The notes beneath the pieces are model-generated. The model worked only from the letters and a program-made list of their open reading frames with translations, was not told the DNA's origin and ran no database searches. Positions 1-64,000 of a stretch of 64,000 nucleotides of DNA are shown piece after piece. The position numbers and the translations under genes were made by a program. The stretch covers positions 896,001-960,000 of the forward strand of contig CBDEUK010000002.1 in NCBI GenBank assembly GCA_965243205.1, in the 5' to 3' direction. The stretch is from Gammaproteobacteria bacterium. Its GTDB lineage: Bacteria; Pseudomonadota; Gammaproteobacteria; Eutrophobiales; Eutrophobiaceae. Position 1 is the stretch's first letter; the number at the start of each line of letters is the position of its first letter.

Positions 1-57
1 CATTTCATCTTCAATATTGACTGGCGATACGGAACGCGCGAAATCGTTTTCTTCCAT
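1..57 (-). CDS. gyrA: DNA gyrase subunit A, N-terminal fragment (runs off window start)
   Basis: Reverse strand from ATG at 57 reads MEENDFARSVSPVNIEDEM, matching the GyrA N-terminus (..AREITPVNIEEEL..). Lies downstream of mtnA as in many gammaproteobacteria. Not in the ORF track. Confidence 0.85.
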   Translation of the reverse strand, partial: MEENDFARSVSPVNIEDEM

Positions 58-203
58 TAGGGAGGGCTATCTTCTTATAATTTTATTAGTTGAAATACGA
101 GGTTCATAAAGCAGCGAATTTTAACACAATTTACAGCCCAATAATAAGCTTAAATTCACTTTAAAAACGGTAAGTTAGGGCTAGCTATTAAGACTTGATT
201 TTT

Positions 204-1244
204 TTATGAAAATAACGCTCTAATTTTCGCCACATCAGGCTGCATAACGATGCCTTTTTCAGTCACGATTGCATCGATTAAACTGGCTGGTGTTACATCA
301 AATACAGGATTAAATGCTGCAACGTTTTCAGGCGCAGTTTGTTGTCCAGCGAACTGTAAAACCTCTGCCTGTGGACGTTGTTCTATCACAATATCTTTGC
401 CAGTGTCAGTATTCAGATCAATAGTAGAAAGCGGTGCCGCGACCATGAACTTCACACCATGATGTTTTGCCGAAATCGCCAATTGGTAGGTACCGATTTT
501 ATTTGCTGCATCACCATTGGCAGCAATGCGATCTGAACCCACAACAATCCAATCGACCTCGCCGAGTGATAACAAATGACTTGCAGCGGTATCCGATATT
601 AATGTCACTGGAATATTATCTTGCTGCAATTCCCAGGAAGTTAGGCGTGCGCCTTGTAACCATGGTCGAGTCTCGCCTGCATAAACTTGTTTAAGGTTTT
701 TATTCGCATAAAGACTACGAATCACGCCTAAAGCCGTACCATAACCACCTGTGGCTAACGCCCCAGCATTACAATGCGTCATAACCGTATTAGCAGAACC
801 AATCACTTCAGCACCGTAATCGCCCATCGCCTTATTGGCTGCGATATCATCATTATGAATCTTAATCGCTTCTTGTAATAAACGTGTTTCTGGATCATCA
901 CCCGCTTCAACAAACACATTACGCATTTGTTCAATCGCCCAATGTAAATTTACTGCAGTAGGTCTAGCTTCAGCTAACAACATTAAATCTTCATTGATTA
1001 AGTCACACCAATCTTTGCCTACTTGTTTAACAGCCCTTCGTGCAGCTAATACTATGCCGTACGCGGCTGTAATCCCAATCGCAGGTGCACCACGAACCAC
1101 CATATCCTTTATCGCTTTAGCAATACCTTCAACCGTATCGTAATCAATGTATTCAATTTTATTGGGTAATAAACGTTGATCTAATAAACGACAATGGCTT
1201 CCTGTCCATTCGATAGCTTTTACCTGGGTGTCTAAAGAACTCAT
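204..1244 (-). CDS. mtnA: S-methyl-5-thioribose-1-phosphate isomerase
   Basis: LLDQRLLP, MVVRGAPAIG, RPTAVNL, THCNAGALATGGYGTALG, ETRPWLQGARLT and NPVFDVTP motifs. Confidence 0.96.
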   Translation of the reverse strand: MSSLDTQVKAIEWTGSHCRLLDQRLLPNKIEYIDYDTVEGIAKAIKDMVVRGAPAIGITAAYGIVLAARRAVKQVGKDWCDLINEDLMLLAEARPTAVNLHWAIEQMRNVFVEAGDDPETRLLQEAIKIHNDDIAANKAMGDYGAEVIGSANTVMTHCNAGALATGGYGTALGVIRSLYANKNLKQVYAGETRPWLQGARLTSWELQQDNIPVTLISDTAASHLLSLGEVDWIVVGSDRIAANGDAANKIGTYQLAISAKHHGVKFMVAAPLSTIDLNTDTGKDIVIEQRPQAEVLQFAGQQTAPENVAAFNPVFDVTPASLIDAIVTEKGIVMQPDVAKIRALFS

Positions 1245-1327
1245 TAAATTATTTTCTGCCTGTTATACGTGTTCACTAAATGTGCGTACAATACGAAGTC
1301 TCATAATAAAAGCAAAGTTTAATTCGT

Positions 1328-2638
1328 ATGCAAATCGATACTTTAATCAATGCCCGTTGGGTAATCCCTATTCGACCAGCCCAACAAGTTCTTGAACATC
1401 ACAGTATTGCAATCAAAGACGACATTATTATTGATATCTTACCAATTGACGATGCTGTGCAAAAATACACAGCTAGTGAAAATATTGACCGTTCTAATCA
1501 TGCTGTATTACCTGGTTTTATCAATATTCATACTCATGCCGCAATGAGTTTATTCCGCGGATTAGCCGATGACTTGCCGTTAATGGAATGGTTGAATGAT
1601 CATATCTGGCCAGCCGAAGGCGAATGGGTTGATGAACAATTTGTGCGTGATGGTACTCAACATAGTATTGCCGAAATGATCCGTTGCGGTACGACTTGCT
1701 TTAATGACATGTATTTTTTCCCTGATCAAACCGCCGAGATTGCAATTGAAGCCGGTATACGCACATCCGTTGGTTTAATATTGATTGATTTCCCAACCGC
1801 TTGGGCGAGTGATGCACAAAACTATATTGAAAAAGGGCTAGAGGTTCACGATAAGTTTAAACACAATCCTTTAGTGACCACTACCTTTGCCCCTCATGCA
1901 CCTTACACCGTTTCAGATGAACCCTTACAACATATAAACACCTTAGCCGAAGAATTGGATATCCCAATTCACATGCACATACATGAAACAGCATTTGAAG
2001 TCAGCGAAAGCACTAAACAGTTTGGCCATAGCCCGATTAAACGACTTGAATCGTTAGGCTTGTTAAGTCAACGAATGATCGCTGTTCATATGACGCAATT
2101 AGAACCCAATGAAATAGAACTCATTGAAAAATACAATGTAAGTGTTGCACATTGTCCTGAATCAAATTTAAAACTCGCCAGCGGTTTTTGCCCAGTACAA
2201 CAATTACATCAATCGAATATCAATGTAGCATTGGGTACAGATGGTTCAGCCAGTAATAATGATCTGGATATGTTAGGCGAAATGAAAACGGCTGCATTAT
2301 TGGCCAAAGCTGTCGCTAATGATAGTACTGCTATTTCAGCTTTTACTGCATTAGAGATGGCAACTATCAATGGTGCAAGAGCATTAGCATTAGACAATAA
2401 ACTGGGTAGTTTAGAAAAAAATAAACAAGCCGACATGATTGCTATCGATTTAGATACTATAGAATCACAACCTTTGTATGATCCGATATCACAGATTGTC
2501 TATTCATCTACTCGAGATCAAATAACGGATGTTTGGGTCGCAGGAAAACCTCTGATGGAAAACCGTCAATTAACCACAGTCGATTCAGTTCAAACAATGG
2601 AAACCGTGAAACAGTGGCGTAAAAAAATTTCAAACTAA
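1328..2638 (+). CDS. mtaD: TRZ/ATZ-family amidohydrolase, probable 5'-methylthioadenosine/SAH deaminase
   Basis: PGFINIHTH, APHAPYT, HMHIHET, HCPESNLKLASG and GTDGSASNN motifs; divergent from mtnA. Confidence 0.85.
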   Translation: MQIDTLINARWVIPIRPAQQVLEHHSIAIKDDIIIDILPIDDAVQKYTASENIDRSNHAVLPGFINIHTHAAMSLFRGLADDLPLMEWLNDHIWPAEGEWVDEQFVRDGTQHSIAEMIRCGTTCFNDMYFFPDQTAEIAIEAGIRTSVGLILIDFPTAWASDAQNYIEKGLEVHDKFKHNPLVTTTFAPHAPYTVSDEPLQHINTLAEELDIPIHMHIHETAFEVSESTKQFGHSPIKRLESLGLLSQRMIAVHMTQLEPNEIELIEKYNVSVAHCPESNLKLASGFCPVQQLHQSNINVALGTDGSASNNDLDMLGEMKTAALLAKAVANDSTAISAFTALEMATINGARALALDNKLGSLEKNKQADMIAIDLDTIESQPLYDPISQIVYSSTRDQITDVWVAGKPLMENRQLTTVDSVQTMETVKQWRKKISN

Positions 2639-2643
2639 AAAAA

Positions 2644-3390
2644 CTAAACATTTACGCCTATAACTAAATCTGCCTGGTAACCATGCTTCGTCATTTTAAT
2701 GTTTAATATCGTATTGTCTGCAGAAGTTTGTTGCCAAATAACATCATCTTGAATGGATTTAGGGCGTGTATAGGATTTTTCTTCACCATTAACAACAATT
2801 GTTTTCTTTTGTAATTGACTATAAGGCTTATATGTATTGATACGCTCAATCACTTCATCTGGGAAATAACATTCTGTTGTTAATAATGTTTTCTTCTCAA
2901 GATGTATATTTAAGTTTATATGAGGTATTCGTGGAACAAGGGCTCCATTGATTGTTTCTAAAGACCATCCAGGTATTTCAGTTATAAACTGCACTTTGCC
3001 AAATGGTGTTGTGTTTTGTATACCACGAAATTGATTAGCTCCATCAGTAACTAAGCCCGTTACTTCATCTACATCAGAATAATATCCAGATGGATCAGCT
3101 TGCCATACTTCAACTGTTGCATATGCAACTGGGTAACATTTTTTGTTTAGATCAACCACTTTGAGATTTAAATGTAAAAACGTGCCATCATGTAGATCTC
3201 GAATGTCGTTACGCATTGGAATATTAGACCGATAATTACTCCCCAGATCTCCAGATGGCATAGGCGAACAATATGCTTTTTTACGTGTTAGGAAATTTTT
3301 CTCATCGTCACTCGCATTATCTTCCATACAAGAAAAAACACTTGCAACTGACGATAACATTCCTAATTTAATAAATTGTCGACGTTTCAT
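2644..3390 (-). CDS. Intradiol ring-cleavage dioxygenase-like protein, predicted Tat-exported lipoprotein, with degenerate Fe ligands
   Basis: MKRRQFIK...VFSC N-terminus; VEVWQADPSGYYS, RGIQNT, PGWS and RIPHIN motifs. Confidence 0.7.
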   Translation of the reverse strand: MKRRQFIKLGMLSSVASVFSCMEDNASDDEKNFLTRKKAYCSPMPSGDLGSNYRSNIPMRNDIRDLHDGTFLHLNLKVVDLNKKCYPVAYATVEVWQADPSGYYSDVDEVTGLVTDGANQFRGIQNTTPFGKVQFITEIPGWSLETINGALVPRIPHINLNIHLEKKTLLTTECYFPDEVIERINTYKPYSQLQKKTIVVNGEEKSYTRPKSIQDDVIWQQTSADNTILNIKMTKHGYQADLVIGVNV

Positions 3391-3429
3391 GATGTGAACA
3401 ACAGCAACAATGGGGCCAACATTTATATA

Positions 3430-3459
3430 AAAAACGGCGACTCAAAGGCCGCCGTTTTT
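3430..3459 (-). terminator. Rho-independent terminator downstream of katG
   Basis: AAAAACGGCG-N10-CGCCGTTTTT hairpin with T-tract on both strands. Confidence 0.75.
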
Positions 3460-3478
3460 CTGTTAAAAAATAATGAAA

Positions 3479-5731
3479 TTAGATATCGAAACGATCTGCA
3501 TTCATCACTTTAGTCCACGCCGCAACGAAATCATCAATGAATTTTTGATTACCATCGTCAGCACCATAAACTTCCGCTAGTGCACGAAGTTCACTGTTAG
3601 AACCGAAAATCAAATCAACTGTGGTTGCAGTCCATTTAACTTTTCCAGTTTTGCGATCACGACCTTCGTAAATACCTTCTTGTTTTGATTTAGACCATTC
3701 AGTAGACATGTCTAATAAATTAACGAAGAAGTCATTACTTAGCGTTCCAGGATTGGTGGTTAAGACACCATTCTTTGAACCCTTGTAGTTAGCACCTAGC
3801 ACTCGCATACCACCGACTAATGCTGTCATTTCTGGAGCAGTTAGGGTTAACAAGTCCGCTTTCTCAACTAGCATCTCAGCTGGATTACCATAACTAGGTG
3901 AGTAATAGTTACGAAACGCATCTGCTGTTGGTGTTAGATAACCGAACGATTGAACATCAGTCATCTCTTGAGTAGCATCGGTGCGACCTGGGGTAAATGG
4001 AATATCAAGAGAAACACCTGCTTTTTTAGCTGCTGCTTCTACTCCTGCATTACCACCTATAACAATCACGTCAGCCAGCGATACTTTTTTGCCATCTGCA
4101 AGTGATTTATTAAAGTCTGCTTGTACCTGTTTCAAGGTTTCAAGTACTTTAGCAAGCTCTGCAGGATTATTTACTTCCCAATCTTTTTGTGGAGCAAGCG
4201 CTATACGTGCACCGTTAGCACCACCACGCATATCTGAGCCGCGGAAAGAAGAAGCTGATGCCCAAGCAGTTCGAACTAATTCTGAATGACTTAAGCCAGA
4301 ATCAAGAATCATGTCTTCTAGTTTTTCTGCGTCAGAATGAGTAATTAAGGCATGTTCAACTGCAGGAACTGGATCCTGCCAGATTAAAATTTCTTCTGGT
4401 ACTTCCGAGCCCACATAACGCGAACGTGGTCCTAAATCACGATGAGTCAATTTAAACCAAGCTTTAGCAAATGCTTGATCAAACTCTTTTGGATTGTTTA
4501 AGAAACGCTCAGTAATTTTGCGAAAACCTGGATCTTTCTTAAGAGCCATATCAGTCGTAAACATGATAGGTGCATGACCTTTACCTTTGATGTGAGCATC
4601 AGGCACTATCTTGGCTGCTGCAGGATCAGTTGGAATCCACTGAGTAGCCCCAGCTGGGCTTTTGGTTTGTTTCCATTCAAAGTTCATAAGATTAGCAAGG
4701 TATAAGATTGACCATGCTGTTGGTGTTTGAGTCCAAGCACCTTCAAGTCCACTGGTTAATGTATCTTCTGCATTGCCTTTACCACATTTATTTTTCCAAC
4801 CAAAACCTTGTTCTTCAATCGCAGCTGCAGCAGGTGCTTCTCCAGCACACTCACCTTTATGAGCACCATGTGCTTTACCTAAAGTATGACCACCAGCTAC
4901 TAGAGCAACGATCTCTTCATCGTTCATTGCCATCCGACCAAAAGACAAACGCATGTCTTTTGCAGCATCTAAAGGGTTATGATTGCCACCAGGGCCTTCT
5001 GGGTTCACATAGATTAGACCCATTTGAACAGCAGCCAGTGGCTTTTCTAATTCACCACCTTCATAACGTTCTTTATTGTCTAACCATTTTTTCTCATTAC
5101 CCCAGTAAACAATGTCTGATTCCCAATCATCGGCACGACCACCTGAAAAACCAAAGGTCTCGAAACCCATTGATTCCAAAGCAACGTTACCTGCAAGGAT
5201 AATTAAGTCACCCCAAGATACATTACGACCATATTTTTGTTTAACAGGCCATAAGATGCGTCGGGCTTTATCGAGGTTAGCATTATCAGGCCAGCTATTT
5301 TGTGGTTCAAAACGGATTTGACCGCCATCAGAACCGCCTCGACCATCGGTTACACGGTAAGTACCAGCGCTATGCCAAGCAGCACGAATCATAAGACCGC
5401 CATAATGGCCCCAGTCTGCTGGCCACCAATCTTGAGATGTTTTCAAAGTTTTTTCGATATCATCTTTTAATGCTTTCATATCCACACTGGCAAAAGCTTT
5501 GGCGTAATCAAAGTCATCACCATAGGGATTTGAAGCGGGATCGTGAGCACGAAGTTGTTCAAGATTGAGTTTTTCAGGCCACCAAAATTCGTTGTCTGTG
5601 CCTTGTGTAGCAGCAAAACTGGACGGTGACATCATTAGACTAAAAAGCAATACCAAAGCACTGCTTGTAAATATACTCATTGACGCCACCAGGGCAGCAC
5701 CAAAGAGTGAAGGTGTATTTTTCTTAAACAT
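3479..5731 (-). CDS. katG: Catalase-peroxidase with N-terminal signal peptide (exported)
   Basis: [41 protein letters not shown] and AWFKLTHRD motifs; hydrophobic leader ending in SFA-A. Confidence 0.96.
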
Positions 5732-5870
5732 CAGGTTTCTCCTCTATCTGTTAAGAGCATTTCAGTTAAAATAATCAGTCCTTTATTGGTTGATTGATAA
5801 AAAGCAGCAAACATCAATCATCGATAATTCCTATTAAAGTAATAATAATAATCGTCTGTTTATTAATAAA

Positions 5871-5907
5871 ATCGTTTGTTACTATTCAATCAATAGGTTT
5901 TACCGAA
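5871..5907. promoter_or_regulatory. Putative OxyR binding site in the katG/oxyR divergent region
   Basis: ATCG-N7-CTAT-N7-ATAG-N7-CGAA versus the OxyR consensus ATAG-N7-CTAT-N7-ATAG-N7-CTAT. Confidence 0.6.
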
Positions 5908-5926
5908 ACAGTAGGAAGAGAAAACA

Positions 5927-6796
5927 ATGAACATTCGCGATCTAAAATATTTCCTTGCAGTGGCTGAATTAGAGCATTTTGGCCAAGCTGCTGAACAATG
6001 CTTTGTGAGCCAACCCACTTTGAGCGGCCAAATAAAAAAGCTTGAAGAAGAACTTGATGTGAAGTTACTTGAGAGAACTAATCGTCGTGTGTTGCTTACA
6101 GAAACGGGCGTTCAAATAGCTAAATCTGCTCGGCGCATACTTAGAGAAGTCGATACCATTCAAGAAATCGCCGAGAGTTCGAACGACCCTTTGTCAGGAA
6201 AATTTCGCTTAGGCGCTTTTCCAACGTTAGCGACTTATATTTTTCCTGAACTCGTTACACGCATTAGAGATGTTCTTCCTAATATTAGACCCATCTTAGT
6301 CGAAGAAAAAACTGCGACATTATTAGACAAATTAAAAAATGGAGATATCGATGCAGCATTGCTTGCATTACCTATTTATGATGATTTCTTAGTCAGTCAA
6401 ACATTATTTGATGATGAGTTTTTTCTTGCTGTGCCATGTGATCATGAATTAACCGAACACAAAAGCATTGATCAAAAAATGTTATCACGGCATAAATTAT
6501 TGCTACTTGAAGAAGGGCATTGTTTACGTGACCAAGCGTTAGAAGTTTGTCAATTACATGGTATTAGTGAAGAACAGGATTTTAAAGCAACAGGTATGGA
6601 AACATTACGCCAAATGGTAAAAGCCAGCACTGGAATTACCTTCATACCTAAAATTGCTGTACACGAAGATGAACCAGGAATTAAATACATACCATTTAAA
6701 TCACCAGCGCCTTCACGAACGATCGGTTTGGTATGGCGTAAAACAACGGCCAGAGAAGTGGTTATGAATAAATTAGTAGAAATATTGGCTCACTAA
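5927..6796 (+). CDS. oxyR: Hydrogen peroxide-sensing LysR regulator OxyR
   Basis: MNIRDLKY..HFGQAAEQCFVSQPTLSGQI N-terminus; redox motif LEEGHCLRDQALEVC with both cysteines. Confidence 0.9.
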   Translation: MNIRDLKYFLAVAELEHFGQAAEQCFVSQPTLSGQIKKLEEELDVKLLERTNRRVLLTETGVQIAKSARRILREVDTIQEIAESSNDPLSGKFRLGAFPTLATYIFPELVTRIRDVLPNIRPILVEEKTATLLDKLKNGDIDAALLALPIYDDFLVSQTLFDDEFFLAVPCDHELTEHKSIDQKMLSRHKLLLLEEGHCLRDQALEVCQLHGISEEQDFKATGMETLRQMVKASTGITFIPKIAVHEDEPGIKYIPFKSPAPSRTIGLVWRKTTAREVVMNKLVEILAH

Positions 6797-6822
6797 AAAT
6801 TTTCATACGTTTTTCTTAATAG

Positions 6823-7434
6823 ATGAATAAACAAAGTCTAGTTCAACAAAAACCAACTGCACCTGCATGTGAACGTAATCGTGCTCCAATTCTTTCTGTG
6901 TTAACTAAAACTTTTTCAACTGACTCTGACGTATTAGAAATTGGTTCTGGTACAGGTGAACATGGTGTTTACTTTGCAGAACATATGCCTTGGTTACAAT
7001 GGCAATGTAGTGATTTATCCGAAAACCTGAATGGTATTAATCTTTGGATAGAGGAAGCATTTCTACCTAATTTAAAAACGGCTATTGAATTAGACGTTGC
7101 TAAGCCAAAACTAAATAAAAAATATAATGCATTTTTCACAGCTAATACTTTACATATAATGTCAAAAAAACATGTCGAAGATTTTTTTGATTTAATTTCA
7201 GATTTCAGCCATAACCAAACTGATATTATTATTTATGGGCCATTTAATTATGATGGTAATTTCACTTCTGAAAGTAATGCAAAATTTGAATTATGGCTTA
7301 AAGATAGAGACCCATTAAGCGGAATCAGAGATTTTGAATGGATTGAGAGTTTAGCTAAAAATATTAATTTCAAATTAATTGCTGACCATAAAATGCCTGC
7401 AAACAACCGTTGTTTATATTTTAGAAAAAACTAA
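6823..7434 (+). CDS. DUF938-family SAM-dependent methyltransferase
   Basis: APACERNRAPI, VLEIGSGTGEH, YGPF, GIRD and MPANN motifs. Confidence 0.88.
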   Translation: MNKQSLVQQKPTAPACERNRAPILSVLTKTFSTDSDVLEIGSGTGEHGVYFAEHMPWLQWQCSDLSENLNGINLWIEEAFLPNLKTAIELDVAKPKLNKKYNAFFTANTLHIMSKKHVEDFFDLISDFSHNQTDIIIYGPFNYDGNFTSESNAKFELWLKDRDPLSGIRDFEWIESLAKNINFKLIADHKMPANNRCLYFRKN

Positions 7435-7439
7435 CTTTT

Positions 7440-7940
7440 TTATTTCTTAAGTGCAGTCTTAATTGTTAAATCAACGTTTTGTTTAACAAGTATTTCACTA
7501 ACACCACTTGGTTTTCTATAGATAACATTTTTGTTTTTATCAATAACAAAAAGCGCAGGATTTTTAATAATGCCATATTCTTTTGCAATTTCATCACCAT
7601 CTAAAATCTGTGTATAGCTATATTTTTGTTCTTTAAAAAATTTCACAGAATCAATATTTTCATCTTCAAGTGCACTAATGGCATAAAACCTAACACCTTT
7701 GTTTCGATATTTACGGTACACAACCTCTAAGTACGGCATTAAATTTGTGCAATAACGACATGAAGCTGACCAAAAAAGTATCACCGATACTTTACCTTCG
7801 GTTTTTTCATAATAATGAATGGATTCTTCTTTATTATTATTTGCAGTCCAATCAGGAGCAGTAGCGCCAACAGCTAGAGGTGCAGCGTGAATTGAGAAAG
7901 AAAGAAATAATGATATAAACCCCAGGAATATTTTGTTCAT
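7440..7940 (-). CDS. TlpA-like exported thioredoxin-fold protein
   Basis: Signal peptide; GATAPDW and FWSASCRYC (CxxC) motifs. Confidence 0.8.
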   Translation of the reverse strand: MNKIFLGFISLFLSFSIHAAPLAVGATAPDWTANNNKEESIHYYEKTEGKVSVILFWSASCRYCTNLMPYLEVVYRKYRNKGVRFYAISALEDENIDSVKFFKEQKYSYTQILDGDEIAKEYGIIKNPALFVIDKNKNVIYRKPSGVSEILVKQNVDLTIKTALKK

Positions 7941-8088
7941 TTAAATGGCCTTTTGAATAATAAAATAACAATACCATCGTTTAACAAGGTTGTCTTGTTC
8001 TGTACATACAACGGTAATAGTTTATGATTAGCATGCTTTATTAGTTTCCGATTAGATTCATTGTCAATCAAACCTGAGGACATAAGCT

Positions 8089-8355
8089 ATGCATAACGAA
8101 ACTATTTCCATCACCAATACTGACAGTGGTAAAACCATGGATGTTGTTGTCTTGAACAAAAAACCTGAACAAATCACCATTGTTATCGGTGAAGGTATCC
8201 ATAATGTCCAATGCGAATTAACGCCAGTTAAAAATGGTCAAGCCTATGTTGGTTCTGTGATGGGCAGAGAAATGGTTTATCACAAAAGTCGTGAAGAAGT
8301 TCAAGCTGAGCTTGCTCATAATAATCCTGCACTCAAAAAATCCAGGAAATTTTAG
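8089..8355 (+). CDS. Small conserved-looking hypothetical protein
   Basis: 88-aa ORF with strong RBS (GAGGA); contains AYVGSVMGRE. Confidence 0.7.
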   Translation: MHNETISITNTDSGKTMDVVVLNKKPEQITIVIGEGIHNVQCELTPVKNGQAYVGSVMGREMVYHKSREEVQAELAHNNPALKKSRKF

Positions 8356-8367
8356 TAAAACTAAGGT

Positions 8368-9702
8368 TTATTTCCCTTCTGCATTTCGTTTAGTTTTTGC
8401 TGAGGATCGTTTTGGCTTTCTTGATCTTCTCGGTTTATCAGAAGAGTTTCTGTTTCCTTCTTGATTCCGTCCTCGTGAACTACGGTTTCTTCTTGATGAT
8501 TTATTATTAGACTTTCCTCGTCCTTTACTGCCTTTATTATTAGATTTCTTTTCGACTTCAGGCACAGCATGAACTGGTTCGAAACCTTCAATTTCTTCGC
8601 GTTGGATCTTTTGCTTAATTAATTTTTCAATCGTAAACAAATGATTCACTTCATCTGCACTCACAAATGATATTGCTTCACCACTTGCACCAGCTCTACC
8701 GGTTCTACCGATACGATGCACATAATCTTCAGCCACTTGTGGTAAATCGAAATTAATAACATGTGAAAGATTATTAACATCAATACCACGTGCCGCCACA
8801 TCGGTTGCTACTAAAACTCGAGTTTTATTTTGTTTGAATTCTTTTAGGACTCGAGTACGTTGTGCTTGACTCTTATCACCATGAATCGCAGCTGCTTTAA
8901 TATTTTCGTTCTTAAGTTTTTTAACTAATTTATCCGCGTTATGTTTAGTACGAATGAATACTAAAATTTGAAACCAATTTTCTTGCTCAAGCAAATGCTT
9001 TAGCAGTGCAGCTTTACGCGACTTATCAACAGGATGAATTAATTGGTTAATTTTATCGACTGTAGAATTTTTAGGTGCAACATTGATCTCTACGGGTTTA
9101 TGCATAATCCCTTTTGCTAGATCACGAATGGCTTTAGAAAAGGTAGCAGAGAACATCAGGGTTTGATGTTCACTATGAATCGCACTCAATACATTTTTTA
9201 TATCTGGCAAGAATCCCATGTCTAGCATGCGATCCGCTTCATCCAATACTAAAATTTCAATTTCATCTAAACGCACAGCTTTTTGGCGATGTAAATCTAA
9301 TAAACGTCCAGGTGTTGCAACCAATATATCCACGCCCTGTTTCAATTGTTTAATTTGTTTAAACATACTGACTCCGCCATACACGACAGCAGTACGAAGA
9401 TTTAAATATTTATTGTATTTATTCACACTTTCTTGAACTTGCATAGCAAGCTCACGAGTAGGGGTTAATACAAGAGAACGAGCGTATTTAGGTTTGAGTG
9501 AACGTTGAGCACTTAAAATTTCAAGTAACGGTAGAGTAAAGCCAGCCGTTTTACCGGTACCTGTTTGTGCAGCCGCCATCATATCGTTACCGTCTAAAAT
9601 TTCTGGAATCGCCTTAGCTTGGATCGGAGTTGGATTGTTATAACCGGATTTTTTCACCGCGCGCAAAATTTCTTCGGATAAACCGAGAGCATCAAAAGAC
9701 AT
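8368..9702 (-). CDS. rhlE: DEAD-box ATP-dependent RNA helicase, RhlE-like
   Basis: AQTGTGKT, PTRELA, DEAD, SAT and HRIGRTGRAG motifs; basic C-terminal tail. Confidence 0.9.
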   Translation of the reverse strand: MSFDALGLSEEILRAVKKSGYNNPTPIQAKAIPEILDGNDMMAAAQTGTGKTAGFTLPLLEILSAQRSLKPKYARSLVLTPTRELAMQVQESVNKYNKYLNLRTAVVYGGVSMFKQIKQLKQGVDILVATPGRLLDLHRQKAVRLDEIEILVLDEADRMLDMGFLPDIKNVLSAIHSEHQTLMFSATFSKAIRDLAKGIMHKPVEINVAPKNSTVDKINQLIHPVDKSRKAALLKHLLEQENWFQILVFIRTKHNADKLVKKLKNENIKAAAIHGDKSQAQRTRVLKEFKQNKTRVLVATDVAARGIDVNNLSHVINFDLPQVAEDYVHRIGRTGRAGASGEAISFVSADEVNHLFTIEKLIKQKIQREEIEGFEPVHAVPEVEKKSNNKGSKGRGKSNNKSSRRNRSSRGRNQEGNRNSSDKPRRSRKPKRSSAKTKRNAEGK

Positions 9703-10006
9703 AATTGTTTCCTTAAAAATAAAAGTTGCTACAGTTCTTACGCAAGAAACTATAGATAATTATTGGCGAGCACCATGTAATATGGTTTTATAGCTGTGCC
9801 GTAAATGCGGCATGCAGTAGAAGCTCTTAATAGAAATAGATTGGACTCAAAGGAGGCAAACTTACGACTAAGGATGACGCGCTGATCACCCTTCAGGTGG
9901 ATTCAGATGCGCGCACCATACCAGATTATAGAATTAAAGATACTTTTTTCTTCGAATCGCATTATCATATTAGCTATAAGAAAATTCATTTTGGGGGAAG
10001 ATAATA

Positions 10007-11278
10007 ATGAAACTTGAATCCATCGCTTTACATCATGGTTATGAATCTGAAGCAACCACCAAAGCCGCAGCAGTCCCTATCTATCAAACAACATCGTACA
10101 CATTTGACAACACACAACATGGTGCAGATTTATTTGATCTTAAGGTTCATGGGAATATTTATACCCGCATTATGAATCCAACGACTGATGTGCTTGAACA
10201 GCGTGTTGCCGAAATGGAAGGCGGTATCGCGGGACTGGCATTAGCCTCAGGTATGGCTGCGATCACATATGCAATTCAATGCATCTGTGAAACAGGCAGT
10301 AATATTATCAGTACCAGTCAACTATACGGCGGTACTTATAATCTTTTCGCGCATACTTTTCCAAAACAAGGTATCGATGTGCGTATGGTTTCTGCAGATG
10401 ACTTTGCAGGATTCGAACAAGCGATTGATGAAAACACTAAAGCTATTTTTTGTGAATCGATTGGTAACCCGGCTGGCAATATAGTCGATATCGAACAACT
10501 CGCAAATATAGCGCATAAACATGGCATACCATTAATTGTCGATAACACGGTTGCAACACCTTATTTATGTCGACCAATCGATTTTGGTGCAGACATAGTG
10601 ATCCATTCATTAACAAAATATATCGGCGGACATGGTGTTGCCATTGGTGGCATTATTGTCGATTCAGGAAAGTTTGATTGGGTTGCAAATAAAGATCGTT
10701 TTCCAATGTTAAACGAACCTGACCCTTCTTATCATGGAGTGGTGTATACCGAAGCTCTTGGCCCTGCTGCATATATAGGTCGTTGTCGGGTTGTGCCATT
10801 AAGAAATACAGGCGCATGCATTTCTCCGCATAATGCGTTTTTGATCTTACAAGGTTTGGAAACCTTAGGTTTACGTATTGAACGTCATTGTGAAAACGCT
10901 GAAAAATTAGCTGCATTTCTACAGTCACATAATAAAGTCAGTTGGGTTAATTATGCTGCATTGGAAAATAGCCCATACTCTAAAACCTGTGAGAAGATTT
11001 CTAGTGGCAAGGCATCAGGGATTCTAAGTTTTGGCATTGAAGGTGGCTTAGAAGCGGGAGAAAAATTTATCGATGCATTACAAATGATTTTACGTTTAGT
11101 AAACATTGGTGATGCAAAATCACTTGCTTGTCATCCAGCTTCAACCACCCATCGACAACTGAATGAGGATGAACTCAAAACCGCTGGGGTTTCAAAAGAT
11201 TTAGTACGCATATCCGTTGGCATTGAGAATATTGATGACATCATTGCTGATGTTTCACAAGCATTGGATGCTGTTTAG
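10007..11278 (+). CDS. metY: O-acetylhomoserine aminocarboxypropyltransferase (sulfhydrylase)
   Basis: PIYQTTSY, YTRIMNPT, HSLTKYIGGHG (PLP lysine) and NIGDAKSL motifs. Confidence 0.92.
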   Translation: MKLESIALHHGYESEATTKAAAVPIYQTTSYTFDNTQHGADLFDLKVHGNIYTRIMNPTTDVLEQRVAEMEGGIAGLALASGMAAITYAIQCICETGSNIISTSQLYGGTYNLFAHTFPKQGIDVRMVSADDFAGFEQAIDENTKAIFCESIGNPAGNIVDIEQLANIAHKHGIPLIVDNTVATPYLCRPIDFGADIVIHSLTKYIGGHGVAIGGIIVDSGKFDWVANKDRFPMLNEPDPSYHGVVYTEALGPAAYIGRCRVVPLRNTGACISPHNAFLILQGLETLGLRIERHCENAEKLAAFLQSHNKVSWVNYAALENSPYSKTCEKISSGKASGILSFGIEGGLEAGEKFIDALQMILRLVNIGDAKSLACHPASTTHRQLNEDELKTAGVSKDLVRISVGIENIDDIIADVSQALDAV

Positions 11279-11422
11279 AAATCCATTCGAATAATACCCC
11301 ACGCATTCCTAGCAATAGTCAAAAATCAGTCTTATTGATTGATTTTTGACCGTTTTTTACCCATAATTCAAATACACATTGAATTAACTATATTTTGAAA
11401 TACTTATTTCAAGGAGAGAACA

Positions 11423-12106
11423 ATGTTAGGTTTGCGCCATATTGTTGTTTTTACTACTTTATTTATATCAAACGCTGCTAGTTCTGCTATCGTCCAAACA
11501 TATATATCTAAGTCTGATTTCTTATCGGATACGGGTGCTATAAGCGCTACTGGCGCGCTACCAAATTTAGGCAATGTTGGAACATCCGTCACATTAGGTG
11601 ATATTACCATTACGAATGTGAATGCATCTGCTAATAAAGACATTTTTGTCGGAACAGGTAATGCGACTGACTGGACGACTAGGACTCCAGGCAATGACAT
11701 CGCATTGAGCGGTAATGAAGATTTTAATATTTCTTTAGCGACTGCTGCATTATCTTTTGGCTTTGATGTTGTAGAACCAACAGGGAGTTTAGACATAAGT
11801 GGTTTTACTAATAACTCTATCTTTGAAATATCGCTGTTCAGTGGTGGTTCATCTGGTACGTTGATTGGTAGTGATCAATTTACACTACTAGGAAGTGTAT
11901 TTGGCAATGACTTAGTTGAATTTATTGGCGTTACTGCTGATTCAGCCTTTGATTTTATCACCGTACGAGAAATCGTTTCCCCAGACGGTAATACCAATGA
12001 TTTTTTTGGTGAATTTTATACAGTCGCTGCGGTTCCTATTCCTGCATCAATATGGTTATTCGGAACAGCCATTATTGGATTGATTGGTTTAAATAGAAAA
12101 CCATAA
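11423..12106 (+). CDS. Secreted protein with VPxPA-CTERM (PEP-CTERM-like) exosortase sorting signal
   Basis: Signal peptide; C-terminus AVPIPASIWLFGTAIIGLIGLNRKP. Confidence 0.85.
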   Translation: MLGLRHIVVFTTLFISNAASSAIVQTYISKSDFLSDTGAISATGALPNLGNVGTSVTLGDITITNVNASANKDIFVGTGNATDWTTRTPGNDIALSGNEDFNISLATAALSFGFDVVEPTGSLDISGFTNNSIFEISLFSGGSSGTLIGSDQFTLLGSVFGNDLVEFIGVTADSAFDFITVREIVSPDGNTNDFFGEFYTVAAVPIPASIWLFGTAIIGLIGLNRKP

Positions 12107-12128
12107 TTATTAATAAAAGTATAATTGG

Positions 12129-12156
12129 AAAAGCCCAGAATATTCTGGGCTTTTTT
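12129..12156. terminator. Bidirectional Rho-independent terminator
   Basis: AAAAGCCCAGAA-TA-TTCTGGGCTTTTTT between convergent genes. Confidence 0.85.
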
Positions 12157-12157
12157 A

Positions 12158-12574
12158 TTACTGCTTAATTAAAGTCGCACAACCTGCCGTCGCTTGCTCC
12201 CAAGACTCAAAATAACAAGCCGATATTTTATTAACTCCTAGTATTCGACCATGGTTATATCCTTTACTATTACTGGCAACCCAAGTAAATGAAATATTAT
12301 CTGGATATATAACGCCAAAAAAATTCTTGGTACCGTCAGGATATGTAAACGTACCTCGAAAACGTCGGTCTTTCTGTTCTGTAATCTCTATAACTTTTTC
12401 ACCCCACTCTTTATAGCCTTTAAGATCGGATACTGTGAGGTTTTTCCCTTTCCAAACACCAACTAAGTTCGGAATATTATTAGATAAATCTGAGCTATGA
12501 TGACTAAACATGATAGATAATAAAGCTATGTTAATAAGCAACATAATTGCAAATAACCAATAGATGATTTTCAT
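12158..12574 (-). CDS. Hypothetical protein with N-terminal membrane anchor
   Basis: 138-aa ORF; LVGVWKG lipocalin-like start; terminal Cys pair. Confidence 0.65.
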   Translation of the reverse strand: MKIIYWLFAIMLLINIALLSIMFSHHSSDLSNNIPNLVGVWKGKNLTVSDLKGYKEWGEKVIEITEQKDRRFRGTFTYPDGTKNFFGVIYPDNISFTWVASNSKGYNHGRILGVNKISACYFESWEQATAGCATLIKQ

Positions 12575-12616
12575 TTTAAAGCCTCATTTTTTATCTATAT
12601 AAAATTTATTATTAGT

Positions 12617-13621
12617 TTAACGTAAATCTTGCCCAAACATCATACGTAAAAACTGTTTTCTGTCTGTTTTATTATTACGACGATAGAAATTATATTGAGC
12701 ATGTTTTGATTGTTCATTTGAATTGAACTCAATTCCCCATAACGGTTTATTAGAGTTGGGTAATAAAGCATAACGCATGTCACCAATCACGGAATTATTG
12801 TCAGGTGCTAATGCAATATAACCATCGGAAAATTTAGTAAAACGTTTAATATCATTTGCTAGTACTGAGTTTTTATCTAAATCTGGCAATACTAAATTTG
12901 GATCAAATTTCTCAGAACTATCTCCTTCGTATATTCTTTGTTTCCAGCTGACATGAATTGCATCCATATAATACATATTTTCATATTCATAAACGCTTCG
13001 CCACAAGAATAACGTTAATGGGCTTGGTTTTACTAATAACCTTTGTGCTGTATGACCACGATTATCTACTAACTCTTCAGCAACAGAAGTCGCTCGTTGC
13101 AATTGTATAAAACCAACACTTAGATATACGATACAAAACATTAATCCAATCCCAGCTATTTTAGGCATACTTTTTATAAAACAAAAAATGACGGCTATCA
13201 GTAAAGACAATGTAAAAATAACATCAACAATACCAATAAGATGTAAAGCCAAACGTTCATCCACTACTGGCCATAACCAATAGGTTCCATAACTGGTAAA
13301 TAAATCCAAAGTACCACTGAATAAATAACCTAATAATGAATAATAATATAAGCGTTTAAAACCAAGAGACTTTCTAAAAAAAAGATATAACAGAATAGTG
13401 GCAATTAAAGCGCCTATCGGAATAAAAAAAATCGAATGAGTAAAGTGACGATGATATTCAATACTTAATAATGAATCAGTCGAAGAACGAATGAATAAAA
13501 TATCTGTATCGGCTAATAGGCCTGATAAAAACCCGATAACCGTAGCCTGTTTTATTTCTTTCGATTTTGCTCCAAATTGAGCAACTGCGGAACCAAGTAA
13601 ACCTTGTGTTAAAATATCCAT
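12617..13621 (-). CDS. Inner-membrane metal-dependent hydrolase (YdjM/YbcI-like)
   Basis: MDILTQGLLG, HRHFTHS and LDLFTSYGT motifs. Confidence 0.85.
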   Translation of the reverse strand: MDILTQGLLGSAVAQFGAKSKEIKQATVIGFLSGLLADTDILFIRSSTDSLLSIEYHRHFTHSIFFIPIGALIATILLYLFFRKSLGFKRLYYYSLLGYLFSGTLDLFTSYGTYWLWPVVDERLALHLIGIVDVIFTLSLLIAVIFCFIKSMPKIAGIGLMFCIVYLSVGFIQLQRATSVAEELVDNRGHTAQRLLVKPSPLTLFLWRSVYEYENMYYMDAIHVSWKQRIYEGDSSEKFDPNLVLPDLDKNSVLANDIKRFTKFSDGYIALAPDNNSVIGDMRYALLPNSNKPLWGIEFNSNEQSKHAQYNFYRRNNKTDRKQFLRMMFGQDLR

Positions 13622-13711
13622 AAATTATGAAGAAACTATATAGAATGATAAATTAAAAAACTGTAACGCATGGTTAATATTATATAAAGAATCATTTTTT
13701 ATAATAGGATT

Positions 13712-13771
13712 TAAAGCTCATCAGCTTTTATCTCCCTTCCACGGAGCTTGCCCCCCACAAGCTCCTTTTTT
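13712..13771 (+). ncRNA. Candidate small RNA
   Basis: TATAAT at 13700-13705; hairpin AAAGCT-CATC-AGCTTT; linker TCTCCCTTCC; terminator GGAGCTTG-CCCCCCA-CAAGCTCC-TTTTTT on the + strand between two minus-strand genes. Confidence 0.45.
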
Positions 13772-13802
13772 ATTCATCTAAAAACATTACAAACTCAATC
13801 TA

Positions 13803-14081
13803 TTAAGTATTATTAGTTTTCGTAGAACTATGTATTTGTTCTATCTTTTCTAGAAAAGACAATTTTTCTTTATTGTTCGTTGCTTCGAGTGAAAACTTAT
13901 TATGAAAAAAGATAGTGAGGCTTACATAATCATTCTTGATAACAATTGTATAACCGTCAAAATCGCTTTTGGCTGTTAAACCGTTGTATTGATATTCATT
14001 ACCATTTTTTTGTCCTAGACTAGTAATAGTATTAAATACCGATAAAGATTTTTTTATATTGACTTCGTCGTTCTCTAACAT
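13803..14081 (-). CDS. DUF3081-family protein
   Basis: GLTAKSDFDGYTI...LTIFFHNKF pattern. Confidence 0.7.
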   Translation of the reverse strand: MLENDEVNIKKSLSVFNTITSLGQKNGNEYQYNGLTAKSDFDGYTIVIKNDYVSLTIFFHNKFSLEATNNKEKLSFLEKIEQIHSSTKTNNT

Positions 14082-14169
14082 AATTTATATGGATTAGTAT
14101 AAATACGCCTTAAGAATAAACAATAATTTAAGAACAGACTTATAGTCAAATTAATAAAAATTTATTAAT

Positions 14170-15309
14170 TTATTTTCTTGGAACAAATGGATATAAGGTT
14201 TGACCTATGACCGTTTTAGGTAAAGGTTTCGTGGTCCCATAATCTGCCGGCCAATGTTCATCAGGTAAATGATAAGTACCAAACAACCAATCAAAAATTA
14301 CCGTATGAGCTGAATAGTTAGTATCAATAGCTGGTTTCTCAGAACTATGATGCCAATGATGAAATTGTGGTGTCACAAATATGTATTTTAGAAAACCAAA
14401 CGAAACACTTAAATTACAATGGATCAATACAGCCTGTAAGGCTGCAAACGTAACGTAAATATTTAGAGCGCTCTGCTCAACACCTAATAAATATAAAGGA
14501 ACCATTACCATTGCTCTTTCAGAGAACACTTGAATAAAATGCCCTCTGGAACCTGCTAACCAATCTAAATTTTCGACCGAATGATGAACCGCATGGATTG
14601 GCCATAAAAGTTTAATTTCATGATACGCGCGATGTTCCCAATACAGTACAAAATCAGCGGCTAAAATAATAATAATGACTTGAATAGCAATAGGAATGGT
14701 TTGAATAAATTCTTGTAACGATGGATTAACTGCCCAATCAAAACGGCTTACATGATAGTTTGCATAGATCAATATCGCTGAAATCATCAAATGATTAAAG
14801 CAAAAATAAAAAAGATCCAAACTCCATTCATCTCGTAAAATAACTTGGTTCTTATATTTAGGAAATAATTTCTCCAACGTTGTGAAGATTATGACTGAAC
14901 CTAAAAAAGCTAATATCATCCAGTCGACACCTAAGGACAAACGATTTGCTTCAATAGATTGCAGAGGAACTGAATAACCACCTAAGGCAAAAGCCGCTAA
15001 TGTAATCAAAATAGCAACACAGCCCATGATCTTGTATTGACGTTTACTAAAAAAGAACGTTAATGCTCCAAAAAACAAAGAAAAATACATTGTGTATTTT
15101 AAAACATTCTGAAGAAAGACTGCGCTATATGCTTGTCGTAATTCTTGAGTTGTTAGATATTGAGGAAATAAATAACAAAGTACAGATAAGAAGCTAATAA
15201 CACTTAAGGTCATAGAAAGATAGGCGCTTATCTTTCCTTCGCCAATTCGAAATTGTCGTTCTCTATCTACCTCAACAGTTCTATCACGATATTGATATTC
15301 ATTATCCAT
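14170..15309 (-). CDS. Sterol desaturase / fatty-acid hydroxylase family membrane protein
   Basis: His boxes YWEHRAYH, HAVHHS, IHCN and FHHWHH. Confidence 0.88.
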   Translation of the reverse strand: MDNEYQYRDRTVEVDRERQFRIGEGKISAYLSMTLSVISFLSVLCYLFPQYLTTQELRQAYSAVFLQNVLKYTMYFSLFFGALTFFFSKRQYKIMGCVAILITLAAFALGGYSVPLQSIEANRLSLGVDWMILAFLGSVIIFTTLEKLFPKYKNQVILRDEWSLDLFYFCFNHLMISAILIYANYHVSRFDWAVNPSLQEFIQTIPIAIQVIIIILAADFVLYWEHRAYHEIKLLWPIHAVHHSVENLDWLAGSRGHFIQVFSERAMVMVPLYLLGVEQSALNIYVTFAALQAVLIHCNLSVSFGFLKYIFVTPQFHHWHHSSEKPAIDTNYSAHTVIFDWLFGTYHLPDEHWPADYGTTKPLPKTVIGQTLYPFVPRK

Positions 15310-15321
15310 GAATGAATTTTA

Positions 15322-15361
15322 TCTAATGTTAATATCATTTAACAGTGATATTAACATTAGA
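15322..15361. repeat. 16-bp perfect inverted repeat
   Basis: TCTAATGTTAATATCA-N8-TGATATTAACATTAGA between the cytochrome and desaturase genes. Confidence 0.8.
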
Positions 15362-15374
15362 ATAAGATAAAAAG

Positions 15375-15893
15375 TTATTTATGGTTATTAAGGAATTCAG
15401 CTAAAGCTCCATGAGAAAATCGATAATCTTGATTACTCAATGGTTGATGGCAAGTTGCACAATCTAAATTATTATCTTTAGGTGTACCATCTGTATTATA
15501 GATCGCAAACCCCCAATCTCCAGCTAATTCATTTTTACTCAAGGCACCGTTCCAATCATTTCTTTTTTCCATAACGGCAACCGCGGCTAATTTTCCTTTT
15601 TCAAACAAACCATCTAAGTTCTTCATAGGATTTCCATCAGCATCTAATTTTAGTTTATAAACTTCCATCACAACTTTTGAACCATTATCTAAATTATTCG
15701 CGTCAACGGAATTCACTGCAGCTTGATTAGCATACAAAACAGCAAGTTGCTTACCATTCATACGGTTTCGAGTATCATAATAGGTAAAATCTTGTTTATA
15801 ATTAGTAGGATATTTAACTTGGTCAGGGTTGCCGCCTGCAATGGCAACTATACTCATTAAAAATAGTAAACAACTCAAAGTAACTTTTTTCAT
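15375..15893 (-). CDS. Cytochrome P460 / c'-beta family c-type cytochrome
   Basis: Signal peptide; YAN, GSKVVMEVY, AVMEKR and GDWGFA motifs; C-terminal CATCH followed by DYRFS. Confidence 0.82.
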   Translation of the reverse strand: MKKVTLSCLLFLMSIVAIAGGNPDQVKYPTNYKQDFTYYDTRNRMNGKQLAVLYANQAAVNSVDANNLDNGSKVVMEVYKLKLDADGNPMKNLDGLFEKGKLAAVAVMEKRNDWNGALSKNELAGDWGFAIYNTDGTPKDNNLDCATCHQPLSNQDYRFSHGALAEFLNNHK

Positions 15894-15986
15894 CGTAGTC
15901 TCCTCTTCTGCAAGAATGATTAATTTGTGCTAAAATATTTCGTACACTAAATTATATCAAAGTATAAACAACTAAATTAATATTGC

Positions 15987-16010
15987 AACTATTTAGTGCA
16001 CTAAATAGTT
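15987..16010. promoter_or_regulatory. Putative OhrR operator (24-bp perfect palindrome); degenerate second copy at about 15936-15953
   Basis: AACTATTTAGTG|CACTAAATAGTT; second site TATTTCGTACACTAAAT. Confidence 0.7.
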
Positions 16011-16024
16011 TTTAGGAATTAATA

Positions 16025-16453
16025 ATGGGACCAAAATTAGAAGAGCAACTTTGCTATTCTCTCTACTCAACTTCACGAGCGGTAACTCAAGCGTACAAAT
16101 CACTACTAGATCCACTCAACCTTACTTATCCTCAATACGTCGTCATGATGGCTTTATGGGAAAAACAGTCCGTCACAATAACTCATATTGCTGAAACAAC
16201 AGGACTATCTAATGCAACGCTCACTCCTTTACTAAAACGTTTAGAAAAGAATGGATTTATTAAACGAAAATCCATTCAAAACGATGAGAGACAAAAAGTG
16301 ATTGAATTAACCAGTAAAGGAAAAACATTAGCAATAAAAGCCGACAAAGCTGCCACACAAGCATTATGTGCAACAGGTTTAAATCAAACAGACGTAAAAA
16401 AAATTATGTCTCTTTGCGACTTGATAAAGACAAATCTAAACAACCACAATTAA
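16025..16453 (+). CDS. ohrR: MarR-family organic hydroperoxide sensor, OhrR-like
   Basis: KLEEQLCYSLYSTSR...LNLTYPQYVVMMALWE, with the N-terminal sensing Cys. Confidence 0.8.
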   Translation: MGPKLEEQLCYSLYSTSRAVTQAYKSLLDPLNLTYPQYVVMMALWEKQSVTITHIAETTGLSNATLTPLLKRLEKNGFIKRKSIQNDERQKVIELTSKGKTLAIKADKAATQALCATGLNQTDVKKIMSLCDLIKTNLNNHN

Positions 16454-16497
16454 TCTCAAAAAAACTTATGTTTAGTAAGTCGTATTTATAAATATGA

Positions 16498-16953
16498 TTA
16501 TTTTAAATCGCCTACAATGTTAATGCTGCCTACCATACCTTTTTCTTCATGGTCGTGTTTATGGCAAAATAACCTTAAATCTTTTCCCTTGGTCATTGGA
16601 AAGAAAAACCACTCAATACTTGAGCCAGGTTTTAATTCAATGTCGTGAACTGAGCCATGTATTTCAACTGCCGTATTACCATCTTTTCCAATCACTTCGA
16701 CTTTACGAGTAAAAATATGAGTCGCAAATGCGTCTGATGTAAAGTAATGATCCTCATCACTTGGATTAGTAATCACTAATTTATAATATTTACCTCGTTC
16801 GAAAGTTAATGTGTTGGGTGAAAAGACTTTCTTGTTATCTTTTGTACCAGCAGTTATTACAACTTCTTCAGCTTTAGGTCCATGTGGCTTTTCTGCAGAG
16901 ACAATTGGTGAAAATAAAAGTGATATTAAGAATGTGTAGAATATATTTTTCAT
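16498..16953 (-). CDS. Exported cupredoxin-domain protein
   Basis: Signal peptide; DHYF and LFCHKHDHEEKGMVG type-1 copper-like ligand pattern. Confidence 0.8.
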   Translation of the reverse strand: MKNIFYTFLISLLFSPIVSAEKPHGPKAEEVVITAGTKDNKKVFSPNTLTFERGKYYKLVITNPSDEDHYFTSDAFATHIFTRKVEVIGKDGNTAVEIHGSVHDIELKPGSSIEWFFFPMTKGKDLRLFCHKHDHEEKGMVGSINIVGDLK

Positions 16954-17028
16954 GAGTTTGCAAACCTTTTTATAAATATAAATTAAAATTATAGCAGTTA
17001 ACTTTGTGAAACACAGTCTACAAAGATA

Positions 17029-17430
17029 TTAATAATAGCCACCCTTTGATTCAAACCAATTATTATATGCCTTTAACTCAGCTTTATTCACATTGATTAA
17101 TTGAATAAAGCTTGCACCCCAATGTTTAAAACCTTTGTGAGAAATAGCTACATGCAGTGTTCCTTCTGGAAAACCCAATAGATTATCACTAGGCAAAATT
17201 ACTAGTTCAGATTCATTAATATACTCAGGTATTTTGTGAAATATATTTGAATACAAACTGATATGAACACCAATAGAGTCTGTTTGAATAATTTTAACAA
17301 TCACATAACTATTATTTTCATGCGGCACGCTATATAAACCACCAATTTTCAAATCTTCTGCAAAACTCAATAATGAAAAACTCAAACCAATAAATAGTAT
17401 TAAATGTTTTTTTACTTTAGAAACTATCAT
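17029..17430 (-). CDS. Hypothetical exported protein
   Basis: 133-aa ORF with signal-like N-terminus, overlapping the AraC stop by 4 nt. Confidence 0.65.
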   Translation of the reverse strand: MIVSKVKKHLILFIGLSFSLLSFAEDLKIGGLYSVPHENNSYVIVKIIQTDSIGVHISLYSNIFHKIPEYINESELVILPSDNLLGFPEGTLHVAISHKGFKHWGASFIQLINVNKAELKAYNNWFESKGGYY

Positions 17431-18338
17431 TTAGTTTTTTTATTTCTTGCCTCACCTGGACCAATACCAATCACACGTTTAAAGGCTTTAGCAAACGCAG
17501 CTTCAGATTCATAACCACAACGCTCTGCCACTTCTAAAACACTAATTTCTTCTTGTAACCATTGCCAAGCTATTTGCATGCGCCAGCGGGTTAAATAATC
17601 AATGGGGGATTCATTTAAATATTTTTTGAATTGTTCAGAAAATGCCGAACGAGACATATTGGCAACTTTTGCTAATTTATCAACACTCCATTTGGCTTCG
17701 GGTTGTGTATGAATTGCATCAAGTGCCTTTGAAAGTTTTGGGTTTGCTAATGCTGCAGCCAAGCCCGTCACTTGTTTTGATTCTGTAATAAATTCTCGCA
17801 GAATTAAAATGAATAATGATTCAGTCGAACGATTAATCGCTGCTTGGCTACCAGCTAACGGTGATAAAGATTCAGCCCGGATAAAATCTAATAACGAAGA
17901 AAAAGAATTACCATTTTTCTGATGATTGCTACGTTTGATTAATATCTCAGGCAAAACATCAATCAATGGATTATTGACCAAATGGGTAAAACGGAAATAA
18001 CCACATAATAATCCTACACCATCATCAGCTAGACCTTGCTCATAATCTATAGCATTTTTTTGATTCACTTCTGCTGCACATGCGAAATTAGATTCCAAAC
18101 GATGAGGAGCATCATGTGGAAACATCACAAAATCACCTGCTTTTAAAGATTCAGGTTCATCTAGAGATTCAGTAGTCACCACACAATCACCGTGTACTAC
18201 CAAATGAAAGCTGACTTGACGACTGCCTGACGTATCGATCGCCCAATCACCACAATATTGTGCATTATTAATAATTTCGACCTGCAGACGAAACGTATCC
18301 AGAATCGTACTTAAGGTATCCATCTTAGTTAAACCCAT
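17427..18338 (-). CDS. AraC-family regulator with N-terminal cupin domain (RclR-like architecture)
   Basis: YCGDW, FHLVVHGDC and LLCGYF motifs; C-terminal HTH MSRSAF...GYESEAAFAKAFKR. Start is probably the second Met. Confidence 0.88.
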   Translation of the reverse strand: MGLTKMDTLSTILDTFRLQVEIINNAQYCGDWAIDTSGSRQVSFHLVVHGDCVVTTESLDEPESLKAGDFVMFPHDAPHRLESNFACAAEVNQKNAIDYEQGLADDGVGLLCGYFRFTHLVNNPLIDVLPEILIKRSNHQKNGNSFSSLLDFIRAESLSPLAGSQAAINRSTESLFILILREFITESKQVTGLAAALANPKLSKALDAIHTQPEAKWSVDKLAKVANMSRSAFSEQFKKYLNESPIDYLTRWRMQIAWQWLQEEISVLEVAERCGYESEAAFAKAFKRVIGIGPGEARNKKTK

Positions 18339-18492
18339 TTTTAGACCTCTTTCGATTCTGGACGATCAGACATATTTTGTGGAATTACAAACATATTCAA
18401 TTACTTTCAGCATCACTATTATTCTTACCGTGATTTTAAAACATTCGATGAATAATTTTTAACTTTAATTAACCCTATATAGGAGATGCAAC

Positions 18493-18945
18493 ATGAAAAA
18501 ATTAATCACTTCATTATTACTAAGTTTAGTAAGCCTAGCTTCATTCGCTGGAGTAGATACAGAAACCGATGAAAACGGTGTCATACTCGCAGGCCATGAT
18601 ACCGTTGCATATCACACAGAAAATAAACCTGTGTTAGGTAGTGCTGATATTACCGCAGTATACCAAAATGCGATCTATCGTTTCAGCTCAGAGAAAAACC
18701 GTGATCTATTTGTCGGGAATCCTGAAAAATACGCTCCTGCTTATGGTGGTTATTGTGCCCTAGGTGCTTCGTTTGGTAAAAAATTCGAAGTTGATGGTAA
18801 AGCTTTCGAAGTCGTAAATGGTCAGCTTTATGTCAATAAAAATTTAAGTGTCTATGAAACATGGAAAAAAGATGTTCCAGGTAATATTCAAAAAGCGAAT
18901 ACTCATTGGCCTAACATCCGCAACAAAGCAGCTAGCGATTTATAA
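18493..18945 (+). CDS. Exported YHS-domain protein (Cys form of the YHS (seleno)protein family)
   Basis: GHDTVAY, YRFSSEKNRDLF and PEKYAPAYGGYCALG motifs. Confidence 0.85.
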   Translation: MKKLITSLLLSLVSLASFAGVDTETDENGVILAGHDTVAYHTENKPVLGSADITAVYQNAIYRFSSEKNRDLFVGNPEKYAPAYGGYCALGASFGKKFEVDGKAFEVVNGQLYVNKNLSVYETWKKDVPGNIQKANTHWPNIRNKAASDL

Positions 18946-18967
18946 GATATTTTTATACAAATATATT

Positions 18968-18992
18968 AAAGGCCAGGAAACTGGCCTTTTTT
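18968..18992 (+). terminator. Rho-independent terminator
   Basis: AAAGGCCAG-GAAA-CTGGCCTTTTTT. Confidence 0.85.
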
Positions 18993-19030
18993 ATTATCCT
19001 TGAAAATTATTTTGATATTAAAACCTTTAC

Positions 19031-20497
19031 TTAAAATCGAAAAATATATTTAATCGGTCTAATAATAATGAAATCAATAATATAATAGATAAATAAAACA
19101 ATAGCTTTGAGTATTTTATATATCCCAATCAAGCAGAATAATAAAAAGCAGAATGAGCCTGCTATAGGTAAAAACAAAAATAAGAAAAGCGTCCTATGGA
19201 TAAACCATAAACAATAATAAATAAAACTGTTTGAGTATTGTCCTTTTAACTTTAAAAACCAAATCTTATTCCATATTTCAAAACTGAATGACAAACAAAT
19301 CAAGCCTGATATAAATGAAATGATAAAATATAATGAAACATCTGAAGGAATATTTGGAAAAATTCTTCTATCTAATTCTTTAGAGCGTTCTTGATCCGGT
19401 CGGATAATTTGTATAGATCGCAATGATAAATCTGCAAGAGTATGTGTCACTTCGAGAGCACTTACATCATCGCTCAAAACTGTATGTTCTGGAAGTGGTT
19501 CAGAAAATTTCGCTTCTATTAAGGTTTGCGATTGGCCTGAAGGGTGTATTTCAACATCAACTGAACGTTTTTTATCTAATAGCTTTTGAAAAAAATCATT
19601 GGTATTAAAATGCATAAAGTTGTTTGCATATTGCTCTTTCAAATGTTTCGTCATTTTTTTAATCGAAGATTGATTTTGAGCATCCAGAATGACTAAGTTA
19701 ATATCGTTTTTTTCTGCGATCGTTTTCAAATTTGAAATTGAGACTGCTTTAGAGTTTTTACCAGCGACAGATATTGAATCACCAACTATGTTTGACGGTA
19801 TCACCACCGTTTGAAAACGAAACTTCTGTAGATCCCTTTCAAGATCGTCTATATGAACATCATAGCTATTTACAGTATCATTTAATTTTTTTGTTTTAAC
19901 CGAACCACTTGTTTTAAGGGAGAGTATATTTACAGGTTGAGATGACCACGGACGTTGAAGATGCCAAAGATTTTTTTTGAGAGCATCTAAATTTTTTACC
20001 GTTAAACTAATATTGTTTTTGCCAATGCGCCATGTATCTGTTTTTGTTAATTCATATAAAATATTGTTATCTTTTATATAAATAGGAATATCTTTAGGTA
20101 AATTATCGAATGAATTTAATGAATTAGGTAATCGATATTTATCTATCACAAGAACTGCTTTTTGGCCTTGAGGAATTGCAGTAGAAAAACCATTTATAGC
20201 ATCTGATTGGCGAATTATCGCATTGTCAGGAGATTTGAAATTCCAATTCCCATTACTGTCAGCGGTTGCATGAACCACAAAAGCCTGTTGATTATCTGGT
20301 AAATCAAAATCCAGTTTATTAATCGCCAAACCATCGACATCTAACTTGCTCAGAGAACCTGCATCATCGACATCTGCTTTTTTACCTGCTTTCGAAAGCC
20401 CTTTTAATATAGAGAAAATACCCGCCTCTGAAGAAAGTGGTATAAGCAAACATAAGATAAGAACACTTTTGAAAGAGATAAGTCTTTGTTGATTCAA
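19031..20497 (-). CDS. Hypothetical protein with signal peptide and C-terminal transmembrane segments
   Basis: 488-aa ORF; hydrophobic, aromatic-rich C-terminal ~100 aa. Confidence 0.7.
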   Translation of the reverse strand: MNQQRLISFKSVLILCLLIPLSSEAGIFSILKGLSKAGKKADVDDAGSLSKLDVDGLAINKLDFDLPDNQQAFVVHATADSNGNWNFKSPDNAIIRQSDAINGFSTAIPQGQKAVLVIDKYRLPNSLNSFDNLPKDIPIYIKDNNILYELTKTDTWRIGKNNISLTVKNLDALKKNLWHLQRPWSSQPVNILSLKTSGSVKTKKLNDTVNSYDVHIDDLERDLQKFRFQTVVIPSNIVGDSISVAGKNSKAVSISNLKTIAEKNDINLVILDAQNQSSIKKMTKHLKEQYANNFMHFNTNDFFQKLLDKKRSVDVEIHPSGQSQTLIEAKFSEPLPEHTVLSDDVSALEVTHTLADLSLRSIQIIRPDQERSKELDRRIFPNIPSDVSLYFIISFISGLICLSFSFEIWNKIWFLKLKGQYSNSFIYYCLWFIHRTLFLFLFLPIAGSFCFLLFCLIGIYKILKAIVLFIYYIIDFIIIRPIKYIFRF

Positions 20498-20621
20498 CTT
20501 TATACATGCTCCGTCAATTAATTAAAATAATTTAGTATAGCTAAAAATAATTAATTCGCTAAAACAATAAAAATATTATGACAGAGTTTTCTAATCTAGA
20601 GAGGTAGGATTTAATATAACT

Positions 20622-21596
20622 TTATTCTTTCGAGCGTTTCTGTTGATACATATCTGTATCAGCTCGGCTAATTAATTCTTCCAAATCATATTCTGTATTT
20701 GGTTCTACATAGGCCTGGCCTATGCTCATCGTAAAACATGTTTCATTAGACTTACCAATACAAATAGATCCACTAAGCCGTTCAATAATAGTAGATACTT
20801 CATCTTGATCATTCGTTAAACAAAATATCGCAAATTCATCGCCGCCAATCCTTGCAGCTAAATCATATTCCCTGATAGTGTCTTTAATAAACATTGCAGC
20901 TTTAACTAACGCCATATCACCTATTTTATGGCCAAGGGAATCATTGATATTTTTCAATTTATCAACATCGCAAAATAGAATAATAATGCTTTGCTCTATT
21001 CGCTTTGCCAAAGCAATTTTCTTTTTTGCTAAGCTAAGGAAGCCTCTACGATTGTATAAGCCTGTAAGCTCATCCGTTATAGATAGCTTTTCAAGTTTGG
21101 TGTGCTGTACGAATAATTCAAGATCACGTTCAACCATCGCTGCGAACTCACCAACGAGATCAATATATTTTTGTTCATACTTAGTAACAGCAAAATCTAA
21201 AATGCAACAAGTACCAAACCTATCGCCATCAGGCCATCTAACAGGATAACCTAAATAAGTATTGAATTTGCCTTCCTTTGTTAAAGGATTATCTTTCCAT
21301 TCTGGACTAGCTTCAGCATGGCATTCATAAAGAAATGTTTGGCTATTAATAACTTTTGTGCAAAAAATATTAACTTCAGGTGGAAGGGTCAGTCCTGATT
21401 TATAAGGATTGGCTTCAGATTGGCTAGCAATAACAATTTGATAACCCTTATTGGTATATTGAAGGATAAAAGCCGCAGGCGCTTCGCAAACATCACCCAT
21501 TAGATTAATGGTGTGTTGCCACCTATCCAAATCAATAAATGTATTATTTGAGGTAAGAATCCATTCTTCTTTATCAACAATTTCTTGATGATTCAT
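20622..21596 (-). CDS. GAF-GGDEF diguanylate cyclase
   Basis: YLGYPVRWPDGDRFGTCC GAF motif; DELTGLYNRR and RIGGDEF. Confidence 0.9.
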   Translation of the reverse strand: MNHQEIVDKEEWILTSNNTFIDLDRWQHTINLMGDVCEAPAAFILQYTNKGYQIVIASQSEANPYKSGLTLPPEVNIFCTKVINSQTFLYECHAEASPEWKDNPLTKEGKFNTYLGYPVRWPDGDRFGTCCILDFAVTKYEQKYIDLVGEFAAMVERDLELFVQHTKLEKLSITDELTGLYNRRGFLSLAKKKIALAKRIEQSIIILFCDVDKLKNINDSLGHKIGDMALVKAAMFIKDTIREYDLAARIGGDEFAIFCLTNDQDEVSTIIERLSGSICIGKSNETCFTMSIGQAYVEPNTEYDLEELISRADTDMYQQKRSKE

Positions 21597-21936
21597 AAAG
21601 AAAAATATTCCTACTTTAGAGTTTTTATTGAAACTAGGCCTTGAATATCAAGGTTTTAGCTATTCAAACTACTATTCAGAATTACTACGTTGTCAATTAT
21701 ACATCACATAATTTGACTAAACATGATTTTTATTGGGTTACATATTAGTAACCATATACACCGCCTAAAATATTGCATAATGAAACACTAGAAATGTATT
21801 TTAGGAAAAGGTTAGGGATTTGTAACTAAAGATTATTAATTATATTGCTAACTGTAATAATAAAATAATACAAAAGTACTATAAATAAAGGCTTCCATTA
21901 GCCTCTAAAAGAACCATCACGAATATTTATCGATTT

Positions 21937-22464
21937 CTAATCATCTAAAACACCAAATATTTGGTGGTAGATTGCAGCAGAAATATGAATGGCAAATAAT
22001 GGGTATATCATGAATGAAATAAAAGCATGAAGATTCACAGCAATATTTTCAATAAAAACATTTTTTAATATCAACGACTCAAACTTGACCAGGTTAAAAA
22101 TATTAAAAGATTCCCCATTAAAAAATATTGTAATAATACCTGCTAAACATTGAATAATAAGAATTAGATAAATACAACGATGCAACGATTTCGCGAGTAT
22201 TTTTTGCCAAGACTGAATTTCATAAGAATCTATCGGATTTAAGTTATTAACTCGCCATGTAAAGCGAGTAAGCATAAGCAACAAAAAGAGCAGGCCAATT
22301 GATGAATGAGTATTAATTAAATCCTTTTTTTCTTGACCACCTAACATATCTTCAAATTGACCGGCTATTAAAATAAGGGTTACTAGTAAAATAACACTCG
22401 TCCAATGTAATAACCTACCAATAAGTCCATATTGCGTTTGTGAATTTTTAAACTGTAACCCCAT
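21937..22464 (-). CDS. Cytochrome b561 family protein
   Basis: LLHW, THSSIG, LH and HISAAIYH heme-ligand pattern across 4 TM segments. Confidence 0.82.
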   Translation of the reverse strand: MGLQFKNSQTQYGLIGRLLHWTSVILLVTLILIAGQFEDMLGGQEKKDLINTHSSIGLLFLLLMLTRFTWRVNNLNPIDSYEIQSWQKILAKSLHRCIYLILIIQCLAGIITIFFNGESFNIFNLVKFESLILKNVFIENIAVNLHAFISFMIYPLFAIHISAAIYHQIFGVLDD

Positions 22465-22485
22465 ATTTAGTAATCGTTTTATTTA

Positions 22486-22899
22486 TTAATTTTTAAGTGA
22501 ATACCTAAAAACTTTAATGGCAGCCATCCCATAACCAAATGTTGTTAGTGTAATACTGGTTAATACTATCGGCATCATTATTGGAATTTGAGCATTATCG
22601 GTTAATGAACCTATTAAAAATAATGTAGGATTTCCAATTGACCCGATAGCCATCGGCCAAAGAACATATTTCGGTAAGGTTATTTTTGAAGCATAAAAGC
22701 CAAGTAATAACATCGTCATCATCAGAAAATCTAAATGAGAAGATAATAAAGCATCAGTGTCTTTAAATATCTCCAAGAAAAATGGAATCTTCATTGGAAT
22801 AGTAAAAGTAAGACACCAAGCTAATACTAAAGCAATAAGCATAGTAATACTTGCGGTTCTAAGTAAAATTACATTCCCAGCATGTTTATCATCGGACAT
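22486..22899 (-). CDS. Hypothetical 4-TM membrane protein
   Basis: Hydrophobic 137-aa ORF with RBS GAGGAG; SHLDFLMM and GNP motifs. Confidence 0.7.
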   Translation of the reverse strand: MSDDKHAGNVILLRTASITMLIALVLAWCLTFTIPMKIPFFLEIFKDTDALLSSHLDFLMMTMLLLGFYASKITLPKYVLWPMAIGSIGNPTLFLIGSLTDNAQIPIMMPIVLTSITLTTFGYGMAAIKVFRYSLKN

Positions 22900-22954
22900 C
22901 TTTGTTCTCCTCTGCTATTTTTATAAAACTAAATTCAATCTTGGTTTTGTTACT

Positions 22955-23398
22955 TTAAAAAAGTTGTCGCAACTGGTGTTGGTTTACGCCTGAACTAAGC
23001 ATCTCTTTCATTCTAAACTCTGCTTTGCTATGCCCTTGTCTGGCAGCTTGCACAAATAACTCAAACGCTTTCTCTACATCTTTTTCAACACCGATGCCTT
23101 CAGAGTACATAAGAGCAAGGTTGTATTTGCCAGGGGCATAATCTTTTTCAACAGCGGCTTCATAAAAACGAATAGCCTTAGCAATATCTTTATCAACACC
23201 CAAGCCAATCTGATACATCACACCTAAATGAGTGAGCGCACTAGGATTACCTTGCTCGGCTAATAGCTCGAATTGCACTTTGGCATTCTCAAAATCACCC
23301 TTTTGGTAAGCCTCATAAGGGTCTTTTTCCTGTGAGCAGGCCGTACAAAGCCCAAACATAGCTATATAAGCTATTGTTTTTAAATAAATTGATTCCAC
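22955..23398 (-). CDS. Sel1-repeat lipoprotein
   Basis: Lipobox-like CTAC; LAEQG..A...LGVMY..G.GV.KD repeats. Confidence 0.85.
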   Translation of the reverse strand: MESIYLKTIAYIAMFGLCTACSQEKDPYEAYQKGDFENAKVQFELLAEQGNPSALTHLGVMYQIGLGVDKDIAKAIRFYEAAVEKDYAPGKYNLALMYSEGIGVEKDVEKAFELFVQAARQGHSKAEFRMKEMLSSGVNQHQLRQLF

Positions 23399-23459
23399 TT
23401 GTTTACTGCTGATAAAATTAGTCTTAACTTTATTTACTCATTGGGTTTCAATTCTATCC

Positions 23460-24260
23460 ATGTTGATCAATCAAGAATTGTATAAAGTGGCTACACCAAG
23501 CACGAAGTATCCTTTCCGGGTGAATCTGTTTATGTGGCCGAATCGAACCTTATTCTTTGGGCCACTTAATCATCTCGGTTTACATTGTTTGGGATCAATT
23601 AATATTAAGATTGGGCTATATCAACCCTTCTTGATGCGAACCAGAAATGGTTCGTTCAAATCCTACCGATGCGTCATCATTCCAGCAGGTTATGAACATG
23701 AAGTGTTTGCATTTGGTAGTCCCATCGCTAGTCTAACGGTTGAAAGAAACTCATCTTACTTTACAAAAATCAGCTACCAAGCATCCTCTCAATCATGTTA
23801 TTTAAAAAACATTGAAGACCAACAATGGGTTGATACTTTTCAACGAATCTATGAAGAAAAAATATCAAAAGAAGAAATAAATCGATTAATTACGCAGTTA
23901 TTGAATTTTAATAATAAATCAAATGACCATATCGATCCGCGCATTAGTAATATTATCAATACAATACGTGAAGATAGTGAATACGATTATAGCCAGGAAC
24001 AACTTGCCGCATCAGAAGGACTCTCTTCTTCACGCTTTCGACATATATTTCGAGAACAATTCAATGTTCCATTTCGTCATTATAAAGTATGGCGCAAAGT
24101 GATTACGGCATTGAATAGTCTTTATAGCGTCGATAACTTAACCCATGCTGCAATGGAAGCTGGCTTTACCGACTCAGCACACTTGAACCGTTGCTTTAGA
24201 AATATCCTGGGTAAAAATCCATCACATATCTTCAGGAACATGGATCGCTTTGAAATTTGA
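23460..24260 (+). CDS. AraC-family transcriptional regulator
   Basis: LSSSRFRHIFRE and AAMEAGFTDSAHLNR motifs. Confidence 0.88.
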   Translation: MLINQELYKVATPSTKYPFRVNLFMWPNRTLFFGPLNHLGLHCLGSINIKIGLYQPFLMRTRNGSFKSYRCVIIPAGYEHEVFAFGSPIASLTVERNSSYFTKISYQASSQSCYLKNIEDQQWVDTFQRIYEEKISKEEINRLITQLLNFNNKSNDHIDPRISNIINTIREDSEYDYSQEQLAASEGLSSSRFRHIFREQFNVPFRHYKVWRKVITALNSLYSVDNLTHAAMEAGFTDSAHLNRCFRNILGKNPSHIFRNMDRFEI

Positions 24261-24308
24261 AGAGTTTAAAACTTTATTAAGCTAGTGGATATAATTAATA
24301 CCCTAACC

Positions 24309-25127
24309 CTATTTCCTTGCAACTCCTATCAAAGCATCTGCTGTAAGTTCGCTTTGCATTGTTCCAATTTCCTGTTTTAAAAATGTGATTGCTTGTTGGT
24401 TTTTCTCTTCCCATTGCTCAGGTGTTAGTGTTTGTTTGTATAAAACAATTGGTAAACTACCTCTTACCATCGTATCCCAAAACTCTTCGACCGTTTTTAC
24501 TGGGAAGCTTTTAGTGACTAAAGAAACATCGATGTTATTAAACCCTGATTGAGACATTTCATCTTCAAACACTTCTTTACTATCTAATGAAACAATCGAC
24601 TTATCAGGTTCTGGCATATCAGGATTAATCTCCTTTAATGTACCAAACATAACTCGCATCGCGGGTGACTGTTCTATCGGTGCCCAACTGGCAACAACGG
24701 TGCAAGCACCAGGCTTTAATACACGATGTAATTCAGAGAATCCTCTAATGCGATCAGGGAAAAACATTAAACCAAACATAGAGAACGCAGCATCAAAACT
24801 ATTATCTTGAAACGTTAGTGTCTGACCATCTCCAACATGAGTAGTGATATTACGTATCTTTTGATTTTGAATTTCTTTATTTAAATGACTAATCATGTTT
24901 TCGGAAAAATCAATAGCTGTTACATGAGTAACTTGATCCGATACCATCAATGAAAGTGTTCCAGGGCCACATGCAACATCGATAATCGAATCATCTTCTT
25001 TTAGTGAGGCCATGTTAATGGCCTCACGTGAATATTCACTTAAAGAAAACATCGTTGTTTCAACGTACCCATCAGCAACAAGATTCCAGGAATCAGAATG
25101 GCTAAAAGGGTTTGAGATTTGATTCAT
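24309..25127 (-). CDS. Class I SAM-dependent methyltransferase
   Basis: IDVACGPG, IDFS, FDAAFSMFG and RVLKPG motifs. Confidence 0.88.
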   Translation of the reverse strand: MNQISNPFSHSDSWNLVADGYVETTMFSLSEYSREAINMASLKEDDSIIDVACGPGTLSLMVSDQVTHVTAIDFSENMISHLNKEIQNQKIRNITTHVGDGQTLTFQDNSFDAAFSMFGLMFFPDRIRGFSELHRVLKPGACTVVASWAPIEQSPAMRVMFGTLKEINPDMPEPDKSIVSLDSKEVFEDEMSQSGFNNIDVSLVTKSFPVKTVEEFWDTMVRGSLPIVLYKQTLTPEQWEEKNQQAITFLKQEIGTMQSELTADALIGVARK

Positions 25128-25193
25128 ACTTATTCCTTATTTATTTTTTATATGTCGAAGATATTAAAAAATATAATACTCCGACACTTTATT

Positions 25194-26621
25194 TCACACC
25201 TGTACTTCTTTCCAACGACCTTTTCGAAATACAACGTAAGCAATGATTGCGACTAATGATTCCGCAACAGTAATTGAAATAAACACACCTTGTGGACCAA
25301 TATCAAATATAACTGCCAACGAATAAGCCAATGGAATTTGTAACACCCAAAAACAAAAAAAGTTGATGATCGTTGGCGTCATCGTATCACCCGCACCATT
25401 GAATGCTTGAGTCAGAATCATAGACATAGCAAAAAAACCATAACCGTAACTAATATAACGTAGGCAATCACTGCCATACTGAATAACAGTTGGATCATTA
25501 GAAAACAGACTAATGATCGATTCTGCAAACAGAATAAATGGAATCGCAACTCCTACTAGAAAACAAGTACTGTATTTCGTTGTCTTCCAAACCGATTGTT
25601 CAGCTCGCTCTGGTTTGCCTGCACCAAGGTTTTGGCCAACTAACGTACTGGCTGCATTACTCATACCCCATGCAGGTAGAAAGGTTAGATCAATCACTCG
25701 AATTGCAATGGTATAACCTGCAATCGCTGCACTACCAAACGGCGCAACAATCTTCATTAAAACAACCCAACTGGCCGTAGCAATGAGAAACTGACCTACA
25801 CCACCTATGGAGAGTTTCAATAATTTAAACATTGTTTTAGTTTCAATACGTAAATGTCGCAGTTGTACTTTGACGCGTGTAGTACCATCGAACAAATGAT
25901 AAAGCTGATATAAAACACCAATGCCTCGTCCGATATTAGTTGCTACCGCTGCACCTGTCACACCCATCTCAGGAAAGAAACCAATGCCATAGATCAAACA
26001 TGGATCGAGAATGATATTGATCCCGTTCGCCAACCATAAAGACTTCATAGCAACTGCTGCATTACCAGCACCACGAAATATCGCATTTAATAGAAACAAA
26101 TAAACAATGGTGATCGAACTACCTAACATTATTGTTGTATAACCACTGCCCTGTTCAATCACTGCATCACTTGCTCCCATGAAACGCAAGATATCTTGTC
26201 CTAAGCTAATACCGATTACACCCACTACAATGGCAACGAATAAACCGATCCAGATCGTTTGTCCTGCAGCAACAGCAGCACCTTCTGGATTCTGTTCACC
26301 AATACGACGAGATACCATTGCTGTAACAGACATGCTTAAGCCAATTGCAACAGCATAAAGTAAAGTAATAACCGCTTCGGTTAAGCCGACTGTTGCAACT
26401 GCATCAGCTCCCAGACCTGAAACAAAATAAATATCGGTAATGGCAAAAATAGATTCCATCGCCATTTCCAACATCATAGGAATTGCTAATAAAAGAACGG
26501 CCCTACGAATCGAACCGTCGGTATAATCATGTTCCTTTCCAGCCAATGCTTCAGCAATCAATTGCATGCTGCGTTGGAATGACAAACGAAACTGATTAAT
26601 TTTTTCTTCAATATTTTTCAT
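25194..26621 (-). CDS. MATE-family efflux transporter
   Basis: LAIPMMLEM, RRIGE, NIILDP, GQNLGA and AFNGAGDT motifs; about 12 TM segments. Confidence 0.92.
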   Translation of the reverse strand: MKNIEEKINQFRLSFQRSMQLIAEALAGKEHDYTDGSIRRAVLLLAIPMMLEMAMESIFAITDIYFVSGLGADAVATVGLTEAVITLLYAVAIGLSMSVTAMVSRRIGEQNPEGAAVAAGQTIWIGLFVAIVVGVIGISLGQDILRFMGASDAVIEQGSGYTTIMLGSSITIVYLFLLNAIFRGAGNAAVAMKSLWLANGINIILDPCLIYGIGFFPEMGVTGAAVATNIGRGIGVLYQLYHLFDGTTRVKVQLRHLRIETKTMFKLLKLSIGGVGQFLIATASWVVLMKIVAPFGSAAIAGYTIAIRVIDLTFLPAWGMSNAASTLVGQNLGAGKPERAEQSVWKTTKYSTCFLVGVAIPFILFAESIISLFSNDPTVIQYGSDCLRYISYGYGFFAMSMILTQAFNGAGDTMTPTIINFFCFWVLQIPLAYSLAVIFDIGPQGVFISITVAESLVAIIAYVVFRKGRWKEVQV

Positions 26622-26725
26622 TACAAATACCCTGAAATCATAACGACATACGTCGTTTTAAAATAACTGTGTGAGGTTGGCGTATTGCGCCTTGAAGTGG
26701 TCGGCTTATAAAGCCTGATCCAGAA

Positions 26726-26830
26726 TCAAACGGTTGTTCGGATTCTTACCAGATCGACCAGGGAATTGAGCACGATCACAAACGAACGAAAGGAAACGCC
26801 GTTGATTAAATTGAATGTCATATGATTCAT
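26726..26830 (-). CDS. Putative leader peptide (34 aa) upstream of the MATE gene
   Basis: MNHMTFNLINGVSFRSFVIVLNSLVDLVRIRTTV*, between a sigma70-like promoter and the MATE start; homologous segment at 52757-52810. Confidence 0.55.
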   Translation of the reverse strand: MNHMTFNLINGVSFRSFVIVLNSLVDLVRIRTTV

Positions 26831-26864
26831 TGATCGTTAACTCAAAAGAATGAAAGTTACGAGA

Positions 26865-26892
26865 AGAATACGCCTTTCATACACTCTGTCAA
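26865..26892 (-). promoter_or_regulatory. Sigma70-type promoter for the leader/MATE transcript
   Basis: TTGACA-N16-TATTCT on the minus strand. Confidence 0.65.
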
Positions 26893-26906
26893 GAAATGTA
26901 TAAATT

Positions 26907-26941
26907 AAAAAAGCAAAGGGGGATGAGCAGCCCCCATTGCT
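26907..26941 (-). terminator. Rho-independent terminator after the molybdoenzyme gene
   Basis: GCAATGGGGG...CCCCCTTTGC-TTTTTT on the minus strand. Confidence 0.7.
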
Positions 26942-26962
26942 AAGCGAGGCTAGGGTTTGAGC

Positions 26963-29086
26963 CTAGGAGAGTTCTACTTGAACAAGATTATCGGAAAATG
27001 ATGGAGCGTGTCCCATATCAGTAAATTCAGCTGAGCTTATTGCATTCACCGTTCCATTATTTAACTGGCGCCAGTAACCTAACGTTGCAACTACTACACC
27101 TGGATTTACATCTGAAGTTATTTTTGCAACGCCTTCAAAATCACCACGCTCGTTGAATACGCGGACATTATCGCCCTGATTTATATTACGTGCTGAAGCA
27201 TCAACAGCATTTATCAATACAAACTGTTCACCTTGTCCTTTGATCTTATGTTCCATATTGGCATAACAAGAATTTAAAAAGCCATGGCTTTTAGGTGAAA
27301 CGATGTTAAGAGGAAATTTTTTCGCTTGCTCTGGGTTCGTTTCAGGACGTTCCCTTGGACCAACATAATCAGGAAGACTATCCAATGGTTCACCTGGTTG
27401 AAACGCTTCATACATTTGACGAAACGGCCCTGCGACAAAATTAGTAGCACCTTCAATTTCAAACTCACATTTACCTGATGGTGTTGGAAAATTACCTTCT
27501 TTGTGTGGACAACGATCGTCTTTTGTTCCAACATTTAAACGAGCAAAACCATTGTTTCGTAAATACTCTAAATCAATACCATCACATGCTGGTGAATCCC
27601 AATCGACAAAGTTTTCTAAACACTCAGAGTCAGACCACTTAAGACGATCTTCTTCATACCCCATTCTTTCTGCTAAGCGACGAAAAATTTCATTGTTTGG
27701 AATGGCTTCGCCTGGGGACTCAACACTCTTTGCGTTATACGTTAAATACAAATGTCCCCACGATAAAATAATATCTTCTAATTCAGCACCCATTGATGCA
27801 GGTAAAACAATGTCTGCATACGAAGCGGTATCCGATATAAAATGTTCTGCAGAAACTAAAAATAGATCTTCACGCATTAAACCTTTAACAATCTTATCTG
27901 CCTCAGGTGCTTGAGTCACTGGATTCGAGTTCCAACACATCATTGATTTAATCGGTGTATCTAATTCCATTTCACCTGTTAATGCCCTTCCAATTTGTAA
28001 GTTACTAACAACACGAGTTCCTTCAGGGATTAAATCAGGTCGACAAATAACATCAAACTTATAAGGATGTTCCCATACTGGGAATTGCGTTATGCCTCCA
28101 CCCACATGACGCCATGCACCTGTGAGAGCAGGGATACTAGTAACCGCGCGAATCGTTTGACCACCACCGTAATGACGTTCTAATGCAACGCCAATTCTAA
28201 TTGCAGCGGGTTGTTCAGTTGCCAGTTCTTTGGCAAATTTACGAATGTCTGCTGCAGGGATACCTGTAATTTCTTCTGCCCACTCTGGTGTACGATCACT
28301 TGCACGTTCTTTTAATGCTTCATAACCCTTGGTGTGATTCTGTACATAATCATGATCAACTAAGTCTTGTTCAATAAGACTATTGATAACCGCCATTGCT
28401 AATGCACCATCGGTACCTGGCTTAGGTGCAATGTGCCAATCAGCTTGCTTAGCGGTACGAGAAGCATAAGAATCGATAACAACAATCTTTGCGCCTTTTT
28501 TCTTAGCGTCTTGAACGATGTGCCAATGGTGTAAATTAGTACTGACACTATTGCATGCCCAAATCACAATGTATTTAGAATGCACATAACTTTCTGGATC
28601 AACACCCGCTGTAGGACCAACAGTTAATAACCAAGCGGTACACGATCCTTCACCACAAAAAGTGCGTTCACAAACGGTTGCTCCCATACGATTAAAAAAA
28701 GCATCGCCGCCATTTAAACCATGGACTAAACCTTGATGGCCTAAATAACTATAAGGAATGATTGCTTCTGGTCCGTATTCACTAATAATTGCTTTCCACT
28801 TATCAGTGATTTCATCTAAGGCTTCGTCCCAAGTAATGCGCTCGAATTGTTTACTGCCTTTAGGGCCAGTACGACGCATAGGGTACAGTAATCGATCAGG
28901 ATGATAGTGACGCTTCTCATAGTCTTTAAGTTTGACGCAAAGACCACCACGCGTCATAGGATGATCTTCATTACCACGTACACCGAGTACTTTGCCATCT
29001 TCAATGTCAAACACCATAGCGCAAGTATCTGGACAATCATGAGGACAGGCACCAAATGCTGTTTCTATTTTTGGATTAGACGCCAT
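26963..29086 (-). CDS. Molybdopterin (DMSO-reductase superfamily) oxidoreductase, cytoplasmic, with N-terminal 4Fe-4S cluster
   Basis: CPHDCPDTC...LCVK cluster motif; RITWDEALD; DTASYADIVLPA; C-terminal molydopterin-binding domain; no Tat signal. Confidence 0.9.
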   Translation of the reverse strand: MASNPKIETAFGACPHDCPDTCAMVFDIEDGKVLGVRGNEDHPMTRGGLCVKLKDYEKRHYHPDRLLYPMRRTGPKGSKQFERITWDEALDEITDKWKAIISEYGPEAIIPYSYLGHQGLVHGLNGGDAFFNRMGATVCERTFCGEGSCTAWLLTVGPTAGVDPESYVHSKYIVIWACNSVSTNLHHWHIVQDAKKKGAKIVVIDSYASRTAKQADWHIAPKPGTDGALAMAVINSLIEQDLVDHDYVQNHTKGYEALKERASDRTPEWAEEITGIPAADIRKFAKELATEQPAAIRIGVALERHYGGGQTIRAVTSIPALTGAWRHVGGGITQFPVWEHPYKFDVICRPDLIPEGTRVVSNLQIGRALTGEMELDTPIKSMMCWNSNPVTQAPEADKIVKGLMREDLFLVSAEHFISDTASYADIVLPASMGAELEDIILSWGHLYLTYNAKSVESPGEAIPNNEIFRRLAERMGYEEDRLKWSDSECLENFVDWDSPACDGIDLEYLRNNGFARLNVGTKDDRCPHKEGNFPTPSGKCEFEIEGATNFVAGPFRQMYEAFQPGEPLDSLPDYVGPRERPETNPEQAKKFPLNIVSPKSHGFLNSCYANMEHKIKGQGEQFVLINAVDASARNINQGDNVRVFNERGDFEGVAKITSDVNPGVVVATLGYWRQLNNGTVNAISSAEFTDMGHAPSFSDNLVQVELS

Positions 29087-29144
29087 CGATTCTCTCCTGA
29101 TTAAAATTATTTTTAAAATAGTAAACTACTATTTTAAAAAACAC

Positions 29145-29181
29145 TTAGTACCAATTAATGAAAATAGATTGGTACCAGTTT
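29145..29181. promoter_or_regulatory. Direct-repeat operator (putative MocR-family site) upstream of the molybdoenzyme
   Basis: TTAGTACCAATTA at 29145 and TTGGTACCAGTTT at 29169; 24-bp period. Confidence 0.65.
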
Positions 29182-29205
29182 TATCTCAGACATAGAACAT
29201 TACAT

Positions 29206-29583
29206 TTAAGAATGTGTATGAAATACTTTACTCATGATTTTCCATTTGCCATCGACTTTTAATAACACAAACAAATCGGTAAATTTATTACCCGTCCAGT
29301 TATCCAGTTCTAAGCGTGCAGTAGCAACAGTATCAACGATATCAATATTTGTAATATTTGCTTGTAACTCAGTTGCAGGCCCATTTTCATCATTCCAATC
29401 GAACAGTGCTTGTATAGGTGCTGAAAATAGATCTTCACCGATATATCCATGCACAGATGAATTTGCATGAAAGGCAGGTTTCATTTTATCTCCGCTACCA
29501 GCAATGGCACCATCGATATAATGTTGAATAGTTTGTTTTATTTCTTGAACATCAGACATAATTAGATTCCTCTTGATTATCAA
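29206..29583 (-). CDS. NTF2-like (putative lumazine-binding family) protein
   Basis: TIQHYIDG, AFH and FTDLFVLLKVDGKWKIMSKVFH motifs; real start likely at MSDVQE. Confidence 0.85.
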   Translation of the reverse strand: MIIKRNLIMSDVQEIKQTIQHYIDGAIAGSGDKMKPAFHANSSVHGYIGEDLFSAPIQALFDWNDENGPATELQANITNIDIVDTVATARLELDNWTGNKFTDLFVLLKVDGKWKIMSKVFHTHS

Positions 29584-29625
29584 TATATTTAGTCATTAAT
29601 AGTAATGAAGATATTTATTGGTTGG

Positions 29626-29662
29626 TTAGTACCAATTATTGAGAACACATTAGTACCAATTA
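29626..29662. promoter_or_regulatory. Direct-repeat operator (putative MocR-family site) upstream of the NTF2 gene
   Basis: TTAGTACCAATTA twice (29626 and 29650); 24-bp period. Confidence 0.7.
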
Positions 29663-29702
29663 AAAACAGATTTAATGAATTGTTTTAATTTGATTATTTA
29701 TC

Positions 29703-31169
29703 TCAAACAATACTGGATAATTGAGAAATACCGCGTTTAATATTTTCTTCTGTTATGCCTGCATATCCCAATAAAATGATTTTATTAGAATTACTTATAT
29801 CTTGAGAGTTATAAACAGTATGATGATTTAGTGTATAGATACCAACTTGTTTCGTTAACGCCTGACGCTGTAAGTTTTCTGCACTTAAAAAATTCTTCGG
29901 CAATTCCCAAACGATATGCGAACCACATTCATGACCTCTTATCGTAACTGGGCCAAACGCTTGTTCTAAAGAATCAAGCAAGCAATTTCTGCGATTTAAA
30001 TAAGTTTGTCTCAAGCGTTTAATGTGATTATCAAACCCTCCATTACTCAAAAAATCCGTCATAATAATTTGATCAAGCCAAGGTAAACCATAATCTAGCA
30101 GTGTTTTGCTACTTTTTGCATGTTCAACTAAGAATGTAGGAAGCACCATATAACCAATTCGTAAACCTGGCCCAATTGATTTTGAAAATGAACTTAGATA
30201 TATCACTCGTTCATCATTATCAAACGAACGAATTGCACGTAACGGTGAACCCTCATATCGAAAATCACTGTCATAATCCACTTCCAAGATATAAGAGTCA
30301 GTATCATTTGCCCATTTAATTAACTGCTTACGTCTATCTATTGGTAATGTGGCACATAATGGGAAATGACGTGATGGTGTTATCATTGCGACACTAATTT
30401 GGTCATTCGGTAATTCATCAATACTAATACCATCTTCATCGATTGGTACTGGAATGATTTCAGCGCCATAATTATTAAAGAGATAACTTGCACCTTTATA
30501 ACCGGGTGACTCCAATATAACCTTCGAACCATTTCGAATAAATAAATGCGAGACAATATTCAATCCCTGTTGAATGCCAGTCAATACAATTACTTGTTCT
30601 GGATCTACTTTCATACCACGGGTTACACCAAGTCTGGTAGCGATAGCTGTTTTTAATTCAAATAAACCGGTTGGATCACTGTATTTAGCCATATGGCTAT
30701 GTGCACTACTTAATCGATCATTTATGATGCGACGCCATGCTTTTGTTGGAAACGAATGTGGATCAGTTTTTTCTATTTGGAAATCATAAAGAACTTTTGG
30801 AAAGTCGATTTTGTATAGTTTTTCTTCTTTACCTTTAGTTTTTGAATTTAACTCTACTGGATGAGATTGTTTAAGCGAATTATTATTAGTGATAGTTTTA
30901 TTTATTTTTATTGCATCATCAGGAAGGATAGTACAAACATAAGTTCCAGAACCCATTTTGGATTCTATATAACCTTGTTCTATTAGTTTATCGTATGCAC
31001 CTTTAATAGTATTGCGAGATAATTGTAATTGTTCACTGAGTGTTCGACTGGCAGGCAATCGTTCGCCAGGCAATATTCGTTCTGTTTTAATTAATTCAAT
31101 GATCTGTTCTACTATTTGATATTGATAAGAACTATCATTTTCTTTTTGAATGAGAATCGATAATTCCAT
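29703..31169 (-). CDS. GntR/MocR-family PLP-dependent transcriptional regulator
   Basis: GERLPASRTLS..SRNTI wHTH; EVDYDSDFRY and SFSKSIGPGLRIG motifs. Confidence 0.92.
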   Translation of the reverse strand: MELSILIQKENDSSYQYQIVEQIIELIKTERILPGERLPASRTLSEQLQLSRNTIKGAYDKLIEQGYIESKMGSGTYVCTILPDDAIKINKTITNNNSLKQSHPVELNSKTKGKEEKLYKIDFPKVLYDFQIEKTDPHSFPTKAWRRIINDRLSSAHSHMAKYSDPTGLFELKTAIATRLGVTRGMKVDPEQVIVLTGIQQGLNIVSHLFIRNGSKVILESPGYKGASYLFNNYGAEIIPVPIDEDGISIDELPNDQISVAMITPSRHFPLCATLPIDRRKQLIKWANDTDSYILEVDYDSDFRYEGSPLRAIRSFDNDERVIYLSSFSKSIGPGLRIGYMVLPTFLVEHAKSSKTLLDYGLPWLDQIIMTDFLSNGGFDNHIKRLRQTYLNRRNCLLDSLEQAFGPVTIRGHECGSHIVWELPKNFLSAENLQRQALTKQVGIYTLNHHTVYNSQDISNSNKIILLGYAGITEENIKRGISQLSSIV

Positions 31170-31178
31170 ATAACACTT

Positions 31179-31799
31179 CTATTGCACTAAACCTAAATGT
31201 TCCTCATTAGCCTGTAATGCTCTATCGTATTCCATTAACTCAGCGGTTTTTTGTTTGAGTTCAGGACTGTAAAATTTGCCTAATAAATAAAACATTACGT
31301 CAATTGCTAATGTAACACCGCCACCAGTAATAATATTTCCTTCGTCTACTAAAGCAGCAGTTAATGGTTTTGCATCTGGTGCATAATCCTTGATCATATT
31401 AAGAGGAATTTTTTCTCCCGATGCAGCTAACCTTCGTGTGGTAATTTGAGAATCTCGAATAATGCCAGACGCTGCTAAGATCATAGCGCCTGTACATACA
31501 GACACTAGTTTTGCTTTATTATTTGCCGATTGAATAAATTGAAGTGTTTGCTGATTATCACACTGCTTAACCCAACCAGGCCCACCTGTAACAATGAGTA
31601 AATCAAAATCAGGGCAATCATCATATGAGTAATCCGCGATCGTTCTTACATTATTACTCAACACAACTTCGCCCTTAGTCTCAGCGACCATGAAGAATTC
31701 AATGTTGGATTCGAACCTTCGAGCCATAGATAGAACACCTGTTGTAGCGCCTACATCGATCGGTTCAACATTCTCATAGATGAGAATTGCAAATTTCAT
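31179..31799 (-). CDS. DJ-1/PfpI-family protein (isonitrile hydratase-like subgroup)
   Basis: EPID, VTGGPG, SVCTGA (nucleophile Cys) and ITGGGVT motifs. Confidence 0.85.
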   Translation of the reverse strand: MKFAILIYENVEPIDVGATTGVLSMARRFESNIEFFMVAETKGEVVLSNNVRTIADYSYDDCPDFDLLIVTGGPGWVKQCDNQQTLQFIQSANNKAKLVSVCTGAMILAASGIIRDSQITTRRLAASGEKIPLNMIKDYAPDAKPLTAALVDEGNIITGGGVTLAIDVMFYLLGKFYSPELKQKTAELMEYDRALQANEEHLGLVQ

Positions 31800-31915
31800 T
31801 GTGGTATTTTCTCTTTTGATAAAAATATTGCGACCAAATGTTGCCTGATAGTATCCTGTAGGTCAACAATCATTTACTAAAGCATATTAGGAATGTTTAA
31901 TACTCACTAAAACTT

Positions 31916-32500
31916 ATGAATAAAGAATCTATTGAAATGTTAATTGGTCTACGGCTTAAAGAACTGCGAAAAATACGCGGGATCACTCTTGAAACCTTAG
32001 CGAATCAAACAGAATTTACTAAGGGATATCTTTCAAAAATTGAAAATGCAAAAAAATTACCGCCGATAGAAACATTATCAAAAATATCAGCAGCATTAAA
32101 CACTGATATATCCTACTTTTTTAATAAAAATGAAGAGCTTACAAGCGACAACGATCACTACTCCATTGTCCGCGCGCAGGAACGAAAAATGGTGGTGCGT
32201 GGCGGCTCATCGTTTGGTTATGACTATGAAAGTCTTGCTTATAAGAAAAAAAATAAATCCCTAGAGCCTTTTGTTTTTACATTTCCCAAGGATCATGAAA
32301 ACGATGAATATTTCTCTCATGAAGGCGAAGAAATGCTATTTATTTTAAGTGGCACTGTTGAATTTGAGGTCGATAAGGAATCGTTTGTACTTTATGCAGG
32401 TGATTGTATTTATATAGACTCGATAGTTAGACACAGAGGTAAAGCATTAGGTGAAGAAGCTAAGGCATTAGTCGTTATCTACCAACCTAACGAAAAATAA
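31916..32500 (+). CDS. XRE-family regulator with C-terminal cupin domain
   Basis: LKELRK..ITLETLA..FTKGYLSKIEN HTH; HEGEE...GDCIY cupin motif. Confidence 0.9.
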   Translation: MNKESIEMLIGLRLKELRKIRGITLETLANQTEFTKGYLSKIENAKKLPPIETLSKISAALNTDISYFFNKNEELTSDNDHYSIVRAQERKMVVRGGSSFGYDYESLAYKKKNKSLEPFVFTFPKDHENDEYFSHEGEEMLFILSGTVEFEVDKESFVLYAGDCIYIDSIVRHRGKALGEEAKALVVIYQPNEK

Positions 32501-32596
32501 TAATAAAATTCAATACTTTAAATTTATCATTATTTCGATATAACAAAATATTCACGTTTGAACGGTTGACAACTCCAAGTACTGAGGATATTTTTC

Positions 32597-32619
32597 ATTA
32601 GGAAACAATGTTTCCTAAT
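32597..32619. promoter_or_regulatory. Palindromic operator upstream of the cupin gene
   Basis: ATTAGGAAACA-A-TGTTTCCTAAT, downstream of TTGACA at 32566. Confidence 0.65.
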
Positions 32620-32639
32620 ATTCAACTCGGGAGAGAGCC

Positions 32640-33056
32640 ATGACAGTTAAAATCAGCGATAAATTTAAACCTACAATAGGCGGTTCCGTCTATGTCACTC
32701 CACAAGAAATGGAATGGCAACCAAGTCAGTTTGAAGGTATTCAAATCAAAGTGCTTTATCAAGATAAGGAAAAAGGTGAAATGACCTGCCTATTAAAATG
32801 GGAACCTGGAGCAACATTACCATTCCACAAACATCCTGAAATCGAACAGTCCTACGTTATCGAAGGTTCGTTTTATGATCACGATGGTATTTGTCGTGCT
32901 GGTGAATTTGTATGGCGACATGCAGGATCGTTTCATCAAACCCATACAGATGAAGGTTGTGTTATTCTGGCTGTGTATCGAAAACCTAATGTATTTAAAA
33001 ATACTGCTGGTTTTTATAAAGACAATGCTAAAAAAGGTTTTGAAGACGAATCATGA
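32640..33056 (+). CDS. ChrR-like cupin (single domain)
   Basis: PGATLPFHKHPEIEQSYVIEGS...GSFHQT metal-binding cupin motif. Confidence 0.85.
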   Translation: MTVKISDKFKPTIGGSVYVTPQEMEWQPSQFEGIQIKVLYQDKEKGEMTCLLKWEPGATLPFHKHPEIEQSYVIEGSFYDHDGICRAGEFVWRHAGSFHQTHTDEGCVILAVYRKPNVFKNTAGFYKDNAKKGFEDES

Positions 33057-33715
33057 GTACAGTATTTATCACAGGTGCTAACAAAGGTATTGGATTAGAG
33101 TTTTGTCGCCAATATAAAAGCAAGGGGTATGATGTTATTGCTACGTGCCGTACCCTTTCTCCAGAATTAAAGTCACTTGATGTTAAGATTATTACTGATA
33201 TTGATGTAGCAGATGAGTCATCAATGCAAACCATTGTTAATGAGCTTAATAATAGTCGTATTGATATCGCCATTAATAATGCTGGTATTATGTTGGAAGA
33301 TAAATTGGAAGCATTCGATCTAGAAGGAATACGTAAACAATTCGAAATTAATGCACTTGCCCCTTTATTGATTACTCACACAATCCTACCGCGACTTGCT
33401 AATCCCTCGAAGCTCATCTTGATAACAAGTCGTATGGGTTCTATTCAAGATAATACCTCTGGTTCTTATTATGGTTACCGAATGTCTAAAACAGCGTTGA
33501 ATATGGCTGGGACTTCTTTATCTCACGATTTAAAAGATAAAGGTGTAGCTGTTGGAATATTACACCCTGGATTTGTAAAAACAGATCTAACTGGTAATAC
33601 AGGACATATTACTGCTGAAGAATCCGTTGCAATGATGATCGATCGTATTAATGAATTGAACATAGAAAACTCTGGAACCTTTTGGCATGCGGATGGGCAG
33701 GTATTGCCTTGGTAG
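33053..33715 (+). CDS. Short-chain dehydrogenase/reductase (CsgA/C-factor-like)
   Basis: ITGANKGIG, NNAG, SRMGS, YRMSK and HPGFVKTD motifs. Confidence 0.9.
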   Translation: MSTVFITGANKGIGLEFCRQYKSKGYDVIATCRTLSPELKSLDVKIITDIDVADESSMQTIVNELNNSRIDIAINNAGIMLEDKLEAFDLEGIRKQFEINALAPLLITHTILPRLANPSKLILITSRMGSIQDNTSGSYYGYRMSKTALNMAGTSLSHDLKDKGVAVGILHPGFVKTDLTGNTGHITAEESVAMMIDRINELNIENSGTFWHADGQVLPW

Positions 33716-33720
33716 AACAT

Positions 33721-34617
33721 TTATTGTTTAAAATGCTCTACCGTAAAATCAATAAACGCCCTCACCTTTGGTGGTAAATGTTTTTGTCGTTGATAAAGCG
33801 CATAAACAGGTGTTTCTTTTGGAATAGAATGATAATTGGTTAGTACTTCAACTAATTGTCCGCGATTTAATTCTTCATTCACTAACCATTCAGGAACTAA
33901 AATAATACCACTACCGGCTAATGCTGCTGCCACCAATGCTTCTCCATTATTACTATAAAACTTCCCTGCAGTTCGTATTTCAGAAATTGAGTTTTGCTTA
34001 TTTTTAAATTTCCATACATTACTACCAGCATTAGAACGAAACGTTAAGCAATTATGTTCTATCAAATCTTCTGGGGTTTTAGGATGAGCATTTTTTTTAA
34101 AATATTTAGGGCTTGCGCATAATACTCTACGACCCGAAATAATTTTTCGCGCCATTAAACTCGAATCATTTAATGCACCTAATCGAATGGTTAAATCAAT
34201 CCGTTGTTCTATCATGTCCATCACTTGATCAGACGAAATTAAAACCACTTCGACGTTCGGATATTGTTCTTGGAACTTAACAATAATTGGCACGATGTAA
34301 CGTCGAGATAATACGTTTGGAATGTTTAGACGTAACACGCCCGATGGAGAACCATCTAAGTCTGAAATAGCTAGCTTGGCTTCCTCCACATCAGAAATGA
34401 TCCGAACCGCATGTGGGTAATACAATTCACCCGCTTCTGTTAAGCTCAGTTTACGCGTTGTCCTCTGAAATAAAACAACACCTAAGGCATCCTCTAGATC
34501 ATTTATTTGTCTTGAAATCGATGAAGGTGCCACACTTAACTTTCTACCCGCCTCGGAAAAACTGCCGGTTTCAACGACACGAACAAATATTTTCATCGCA
34601 TTCAATGTTTCAGTCAT
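33721..34617 (-). CDS. LysR-family regulator (CrgA-like)
   Basis: GSFSEAGR..SSISRQINDLE..LFQRTTR HTH; PPKVRAFIDF. Confidence 0.92.
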   Translation of the reverse strand: MTETLNAMKIFVRVVETGSFSEAGRKLSVAPSSISRQINDLEDALGVVLFQRTTRKLSLTEAGELYYPHAVRIISDVEEAKLAISDLDGSPSGVLRLNIPNVLSRRYIVPIIVKFQEQYPNVEVVLISSDQVMDMIEQRIDLTIRLGALNDSSLMARKIISGRRVLCASPKYFKKNAHPKTPEDLIEHNCLTFRSNAGSNVWKFKNKQNSISEIRTAGKFYSNNGEALVAAALAGSGIILVPEWLVNEELNRGQLVEVLTNYHSIPKETPVYALYQRQKHLPPKVRAFIDFTVEHFKQ

Positions 34618-34722
34618 TTTTCACCTTTGCGTTTTATGCATAAGTATTTATATGATTTTATTATTTTTCAGAAAGAAAAAAAAGTCTAAGCTTCTTACTA
34701 TCAAGAAACGTGAGAAAAAACC

Positions 34723-35379
34723 ATGATCGATTTGTATTTTTGGAAAACGCCGAATGGCTACAAGATATTAATGTATTTAGAAGAAGCTCAAATGCCTTAC
34801 CGCATTATCCCTATTGATATCAATAAGGGTGAACAATTTGAACCGAGCTTTTTAGCGATCTCGCCTAATAATAAGATTCCTGCAATCGTGGATCATGAAT
34901 CAAGTGCAATAGATAAACCTATGGCGGTTTTTGAATCCGGCGCCATATTGTTGTACTTAGCCGAAAAATATCAACAGTTTTTGCCCAACAGTGAACCTCA
35001 ACGCAGCCAAGTATTGCAATGGTTATTTTGGCAAATGAGTGCACTAGGTCCTATGGCAGGTCAGAATTTACATTTTATTCACTCTGCACCTAACAACGAA
35101 CCTTACTCTAAAGAGCGATTTAACGGTGAAACAAAACGTTTATTTAGCGTAATAGATAAACAACTAGCTTCAAATGAATATCTTGCTGGGCAATATTCAA
35201 TAGCGGATATAGCGACCTACCCTTGGATAAAAATCCATGAGGCTTTAGAAATTAATTTACATGAATTTCCAAATGTACATCGTTGGTGGAAACAAATTCA
35301 TTCAAGACCAGCTGTTATCAATGCATACAAAATTGGCAATGCAATTAACCAAACAACAACTGAGAAAATAGCTGTTTAA
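34723..35379 (+). CDS. Glutathione S-transferase (YfcG/Nu-like)
   Basis: TPNG, SPNNKIPAI, FESGAIL and YSIADIA motifs. Confidence 0.9.
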   Translation: MIDLYFWKTPNGYKILMYLEEAQMPYRIIPIDINKGEQFEPSFLAISPNNKIPAIVDHESSAIDKPMAVFESGAILLYLAEKYQQFLPNSEPQRSQVLQWLFWQMSALGPMAGQNLHFIHSAPNNEPYSKERFNGETKRLFSVIDKQLASNEYLAGQYSIADIATYPWIKIHEALEINLHEFPNVHRWWKQIHSRPAVINAYKIGNAINQTTTEKIAV

Positions 35380-35389
35380 AGGAAAGATT

Positions 35390-35569
35390 ATGAATATCAA
35401 TAATGTTAACAATCATATATTTGAGTCAATTGATAAAAAAAATGATTGTTCAAATATTAAAGAGTTTGAATTGTTTTTGGGTAACCCTAGTTTTCCATTA
35501 GTTGATTCACACTTAACAGAAATATTAATTACTACGTCAATGAAAAGGTGTAAACATGAAATTATATGA
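35390..35569 (+). CDS. Putative 59-aa small protein between the two GST genes
   Basis: AAGGAAAG RBS; MNINNVNNHIFESIDKKNDCSNIKEFELFLGNPSFPLVDSHLTEILITTSMKRCKHEII*; overlaps the next start by 14 nt. Confidence 0.4.
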   Translation: MNINNVNNHIFESIDKKNDCSNIKEFELFLGNPSFPLVDSHLTEILITTSMKRCKHEII

Positions 35570-36167
35570 ATACGAAGCATTCCCTAATCCACGTCGAGTT
35601 AGAATGTTCTTAGCTGAAAAAGGCATTGATATAGAAAGGGTTCAAGTTGATGTACCGGCAGGTCAACATCGTACATCTGAATTTTTAGAAAAAAATCCAG
35701 ATGCAGCAGTACCGTTTTTAGAACTCGATAACGGTGAATACATCAGTGAAACCGTTGCAATATCTCGTTACTTCGAAGAGTTACATCCTGAACCAGCTTT
35801 GATGGGAAAAACCCCAGAAGAATCTGCCAAGATTGAAATGTGGCAACGTAAAGCTGAAAACTCTTTAATGCAATGTGCAGCAACGTATTTTCATCATGGA
35901 ACAGATGGACTTGGAGAAAGTGATCGTTATCGCAATAAAGAATGGGGAGAAAAAAATCGAGACGACATTGTAACTGCTATGAATAAACTGGATAAACAAT
36001 TAGCAACGAATTCTTTTGTGGCTGGTAACGCTTTTTCTATAGCAGACATTACAGCTTTATGTTCTATTGATTTTGCTAAGGCAATAGGTATCTCTATTCC
36101 AGATGAATGCACACATCTACAACGTTGGTATAAAGAAATTAGTCAACGAGATAGTGCATCGGCATAA
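35556..36167 (+). CDS. Glutathione S-transferase (GTT2-like)
   Basis: PNPRRVRMFLAEKG, VPFLELD, ISETVAI and FSIADIT motifs. Confidence 0.9.
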   Translation: MKLYEYEAFPNPRRVRMFLAEKGIDIERVQVDVPAGQHRTSEFLEKNPDAAVPFLELDNGEYISETVAISRYFEELHPEPALMGKTPEESAKIEMWQRKAENSLMQCAATYFHHGTDGLGESDRYRNKEWGEKNRDDIVTAMNKLDKQLATNSFVAGNAFSIADITALCSIDFAKAIGISIPDECTHLQRWYKEISQRDSASA

Positions 36168-36192
36168 GCTATAGTTCTATAGGAGAATTCAA

Positions 36193-36846
36193 ATGCAAAT
36201 ACATGCTGACTTATCAAAACGCGCTGTTGTAAACAGTAATGAATTATCATGGATCGACTCTCCTCTTCCTGGTGTCCAACGACGTATGTTAGAACGCGAT
36301 GGTGAAGAAGTTGCACGTGCTACATCAATTGTACGTTATGCAGAGAATTCTCATTTTAGTCCGCATATGCATGGCGGTGGTGAAGAATTTTTTGTATTAG
36401 ATGGAGTTTTCTCAGATGAAATGGGAGATTTCCCAAAAGGTATGTATGTACGTAATCCTGTAGGTTCTAAGCACCAACCATTTAGTGAAAACGGAGCAAT
36501 TATTTTAGTAAAGCTGCATCAATTCGATCCCGACGATCAAAAGTACGTTCGAATAGATACAAACACAGCAGATTGGTATCCAGGCCAAGTAGAAGGGTTA
36601 GAAGTAATGCCATTACATTCTTATAAATCAGAAGAAGTGGCTCTTGTAAAATGGGCTGCCGGAACTCGATTTAATCCTCATCAACATAGTAGAGGCGAAG
36701 AGATCTTTGTGCTTGAAGGAACATTTGCTGATGAAAACGGTGTTTATCCTAAAGGAACCTGGATACGTAATCCTCCAGGTTCAACTCATACTCCATATTC
36801 TGATGAAGGTTGTCTTATCTATGTAAAAACTGGACATCTATCATAA
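36193..36846 (+). CDS. Tandem ChrR-like cupin protein
   Basis: GVQRRMLERDGEEVARATS; two H.H.GGEE/GEE cupin motifs. Confidence 0.88.
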   Translation: MQIHADLSKRAVVNSNELSWIDSPLPGVQRRMLERDGEEVARATSIVRYAENSHFSPHMHGGGEEFFVLDGVFSDEMGDFPKGMYVRNPVGSKHQPFSENGAIILVKLHQFDPDDQKYVRIDTNTADWYPGQVEGLEVMPLHSYKSEEVALVKWAAGTRFNPHQHSRGEEIFVLEGTFADENGVYPKGTWIRNPPGSTHTPYSDEGCLIYVKTGHLS

Positions 36847-36864
36847 CAAAATAGGTATCTAACT

Positions 36865-37182
36865 ATGAATAAGAAACTATTAATATCTACTATTGTAATC
36901 GTACTATTTAGTTTTGGATGCAGTGATTATCAATCAGGTTACCAAGATGGTTACGAAGGCATGGAACAACGATGGACTTTATTTGGCTACGATGAATATT
37001 CCAATGGTTATCAAATAGGAAAAGCCGATAAGTTTCAAGAAGATTGGGAATCAGAGAATGCTATTGATATTGATGATGAATTATTACAATGTCGTGATAT
37101 ATTTTTTGAAGTAAATCATACAAATTTTTCATTACAAAATTATACAAAATCTTCTGGTAATGTTTATTCGTTGAAAAAATAG
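36865..37182 (+). CDS. Hypothetical lipoprotein
   Basis: Lipobox SFGC; YQSGYQDGY low-complexity motif. Confidence 0.65.
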   Translation: MNKKLLISTIVIVLFSFGCSDYQSGYQDGYEGMEQRWTLFGYDEYSNGYQIGKADKFQEDWESENAIDIDDELLQCRDIFFEVNHTNFSLQNYTKSSGNVYSLKK

Positions 37183-37229
37183 TCTCGCTATTAATCTCCA
37201 ATTTTTTTTATGCATTGCATAATTGCTTA

Positions 37230-38135
37230 TTATTGATATTTTTTTTCTGCGATATAGATATCCAAACCTCCTTCGCCTCCAATACGATCAGATGGGAAAT
37301 AGATAATTCGTCCGTTATCAAATGGTGCCGGTAATTGTTCATCATATGATGTATTGATTGATGCACCTAGGTTAACTGGTGTTTGCCAATTGCCATCAGT
37401 ATCTCTTTCAGAATGCCATATATCACTTCCACCATAACCTCCTTTTCTAGAAGTCCAGACATAACCTGATTTCGGATCCAAATGTCCATCAAACTTAGGA
37501 CTGTTTATAGATGATAATATTTCAGCCTCAGAATATTTATTCGTTTTAGGATCAAATCTTATACGCCAGGCATCTAAATGACCAATACTGCCTTTACGAT
37601 TACTTACAAAATAAAGATGAACTAAATTCGAAGTTTCTTCGGTATGATATATAACACAAACATCATGATCGCTTGTATTGACATCGCAACCTAGATTTTG
37701 AGGTTTTCCCCAAGCCAGTTCATCATTTAAATCTTCACGATAAGACTTAAAAATATCCAAACCACCACAAGTATCTAATTGATTGCTTGAAAAATACAAC
37801 CATTTACCATCATCGGAAAAACTGACACTATGCTCTGTTCCACTCGTATTAATATGGCTAGGCAATAAACGTGGCTCGCCCCATTCATCAGTAAGGTTTT
37901 GTCGCGTTGATACATAAATATTCCAATCATCATCATCGCCATCTATTCTCCTACGTGAGAAATATAAATTTAATCCATCATCTGTGATCGCTGGAAAAGC
38001 CTCATCATGTATTGTATTGATCGATTTTCCTAGATTTGTAACTATCCATGAATGCTGATCCTCAGCAGAAATATTGCTTGAGAAAAAATATGAACTGCAA
38101 ATAATAAATAGTTTAAATCGCATAATATTGTTCAT
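37230..38135 (-). CDS. Secreted PD40/WD40-like beta-propeller protein
   Basis: Repeats NLG..INT..E..P....DG..LYF.S.R.GG.GG.DIY. Confidence 0.82.
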   Translation of the reverse strand: MNNIMRFKLFIICSSYFFSSNISAEDQHSWIVTNLGKSINTIHDEAFPAITDDGLNLYFSRRRIDGDDDDWNIYVSTRQNLTDEWGEPRLLPSHINTSGTEHSVSFSDDGKWLYFSSNQLDTCGGLDIFKSYREDLNDELAWGKPQNLGCDVNTSDHDVCVIYHTEETSNLVHLYFVSNRKGSIGHLDAWRIRFDPKTNKYSEAEILSSINSPKFDGHLDPKSGYVWTSRKGGYGGSDIWHSERDTDGNWQTPVNLGASINTSYDEQLPAPFDNGRIIYFPSDRIGGEGGLDIYIAEKKYQ

Positions 38136-38162
38136 TATTAATTAAACACGCTTATTCTACTT

Positions 38163-39014
38163 TTAATCTTTCAACACATACTGTTTAGCGATAGTAACAA
38201 TGAAAATTCCACCTAAAACAAGAAATGATGAAATTATTAATTTTATAGTAATAATTTCATTTGAAAAAAGTACGCCACCAAATGCAGCTATAATAGGAAC
38301 TGTTAATTGGACAATCGCTGCTTGAGTGATTGTTAAATCTTCAAGTACGGAATACCAAATGGCATATCCTAAACCTGATGTTATTGCACCCGATATAATC
38401 GCCAAAATGATTCCTTGAAAAGATATCTGCACATTATCTAACGTTAAAAGCGTCATTAAGACAATAAAAGGAAGTGTCTTCAAAAAATTATTTGTTGTAT
38501 CAATAATTGGTTCTTTTGACGCTTTTCCCACTAATGTATAACAACCCCATGCTATTCCTGAAATAGTCATATACATAAAAGCAATTAAAGGTGGTGCTGA
38601 AGCTTCAGGTAACAAAAGAATACATAAACCAAAAAATGCTATGAATAACCCTAGCCATTCTATTAGAAGTAATTTTTTTCCTTTCAAAAAGTCAGACGTA
38701 ATCAATGTTACTTGAACTGAACCAAACAATATTAACGCACCTGTTCCCGTATCTAATGAGATATATGAATATGAAAATGCGATGGCATATATAAATAAAA
38801 AAAATGCAGGTAACCAATCATTGTTTTTAAACAGAATATTTTCTTTATTTTGTATTATAACTAACAATAATAAAAAAATAATACCTGAAAATAATCTGAT
38901 TGAAGTAAAACTGAAGGCATCAATCACATCTTTATTTAGAGCTAAACGACATAGAATAGAATTACCAGCAAATGCCAATAATGCTAGAGCCGTTAATGAT
39001 ATTGTTTTAATCAC
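38163..39014 (-). CDS. EamA/DMT-family transporter
   Basis: AFAGNSILCR, LDTGTGALILFG and SGLGYAIWY motifs; about 10 TM segments. Confidence 0.9.
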   Translation of the reverse strand: MIKTISLTALALLAFAGNSILCRLALNKDVIDAFSFTSIRLFSGIIFLLLLVIIQNKENILFKNNDWLPAFFLFIYAIAFSYSYISLDTGTGALILFGSVQVTLITSDFLKGKKLLLIEWLGLFIAFFGLCILLLPEASAPPLIAFMYMTISGIAWGCYTLVGKASKEPIIDTTNNFLKTLPFIVLMTLLTLDNVQISFQGIILAIISGAITSGLGYAIWYSVLEDLTITQAAIVQLTVPIIAAFGGVLFSNEIITIKLIISSFLVLGGIFIVTIAKQYVLKD

Positions 39015-39627
39015 TCTTTGTATTTAAATAATGATTCGCTGCTTTAGCACGATTACCGCAGATTTCCATACTACACCAACGTCGTTTTCTTGAACGCGAT
39101 GTATCTAAAAACATTAGGATACATTTAGGATTTGAGCATTTTTTTATTTGCTCCGTTTGCTTTGATGAAAGTAAAAGTGCCGCATCATGTGCAATGCGAC
39201 CAAGCAATATTTCCAGTGATAAATTTTCTTTTGCGGGATTTAAGACTAATTTGCCTTTTACATTTTTCAATTGTTGTTCATCTTTAAACAATAACAATAT
39301 CTCATTAATTTTTGCCAAGGCATTTCGAGGTATAGACTTGTTGTCAATTCCTGCAACAAATAATTCTTTGAGCGCTTTTCGAAAACTCAGGACGTTTTCC
39401 AGATCCAAATTTTCGATCTTATTATCTTCCATTGATATTCCGGCTCCGTGAGCCCATTGAATGAGGTCTTTAGTAGTTTTTAGTAAATCAATGACCTCGC
39501 CACGATCTACGATTTCAGTATTGATGAAGTCAATGGCGAGGTTATTTCCTACGTATTGAAAGCTATATTCTTGCGATTTCATTCTAACCATTATAAATAC
39601 ACTTGACAGGTTATACAAGATCTGCAA
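39007..39627 (-). CDS. ABATE / CGNR zinc-finger domain protein
   Basis: LAIDFINT; CSNPKC..FLDTSRSRKRRWCSMEICGNRAK. True start likely near 39582-39591. Confidence 0.9.
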   Translation of the reverse strand: MQILYNLSSVFIMVRMKSQEYSFQYVGNNLAIDFINTEIVDRGEVIDLLKTTKDLIQWAHGAGISMEDNKIENLDLENVLSFRKALKELFVAGIDNKSIPRNALAKINEILLLFKDEQQLKNVKGKLVLNPAKENLSLEILLGRIAHDAALLLSSKQTEQIKKCSNPKCILMFLDTSRSRKRRWCSMEICGNRAKAANHYLNTKSD

Positions 39628-39659
39628 ATATAACCGTTATATTAAACTTTTAACGGTTA
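39585..39659. promoter_or_regulatory. Two TAACC-N19-GGTTA inverted-repeat sites
   Basis: 39585-39613 and 39631-39659; the second extends to TAACCGTTA-N11-TAACGGTTA. Confidence 0.65.
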
Positions 39660-39677
39660 GTTAATGGAGGCATTAAA

Positions 39678-40631
39678 ATGCATACAATTTCAAAATATTT
39701 AACAATCCTGCTAGCAGGATTCATATTAATCAGTAATCAAGTTTCAGCATACGCAAAAACAAACGACGTTCGATATGGTTATGAAACGATTGATAATCAA
39801 GAAATATTTTTCAGGGAAGCAGGCGATCCAACAAAACCAGTTGTTATTTTGCTGCATGGTTTCCCCACATCATCACATATGTATAGAGAAGTGTTACAAG
39901 CACTCTCAGATGACTATTATTTAATTGCCCCAGATTATCCTGGCTTTGGTCATAGCAGCTTCCCAAGTGTTAATGAATACACCTATACCTTTGATAACAT
40001 CGCCGAAACGATTGATAAATTTCTAATTAAACGTGGCTTGGATAAATACGTATTAATGATTCAAGATTACGGTGCGCCTATCGGCTTTCGTATTGCCACC
40101 AAACATCCTGAAAAAGTAGCCGGCTTTGTTGTAATGAATGGTAATGCGTATGAAGAAGGTCTTTCACCTGAAGGTTGGGCACCAATCATGAAATATTGGG
40201 AAAATAAAAATAACCCTGAATTAGAACAAACAATTGCTGCAAATGTATTCAGTGATGAAGGGCTAAAATGGCAATATACACATGGTACCCGCAACCCAGA
40301 ACGTATTAATCCTGACAATTGGAATTTGGATATCGCTAAATTTGCACGAGATGGTCAACATCGCATGCAGCTTGATATGTTTTACGATTATCAAAATAAC
40401 GTAAAGTTGTATCCACAATGGCAACAATACTTACGTGAAAACCAACCACCGATGTTAATTGTTTGGGGTAAAAACGATGCTTTCTTTCCGGTACCGGGAG
40501 CAGAAGCTTATAAACGAGATGTAAAAGATATTGATTACAATATTCTAGATACAGGTCACTTTGCTTTGGAAGAAGAAAGTGAATTTATCATCGCTAAAAT
40601 GCGACATTTTTTAAAAACTAAAGTGAAATAA
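39678..40631 (+). CDS. Exported alpha/beta hydrolase (epoxide hydrolase / haloalkane dehalogenase-like)
   Basis: Signal peptide; HGFP, QDYG (Asp nucleophile) and GHFALEE motifs. Confidence 0.88.
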   Translation: MHTISKYLTILLAGFILISNQVSAYAKTNDVRYGYETIDNQEIFFREAGDPTKPVVILLHGFPTSSHMYREVLQALSDDYYLIAPDYPGFGHSSFPSVNEYTYTFDNIAETIDKFLIKRGLDKYVLMIQDYGAPIGFRIATKHPEKVAGFVVMNGNAYEEGLSPEGWAPIMKYWENKNNPELEQTIAANVFSDEGLKWQYTHGTRNPERINPDNWNLDIAKFARDGQHRMQLDMFYDYQNNVKLYPQWQQYLRENQPPMLIVWGKNDAFFPVPGAEAYKRDVKDIDYNILDTGHFALEEESEFIIAKMRHFLKTKVK

Positions 40632-40635
40632 AATT

Positions 40636-41607
40636 ATGCGTATTTCTCTATTGTTTATAATTATATTTGTGTCATTCTCTGGATTGGCACAAACATTATC
40701 TTCCATCGAAGCGACATGGCCTGCAAAAACCTACTACCGTAATATTGATGTTAATGGTCATAACATTTTCTATCGCGAAGCAGGTGATCCAAAAAATCCT
40801 ACCATTTTATTTTTACATGGTTACCCTTCTTCATCACATATGTATCGGAAACTGATTCCTCTGTTATCAGGTCGTTTTCATATTATCGTACCTGATAACC
40901 TTGGTTCAGGTCATAGTGATAAACCCGATCCAGATAAGCTCACTTACACCTTTGATCGATTAGCAGATGTGATCGAAGAGTTTGTTAAAGTAAAAAAGCT
41001 TGAAAAGTATTCAATCTACATGCAAGACTTTGGCGCACCTGTTGGCTTTCGTTTAATGTTACGTCAACCACAACGATTAGAAGCATTAATAACACAAAAT
41101 GGTAATGCCTATCTTGATGGACTAACCCCACCACGCCAAGCATTTTTTAAAAACGCACATATAGATAGATCAGATAAAATGATACAAATGCTTTATGCTT
41201 TTACTAGTACTGACGGTATCAAACAAAAACAATATTTACGTGATGTAAAAGACCGAGAAGACATTATGAGTCCAGATAGTTGGACCTATGATTTACATTT
41301 CCTACAAACAGAAAAACAACGTAAGATACAAGTACAACTCTTACAAGACTATTACACTAACCTACTTGCATACCCCAAATGGCAAGCATTTTTAAGACAA
41401 CATCAACCACCAACATTATTAGTTTGGGGTAAAAACGATCCCGCTTTTATCGCTGCAGGCGCAGAAGCCTATTTACGAGATGTACCCAATGCAGAACTGC
41501 ACCTGCTTGATGCTGGGCATTTTGCTATGGAAGAAAAACCCGTTGAGATCGCAAAGCACATCACCAGATTTATGATATTGAATTTTGAAGAGTATTCAAA
41601 TGACTAA
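40636..41607 (+). CDS. Exported alpha/beta hydrolase, paralogue of the upstream gene
   Basis: Signal peptide; HGYP, QDFG and GHFAMEE motifs. Confidence 0.88.
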   Translation: MRISLLFIIIFVSFSGLAQTLSSIEATWPAKTYYRNIDVNGHNIFYREAGDPKNPTILFLHGYPSSSHMYRKLIPLLSGRFHIIVPDNLGSGHSDKPDPDKLTYTFDRLADVIEEFVKVKKLEKYSIYMQDFGAPVGFRLMLRQPQRLEALITQNGNAYLDGLTPPRQAFFKNAHIDRSDKMIQMLYAFTSTDGIKQKQYLRDVKDREDIMSPDSWTYDLHFLQTEKQRKIQVQLLQDYYTNLLAYPKWQAFLRQHQPPTLLVWGKNDPAFIAAGAEAYLRDVPNAELHLLDAGHFAMEEKPVEIAKHITRFMILNFEEYSND

Positions 41608-42118
41608 AAAGAGGCAGTTCGCTTTCTAAATCAAGAAGTTTCTCTTTTGTATTGATTCCTCCTGCATACCCAACCATTTTACCGTCTTTACCTATTACCC
41701 TATGACATGGAATTAATATACTGATTGAGTTTGCACCATTTGCATTCGCAACTGCCCTAACCAGTTTTTTATCTCCTAAATTCTCAGCTAATATAGAATA
41801 TGTAGAGGTAGAACCATATGAAATTTTCAGTAATTCATTCCATACTTTTTTTTGAAAAATACTTCCAACCATTAATAATGGAATATCAAATTGTTTTCTA
41901 TTTTGTTCAAAATATTCTTCGAGTTGTTCAACGACTGAATCAAACAAATCAAATTTGTGTAATACATATTCACTATTCAAAATAGAATTGATCCGATTAT
42001 CGATAGTGTTTCTATTTTTTCGATAACGCCAATCACATAAACATAATTTTCTATTGTATGAACCCAATATGAGTTCACCCACTCTAGATTTATAAAATTG
42101 TATCAATATTTTATTCAT
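41570..42118 (-). CDS. ogt: Methylated-DNA-protein-cysteine methyltransferase
   Basis: FQKKVW, RAVANANGAN and IPCHRV active site. Confidence 0.92.
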   Translation of the reverse strand: MNKILIQFYKSRVGELILGSYNRKLCLCDWRYRKNRNTIDNRINSILNSEYVLHKFDLFDSVVEQLEEYFEQNRKQFDIPLLMVGSIFQKKVWNELLKISYGSTSTYSILAENLGDKKLVRAVANANGANSISILIPCHRVIGKDGKMVGYAGGINTKEKLLDLESELPLFSHLNTLQNSIS

Positions 42119-42234
42119 TAAAATAATCAGGATGAATTAGAGATAAAAAATATTATTTTTTATTTAATAACTTAATGAATTATAACGATTAATTAATGAA
42201 AATTTCTAAAGATTATTAAAAAATAATCGATATA

Positions 42235-44385
42235 TTGAAGATTATATGTAACTTCCAAAAAAATATGGCCGATAAAATAACAATTACCGTTGACCATGAG
42301 GAATGGCTAAACAGCATCGGTTCAGCAACATTCGTCATTGATAATAATAGCAACGTGGTCTTCTGGAATCCTGCCTGTGAAATCATGACGGGGGTTGAAA
42401 AAACGGAAGTTTTGAATACAAACAAGCATTGGATGGGGTTTTATTCCTCAGAGCGCCCTTGTCTAGCCGATATGGTGATGGATGATGATTGGGAACAGAA
42501 AATTCATTTGTATGACAATATTGAACGGGCTACCAGTTCATCAAGAGGCTTATTAGCAAGTAACTGGTGTCAAACTCCTGCTGGGAATAAATTCTTAATT
42601 TTTGAAGCAAATGCCCTATTCGATCATGATGGTAAAATAGTCGGTGTCATTGAAACCTTGAGTGATGCAACTAAACTGAAACAAGTTGAAGAAAAACTAC
42701 AAGTGTATTCACGTGCCATAGAAGATTGTTCGTCATCTGTCGTAATAACTGATCCGCAAGGTAACATTGAATATGTAAATCCAAAATTTCTTAATGTTAC
42801 AGGATATACGCTATCAGAAATCACCGGCAATCATATTGATATGGTAAGGTCAGAAAAATTAATCTCCACCCCTGATTTTTGGGACTCCATCAAAAATAAT
42901 GGTGAATGGAGTAGTGAAATTCTCAGCAGAAAAAAAGATGGTAGTACTTATTGGAATCGTTGCTCATTATCAGCGGTATATAACGAAGAAGGAAAAATTA
43001 TTCATTTAGTTGGGCTAGAAGAAGATGTTACTAAAGAATATGAACTAACCCAAAAGCTTAACTTTGAAGCAAGTCATGACCTACTCACGGGTTTAAAGAA
43101 TAGACGCGAATTCGAACAACAAACTGAATCATTATTAAATAAAGATGAAAACAACGACACCATCCACTCTTTATGTTTTATCGATCTTGATAAATTTAAA
43201 GTCGTCAATGATACCTGTGGACATAATGCTGGTGACGAATTGTTACGTCAAGTTTCAAAATTGTTCAAAGAGAACGTCAGAAAAACTGATACCTTAGCTC
43301 GCTTGGGTGGTGATGAATTTGGGATCTTAATGGAAGATTGTGAATTAAAACATTCTATGCGAGTTGCCACTGACCTATTAAATGTTATCCAGGATTATCA
43401 ATTTTGTTGGGATGGCAAAACATTCAAAATAGGTGCAAGCATCGGTATTGTAGTATTTACAAATAATGCGATCCCAAATTTAATTGAGCTTTTAAAGCAA
43501 GCTGATTCTGCATGTTATATGGCAAAAGATTTAGGTCGTAATCGTATACATGTTTATAAGCCCGATGATTCTGAGCTAGCTAAACGGCATGGCGAGACTC
43601 AATGGGTCACGTTAATACAAAATGCTCTGGATGAGGATTTATTTTATTTAGATGCACAAGAGATTGTAAGTTTTGACCAATCTAAAACAAAACATTACGA
43701 ACTTCTTATTAGAATGCGTAATAAAGAAGGTATTAGTATACCGCCAGGTTCCTTTTTATCTTCCGCTGAAAGATATAGTCTTATCACAAAAATTGATCGA
43801 TGGGTCATAAAAACAGCTTGTAAACTCTTAAGTCAATATAAAAGTTTTCAAGAACAGATAAATTTTGTATCTATTAATTTATCAGGCCAATCATTAGCAA
43901 ATGATGAATTACTTGATTTTATTAATAACCAGTTAGATGAAACAGGTGTTAATGGTCATAAGATATGTTTTGAAATTACAGAAACATCCACAATCACTCA
44001 TTTAGAAAAAGCGCAAAATCTTATTAAAAACCTTAAAGAACGAGGTTGTTCATTTGCAATTGATGATTTTGGCTCAGGTTTTTCATCCTATGGTTATTTG
44101 AAATCATTACCTGTTGATTATCTAAAAATTGACGGCATTTTTGTAAAAGATATTATTCAAGATCCAATAGATTTAGCATTAGTTAAATCTATTAATGAAG
44201 TAGGTCATATTCTAAATATGAAAACTATTGCAGAATTTGTTGAGAATGACGATATTAGAAATATATTAGTTGATATTGGTGTTGATTATGGTCAAGGATA
44301 TGGCATCGGTAGACCAGAGAATTTTGAGGAATTGTTAAAACATACTAATGATATTTCATTAGAAAAAATTAGTCATGTGTCTTAA
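42235..44385 (+). CDS. PAS-PAS-GGDEF-EAL c-di-GMP enzyme
   Basis: Two PAS domains; RLGGDEF, ELLIR, EITET and DDFGSG motifs. Start likely ATG at 42265. Confidence 0.92.
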   Translation: MKIICNFQKNMADKITITVDHEEWLNSIGSATFVIDNNSNVVFWNPACEIMTGVEKTEVLNTNKHWMGFYSSERPCLADMVMDDDWEQKIHLYDNIERATSSSRGLLASNWCQTPAGNKFLIFEANALFDHDGKIVGVIETLSDATKLKQVEEKLQVYSRAIEDCSSSVVITDPQGNIEYVNPKFLNVTGYTLSEITGNHIDMVRSEKLISTPDFWDSIKNNGEWSSEILSRKKDGSTYWNRCSLSAVYNEEGKIIHLVGLEEDVTKEYELTQKLNFEASHDLLTGLKNRREFEQQTESLLNKDENNDTIHSLCFIDLDKFKVVNDTCGHNAGDELLRQVSKLFKENVRKTDTLARLGGDEFGILMEDCELKHSMRVATDLLNVIQDYQFCWDGKTFKIGASIGIVVFTNNAIPNLIELLKQADSACYMAKDLGRNRIHVYKPDDSELAKRHGETQWVTLIQNALDEDLFYLDAQEIVSFDQSKTKHYELLIRMRNKEGISIPPGSFLSSAERYSLITKIDRWVIKTACKLLSQYKSFQEQINFVSINLSGQSLANDELLDFINNQLDETGVNGHKICFEITETSTITHLEKAQNLIKNLKERGCSFAIDDFGSGFSSYGYLKSLPVDYLKIDGIFVKDIIQDPIDLALVKSINEVGHILNMKTIAEFVENDDIRNILVDIGVDYGQGYGIGRPENFEELLKHTNDISLEKISHVS

Positions 44386-44516
44386 AATTCAATCTTCATT
44401 AATTACAATTTTTTATTGTGGAAAGTTACGATAGAAAATTAATACATTTTTCAGGAGATAATCATTGAATTATTTTCCTGATTTTCCTTTTGCATGTATA
44501 GGATTGGAAAATACTA

Positions 44517-45791
44517 ATGAAACATAAAGCATTGATTGTTGAGCCGACCCGACTTTTTCAGAGAATTCTGATCAAGATCATGGATGATTATGGAATTGAA
44601 TGCCATTCATATACATCTTCAAAAGATGCTTTAGAAGATTCTCATGAAGAATACACCTTTATTATTGTCGCAAGAACATTAGAAGGAATATCGGGGGAAA
44701 TATTTCTCACTCATTTTAATGTAAAACATAATATAGGTAATGCTAAAACTGTATTAATGATTGCAGATGATGAAGACTCTTCATCGTTAGATAGAAACAA
44801 TACAAATTTCAACCAAATTTTATCCAAAAAAAATCTCAAGAACCTCCAAGACTTTATCATAAATCAAATCGATGAAACGTCATCTGATTTAAATGCAAAT
44901 ATACTTTTGATAGAAGATTCTAATTCTAGTGCCGTTTTGATTACGGCACTATTAGATGATTCTGGTAATAAAGTTACACATTTAACTACACTTGAAAAAT
45001 TTGATGAACTGTTTGAAAAAAACGACTTTGATATGATCTTAACGGATTATCATTTAACAGGAAATGAAAGCGGTGAAGATGTAATTTCATATGTTAGAAA
45101 TCATGAATCAGATATAAAATCTCATACTCCAATTTTAGTGATTTCTGCAAAAACAAATCTAAAGATGCGAACTTCATTACTAAAAAAGGGAGCTAATGAT
45201 GTAATAACTAAACCCTATGATAATGAAGAGTTGATTGCCAGAGCATATAACTTAATAAACAATGGCAGACTATACAAAAAAACTAAACTGCAAGAACAAA
45301 AACTAACCAAATTAGCTCATACAGATCAATTAACCGGCGTTTATAATCGTCATAGTTTGTATGATCTAGTACCAAAATATATTAGTAACGCCAAACGACA
45401 TAATATCCCATTATCACTACTTGTTCTTGATCTGGATCATTTTAAAAAAATAAATGATACGAAAGGCCATATAGTAGGGGATATTGTTTTAAAATCTGTT
45501 TCATCATTTCTACAAGAATATGTTCGCTCTGAAGATATGGTTGCCAGGTTTGGTGGTGAGGAATTTGTAATAATACTCGTAGATTGTAATCTCAATAGTG
45601 CCCTAGAAACGGCTGAAAGATTAAGAGAGTCTATAGAAGAAATAAAACCTGAAGCATTAATTGTTACATCAAGTATTGGAGTTTCCGAACTGCTACCTCA
45701 AGATGATGACTTTGATAACCTATTTGAACGTGCTGATAAAGCAGTTTATGAAGCAAAAGATAAAGGTAGAAACAAAGTCGTTGCTTTATAA
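44517..45791 (+). CDS. Response-regulator diguanylate cyclase (degenerate REC, REC, GGDEF)
   Basis: ILLIED, ILTDY and ITKP motifs; RSED I-site before RFGGEEF. Confidence 0.9.
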   Translation: MKHKALIVEPTRLFQRILIKIMDDYGIECHSYTSSKDALEDSHEEYTFIIVARTLEGISGEIFLTHFNVKHNIGNAKTVLMIADDEDSSSLDRNNTNFNQILSKKNLKNLQDFIINQIDETSSDLNANILLIEDSNSSAVLITALLDDSGNKVTHLTTLEKFDELFEKNDFDMILTDYHLTGNESGEDVISYVRNHESDIKSHTPILVISAKTNLKMRTSLLKKGANDVITKPYDNEELIARAYNLINNGRLYKKTKLQEQKLTKLAHTDQLTGVYNRHSLYDLVPKYISNAKRHNIPLSLLVLDLDHFKKINDTKGHIVGDIVLKSVSSFLQEYVRSEDMVARFGGEEFVIILVDCNLNSALETAERLRESIEEIKPEALIVTSSIGVSELLPQDDDFDNLFERADKAVYEAKDKGRNKVVAL

Positions 45792-45972
45792 ATTATTATA
45801 TTTTAATGAGCAACTTTCCAAATAACTGAATATTTTAATCCATTCCAATTACAAACTTTAGATACTAGATATTACAGTAATATTTACATAAAACTATAAA
45901 TTTCAATCACTTAATTTCTAATTGATATTATTCATTCAATTTAAAATGAGAATGAAAATATCACTATTTCTA

Positions 45973-45999
45973 TCAAGTATTCTAAAAATCCGCCGCTAT
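45973..45999 (+). promoter_or_regulatory. Putative sigma28 (FliA) promoter
   Basis: TCAAG-N14-GCCGCTAT upstream of a chemoreceptor gene. Confidence 0.5.
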
Positions 46000-46035
46000 C
46001 TCTACAAATGTGCCAAGAATAATTAGCTTAACAAC

Positions 46036-47361
46036 TTGAAGAGTGTGAGTGATATGTTCAATTTTAGTAAGAAAAAACAGGAAGAGCCTGAAATCAATTT
46101 TCAGCTAGAGGAACAAAAATGCATTATCGATGGTATTAAACGGTCGATGGCATTTATCGAATTTTCACTCGACGGTAAAATTATTGATGCCAATGATAAT
46201 TTTCTAAATACGGTCGGCTACAACAAAGATGAAATTATCGGTAATCATCATAAAATATTTTGTGAACCAGAATATGCTGAAAGTAATGATTATAAAGATT
46301 TCTGGTCTAAGTTAAATAATGGAGAATTTATAAAGGGCCGCTTCAAACGATTAAGTAAATCAGGTGATGTAATTTGGTTACAAGCCACTTACACTCCTAT
46401 TTATGACCATCAAAACAAACTTAGTAAAGTCGTTAAGTTCGCTTCCAACGTTACCGAAAATGTTGAAAAGGCATTAAAGGAACGCGCCAAACTAGAGTCT
46501 CTTAATCGTTCTACTGCGATTATTGAATTCAATCCTGATGGTACAATCATCGATTGTAATGAAAATTTTTTAGCCACTGTTAAATACAAAAAAGAAGATG
46601 TTATTGGTAAACATCATAGAATTTTTTGTGATACTGAATATACAGAGTCATCTGAATATAACGATTTCTGGCGTCGTCTTAATAAAGGAGAGTTTTTTAG
46701 TGGTCAGTTCAAACGAGTAAATAGTTATGGCGATACCATTTGGCTAGAAGCTTCTTACAATCCTGTTTATGATGAAGAAGGGAATCTTAGTCGTATTGTT
46801 AAATTCGCTTCAGACATCACGGAACAAACTGAAAGATCTCATAAAGAACGAGAAAGTGTAAAATCAGCTTATAGTATTTCTAATGATACTTCGAAAACGG
46901 CTGAAGAAGGTGCAAGAATTATCAATAATGCTATAGAAGAAATGAATAAAATTGCAGGCTCAGTTCGTTCTTCCTCTGAACATATAGAAAACCTAAATCA
47001 ACAATCCAGTGATATTAATTCAATTGTTAAAACCATTCAGGACATCGCAGACCAAACTAATTTACTCGCATTAAATGCTGCAATTGAAGCAGCTAGAGCG
47101 GGCGAACAAGGTAGAGGATTCGCTGTTGTAGCAGATGAAGTTCGTACACTTGCTGCAAGAACATCTGAATCTACATCAGAAATATCCGGTATGGTAACTA
47201 ATATTCAAACAAATACTAAAAATGCGTCAACTAGTATGGAAACCTGTTTAAACCAAGTAAATCTTGGTGTTGATTTAGCGCATGAAACAGGTGAAGCAAT
47301 CACACGTATTCAAAAAAGTGCGACTGAAGTAGTAAGTGCAGTCGATAATTTAGCAAAATAA
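46036..47361 (+). CDS. Soluble PAS-PAS methyl-accepting chemotaxis protein (BdlA-like architecture)
   Basis: Two PAS_3 repeats (IEF..DG.I...N.NFL); [34 protein letters not shown]. Confidence 0.92.
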
Positions 47362-47567
47362 ATATTACAAAGAATAAAACCATTATTCATATTAGAAACG
47401 CTATCATTGAAAATCAATTAAAACGCACATTTCAAAATCAACCTCTAAATTACTTTCTTGAACCACATTATTTAAACTTATCAATAGAACTCCATTTTTT
47501 TTATTAACTGTCTTTGTCAAATTCGTATTCTAATTCAAATCCATTAACATTGATTTAGAATGCCTTT

Positions 47568-47843
47568 ATGGATAAATATTTACTTAATGATTTGGAATTA
47601 TATCAAGTTGATCTAAATCGGATCATAGAAATGGCTTGGGAAGATCGAACTCCATTTGAAGCCATAAGACATGAGTATAATTTGGACGAAAAAAACGTCG
47701 TGAAACTTATGCGGCGTAATCTAACAAACCGCAGCTTTAAGTCATGGCGAAAACGTGTTTCTGGCCGCAACACCAAGCATGTACGACTACGTGGATTTAT
47801 TATTTCCCGCGCTTTTTGTCCAACTCAATACAAATATAGCTAA
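47568..47843 (+). CDS. TIGR03643 / DUF2805 family protein
   Basis: RIIEMAWEDRTPFEAI...WRKRVSGR motif. Confidence 0.88.
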   Translation: MDKYLLNDLELYQVDLNRIIEMAWEDRTPFEAIRHEYNLDEKNVVKLMRRNLTNRSFKSWRKRVSGRNTKHVRLRGFIISRAFCPTQYKYS

Positions 47844-47855
47844 ACAAACATTCAA

Positions 47856-49172
47856 ATGAAAAGCCTTGTTTGGTTTACACAAGATCTTAGAATTCACGAT
47901 AATCCGCTGCTTGCAAAAGCACATCAAACTTCTTCAGAAATCTTACATGTGTTTTTTATTCATGACCGATTAAGACTCGACTATATGCCCGGGATACATC
48001 AGCCTAGTCAAAACCGACAAATTTTCTTATTTCAAGCTTTAGCTGACCTCCGTAATCAGCTCCGAGAGAAAGGACATGATTTATTTGTATTGAATTCAAG
48101 TAGTCGTCAACTATTACCTGCTATTATCGAGAAATATAATATTGATACTGTTTATCGTTCAATAATACACGGCTATGACGAAAAAATGGATTTAGAGCTT
48201 TGTAAAAAAGCATCTCCACAAACAAATTTTAAAACGATTTCATCATTCACGTTATATACTCAACAACAGTTGCCTTTCCCTTTGGATGAATTGCCAAATC
48301 ATTTTACGCCATTTCGTAAACTTATAGAAAAAAATTCTATTACAAACCGAAAACGTTCAAACACTATTAATTGGTCAAAACCAATTTACTTTGAACAAGA
48401 AAATATATTTTATTCAACAGAACGTTTAGAAAAAAAATCAGAAGAAGTTTTTATTGGTGGAGAAACATCAGCACTTAAACAATTAAACGATTATTTTTCA
48501 TCTAAAGCACCTTCCACATATAAACAAACACGTAATTCATTGATGGGTTTTAAAAACACTACCAAACTTTCTCCTTGGTTAGCTCAAGGCAGTTTATCGG
48601 TTGTGGAATTAATACATCAACTAAAAAAATATGAAAAAAAACATGGCGCTAATGAATCTACTTATTGGATTTATTTTGAAATTTTATGGAGAGAATATTT
48701 TTATTGGAATGCAGTTTTATACGAAAAGACTTTATTTGATAAAAAAGGTAGACGTGATATATCTCCATTAACAACGTTCTATCCTGAACGTTTTAATGCA
48801 TGGATAAATGGGACAACGGAATGGCCAATTGTAAATGCATGTATGAAAGAACTTGCTGCCACAGGTTTTATGAGTAATCGTGGAAGACAATTAGTAGCCA
48901 GTTGTTTTGTACATGAATTAGCAATGGATTGGCGCTACGGTGCTGCTTACTTTGAACAAGAACTAATTGATTATGACGTAGGTTCTAACTGGGGTAATTG
49001 GCAATATCTCGCAGGAGTCGGAGCTGACCCGAGAGGTTATCGCAAATTTGATTTAAAAAAACAAACACAAATATACGATCCAGATGAAAAGTTTATTACA
49101 TATTGGCAAGGCAATAAAAACCAATTTTCCATAAACCAAAGAGATGCTGCGGACTGGCCTATAGAGATTTAA
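47856..49172 (+). CDS. DASH-family cryptochrome/photolyase
   Basis: WFTQDLRIHDN, SPWLAQG, EILWREYF, MSNRGRQ and SNWGNWQYLAGVGADPR motifs. Confidence 0.9.
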   Translation: MKSLVWFTQDLRIHDNPLLAKAHQTSSEILHVFFIHDRLRLDYMPGIHQPSQNRQIFLFQALADLRNQLREKGHDLFVLNSSSRQLLPAIIEKYNIDTVYRSIIHGYDEKMDLELCKKASPQTNFKTISSFTLYTQQQLPFPLDELPNHFTPFRKLIEKNSITNRKRSNTINWSKPIYFEQENIFYSTERLEKKSEEVFIGGETSALKQLNDYFSSKAPSTYKQTRNSLMGFKNTTKLSPWLAQGSLSVVELIHQLKKYEKKHGANESTYWIYFEILWREYFYWNAVLYEKTLFDKKGRRDISPLTTFYPERFNAWINGTTEWPIVNACMKELAATGFMSNRGRQLVASCFVHELAMDWRYGAAYFEQELIDYDVGSNWGNWQYLAGVGADPRGYRKFDLKKQTQIYDPDEKFITYWQGNKNQFSINQRDAADWPIEI

Positions 49173-49193
49173 AAAAATCGATCTCTGTTTATT

Positions 49194-49733
49194 TTATCCT
49201 AACGAACGTCTATTTTTTAATGGTTGATTATTGATTGCAGTATTTTGAAATTCTTTAATCATATAAATTTTTTTCTTAAATTCTAGATGATGTTTTTTAT
49301 TTTCTAAATAATCCATCAATTTAAATAAATTGATAGGTTGCTGTTCTATTAGCTGACAGATATTTTCAACAGCTTTTTCGTGTTCATAATGATCAATAAA
49401 CTGACAGGCAGTTTGAGTTGGTGTCAGTATATAAAAATCTTGCTGACGCTTTGGAGTATATCGAATGATATCAAAAGGTGATGAACCTAATGCATGAAAT
49501 TTAGGAATAATACATTGCACATCTTCAACGTTATTTACTACTACATTACCACTCAATTGTTTAAATCCCTGAGTTTCTAGCATTTCAATAACATACTGAC
49601 GCATCGCAGGAGAGACCATATCGATATCAGAACGGTCATAATGTAGTTCATCAAAAATAGAAATAATATTGTCAGGTTGATTTAACAAATAAAGATAACG
49701 CCATTTTTTAATGATCGTTGTTTTATCTAACAT
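49194..49733 (-). CDS. Hypothetical protein
   Basis: 179-aa ORF; LGSSPFD and LTPTQTACQ look like conserved motifs. Confidence 0.7.
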   Translation of the reverse strand: MLDKTTIIKKWRYLYLLNQPDNIISIFDELHYDRSDIDMVSPAMRQYVIEMLETQGFKQLSGNVVVNNVEDVQCIIPKFHALGSSPFDIIRYTPKRQQDFYILTPTQTACQFIDHYEHEKAVENICQLIEQQPINLFKLMDYLENKKHHLEFKKKIYMIKEFQNTAINNQPLKNRRSLG

Positions 49734-49736
49734 TCA

Positions 49737-50309
49737 CTATTTCTTCTGACAATGTAACCATCGATGAAATAAACGTGACATCAATGGCATTAATACATAA
49801 GTCATCATTAATACCATAATCACAGAGAGTATTGCTATTTGAATAACGATATGAAAATTAGAAATTAACGATGATAATATATAATGCAATACAATAGATA
49901 ATGGAAAGATAGATAGCCAAACAATAATCGCCATTTTATGTTTTGGTGGTGGTACTAATGCTTCTCCACCTGGTAGAGTAAACCATGTTTCTAGACCACT
50001 GAGAATTTCGATCTCTTGCTCTTCTTGTTCAACTTTAGCGTATTCTTGCATCCAATGTTGGCGTACATCTGAACTTTCCCAAGCAAGATAATGACGCATG
50101 GAATCAAATTTAAACACAATACGGTAGTAATCCCCAACTGCTGTCGGCCGAATAATGTTAGCTCCTAGATGACCATCAAACATCATCGCATCTCTAGTCG
50201 TACCTGACATGATTTTTTCAAACTCATCAATGCGTTCAGGTTTCGGTTTTCTTTTTACAATAATCGTAACAGGACTATCACAATCGATACCAGAATCTTG
50301 CTTAGTCAT
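49737..50309 (-). CDS. Antibiotic biosynthesis monooxygenase-like domain with C-terminal TM helices
   Basis: GHLG, FDS...AWESS, GLETWF and PPKHKMA motifs. Confidence 0.85.
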   Translation of the reverse strand: MTKQDSGIDCDSPVTIIVKRKPKPERIDEFEKIMSGTTRDAMMFDGHLGANIIRPTAVGDYYRIVFKFDSMRHYLAWESSDVRQHWMQEYAKVEQEEQEIEILSGLETWFTLPGGEALVPPPKHKMAIIVWLSIFPLSIVLHYILSSLISNFHIVIQIAILSVIMVLMMTYVLMPLMSRLFHRWLHCQKK

Positions 50310-50482
50310 TAGTGAAGTAACCTCATGAATTCATATTAAAGTAAATTTAATTTATCTACGTAAAAACTAATAGCAAAATCATTAAAATATATAACCCACC
50401 ATATTCCGAACAGCGCAAATAAATACTGCTAACCTATATTAAAGAAATAGTTTAAAGACTAACTATTCTTCATTCTCATTCA

Positions 50483-52750
<2,268 letters not shown>

Positions 52751-52756
52751 TTTGCT

Positions 52757-52810
52757 AGAGTTAAGCTCGACCACGAAACGACGCAAGGAAGCGCCGTTGA
52801 TTAAATTGAA
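52757..52810 (-). repeat. Orphan diverged copy of the MATE leader segment
   Basis: 43/54 ungapped identity to 26762-26815, including 19 identical nt (CGCCGTTGATTAAATTGAA). Confidence 0.8.
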
Positions 52811-52950
52811 AGAATATTTCTTTTAAATTGTAAAAACTTGCTATGTTTTTAGTAAACTCTACTTATTGTCATATTATTAGTTTAATATGACTTCTAATTA
52901 TCCTCTGATTAAAAACTAAAACATAAGTTAATAATAAATAAGGAAGCATC

Positions 52951-53928
52951 ATGCTCCAACTAATTCGTAAATTTTTTATTAGTGTATTTTTTTATTTCTA
53001 TGTAGTGACTGTTCAAGCTACAACCTACAGCAATGTTTTTTTCTTTGGTGACAGTCTTACTGATACAGGTAGCCCAGTAGTCATTGGGTTTGTAACCAAC
53101 CCACCTTTTTCAGGCAACACCTATTCCGATGGTCCAGCATGGTCAACCACCTTTGCAAATAATCTTGGTTTTTCAGATGTGTATGGCGTGAATAATTTTG
53201 CCGTGGGTGGTGCCAGGAGTTTTGATCTTAATAATGATGCGACTGCTTATGGAGGAGTGTCTCAAGTAAATCAATATTTAACAGTATCTGCAGGCATTGC
53301 TGATGCCAATGCTTTATACGTTATCAATATTGGGGTGAATGATTTCTTTGATTCCTCAAATACAGGCTTGCCCCCAAGTCAAGTTATTACCAGTGTCTTA
53401 TCAAATATATCGACAGCAATATCGACATTGCAAAATGCTGGCGCACAACATTTTCTGTTAATGGATGCAACTGATTTAGTTAGCGTCTCTCCCAATACTG
53501 CTGATGAAATTAAAGCGCTTGTTAGAAGTGTAGGTCTTGATTTGCAGGCGCAATTTGCCACTGAATTTTCTAATCATCTGGTTTTCAGTCAACTCGATTT
53601 TTTTGATGCAATGAAAGCAATACATTTAGATAGCAATGGTAATGTTGGAATTACACCTGGTGAAACTGCAGCATATTGCCTTAATAACGTAACTTGTAAT
53701 GCTAATGCACCAGCAGGTGACAGCAGTAGTTTTCTATTGTTTGATACTATTCATCCAACCAAAAGTGTTAATGAAGCATTAGGTAATGCAGTCACCGCTG
53801 CAGTGGTTATGACTACTCCAACAACAGTACCCTTCCCTGTAATGTCTTTATTACTTTTAGCAGTAATACTGGGTAATTTTGGATTTATATTTACTAGTAA
53901 ATCATCACGTTCAAAACTAGAGTTCTAA
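52951..53928 (+). CDS. Secreted SGNH/GDSL hydrolase with C-terminal sorting signal
   Basis: FGDSLTDTG, NFAVGGA, GVND and FDTIHPT motifs; tail TVPFPVMSLLLLAVILGNFGF followed by basic residues. Confidence 0.85.
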   Translation: MLQLIRKFFISVFFYFYVVTVQATTYSNVFFFGDSLTDTGSPVVIGFVTNPPFSGNTYSDGPAWSTTFANNLGFSDVYGVNNFAVGGARSFDLNNDATAYGGVSQVNQYLTVSAGIADANALYVINIGVNDFFDSSNTGLPPSQVITSVLSNISTAISTLQNAGAQHFLLMDATDLVSVSPNTADEIKALVRSVGLDLQAQFATEFSNHLVFSQLDFFDAMKAIHLDSNGNVGITPGETAAYCLNNVTCNANAPAGDSSSFLLFDTIHPTKSVNEALGNAVTAAVVMTTPTTVPFPVMSLLLLAVILGNFGFIFTSKSSRSKLEF

Positions 53929-53946
53929 TAAAATAGCTTCTCTATT

Positions 53947-54507
53947 TTACTTTTTACACAACGTGTTAATATCTTCTGTAATTTTTTTAATAGAATCAGA
54001 GAGTGCATTTTGAAAAGATTTTTTCACTTCATCACCATCACCAGACCAATTAACACTCGAATCTCTTCCTCTATAATATTTTAATTTATCTAATTTATAA
54101 TTTTTTACAGCCAATACTAGATTGCTTGCTTTTGAAGTTTCAGATGACCTTATATGAGCTAATTTTAAAGAGATGTCTATTTTATAATTTATATTTGTAT
54201 CAGAATATCCATTGTTAACTATAAATCCGTTTCTATTAAAAGTATCTTTTATCCATACAATTAAATCTTCACTTAAAATTTCACGGAAGCCAAGATTACC
54301 TAAACTATTTTTATCATTGCGAATATCATCAACTTTTTGTATATAAACATCACAAAGTAAATTACTCGAATCAATTTTTTGTTTTGATTGTTTTTTTTGA
54401 ACAGTGGCAGATTCATTAAAGGAAACTACCATCGGTTCAGTACTACAAGCTGACGTTATTAGAAAAAGAATAGGTATAAGATATCGATATACTCTTATTC
54501 TCTGCAT
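53947..54507 (-). CDS. Hypothetical lipoprotein
   Basis: Lipobox TSAC; VDDIR motif reminiscent of YajG-like lipoproteins. Confidence 0.7.
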   Translation of the reverse strand: MQRIRVYRYLIPILFLITSACSTEPMVVSFNESATVQKKQSKQKIDSSNLLCDVYIQKVDDIRNDKNSLGNLGFREILSEDLIVWIKDTFNRNGFIVNNGYSDTNINYKIDISLKLAHIRSSETSKASNLVLAVKNYKLDKLKYYRGRDSSVNWSGDGDEVKKSFQNALSDSIKKITEDINTLCKK

Positions 54508-54517
54508 AAAAAATATC

Positions 54518-55252
54518 TTAATTTGAAATATTATTAGTTAGTAAATCATGTTTTATATTCAGAGCTATTTCTCTAGCATTTTTATTTAAAGCTTCTTTAA
54601 TTTCTTCTGCATCATGTTTTTCTCCACCGTACTTCAAAGGAGTAACAGAAGTTATAGTGTTATGATAAATATTATCTTCCTGATCCACTAGGCTTTCATT
54701 TTTATCATCAATCTCTCTGTATTCTAATAGAGACTCTTTTACAGGGAACATGAATAATTCGACACGAGTTTCTACAGATTGAAAATCAGGACTCATAAAA
54801 TATTTTGCTGTTAAGAATAATGTAGCTGAAGCCTTTGATAAATTATGTTTATTTTTAAATAAATCTTTTTGTGCAGCTCTTTCTAAAACTAAATCATTGA
54901 CTTTAAATTTTTCAATTAACTTAAACTCTTCTCCAAGTTGTTTCCATAACACATCAGCATAATCATAATCAATCAATTCATCACGAATAGGAGATACAGA
55001 TTCTTCAGCTTCATCTGTTTGAGAGCTTTCAATCGCCACATCAATTAAAGCAAAAAGTAAACCACCACCCGTTGCTGCAGTAATGTTAGAACCTTCTATA
55101 TCACCATAGATTTCATCTTGATCAACTATTAGAAAAGCATCTACATCATTTATTTTTTGACGTGCAGTTGGCTCTAAATGATGAGTAGGCTTTATCGAAT
55201 TACATCCAGATAAGATAAATAAAGATAACAAAACTAATATTAGCTTTTTCAT
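54518..55252 (-). CDS. Hypothetical lipoprotein
   Basis: Lipobox LSGC; GGGLLFALID glycine-zipper-like segment. Confidence 0.72.
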   Translation of the reverse strand: MKKLILVLLSLFILSGCNSIKPTHHLEPTARQKINDVDAFLIVDQDEIYGDIEGSNITAATGGGLLFALIDVAIESSQTDEAEESVSPIRDELIDYDYADVLWKQLGEEFKLIEKFKVNDLVLERAAQKDLFKNKHNLSKASATLFLTAKYFMSPDFQSVETRVELFMFPVKESLLEYREIDDKNESLVDQEDNIYHNTITSVTPLKYGGEKHDAEEIKEALNKNAREIALNIKHDLLTNNISN

Positions 55253-55292
55253 AGTAAATAATTTTTCCTATTTAAGTTTATTATGATTTAAA

Positions 55293-55832
55293 TTAATTTA
55301 GTAACGATTCGAATTCTTGATGATTAATAATTTTTCCAATTAAGTTTTGTACAGCAGGAATTAATGCCTTAGCAGTATTACTACATGCAACTTCTCCAAA
55401 AAAACTTGTATCATAATTGTAGTTTTCATTAATCATAATAGATTTACCATTTGAAGATTTTATGCTCAAAGATAAATACCAAACACCCGAATTTGATGAA
55501 AAATCAATATGATCTAAATTACCAGTTAATATGATAGGAGCATTATTAGAAAAGATATTGGCAGTTTCTAATTCTTCTTTAAAAGATTGCTTTATAAATT
55601 CTTCAAAGGTTTTTCTTCCTGGAGTTTCTATAGGGCCAATTCCTCTGCACATAATTGTGGTTCTTTCTGGGGTAGAAGATGTAAATTCACCGAGATTAAT
55701 TTTTTTATCGGTTAATTCTTCTAATCTATTCACATTATCTATAGATAATGAATAGCGATTAGCAGAATAGCTAGAGCAGCCACTAAAAAAAATGGTTATT
55801 ACAAATATGATAACAATTTTTAGGTAGGACAT
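55293..55832 (-). CDS. Hypothetical lipoprotein
   Basis: Lipobox FSGC; internal Cys pair. Confidence 0.72.
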   Translation of the reverse strand: MSYLKIVIIFVITIFFSGCSSYSANRYSLSIDNVNRLEELTDKKINLGEFTSSTPERTTIMCRGIGPIETPGRKTFEEFIKQSFKEELETANIFSNNAPIILTGNLDHIDFSSNSGVWYLSLSIKSSNGKSIMINENYNYDTSFFGEVACSNTAKALIPAVQNLIGKIINHQEFESLLN

Positions 55833-56017
55833 TTTCCTTCCTTAGAAATTATACTTATTATTCAGAATATATATTTTTTAACAGCTTTTAAAAAAAACAT
55901 CAAGCCTCTAATATAATTTATTTATATTGATAGAGTTTCGAAACTATTAATAATTACTCAATAATTATTAATTTTTTATCTGAATATATACATAATTATA
56001 ATATTTATTTTGGTTTT

Positions 56018-57946
56018 TCACCGAAAAACCAATTCTTCTAAATCATCGCGTTCAAAATTAAATACATATGCATAAAACGCTAGCTCAGACTTTAGTGTCT
56101 TTTGAATATTCTTAGCTTGTCTAAACCCATGCTGTTCACCTTCATAGGCTAAATAAACAACTGGAATATTTTTTTCTTTTAAACTATCAACCATCATCTC
56201 AGCTTGATTCGGCAAAACAATTTTATCTTCTAAACCTTGAAAGAAAATGACTGGACACGATAATTTATCTGTAGCATTGATCGGTGAACGTTGTTCATAA
56301 AGCTTTTTTGTTTCTGGATAAGGGCCAATCAAATTATCTAAATAACGTGATTCAAATTTGTGCGTCTCTTTAGCCAATGCGGTTAAATCACTAACACCAT
56401 AGTGACTCGCACCAACTTTAAACACATCTGTAAACGTTAACGACGCTAATGTTGTAAACCCCCCTGCACTACCACCACGTATCGCAAGTCGCTCCCTATC
56501 CACTTTCCCTATTTGTGCTAAATATAAAGCAGCTGCAGAGCAATCTTGTACATCCACAATCCCCCAGTTGCTATTTAGACATTGGCGATAAGCACGTCCA
56601 TAACCCGAGCTTCCACCATAATTCACATCAACAACCGCAAATCCTCGTGTGGTAAAATACTGTATTACCATTTTAATACCATTATGCGCCTGCCCTGTTG
56701 GTCCACCATGACTCATTACAATCAGAGGCGGTAGTTCATTATCTAAACCAGTATATTCGGAATGAGTTGGGGCATAATAAAATGCATGCGAACTATGACC
56801 TGATTCGGATTCATATTGAATGGCTTCACCAACTGAAATATCAGCATCATTAAAACTCAATTCGTTCGATCTTTTTAAGATGGTTTGTTTTTCTTCTTTA
56901 AAATCATAAGAACAAATACTTGGAGGGCGATTAGGATTCGCTGAAAGATAATATAAAGTATCATTATCAAATGTTAGCGATTCAATATCAGTTGCATCAA
57001 TATTGATAGATGCGAATTTATTATCGATCAAATTCAATCGAGCTAAATGATTAACACCTAAACTCGAATAATTTACAACAATAGTTTGTTCATCAACAAA
57101 CACATAATTCGATTCACCAAATGACCATTGCGGTACACCACATTCTGCTTCTATTTCATACAGGCAGACTTGTTGTCCATCTTCATGACGATAAATATTC
57201 CACCAACCATTTCGATCCGAAACAAAGTACAATTGATTATCAGGCGACCATATAGGTTGAATCACAGATTCATTTTTACCTGTAGTTAAAGCTTGTATGT
57301 TTTCTAGTAACCCTTTTTCATTAATATCTGCAATGCACAATTGTGTATCATCCCAAGGCATGTTGGGATGATTCCATTGGATCCAACTCAAACGAGAGTC
57401 AGTATTATCCAAACGTGGACTTGAATAAAAATAAGCCCCAGAAACAAGCGTAGTCAACTCACCTGAAACTAAATCGATAGCAGCAATACTATTTGCTGCC
57501 TCTTGCCCTTCTGTATGAGTTTCACAAACCGCAATTAATCGTTTATGACTTACGTCATACACTAAGTCAGCAAAGCGAGAATGTTCTTCATGGGTTAACG
57601 GTTTGATATCACCTGAAGATATTAAATAGATTTGTTGATCTTTGAAATTAACGAAAAAAATTCCTGCTTCACAAACAAGATAAGAACCACCACCATATTC
57701 ATGCACCCGTGTTCTAGCATTGTATGGTGCAGGATTCATATCACGCTGTTCTTTGCCATCATCAGCAACGATAACATATCGACCATTTTCCTCAGGTCGC
57801 ATTTCTATCCAATACACAATTCCATCGAATGCTTGAATCTCCCCCAAGCCGACAGAATGTTTCGTCATATCATCCACAGAAATTGGCGATGGCCAACTAC
57901 CATAAGCACGTTTTTGTTTTTCTTTCATAACCAGCATTCTAACCAA
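56018..57946 (-). CDS. S9-family (prolyl oligopeptidase / acylaminoacyl) peptidase
   Basis: YGSWPSPI, HEYGGG, HGGPT, GGSAGG and EQHGFR motifs. Confidence 0.92.
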   Translation of the reverse strand: MVRMLVMKEKQKRAYGSWPSPISVDDMTKHSVGLGEIQAFDGIVYWIEMRPEENGRYVIVADDGKEQRDMNPAPYNARTRVHEYGGGSYLVCEAGIFFVNFKDQQIYLISSGDIKPLTHEEHSRFADLVYDVSHKRLIAVCETHTEGQEAANSIAAIDLVSGELTTLVSGAYFYSSPRLDNTDSRLSWIQWNHPNMPWDDTQLCIADINEKGLLENIQALTTGKNESVIQPIWSPDNQLYFVSDRNGWWNIYRHEDGQQVCLYEIEAECGVPQWSFGESNYVFVDEQTIVVNYSSLGVNHLARLNLIDNKFASINIDATDIESLTFDNDTLYYLSANPNRPPSICSYDFKEEKQTILKRSNELSFNDADISVGEAIQYESESGHSSHAFYYAPTHSEYTGLDNELPPLIVMSHGGPTGQAHNGIKMVIQYFTTRGFAVVDVNYGGSSGYGRAYRQCLNSNWGIVDVQDCSAAALYLAQIGKVDRERLAIRGGSAGGFTTLASLTFTDVFKVGASHYGVSDLTALAKETHKFESRYLDNLIGPYPETKKLYEQRSPINATDKLSCPVIFFQGLEDKIVLPNQAEMMVDSLKEKNIPVVYLAYEGEQHGFRQAKNIQKTLKSELAFYAYVFNFERDDLEELVFR

Positions 57947-58224
57947 GTTATTTATATAAAACAGTATCCATAAAAATGAGATTATTCGTGACCTCTACAT
58001 AATGATGCATCACACAATAAATTATCGTAAGACAATTGAATACATATGTTTCGAATTTTTAAAATATTTTTAAGTTTTTTTTATTACATTAATTATGTGC
58101 AAAGCAACAATTTAATTAATGTTTTTTTTCGAATTTGTTACACAGAATTAACTAACATTACTTACGTAATTTAATTTATAATTCATCTGTAAATTTAGAA
58201 TATTTCAATGCAACATTATACGAG

Positions 58225-58470
58225 GTGACAATGATGAAACTATTAAACAAAGCATTTTTAGTTGCAGTTGTATCAGGCTTATCATTATCTGCATACGCCT
58301 TTGATGATCCGCAAACCGACTATGATTCATTATATGGTATTGGATCAGATTCAACAGTCGACGATCAAAAAGCGATAGATATTGCTGCTTTTGAAACTGT
58401 AACTATCAATGAAGATGAATACGAAAATACTGTTGATCCACAAACAGATTATAATTCGTTATATGAATAA
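58225..58470 (+). CDS. Small secreted acidic protein with duplicated DPQTDYxSLY motif
   Basis: Signal peptide ending in AYA; DPQTDYDSLY and DPQTDYNSLY; has its own terminator. Confidence 0.75.
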   Translation: MTMMKLLNKAFLVAVVSGLSLSAYAFDDPQTDYDSLYGIGSDSTVDDQKAIDIAAFETVTINEDEYENTVDPQTDYNSLYE

Positions 58471-58496
58471 AATTTAAATTACTACTTAATAATTTT

Positions 58497-58524
58497 AAAA
58501 AGCCTCAGCAATGAGGTTTTTTTT
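58497..58524 (+). terminator. Rho-independent terminator
   Basis: AAAAAGCCTCA-GCAA-TGAGGTTTTTTTT. Confidence 0.8.
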
Positions 58525-58540
58525 AAATAAAATATTTTAA

Positions 58541-59734
58541 CTAATTTCTCGGAGCAAGTATAAGTGCATGTTGTTGTTGATTGATTTTGAAATCGAAATT
58601 ACTCAAAAAATTCATGCCTAACAAACCCTCTCCCACACTGCCTGTATTCAAATCCATCACAGCCAATTCAATATTTGATAACTCAAAATCATCAACCCGA
58701 AATGAATTTACTCTATAAATAGGTGCCGTAACTATTCCGCCAGCGGTATTGAATTCTTGTTCTCTGATAAAAATAGCTGAAGAACTTTGTTGTAAAGCAT
58801 TAAAAGTTGATTCAGATATAGTTGTTATAGACGCACCAGTATCAATCATTAAATTAACAGGCAAGTAATTATCAATTAGAACTCTCACAACGTGATGAGA
58901 ACCCGTTGTTTTTAATGAAATAGCTTTACGTTCTAGCTTTTCATTCAGAATAGCTTGATCAATTTTATTGATAAGTTCTGTTGCTTTTGTACCAAATTTG
59001 TTGTCATCTGTTATCAAGTACAAATTACTTTTAGCTTCGCTATAACGTTCTAACTTAGCCAAAGCTTGGCCGTGCATCAATATAAGTGATGCATTATTCG
59101 AATCATGCCATAATAAACGTTGAGTTAATTCAATCAGCGCTTGCCAGTCTTGTAATTTTTTCAAACGTTTAATACGTTTATTAGAAATTTCTTTAATACG
59201 AGAATAAAAAACACTCTGTTGCGATTTTGTATTAGATTCTTTATACAAAACATATAATTGATCAATTGCAGCGATATATTTTTCTCTGACCAGTAACCGT
59301 TCTGCATCTAATTGACGCAACTCAATATCATTTGGATAAACTTTTAAACCTGCATCAATAAAACCATCAATACGAGAAGCATTAGGATCTTTAACTAACC
59401 AATTCTCACAAATCTTTAACCAATTATTTTTTAATAGATTTACATCATCTATATCACGACGACTTAGCAACAACCATGCTTCATAATAACTTTCATTTTC
59501 AAAAAGAAACTGCAACTCCTTAAGCCATTCTGTTTTATCTTTATTTATAGTTTCTTGTTCCTGAATTGGATTAATTAAAGAAATATTATCATCTGGAGTT
59601 ATCGTATAATCGGGCTCATATCCGATTATGTTGTCTATAGTACTTATTTCATTTTTCTGAATCAGATACCAGTTAAGGCCAAGGGACGCTACTAAGAAAA
59701 GAATAAGAAAAATACTGAGATTCGAAAAACGCAT
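58541..59734 (-). CDS. TPR-like helical protein with C-terminal retropepsin-like aspartic protease domain
   Basis: N-terminal TM segment; MIDTGAS and GLLGMNFL motifs. Confidence 0.85.
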   Translation of the reverse strand: MRFSNLSIFLILFLVASLGLNWYLIQKNEISTIDNIIGYEPDYTITPDDNISLINPIQEQETINKDKTEWLKELQFLFENESYYEAWLLLSRRDIDDVNLLKNNWLKICENWLVKDPNASRIDGFIDAGLKVYPNDIELRQLDAERLLVREKYIAAIDQLYVLYKESNTKSQQSVFYSRIKEISNKRIKRLKKLQDWQALIELTQRLLWHDSNNASLILMHGQALAKLERYSEAKSNLYLITDDNKFGTKATELINKIDQAILNEKLERKAISLKTTGSHHVVRVLIDNYLPVNLMIDTGASITTISESTFNALQQSSSAIFIREQEFNTAGGIVTAPIYRVNSFRVDDFELSNIELAVMDLNTGSVGEGLLGMNFLSNFDFKINQQQHALILAPRN

Positions 59735-59917
59735 TAACTTTTGTCTATAAAAAATGAAAAGGATTATTTACTCTTAATTCAGTTAGATTTTACTGTCTTA
59801 TAAAATAGACAAGACGGGAATCAATAGATTCAATGTATAGCAAAAATCTATATTTTTCCAATATGATTTTATATTTGTATATCTATAATAAGCAGTTCGT
59901 AAATTAGGAATGAGACC

Positions 59918-60544
59918 ATGAGTTACTCAACTAAGTTTTGGAACCGCACAGCAAAAAAATACGCAGCAACACCCGTACCCAATGAAGAAATTTATCAAAA
60001 AAAATTACAAGAAACACAGAAATATCTAGAACAAGATATGAATGTATTAGAGTTTGGTTGTGGCACAGGTTCAACGGCATTAGTACATTCACCATTGGTA
60101 AAATCTTACACTGCAATTGACTCATCAGAAAAGATGCTCGAAATCGCTCGCTCAAAATTACATGCAACGGATATCGATAATCTACAGTTTGAAGTTTTAT
60201 CCATCGAAGATCTAGATATTAACAAAAATCAATTTGATATGGTTTTAGGATTAAGTATTTTGCATTTGTTAGAAGATCCAAATGCGGCGATACAAAAAAC
60301 AAATAAACTATTACGATCTGGCGGTTATTTTGTCAGCAGCTCAGCATGCATTATGGACTTCATGCCCTGGTTTCGATTTATTACACCATTGTTAAGTTTC
60401 TTATCTATTATTCCCAAAGTTACGTTTTTTAGTCATTCGGAATTAATCGAAATGTTAGAAAGTAATGGTTTTGAAATACTTTTTGAACTTGAAAGAGAAT
60501 CGCAAAAGGAAGCCTGCTTTATTATTGCGAAAAAAATTCAATAA
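59918..60544 (+). CDS. Class I SAM-dependent methyltransferase
   Basis: FWNRTAKKY, LEFGCGTG and ILHL motifs. Confidence 0.88.
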   Translation: MSYSTKFWNRTAKKYAATPVPNEEIYQKKLQETQKYLEQDMNVLEFGCGTGSTALVHSPLVKSYTAIDSSEKMLEIARSKLHATDIDNLQFEVLSIEDLDINKNQFDMVLGLSILHLLEDPNAAIQKTNKLLRSGGYFVSSSACIMDFMPWFRFITPLLSFLSIIPKVTFFSHSELIEMLESNGFEILFELERESQKEACFIIAKKIQ

Positions 60545-60577
60545 TACGTACTCTGCTTCAATTAAGTGGATAAAAGA

Positions 60578-60868
60578 TTAACCACCACCCGCCTTTAGTA
60601 TGTGATTTCTAAAACTGGTATGAAATTCTTTTGCTTCATTTTCATTGTAATCAGGCATCTCTACCTCAATTTTTTCCATTGGCAAATTTAGTGAGCCCAA
60701 ATGTCGAATCGGCTCATCATGAATAACAATCTCTATGGTTCGATCACCATCGAAAACGGTAACAACATTATCCACTATTTCATACGGACGATGATCAATA
60801 GCCATTGGTAATAAACGCAGAAACTCAGAATGCGTACACTGCATTTCTGTTGTAAACGAAGTAGACAT
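60578..60868 (-). CDS. Hypothetical protein ending in GGG
   Basis: RBS CAGGAG; EFLRLLP, LGSLNLP and terminal KAGGG. Confidence 0.75.
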   Translation of the reverse strand: MSTSFTTEMQCTHSEFLRLLPMAIDHRPYEIVDNVVTVFDGDRTIEIVIHDEPIRHLGSLNLPMEKIEVEMPDYNENEAKEFHTSFRNHILKAGGG

Positions 60869-60961
60869 ATTAGTCTCCTGTTTAGTGGTTAAACTCTGGA
60901 GATAATATATTCAACCACGAAATTTCTAACATTGATCTAAATCAAGTGAACTGAATAATAA

Positions 60962-61126
60962 CTAACTCAAAAGGCGATTCATTTCCTTAGCCAATTCCTC
61001 AATTTCATCGGCATACATTTGCAAAATAAGTGCACCGACTAATCCAGGGAAATTTTCTTTCATTTCCCATGAAATAACGTCTAATCGTTCCGAGATTTCA
61101 AACAACCTGAGTTTTCTCTCATTCAT
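60962..61126 (-). CDS. Putative 54-aa helical small protein, divergent from the XRE gene
   Basis: AAGGAA RBS; MNERKLRLFEISERLDVISWEMKENFPGLVGALILQMYADEIEELAKEMNRLLS*. Not in the ORF track. Confidence 0.55.
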   Translation of the reverse strand: MNERKLRLFEISERLDVISWEMKENFPGLVGALILQMYADEIEELAKEMNRLLS

Positions 61127-61147
61127 TCAAGTAATTCCTTTTAATGC

Positions 61148-61193
61148 CGCCATATATTGCGTGGTGTTGCTAGGGATACTGCCATAAATTGCG
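61148..61193. promoter_or_regulatory. Paired pseudo-palindromic operators
   Basis: GCCATATATTGCG at 61149 and GCCATAAATTGCG at 61181. Confidence 0.55.
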
Positions 61194-61218
61194 GGTTATC
61201 TCAAATCAATTATGTTCA

Positions 61219-61461
61219 ATGCCAAAATCTAAAAAATACAATCCAGATTTTGAAAAGCTTTCTTTAAAAGTCCAAAAGAGAATTAAAGAGCTGAGATTAG
61301 AGTGTGGCCTATCACAAGAAGACTTAATGGATTACGAAATTTCATTAAGAACAATTCAAAGAATTGAACAATGTAAAGAGCCCGTGAATATTACATTATT
61401 AACGTTACACAGACTTGCCAATGCCTTTGGTGTGAAAACAAAAGAGCTGCTTGATATTTAA
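61219..61461 (+). CDS. XRE-family HTH regulator
   Basis: RIKELRLECGLSQEDL..ISLRTIQRIE...NITLLTLHRLANAFGV; ATG at 61219 (MPKSKK). Confidence 0.85.
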   Translation: MPKSKKYNPDFEKLSLKVQKRIKELRLECGLSQEDLMDYEISLRTIQRIEQCKEPVNITLLTLHRLANAFGVKTKELLDI

Positions 61462-61473
61462 TAAGCTTAACGC

Positions 61474-61504
61474 AAAAAAATAGCGACTATAGCCGCTATT
61501 TTTA
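61474..61504. terminator. Bidirectional terminator
   Basis: AAAAAATAGCG-N8-CGCTATTTTT between convergent genes. Confidence 0.75.
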
Positions 61505-61567
61505 TATATCTATTTTAACCTACAATACTATTAACTATTTTGACTGTATCCGATCCCTCAGTGGTAT

Positions 61568-62932
61568 TTAATCTTTAACATCTGTCCAGACTTCTGCATA
61601 TTCTCCAATTTCAAAACCCGAACCGGCACCGAACGATCCTGTAACGCCAACAAAGTGCGGTTGGTTTAATCCATCGGCTCTTTTGGGAGTGTAGTAATCA
61701 GACCAGACACCTAGACCACCATCAATCGTGCCGGAATAACCAAAACTTGCGACTGGAATACCCAGTGTATAGCCCTGAGCATAGCTATCGACAAATTCTC
61801 CTTTCCAGATTCCGACAGTGATTGCTCCATCAATAGCAACTGAAACACCTTTTGTCAGGCCATAGGATTTATATTTTTTGAAACTACCACTGCTGACATC
61901 ATAGGCAATACCAAATTCATAATTACCTCCAGCAATAATTGAACCGTCGGTAACAAAGCCAATTGTGATAGCGAATTTTTTTCTAGCTTCGCCTGATTCT
62001 TCAAAGGCTTCGTTTGAATCCTTGATGCCTTCTTTCAATGCTTCGAATTCTTCAAATTCGGTTAATAAGTCATAAGCTTCCTGCAGTTTTTTTCGTTTGA
62101 TGGCTTTTCGTATATTTTCGACTTTCGTTTTGGCTGCACCTGTTGCATTCGCTAGACCATTCCCTAAACTTACGATGCCTCTAAGCACTAGCGTATTTGC
62201 ATCTGACTCAATAATCTCTTCAAAGTAGGCTTTTAGATCGAAAGGTAAACCACAATATTTTTTATGTTTTAACCCAAGCCAGTTGCCACCGCGTTCCCAG
62301 ATATTTTTGGGAGCTGATTTATGCAGTGATAATCCAGCATTGCAACGGTATTGTTTTTCAACCCTACATTTTCCACTGTCCATGCCAGCGATATGTTTTC
62401 GTTTGGTTTTTGCAGGGCAAGATTTACAGAATCCTTTATGTCGGAATTCACCTTCACCACAACCATCGACATTCCTCACTCTGCCTTCAGCTGGCGCGTA
62501 ATCATTTTTACCTTTTTGATGTTTTTCACATGCTTTGGGGTGATTCATTTTACGAGTTACGCTGGCACGCTTATAACCATCAGGACAGGTGTAACAGTAT
62601 TTTGTACCATTGATTTTAGAGTAATAAACACCTTTACCTTTACAGCTATATCGACTTTCTTTTTTAGGAGTAACATTTTTACATTGATATTTGCCAACAT
62701 GGCCTCGGTATTTACATAGTCCCGGAAATTCTGCTGTACCGAGTGGGATAATTTCAACCTCTTCATTCGACGATGCGTTTCTTGCCCCTGAGTATGTTCT
62801 GGGTAAATCCAGGCTATCTTTTTTGATCTTGAAACTATCTGCGGCGATTGCCGAATGTACAAAAAGTAGCGTATATATTAAAAATATTGCAGTGAAAAAA
62901 TATTGAGTAGGAAATGTTTTTAATTGTGGCAT
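61568..62932 (-). CDS. Secreted protein: Cys-rich basic module, helical region, Gly-rich beta-type C-terminal domain
   Basis: Signal peptide; 12 Cys in the N-terminal half; shares an 80-aa module with the neighbouring gene. Confidence 0.8.
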   Translation of the reverse strand: MPQLKTFPTQYFFTAIFLIYTLLFVHSAIAADSFKIKKDSLDLPRTYSGARNASSNEEVEIIPLGTAEFPGLCKYRGHVGKYQCKNVTPKKESRYSCKGKGVYYSKINGTKYCYTCPDGYKRASVTRKMNHPKACEKHQKGKNDYAPAEGRVRNVDGCGEGEFRHKGFCKSCPAKTKRKHIAGMDSGKCRVEKQYRCNAGLSLHKSAPKNIWERGGNWLGLKHKKYCGLPFDLKAYFEEIIESDANTLVLRGIVSLGNGLANATGAAKTKVENIRKAIKRKKLQEAYDLLTEFEEFEALKEGIKDSNEAFEESGEARKKFAITIGFVTDGSIIAGGNYEFGIAYDVSSGSFKKYKSYGLTKGVSVAIDGAITVGIWKGEFVDSYAQGYTLGIPVASFGYSGTIDGGLGVWSDYYTPKRADGLNQPHFVGVTGSFGAGSGFEIGEYAEVWTDVKD

Positions 62933-62960
62933 TATTTATCTCCTGGATAGACTGCTGGTG

Positions 62961-63953
62961 TTATGACTTTGGAATGCAATAACCCGTTTTGTATCTGGCA
63001 TTGTACATATCGGTTCGATAATACCGTTCGTAACCACTTGGACACGATTTACAAAAGCCTTTGTGTTTAAATTCACCTCTACCACAACCGTCGACATTAT
63101 CCACTTTAGTTGCAGCGGGCTTGTAATCGTTTTTACCTTTCTGGTGTAATTCGCATGCCTTTGGGTGATTCATTTTTCGTGTCACACTGGCGCGTTTATA
63201 ACCCTTTGGACAGGTGTAGCAGTATTTTTTTCCGTTGACTTTAGAATAATAAACACCTTTACCTTTACAACTGTATCGGTTTTTTTTCGTGGCTTCGATT
63301 TTCTGGCTTTCGAGTGATTCTGCTTCAGCGTCATCTTCATACTCATCGTCGCCATAATCGTCATCATCGCCGTCGTCCTCATACTCATCATCGAAATCAT
63401 CTTCATACCCGTCATCGTCTCCGCCTTCATCCTCTTCGGTATCTTCATCTTCTTCAGGATAAGAATCTTCACCCGCTTTTTCACTTTCAAAACTATCCTG
63501 GTCATCCAGTCGAACAGGAGAGAATGTTAAATTAACTGGGCCAAGCAAACCTTGAATGTTCACATTCATCGTACCGCTCGGTGTTAACTTCGCAGTAAAA
63601 GGTCCTACCAGTGGTAAGTCTTGACCAGCGTATTCACCTGGGCCTGTTCGAACCCAATCTTTTGAAACTACCATCAATGGTCCAATTTTTAGTACAAACA
63701 TATGCAACCAAGAATCAACCGCATAAGCACGCCCACGTTCGATGCGAATTCGTTTACGGATTTCATTGATCATCCACTCACCATCGATAGGCAGTTTGTC
63801 AGTCATTGGCACATCTGCCGCCATCGGTAAAAACGCTGGGATTTCTGGGATTCCGGTTGGGTTTGCGTGTACGTTTGGAACTGAAAAACCAATAATCATG
63901 GCAACCATAGCCAACATCATTTTTATGTTCAGTTTAAGAGCGGTCTTATTCAT
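62961..63953 (-). CDS. Secreted protein: N-terminal globular domain, Asp/Glu-rich linker, Cys-rich basic module
   Basis: Signal peptide ending in VHA; long acidic tract; 8 Cys in the C-terminal module. Confidence 0.8.
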   Translation of the reverse strand: MNKTALKLNIKMMLAMVAMIIGFSVPNVHANPTGIPEIPAFLPMAADVPMTDKLPIDGEWMINEIRKRIRIERGRAYAVDSWLHMFVLKIGPLMVVSKDWVRTGPGEYAGQDLPLVGPFTAKLTPSGTMNVNIQGLLGPVNLTFSPVRLDDQDSFESEKAGEDSYPEEDEDTEEDEGGDDDGYEDDFDDEYEDDGDDDDYGDDEYEDDAEAESLESQKIEATKKNRYSCKGKGVYYSKVNGKKYCYTCPKGYKRASVTRKMNHPKACELHQKGKNDYKPAATKVDNVDGCGRGEFKHKGFCKSCPSGYERYYRTDMYNARYKTGYCIPKS

Positions 63954-64000
63954 TTTATTCTCCGACTTTTTTTCTGTTTATGTACAAATTGAATGTAAAC

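Follow-up and report, generated by a model that had tools for sequence, protein, structure and literature searches.

The window, i.e. the whole 64,000-nucleotide stretch of gammaproteobacterial DNA that was analysed, carries a gene for a MATE family efflux transporter (PF01554, MatE, E 1.1e-67; TIGR00797, 281 bits at a cut-off of 147), and the interval in front of this gene is its promoter and 5' leader (Table 1). A terminator-like hairpin forms the end of the upstream molybdopterin oxidoreductase gene (ORF 26963-29086, Pfam match) and is the 5' limit of the leader-MATE unit. The promoter boxes, TTGACA (26892-26887) and TATTCT (26870-26865), are separated by a spacer of 16 nt. Transcription is predicted to start at about 26857, resulting in a leader of about 236 nt up to the MATE AUG. 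The order of the unit is promoter, 5'-terminal motif ACUUUUCAU, an upstream open reading frame (uORF) of 32-42 codons, hairpins and the MATE gene. A sequence-only reading of this DNA had described the promoter, a 34-codon uORF and a gap of about 100 nt before the MATE ATG, and all of these are present; in the window the spacer between the uORF stop and the ATG (26621) measures 104 nt. The MATE initiation region contains a Shine-Dalgarno-like CAGGG (26634-26630), the AUG at 26621 and AAUGAAA (26622-26616), the 3' strand of the predicted helix P0. No intrinsic terminator was detected when the leader was scanned for such elements, which makes classical transcription attenuation unlikely.

Table 1. 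Features of the leader-MATE region and of the partial uORF copy (positions in the window)
Feature	Position	Strand	Basis or remark
Terminator-like hairpin with T run (intrinsic type)	26918..26935	-	Terminator scan
Sigma-70-type promoter, TTGACA-16 nt-TATTCT	26865..26892	-	10/12 consensus positions
Conserved motif ACUUUCAUU at the predicted mRNA 5' end	26849..26857	-	Kept in 6/6 leaders
P1 5' strand, UUGAGUUAACGAUCA	26831..26845	-	uORF ribosome-binding region, ending at the uORF AUG; anti-SD -5.1 kcal/mol
uORF, 34 codons + stop, MNHMTFNLINGVSFRSFVIVLNSLVDLVRIRTTV	26726..26830	-	ATG at 26830; frame open in 6/6 leaders
uORF codons 18-22, GUGAUCGUGCUCAAU, best-conserved block	26765..26779	-	Nucleotide conservation; P1 3' strand, alternatively P1' 5' strand
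CCCUGG, uORF codons 23-25, candidate anti-Shine-Dalgarno for the MATE site	26758..26763	-	Duplex test
Hairpin H1, around the last uORF codons and stop codon	26717..26755	-	Minimum-free-energy fold; helix 6: 3/7 pairs changed on both sides
Hairpin H2, GGCUU-UAU-AAGCC	26703..26715	-	Minimum-free-energy fold, consensus
Hairpin H3, GGCG-CAAUA-CGCC	26679..26691	-	Minimum-free-energy fold; helix 7: 3 pairs counted, 1 changed on both sides
Hairpin H4, AACGAC-GUAU-GUCGUU	26642..26657	-	Helix 8: 2/4 pairs changed on both sides
MATE translation initiation region	26616..26634	-	CAGGG + AUG + AAUGAAA
MATE family efflux transporter gene, 475 aa	25194..26621	-	PF01554 + TIGR00797
Partial copy of uORF codons 6-23	52758..52810	-	53 nt, 85% identical, E 1.6e-8

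The leader-MATE unit was found once per genome in 6 of the 126 genomes of the order, belonging to five genera (searches at the level of the order and of the family cover the identical 126 genomes). The unannotated structured leader with a small ORF before the MATE gene, described beforehand from this single locus, was thereby recovered as a recurring unit. Nine of these genomes possess an orthologue of the MATE gene; six carry the unit in front of it, and the three other orthologues in the order have no such leader. The combined pattern of promoter and 5' motif occurred exactly once in each of the six genomes; the other 120 genomes lack it, and reversed-pattern controls gave no match. The -35 box is identical in all six leaders, the -10 box reads TAT(T/C)CT or TAATCT, and the 5'-end motif, ACUUUCAUU in the window, appears as ACUUUU[C/U][A/U]U in the other leaders. 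The genes flanking the unit differ among the six genomes. The leader is more than a chance feature, since five other genomes have the complete unit in front of their orthologous MATE gene.

Compared with 40 relatives at nucleotide level, the window leader gave one match, the orthologous leader; the leaders of genomes G023 and G092 can no longer be aligned at this level, yet their frame is open. A sample of 400 genomes of the class contained two further MATE orthologues (54% and 58% identity), both without leader. A search of genome contigs with the MATE protein resulted in at least 80 loci, mostly from Bacteroidota and with 50-59% identity. Among the matches listed, a leader HMM detected no leader at 79 other loci and a partial match at locus L052, which equals that of the G023 leader (L043) in score and extent, so that the leader at L052 appears to be identical or almost identical to it. 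In metagenomes, 15 stretches matched a degenerate pattern built on the conserved uORF block, none of them leader-like beyond the pattern or with a MATE gene nearby. Five weak matches (E 0.02-0.8) of the peptide were obtained within the family; none of their loci has a MATE gene or matches the leader. A cmscan of positions 26000-27500 against Rfam (E up to 10) yielded no match reaching the gathering score, the best scores being 19.3 and 18.7 bits (gathering 44 and 56), both on the plus strand. A match to a known riboswitch had been named beforehand as a case that would speak against the proposal.

The ATG-started uORFs of the six leaders comprise 34, 35, 32, 35, 42 and 39 codons; their starts lie 26-37 nt from the predicted mRNA 5' end, and 96-153 nt separate their stops from the MATE AUG. 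In any one leader this length is unremarkable, being matched by 398-665 of 2000 shuffles. The possibility that orthologous leaders lack a conserved ORF had been raised beforehand, and the frame was found to be open in all six: no stop codon occurs in the uORF frames, compared to 31 in the 12 off-frame spans. Taking three independent lineages, a Poisson estimate for this openness is about 4e-4; because the six leaders are related by descent, this figure, as well as the Fisher values given below, overstates the evidence. Pairing with the anti-Shine-Dalgarno sequence before the uORF AUG amounts to -5.1, -5.9, -8.5, -1.9, -9.5 and -8.8 kcal/mol in the six leaders. The values for the MATE gene are -4.0, -6.5, -3.7, -6.5, -3.9 and -5.2 kcal/mol, i.e. 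the pairing is stronger for the uORF in four of the six.

The peptide itself is poorly conserved. The proposed core FNLINGxSxRxFVxxLNS did not hold up in the comparison: G014 and G090 are two species of the same genus, yet 18 non-synonymous and 4 synonymous codons distinguish their uORFs, and the differences at codon positions 1, 2 and 3 number 11, 13 and 19 (chi-square p 0.30). In the four alignable leaders, the mean BLOSUM score was -0.33 in frame, while the off-frame means were -0.9 to -1.2; synonymous pairs numbered 4 in frame and 1-5 off-frame, so that the signal is weak. Unbiased local alignments in all frames placed the uORF frames on top in no more than 4 of the 15 pairs. When all six uORFs were aligned under guidance of the peptides, the in-frame BLOSUM score was +0.10 with 22 synonymous pairs, a score that we discount since the alignment was selected by amino-acid similarity. 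Known arrest motifs include e.g. IFVI and Arg/Lys-x-Arg/Lys. An R-x-R/K motif lies within the final 7 residues of five of the six peptides (RIR, RIR, RLK, RLK, KTR; the sixth has PPD), and for so short a motif chance or RNA constraints could account. The C-terminal half contains a hydrophobic stretch; viewed by eye, none of the six peptides has a stretch long enough for a membrane helix, and none has a run of one repeated residue as in trpL-type regulatory codons. The exact window peptide had no match in a collection of 15 billion proteins, and neither had a second look-up there, meant for the G014 peptide (coordinates unchecked).

A conserved RNA structure with compensatory changes is well supported. 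The window leader folds with a z score of -2.29 (6 of 200 shuffles fold as well), and all five stems named in the sequence-only reading are part of this minimum-free-energy fold. With 300 shuffles each, the six leaders reached z scores of -2.8, -2.8, -1.8, -4.0, -1.8 and -3.5. In the consensus structure of the four alignable leaders, 87.2% of the cells are paired (36-45% with partners slid) and 13 of 47 pairs changed on both sides (2-5 when slid), values reached by none of 500 shuffles; the structure was derived from the same alignment that was used for counting, a MAFFT alignment with a 3-nt insertion misplaced in one hairpin. The stem of H4, e.g., reads AACGAC/GUCGUU in the window and AACGGU/ACCGUU in G014. 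In the minimum-free-energy folds of five of the six leaders the uORF stop codon lies within a local hairpin, whose outer helix covaries.

P1 is the most favourable duplex between the 5'-UTR and the uORF (-15.3 kcal/mol, p 0.003 in the window). In all six leaders it reaches the block in mid-uORF, with its 5' strand ending at most 3 nt from the uORF AUG; the p values are 0.003, 0.017, 0.05, 0.031, 0.41 and 0.56 (Fisher p 0.0004, overstated as noted). As the predicted folds pair the uORF's own ribosome-binding region (in P1) and the uORF AUG (in helix 2), they would hinder translation of the uORF. Alternatively, codons 18-22 form P1' with the 3' strand of H2 and the following CGACCAC (to 26697). 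P1' is helix 4 of the consensus (10 pairs, 92.5% of cells paired, 2 pairs changed on both sides), though its duplex test against shuffles was not significant (Fisher p 0.48). In P0 (helix 1), the 5'-end motif is complementary to the MATE start region; its 7 pairs are formed in 92.9% of cells in four sequences, and none changed on both sides.

Concerning the access to the MATE ribosome-binding site, we compared four candidate partners of the initiation region, of which the uORF 3' half alone beats shuffles. In the window this duplex has -14.4 kcal/mol (p 0.065); the six p values are 0.065, 0.106, 0.633, 0.213, 0.091 and 0.008 (Fisher p 0.0048, again overstated by relatedness), and the G092 leader forms a 14-bp helix between both regions. 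The opening energy of the initiation region was equalled or exceeded in 27, 13, 35, 3, 24 and 11 of 70 leaders with shuffled upstream sequence; overall there was no difference (Fisher p 0.09), and five of the six leaders were not above the shuffles. A ribosome footprint masked at mid or late uORF codons lowered the modelled opening energy by 1.3-1.5 kcal/mol in G000, about 2.5 in G014 and about 4 in G092; the effect was small in G015 and G023 and almost nil in G090. A ribosome modelled at the C-terminal R-x-R/K codons does not open the MATE site and in G000 closes it instead. The modelling is thus suggestive, and only suggestive, of a sequestered MATE site.

Upstream of the MATE gene, the unit is conserved, its open frame is maintained and its RNA structure is conserved. 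The leader is most likely a translation-sensing on/off switch of an already known kind, and we put the probability that it acts as a uORF-dependent attenuator controlling the MATE gene at about 50%. We infer that the uORF is translated, that ribosomes stall on it in response to a signal and that it is the translation of MATE, and not its transcription or the stability of the mRNA, that is regulated. Ribosome traffic on the uORF would select among mutually exclusive helices. In P1, the uORF's ribosome-binding region would pair with codons 18-22, which in P1' would pair instead with the segment after H2; H1 would enclose the final codons and the stop codon, and the MATE ribosome-binding site would pair with codons 23-25 and, via P0, with the extreme 5' end of the mRNA. 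Ribosomes that slow down or stall within the uORF's second half may keep these helices open, so that MATE could be translated. This mode would correspond to the translation attenuation of the erm and cat leaders.

It is possible, if rather unlikely, that the leader is a structured cis-regulatory RNA sensing a ligand, a protein, a small RNA or temperature, with no uORF translation and an incidental open frame. In its fold, P1 would close a three-way junction that contains two internal hairpins, and H1-H4 would come after this domain. Efflux pump genes are common riboswitch targets, e.g. of the guanidine classes. The strong and conserved structure would fit such an RNA, as would the location of the uORF ribosome-binding region and AUG within conserved helices, the invariance of the best-conserved stretches at synonymous sites, too, and the weak conservation of the peptide. 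An incidental frame, however, would hardly be open in six of six leaders, including those of G023 and G092 that do not align, against 31 off-frame stops. Rfam held no matching family (E up to 10); viewed by eye, the alignments show no conservation of junctions and loops in the P1 domain, unlike that of ligand pockets, and a conserved block with two alternative partners is what an attenuator requires. The leader resembles the guanidine riboswitches as a long structured element before a multidrug-type exporter, but differs from them by the missing covariance-model match, by the conserved ORF running through the fold and by the fact that no conserved unpaired pocket was seen.

Another reading retains the uORF and moves the output to transcription. 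SpeFL, sensing ornithine, and TnaC, sensing tryptophan, are arrest peptides with Rho-dependent attenuation. By analogy, H1 might be a pause hairpin for RNA polymerase, and a ribosome stalled near the stop codon might block Rho or alter pausing. According to the accessible part of its description, SpeFL itself is a leader of 34 residues with a pause hairpin around its 3' end that overlaps a rut site (10.1101/604074); the MATE uORFs are similar in size (32-42 codons), with a hairpin around the last codons and the stop in five of six leaders. The leader without intrinsic terminator would agree with a transcriptional output, as would the statistically weak case for a sequestered MATE site. Nevertheless we regard it as unlikely: in a crude composition test, no window rich in C and poor in G appeared consistently (the best windows of 60 nt have C/G ratios of 1.5-2.75 and are placed differently across the six leaders, and C about equals G in the spacers), the spacer is full of the G+C hairpins H2-H4, and the sensor motif HIRRXXH is present in none of the six peptides. 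Besides the lack of a conserved sensor motif and of a clear rut region, a fast-evolving peptide and the nature of the regulated gene, a MATE pump instead of a catabolic enzyme or antiporter operon, separate the MATE leader from SpeFL and TnaC. That the uORF encodes a small functional protein, e.g. a partner of the pump, with the RNA structure being secondary, is very improbable; the frame is kept and the hydrophobic stretch might suit such a role, but the turnover of 18 non-synonymous versus 4 synonymous codons within one genus is fast, no stretch of membrane-helix length is visible by eye and the large protein collection holds no exact match. Hardly any likelihood falls to a leader devoid of regulatory function, i.e. 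a chance ORF in an ordinary 5'-UTR or the remnant of a dispersed repeat or mobile element. The partial second copy and the unremarkable ORF length of single leaders would be expected then, whereas the structural covariation and the persistence of the unit beside the MATE gene in six genomes of five genera with differing flanks would not. A dispersed repeat had been named beforehand as a case to be checked; unlike REP or MITE elements, the segment has only two copies in the genome of 2,793,537 bases (2.79 Mb).

For the preferred uORF-dependent attenuator, the closest relatives in design are leaders of resistance genes. The cat and cmlA leaders are of the drug-inducible translation attenuation type, and leader ORFs of the erm/cat/cmlA type have about 9-19 codons. 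ErmCL-ermC is described in the same way in the accessible part of the source (PMC5499644). Shared with the MATE leader are a short ORF with its own ribosome-binding site just before a resistance-type gene, alternative helices involving this ORF, a candidate anti-Shine-Dalgarno within it and a leader without terminator. In contrast, the MATE uORF is longer, its own ribosome-binding region is paired with the middle of the uORF (P1), and the 5' end of the mRNA is predicted to pair with the start codon of the main gene; there is no sequence similarity, and the statistics do not establish that the MATE site is sequestered. Ribosome-mediated attenuation reportedly also acts in efflux at PA5471.1-armZ (MexXY). 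For BmrB-BmrCD, the mef/mel leader and MsrDL-msrD, the accessible parts of the respective papers describe ribosome-mediated attenuation of efflux or protection genes (PMC4191407, PMC4335068, PMC10314930). All four systems resemble our proposal in that ribosomes faltering on an upstream ORF would turn on a transporter or resistance gene, but they use intrinsic terminators, which the MATE leader lacks, and involve other transporter classes without sequence similarity. Differing from trpL-type attenuators, too, the MATE leader has neither a run of regulatory codons nor an intrinsic terminator.

We consider it improbable that the leader represents an undescribed class with a new arrest peptide family for a MATE exporter. 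Here P1 would lock the uORF's own ribosome-binding site unless the uORF is translated co-transcriptionally, its codons would then toggle to P1', and the folded leader would tie the 5' end to the start codon of the pump. At the C-terminus, a short element made up of a hydrophobic residue, D/N/Q, x, V and then R-x-R/K or PPD would cause arrest in response to a pump substrate or a ribosome-targeting drug. The accessible parts of the literature searched contain no description of a uORF leader before a MATE pump. MATE exporters are widespread drug and metabolite pumps. In a bacterial order that has received little study, a conserved leader of uORF plus structure would offer a way to learn under which conditions one of them is turned on. 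Should the uORF respond to translation stress or to a particular compound, the few regulatory nascent peptides catalogued from bacteria would be joined by a new sensor sequence. With members in six genomes the family is narrow, and the mechanism is inferred, so that its immediate value is that of a well-defined candidate for experiment.

The sequence-only reading had extended the control to a methyltransferase gene downstream of MATE. Only in this genome is it linked to the MATE gene; it is missing from the 1.5-kb flanks of all eight other orthologous loci, so that such control would at best be restricted to this genome.

The same reading had pointed to a second copy of the uORF segment. The copy exists, and the four synonymous differences reported for it are right; the two copies also differ by five non-synonymous codons, with S to R and V to E among the changes. 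With these proportions and no start codon in its frame, the copy does not indicate selection on the peptide. A stop codon lies five codons upstream of the match, and neither a promoter nor any of the downstream leader elements was found with it. The other 23 of 25 matches within the own genome are chance matches (at most 35 nt, E at least 0.19). Located downstream of and antisense to a catalase-peroxidase-like ORF (50591-52750), the second copy is most likely a decaying fragment.

The promoter, the 34-codon upstream ORF (uORF), the spacer to the MATE gene, the five stems and the partial second copy of the uORF described in the sequence-only reading were all found in the window (Table). All five stems are present in the minimum-free-energy fold, and the fold as a whole was more stable than most shuffled sequences (z -2.29, equalled by 6 of 200 shuffles). 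The genome comprises 2,793,537 bases in two contigs. An intrinsic terminator was not found in the window leader. Near the beginning of the MATE coding sequence, within its first 125 nt (26496-26519, minus strand), there is a terminator-like hairpin followed by a T-rich tail, which may be a chance occurrence.

Table. Features of the MATE locus and of the second uORF copy (window positions), followed by predicted helices of the leader RNA.
Feature	Position	Strand	Description
Terminator-like hairpin	26935-26918	minus	ends upstream molybdopterin oxidoreductase gene
Promoter	26892-26865	minus	TTGACA-16 nt-TATTCT, 10 of 12 consensus positions matched
uORF	26830-26726	minus	ATG start, 34 codons, 104-nt spacer to MATE ATG
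MATE transporter gene	ATG at 26621	minus	475 residues
Class I SAM methyltransferase gene	24309-25127	minus	66 nt downstream of MATE gene
Second copy of uORF	52758-52810	minus	85% identical over 53 nt, uORF codons 6-23 only
Catalase-peroxidase-like ORF	50591-52750	opposite to second copy	second copy lies directly after its stop
P0			extreme 5' motif with MATE start, UUUCAUU/AAUGAAA, 7 pairs, no covariation
Small hairpin			over uORF AUG, consensus helix
Hairpin			uORF codons 10-17, consensus helix
H1			last uORF codons and stop; outer helix GAUCU/GGAUC in window, GGACACAG/CUGUGUCC in G090, CAGCC/GGCUG in G015
H3			consensus hairpin
H4			AACGAC/GUCGUU in window, AACGGU/ACCGUU in G014
P1'			invariant block GUGAUCG-GCU (uORF codons 18-21) with AGCCGA(U/C)C(G/A)C directly after hairpin H2

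Orthologues of the MATE protein (63-78% identity) occur in 9 of the 126 species genomes of the order, which consists of a single family, the window genome included. Six of these nine, from five genera (G000, i.e. the window genome, G014, G015, G090, G023 and G092), share an upstream unit made up, in this order, of a -35 element TTGAC(A/T), a -10 element TAT(T/C)CT or TAATCT, the motif ACUUU(U)[C/U][A/U]U at the predicted RNA 5' end, an ATG ORF of 32-42 codons, several hairpins and the MATE start. The pattern of promoter and 5' motif is present exactly once per genome in the six, and neither the other 120 genomes nor reversed-pattern controls contain it. As judged from sequence comparison, the leader is a genuine, conserved and structured element whose uORF is maintained, and it is confined to a single MATE orthologue group, in six genomes of one order.

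Upstream of the remaining orthologues in the order, those of G061, G019 and G114, the sequence is unrelated to the leader. A sample of 400 class-level genomes contained 2 further orthologues (58% and 54% identity), likewise without a leader. In G061, long G+C-rich inverted repeats were seen by eye at the usual place of the leader, about 600 nt upstream of the MATE orthologue. MATE loci from named genomes (at least 80, L046-L125) belong mostly to Bacteroidota, with 50-59% identity. Among these listed matches L052 is the only locus with a leader; its partial leader-HMM hit has the score and extent of the G023 hit. This public MAG record, 'uncultured Enterobacteriaceae bacterium', appears to carry the leader and MATE gene of G023, and its label is probably not true to its placement. 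The patchy occurrence of the MATE gene in the order and its closest outside relatives, mostly Bacteroidota among the matches listed, suggest an acquisition by horizontal transfer. Scanning metagenomes for a pattern taken from the conserved part of the uORF gave chance matches only, and no uORF leader of a MATE pump was among the foremost matches of a full-text literature search.

An ATG ORF is located at the equivalent position in all six leaders; its start lies 26-37 nt behind the predicted 5' end, its stop 96-153 nt in front of the MATE AUG. The uORF frames contain no stop over their spans, compared to 31 stops in 12 off-frame spans; the Poisson estimate for an open frame is about 0.08 per leader, or about 4e-4 if the six leaders represent three independent lineages. 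The uORF length by itself is unremarkable in every single leader. G023 and G092 are strongly diverged, so that a nucleotide HMM of the other leaders barely finds or misses them; a uORF of 42 or 39 codons is still present there. In 4 of the 6 leaders a generic anti-SD tail pairs more strongly upstream of the uORF AUG than upstream of the MATE gene.

The peptide itself gives a different picture. The sequence-only reading had proposed an arrest-peptide family with the core FNLINGxSxRxFVxxLNS, which proved not to be conserved: within one genus, G014 and G090 (35 codons, gapless) differ by 18 non-synonymous and 4 synonymous codons. At codon positions 1, 2 and 3 the two leaders show 11, 13 and 19 differences, an excess at the third position that falls short of significance (p 0.30). 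Among the four alignable leaders, in-frame substitution scores are just slightly above off-frame ones, and when all frames are aligned locally without bias, the uORF frames come out highest in 4 of 15 pairs. For the last third of the six peptides, a hand alignment suggests the loosely kept pattern (V/I)-L-x-x-x-(V/M/I)-(D/N/Q)-x-V with R-x-R/K or PPD behind it; as this alignment was chosen by eye, its better score is not independent evidence. We conclude from these comparisons that the uORF frame is kept, whereas most of the peptide sequence is not conserved. A uORF whose translation matters rather than its product would fit this, as would one in which just a short part of the product matters.

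Selection on the peptide had also been read from the second copy, which has no bearing on it. In the matching frame the copy lacks a start codon and has a stop five codons upstream, and its 4 synonymous and 5 non-synonymous codon differences to the uORF are close to the neutral expectation. The copy can be aligned equally well by allowing for one deletion and one insertion. No other leader parts were found at this site, and a promoter-like site upstream (52827-52856, minus strand, 9/12), antisense to the catalase-peroxidase-like gene, is weak and not above chance. The remaining 23 matches in the genome are chance hits of at most 35 nt. We read the second copy as a decaying duplicated fragment.

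All six leaders are more stable than their dinucleotide shuffles (z -2.8, -2.8, -1.8, -4.0, -1.8 and -3.5). The RNAalifold consensus of the four alignable leaders has 47 pairs in 8 helices; H2 appears in single-sequence folds, not in the consensus. In this alignment of four related sequences, from which the structure was itself derived, 87.2% of the consensus cells are paired compared to 36-45% with slid partners, and 13 pairs are changed on both sides compared to 2-5; none of 500 shuffles reached these values. The invariant block of P1' has a second partner, the uORF ribosome-binding region (helix P1, whose 5' strand ends at most 3 nt from the uORF AUG). The best duplex between 5'-UTR and uORF falls on this block in all six leaders (p 0.003, 0.017, 0.05, 0.031, 0.41 and 0.56; Fisher p 0.0004 for six related leaders). 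One invariant segment with two mutually exclusive partners is the hallmark of attenuators. In 5 of 6 folds a local hairpin contains the uORF stop codon.

We consider a uORF-dependent control of pump expression the most likely function, with a probability of roughly 50%. Four candidate partners were compared for the MATE initiation region (-18 to +8), and pairing above shuffles was seen for the uORF 3' half alone (Fisher p 0.0048, six related leaders; 5' end 0.07, uORF 5' half 0.40, spacer 0.97). This pairing is CCCUGG/UCAGGG in the window, CUCUGAU/AUCAGGG in G014, CCCUGAU/AUCAGGG in G090, CCUGU/ACAGG in G023 and a 14-bp helix in G092. The energy to open the initiation region was not clearly above that of leaders with shuffled upstream sequence (of 70 shuffles each, 27, 13, 35, 3, 24 and 11 equalled or exceeded the native value). 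In the folding model, masking a ribosome footprint on the uORF lowered this energy most in G092 (about 4 kcal/mol, codons 27-36), less in G014 (about 2.5, codons 18-27) and G000 (1.3-1.5, codons 17-25), slightly in G015 and G023 and hardly at all in G090. The MATE site did not open with the footprint placed over the C-terminal R-x-R/K codons. By these tests an attenuator logic is plausible, but its output step is a candidate.

Alternatively it might be that the conserved fold acts as a structured RNA sensor independent of translation. We regard this as less likely, with a uORF frame kept in all six leaders; a comparison with known riboswitch families, proposed in the sequence-only reading, gave no Rfam family matching the leader. 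Somewhat less probable still is a Rho- or pausing-based variant; a crude search detected no consistent rut-like C-rich region in the six leaders. For uORF-dependent control, the systems closest in logic appear by analogy to be the erm, cat and cmlA translation attenuators, alike in leader ORF, alternative helices and lack of a terminator, and the SpeFL and TnaC arrest-peptide leaders, from which the window leader differs in showing no clear rut-like region. SpeFL (10.1101/604074) and the window leader have ORF size and a hairpin around the ORF 3' end in common, but the uORF fails the SpeFL motif test. Unlike in all these systems, the uORF's own ribosome-binding site pairs with mid-uORF and the mRNA 5' end with the main start codon. 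With these pairings, and without SpeFL motif, clear rut region or Rfam match, the leader would work like a uORF attenuator outside the named families.

A control of the downstream methyltransferase, also suggested earlier, would at best be particular to the window genome, the only one in which this gene is linked to the pump. No terminator-like site was found between the two genes. The methyltransferase scores under every NCBIfam cut-off and resembles UbiE-type enzymes best. Together with the AraC-family gene beyond and the upstream oxidoreductase it is absent from the 1.5-kb flanks of all 8 other orthologous MATE loci, and the conserved unit therefore comprises the leader and MATE gene only.

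GAUC tetranucleotides are clustered in some leaders (4, 5, 2, 0, 1 and 4 copies in window 26622-26857 and the five orthologous leaders). They are located in partner-swapping strands and could be palindromic pairing modules or Dam sites, but are not universal. The uORF-MATE spacer of G023 (L043, 2959-3053) contains a 40-nt tandem duplication (2.3 copies, 96% matches), explaining its length of 153 nt instead of about 100 nt.
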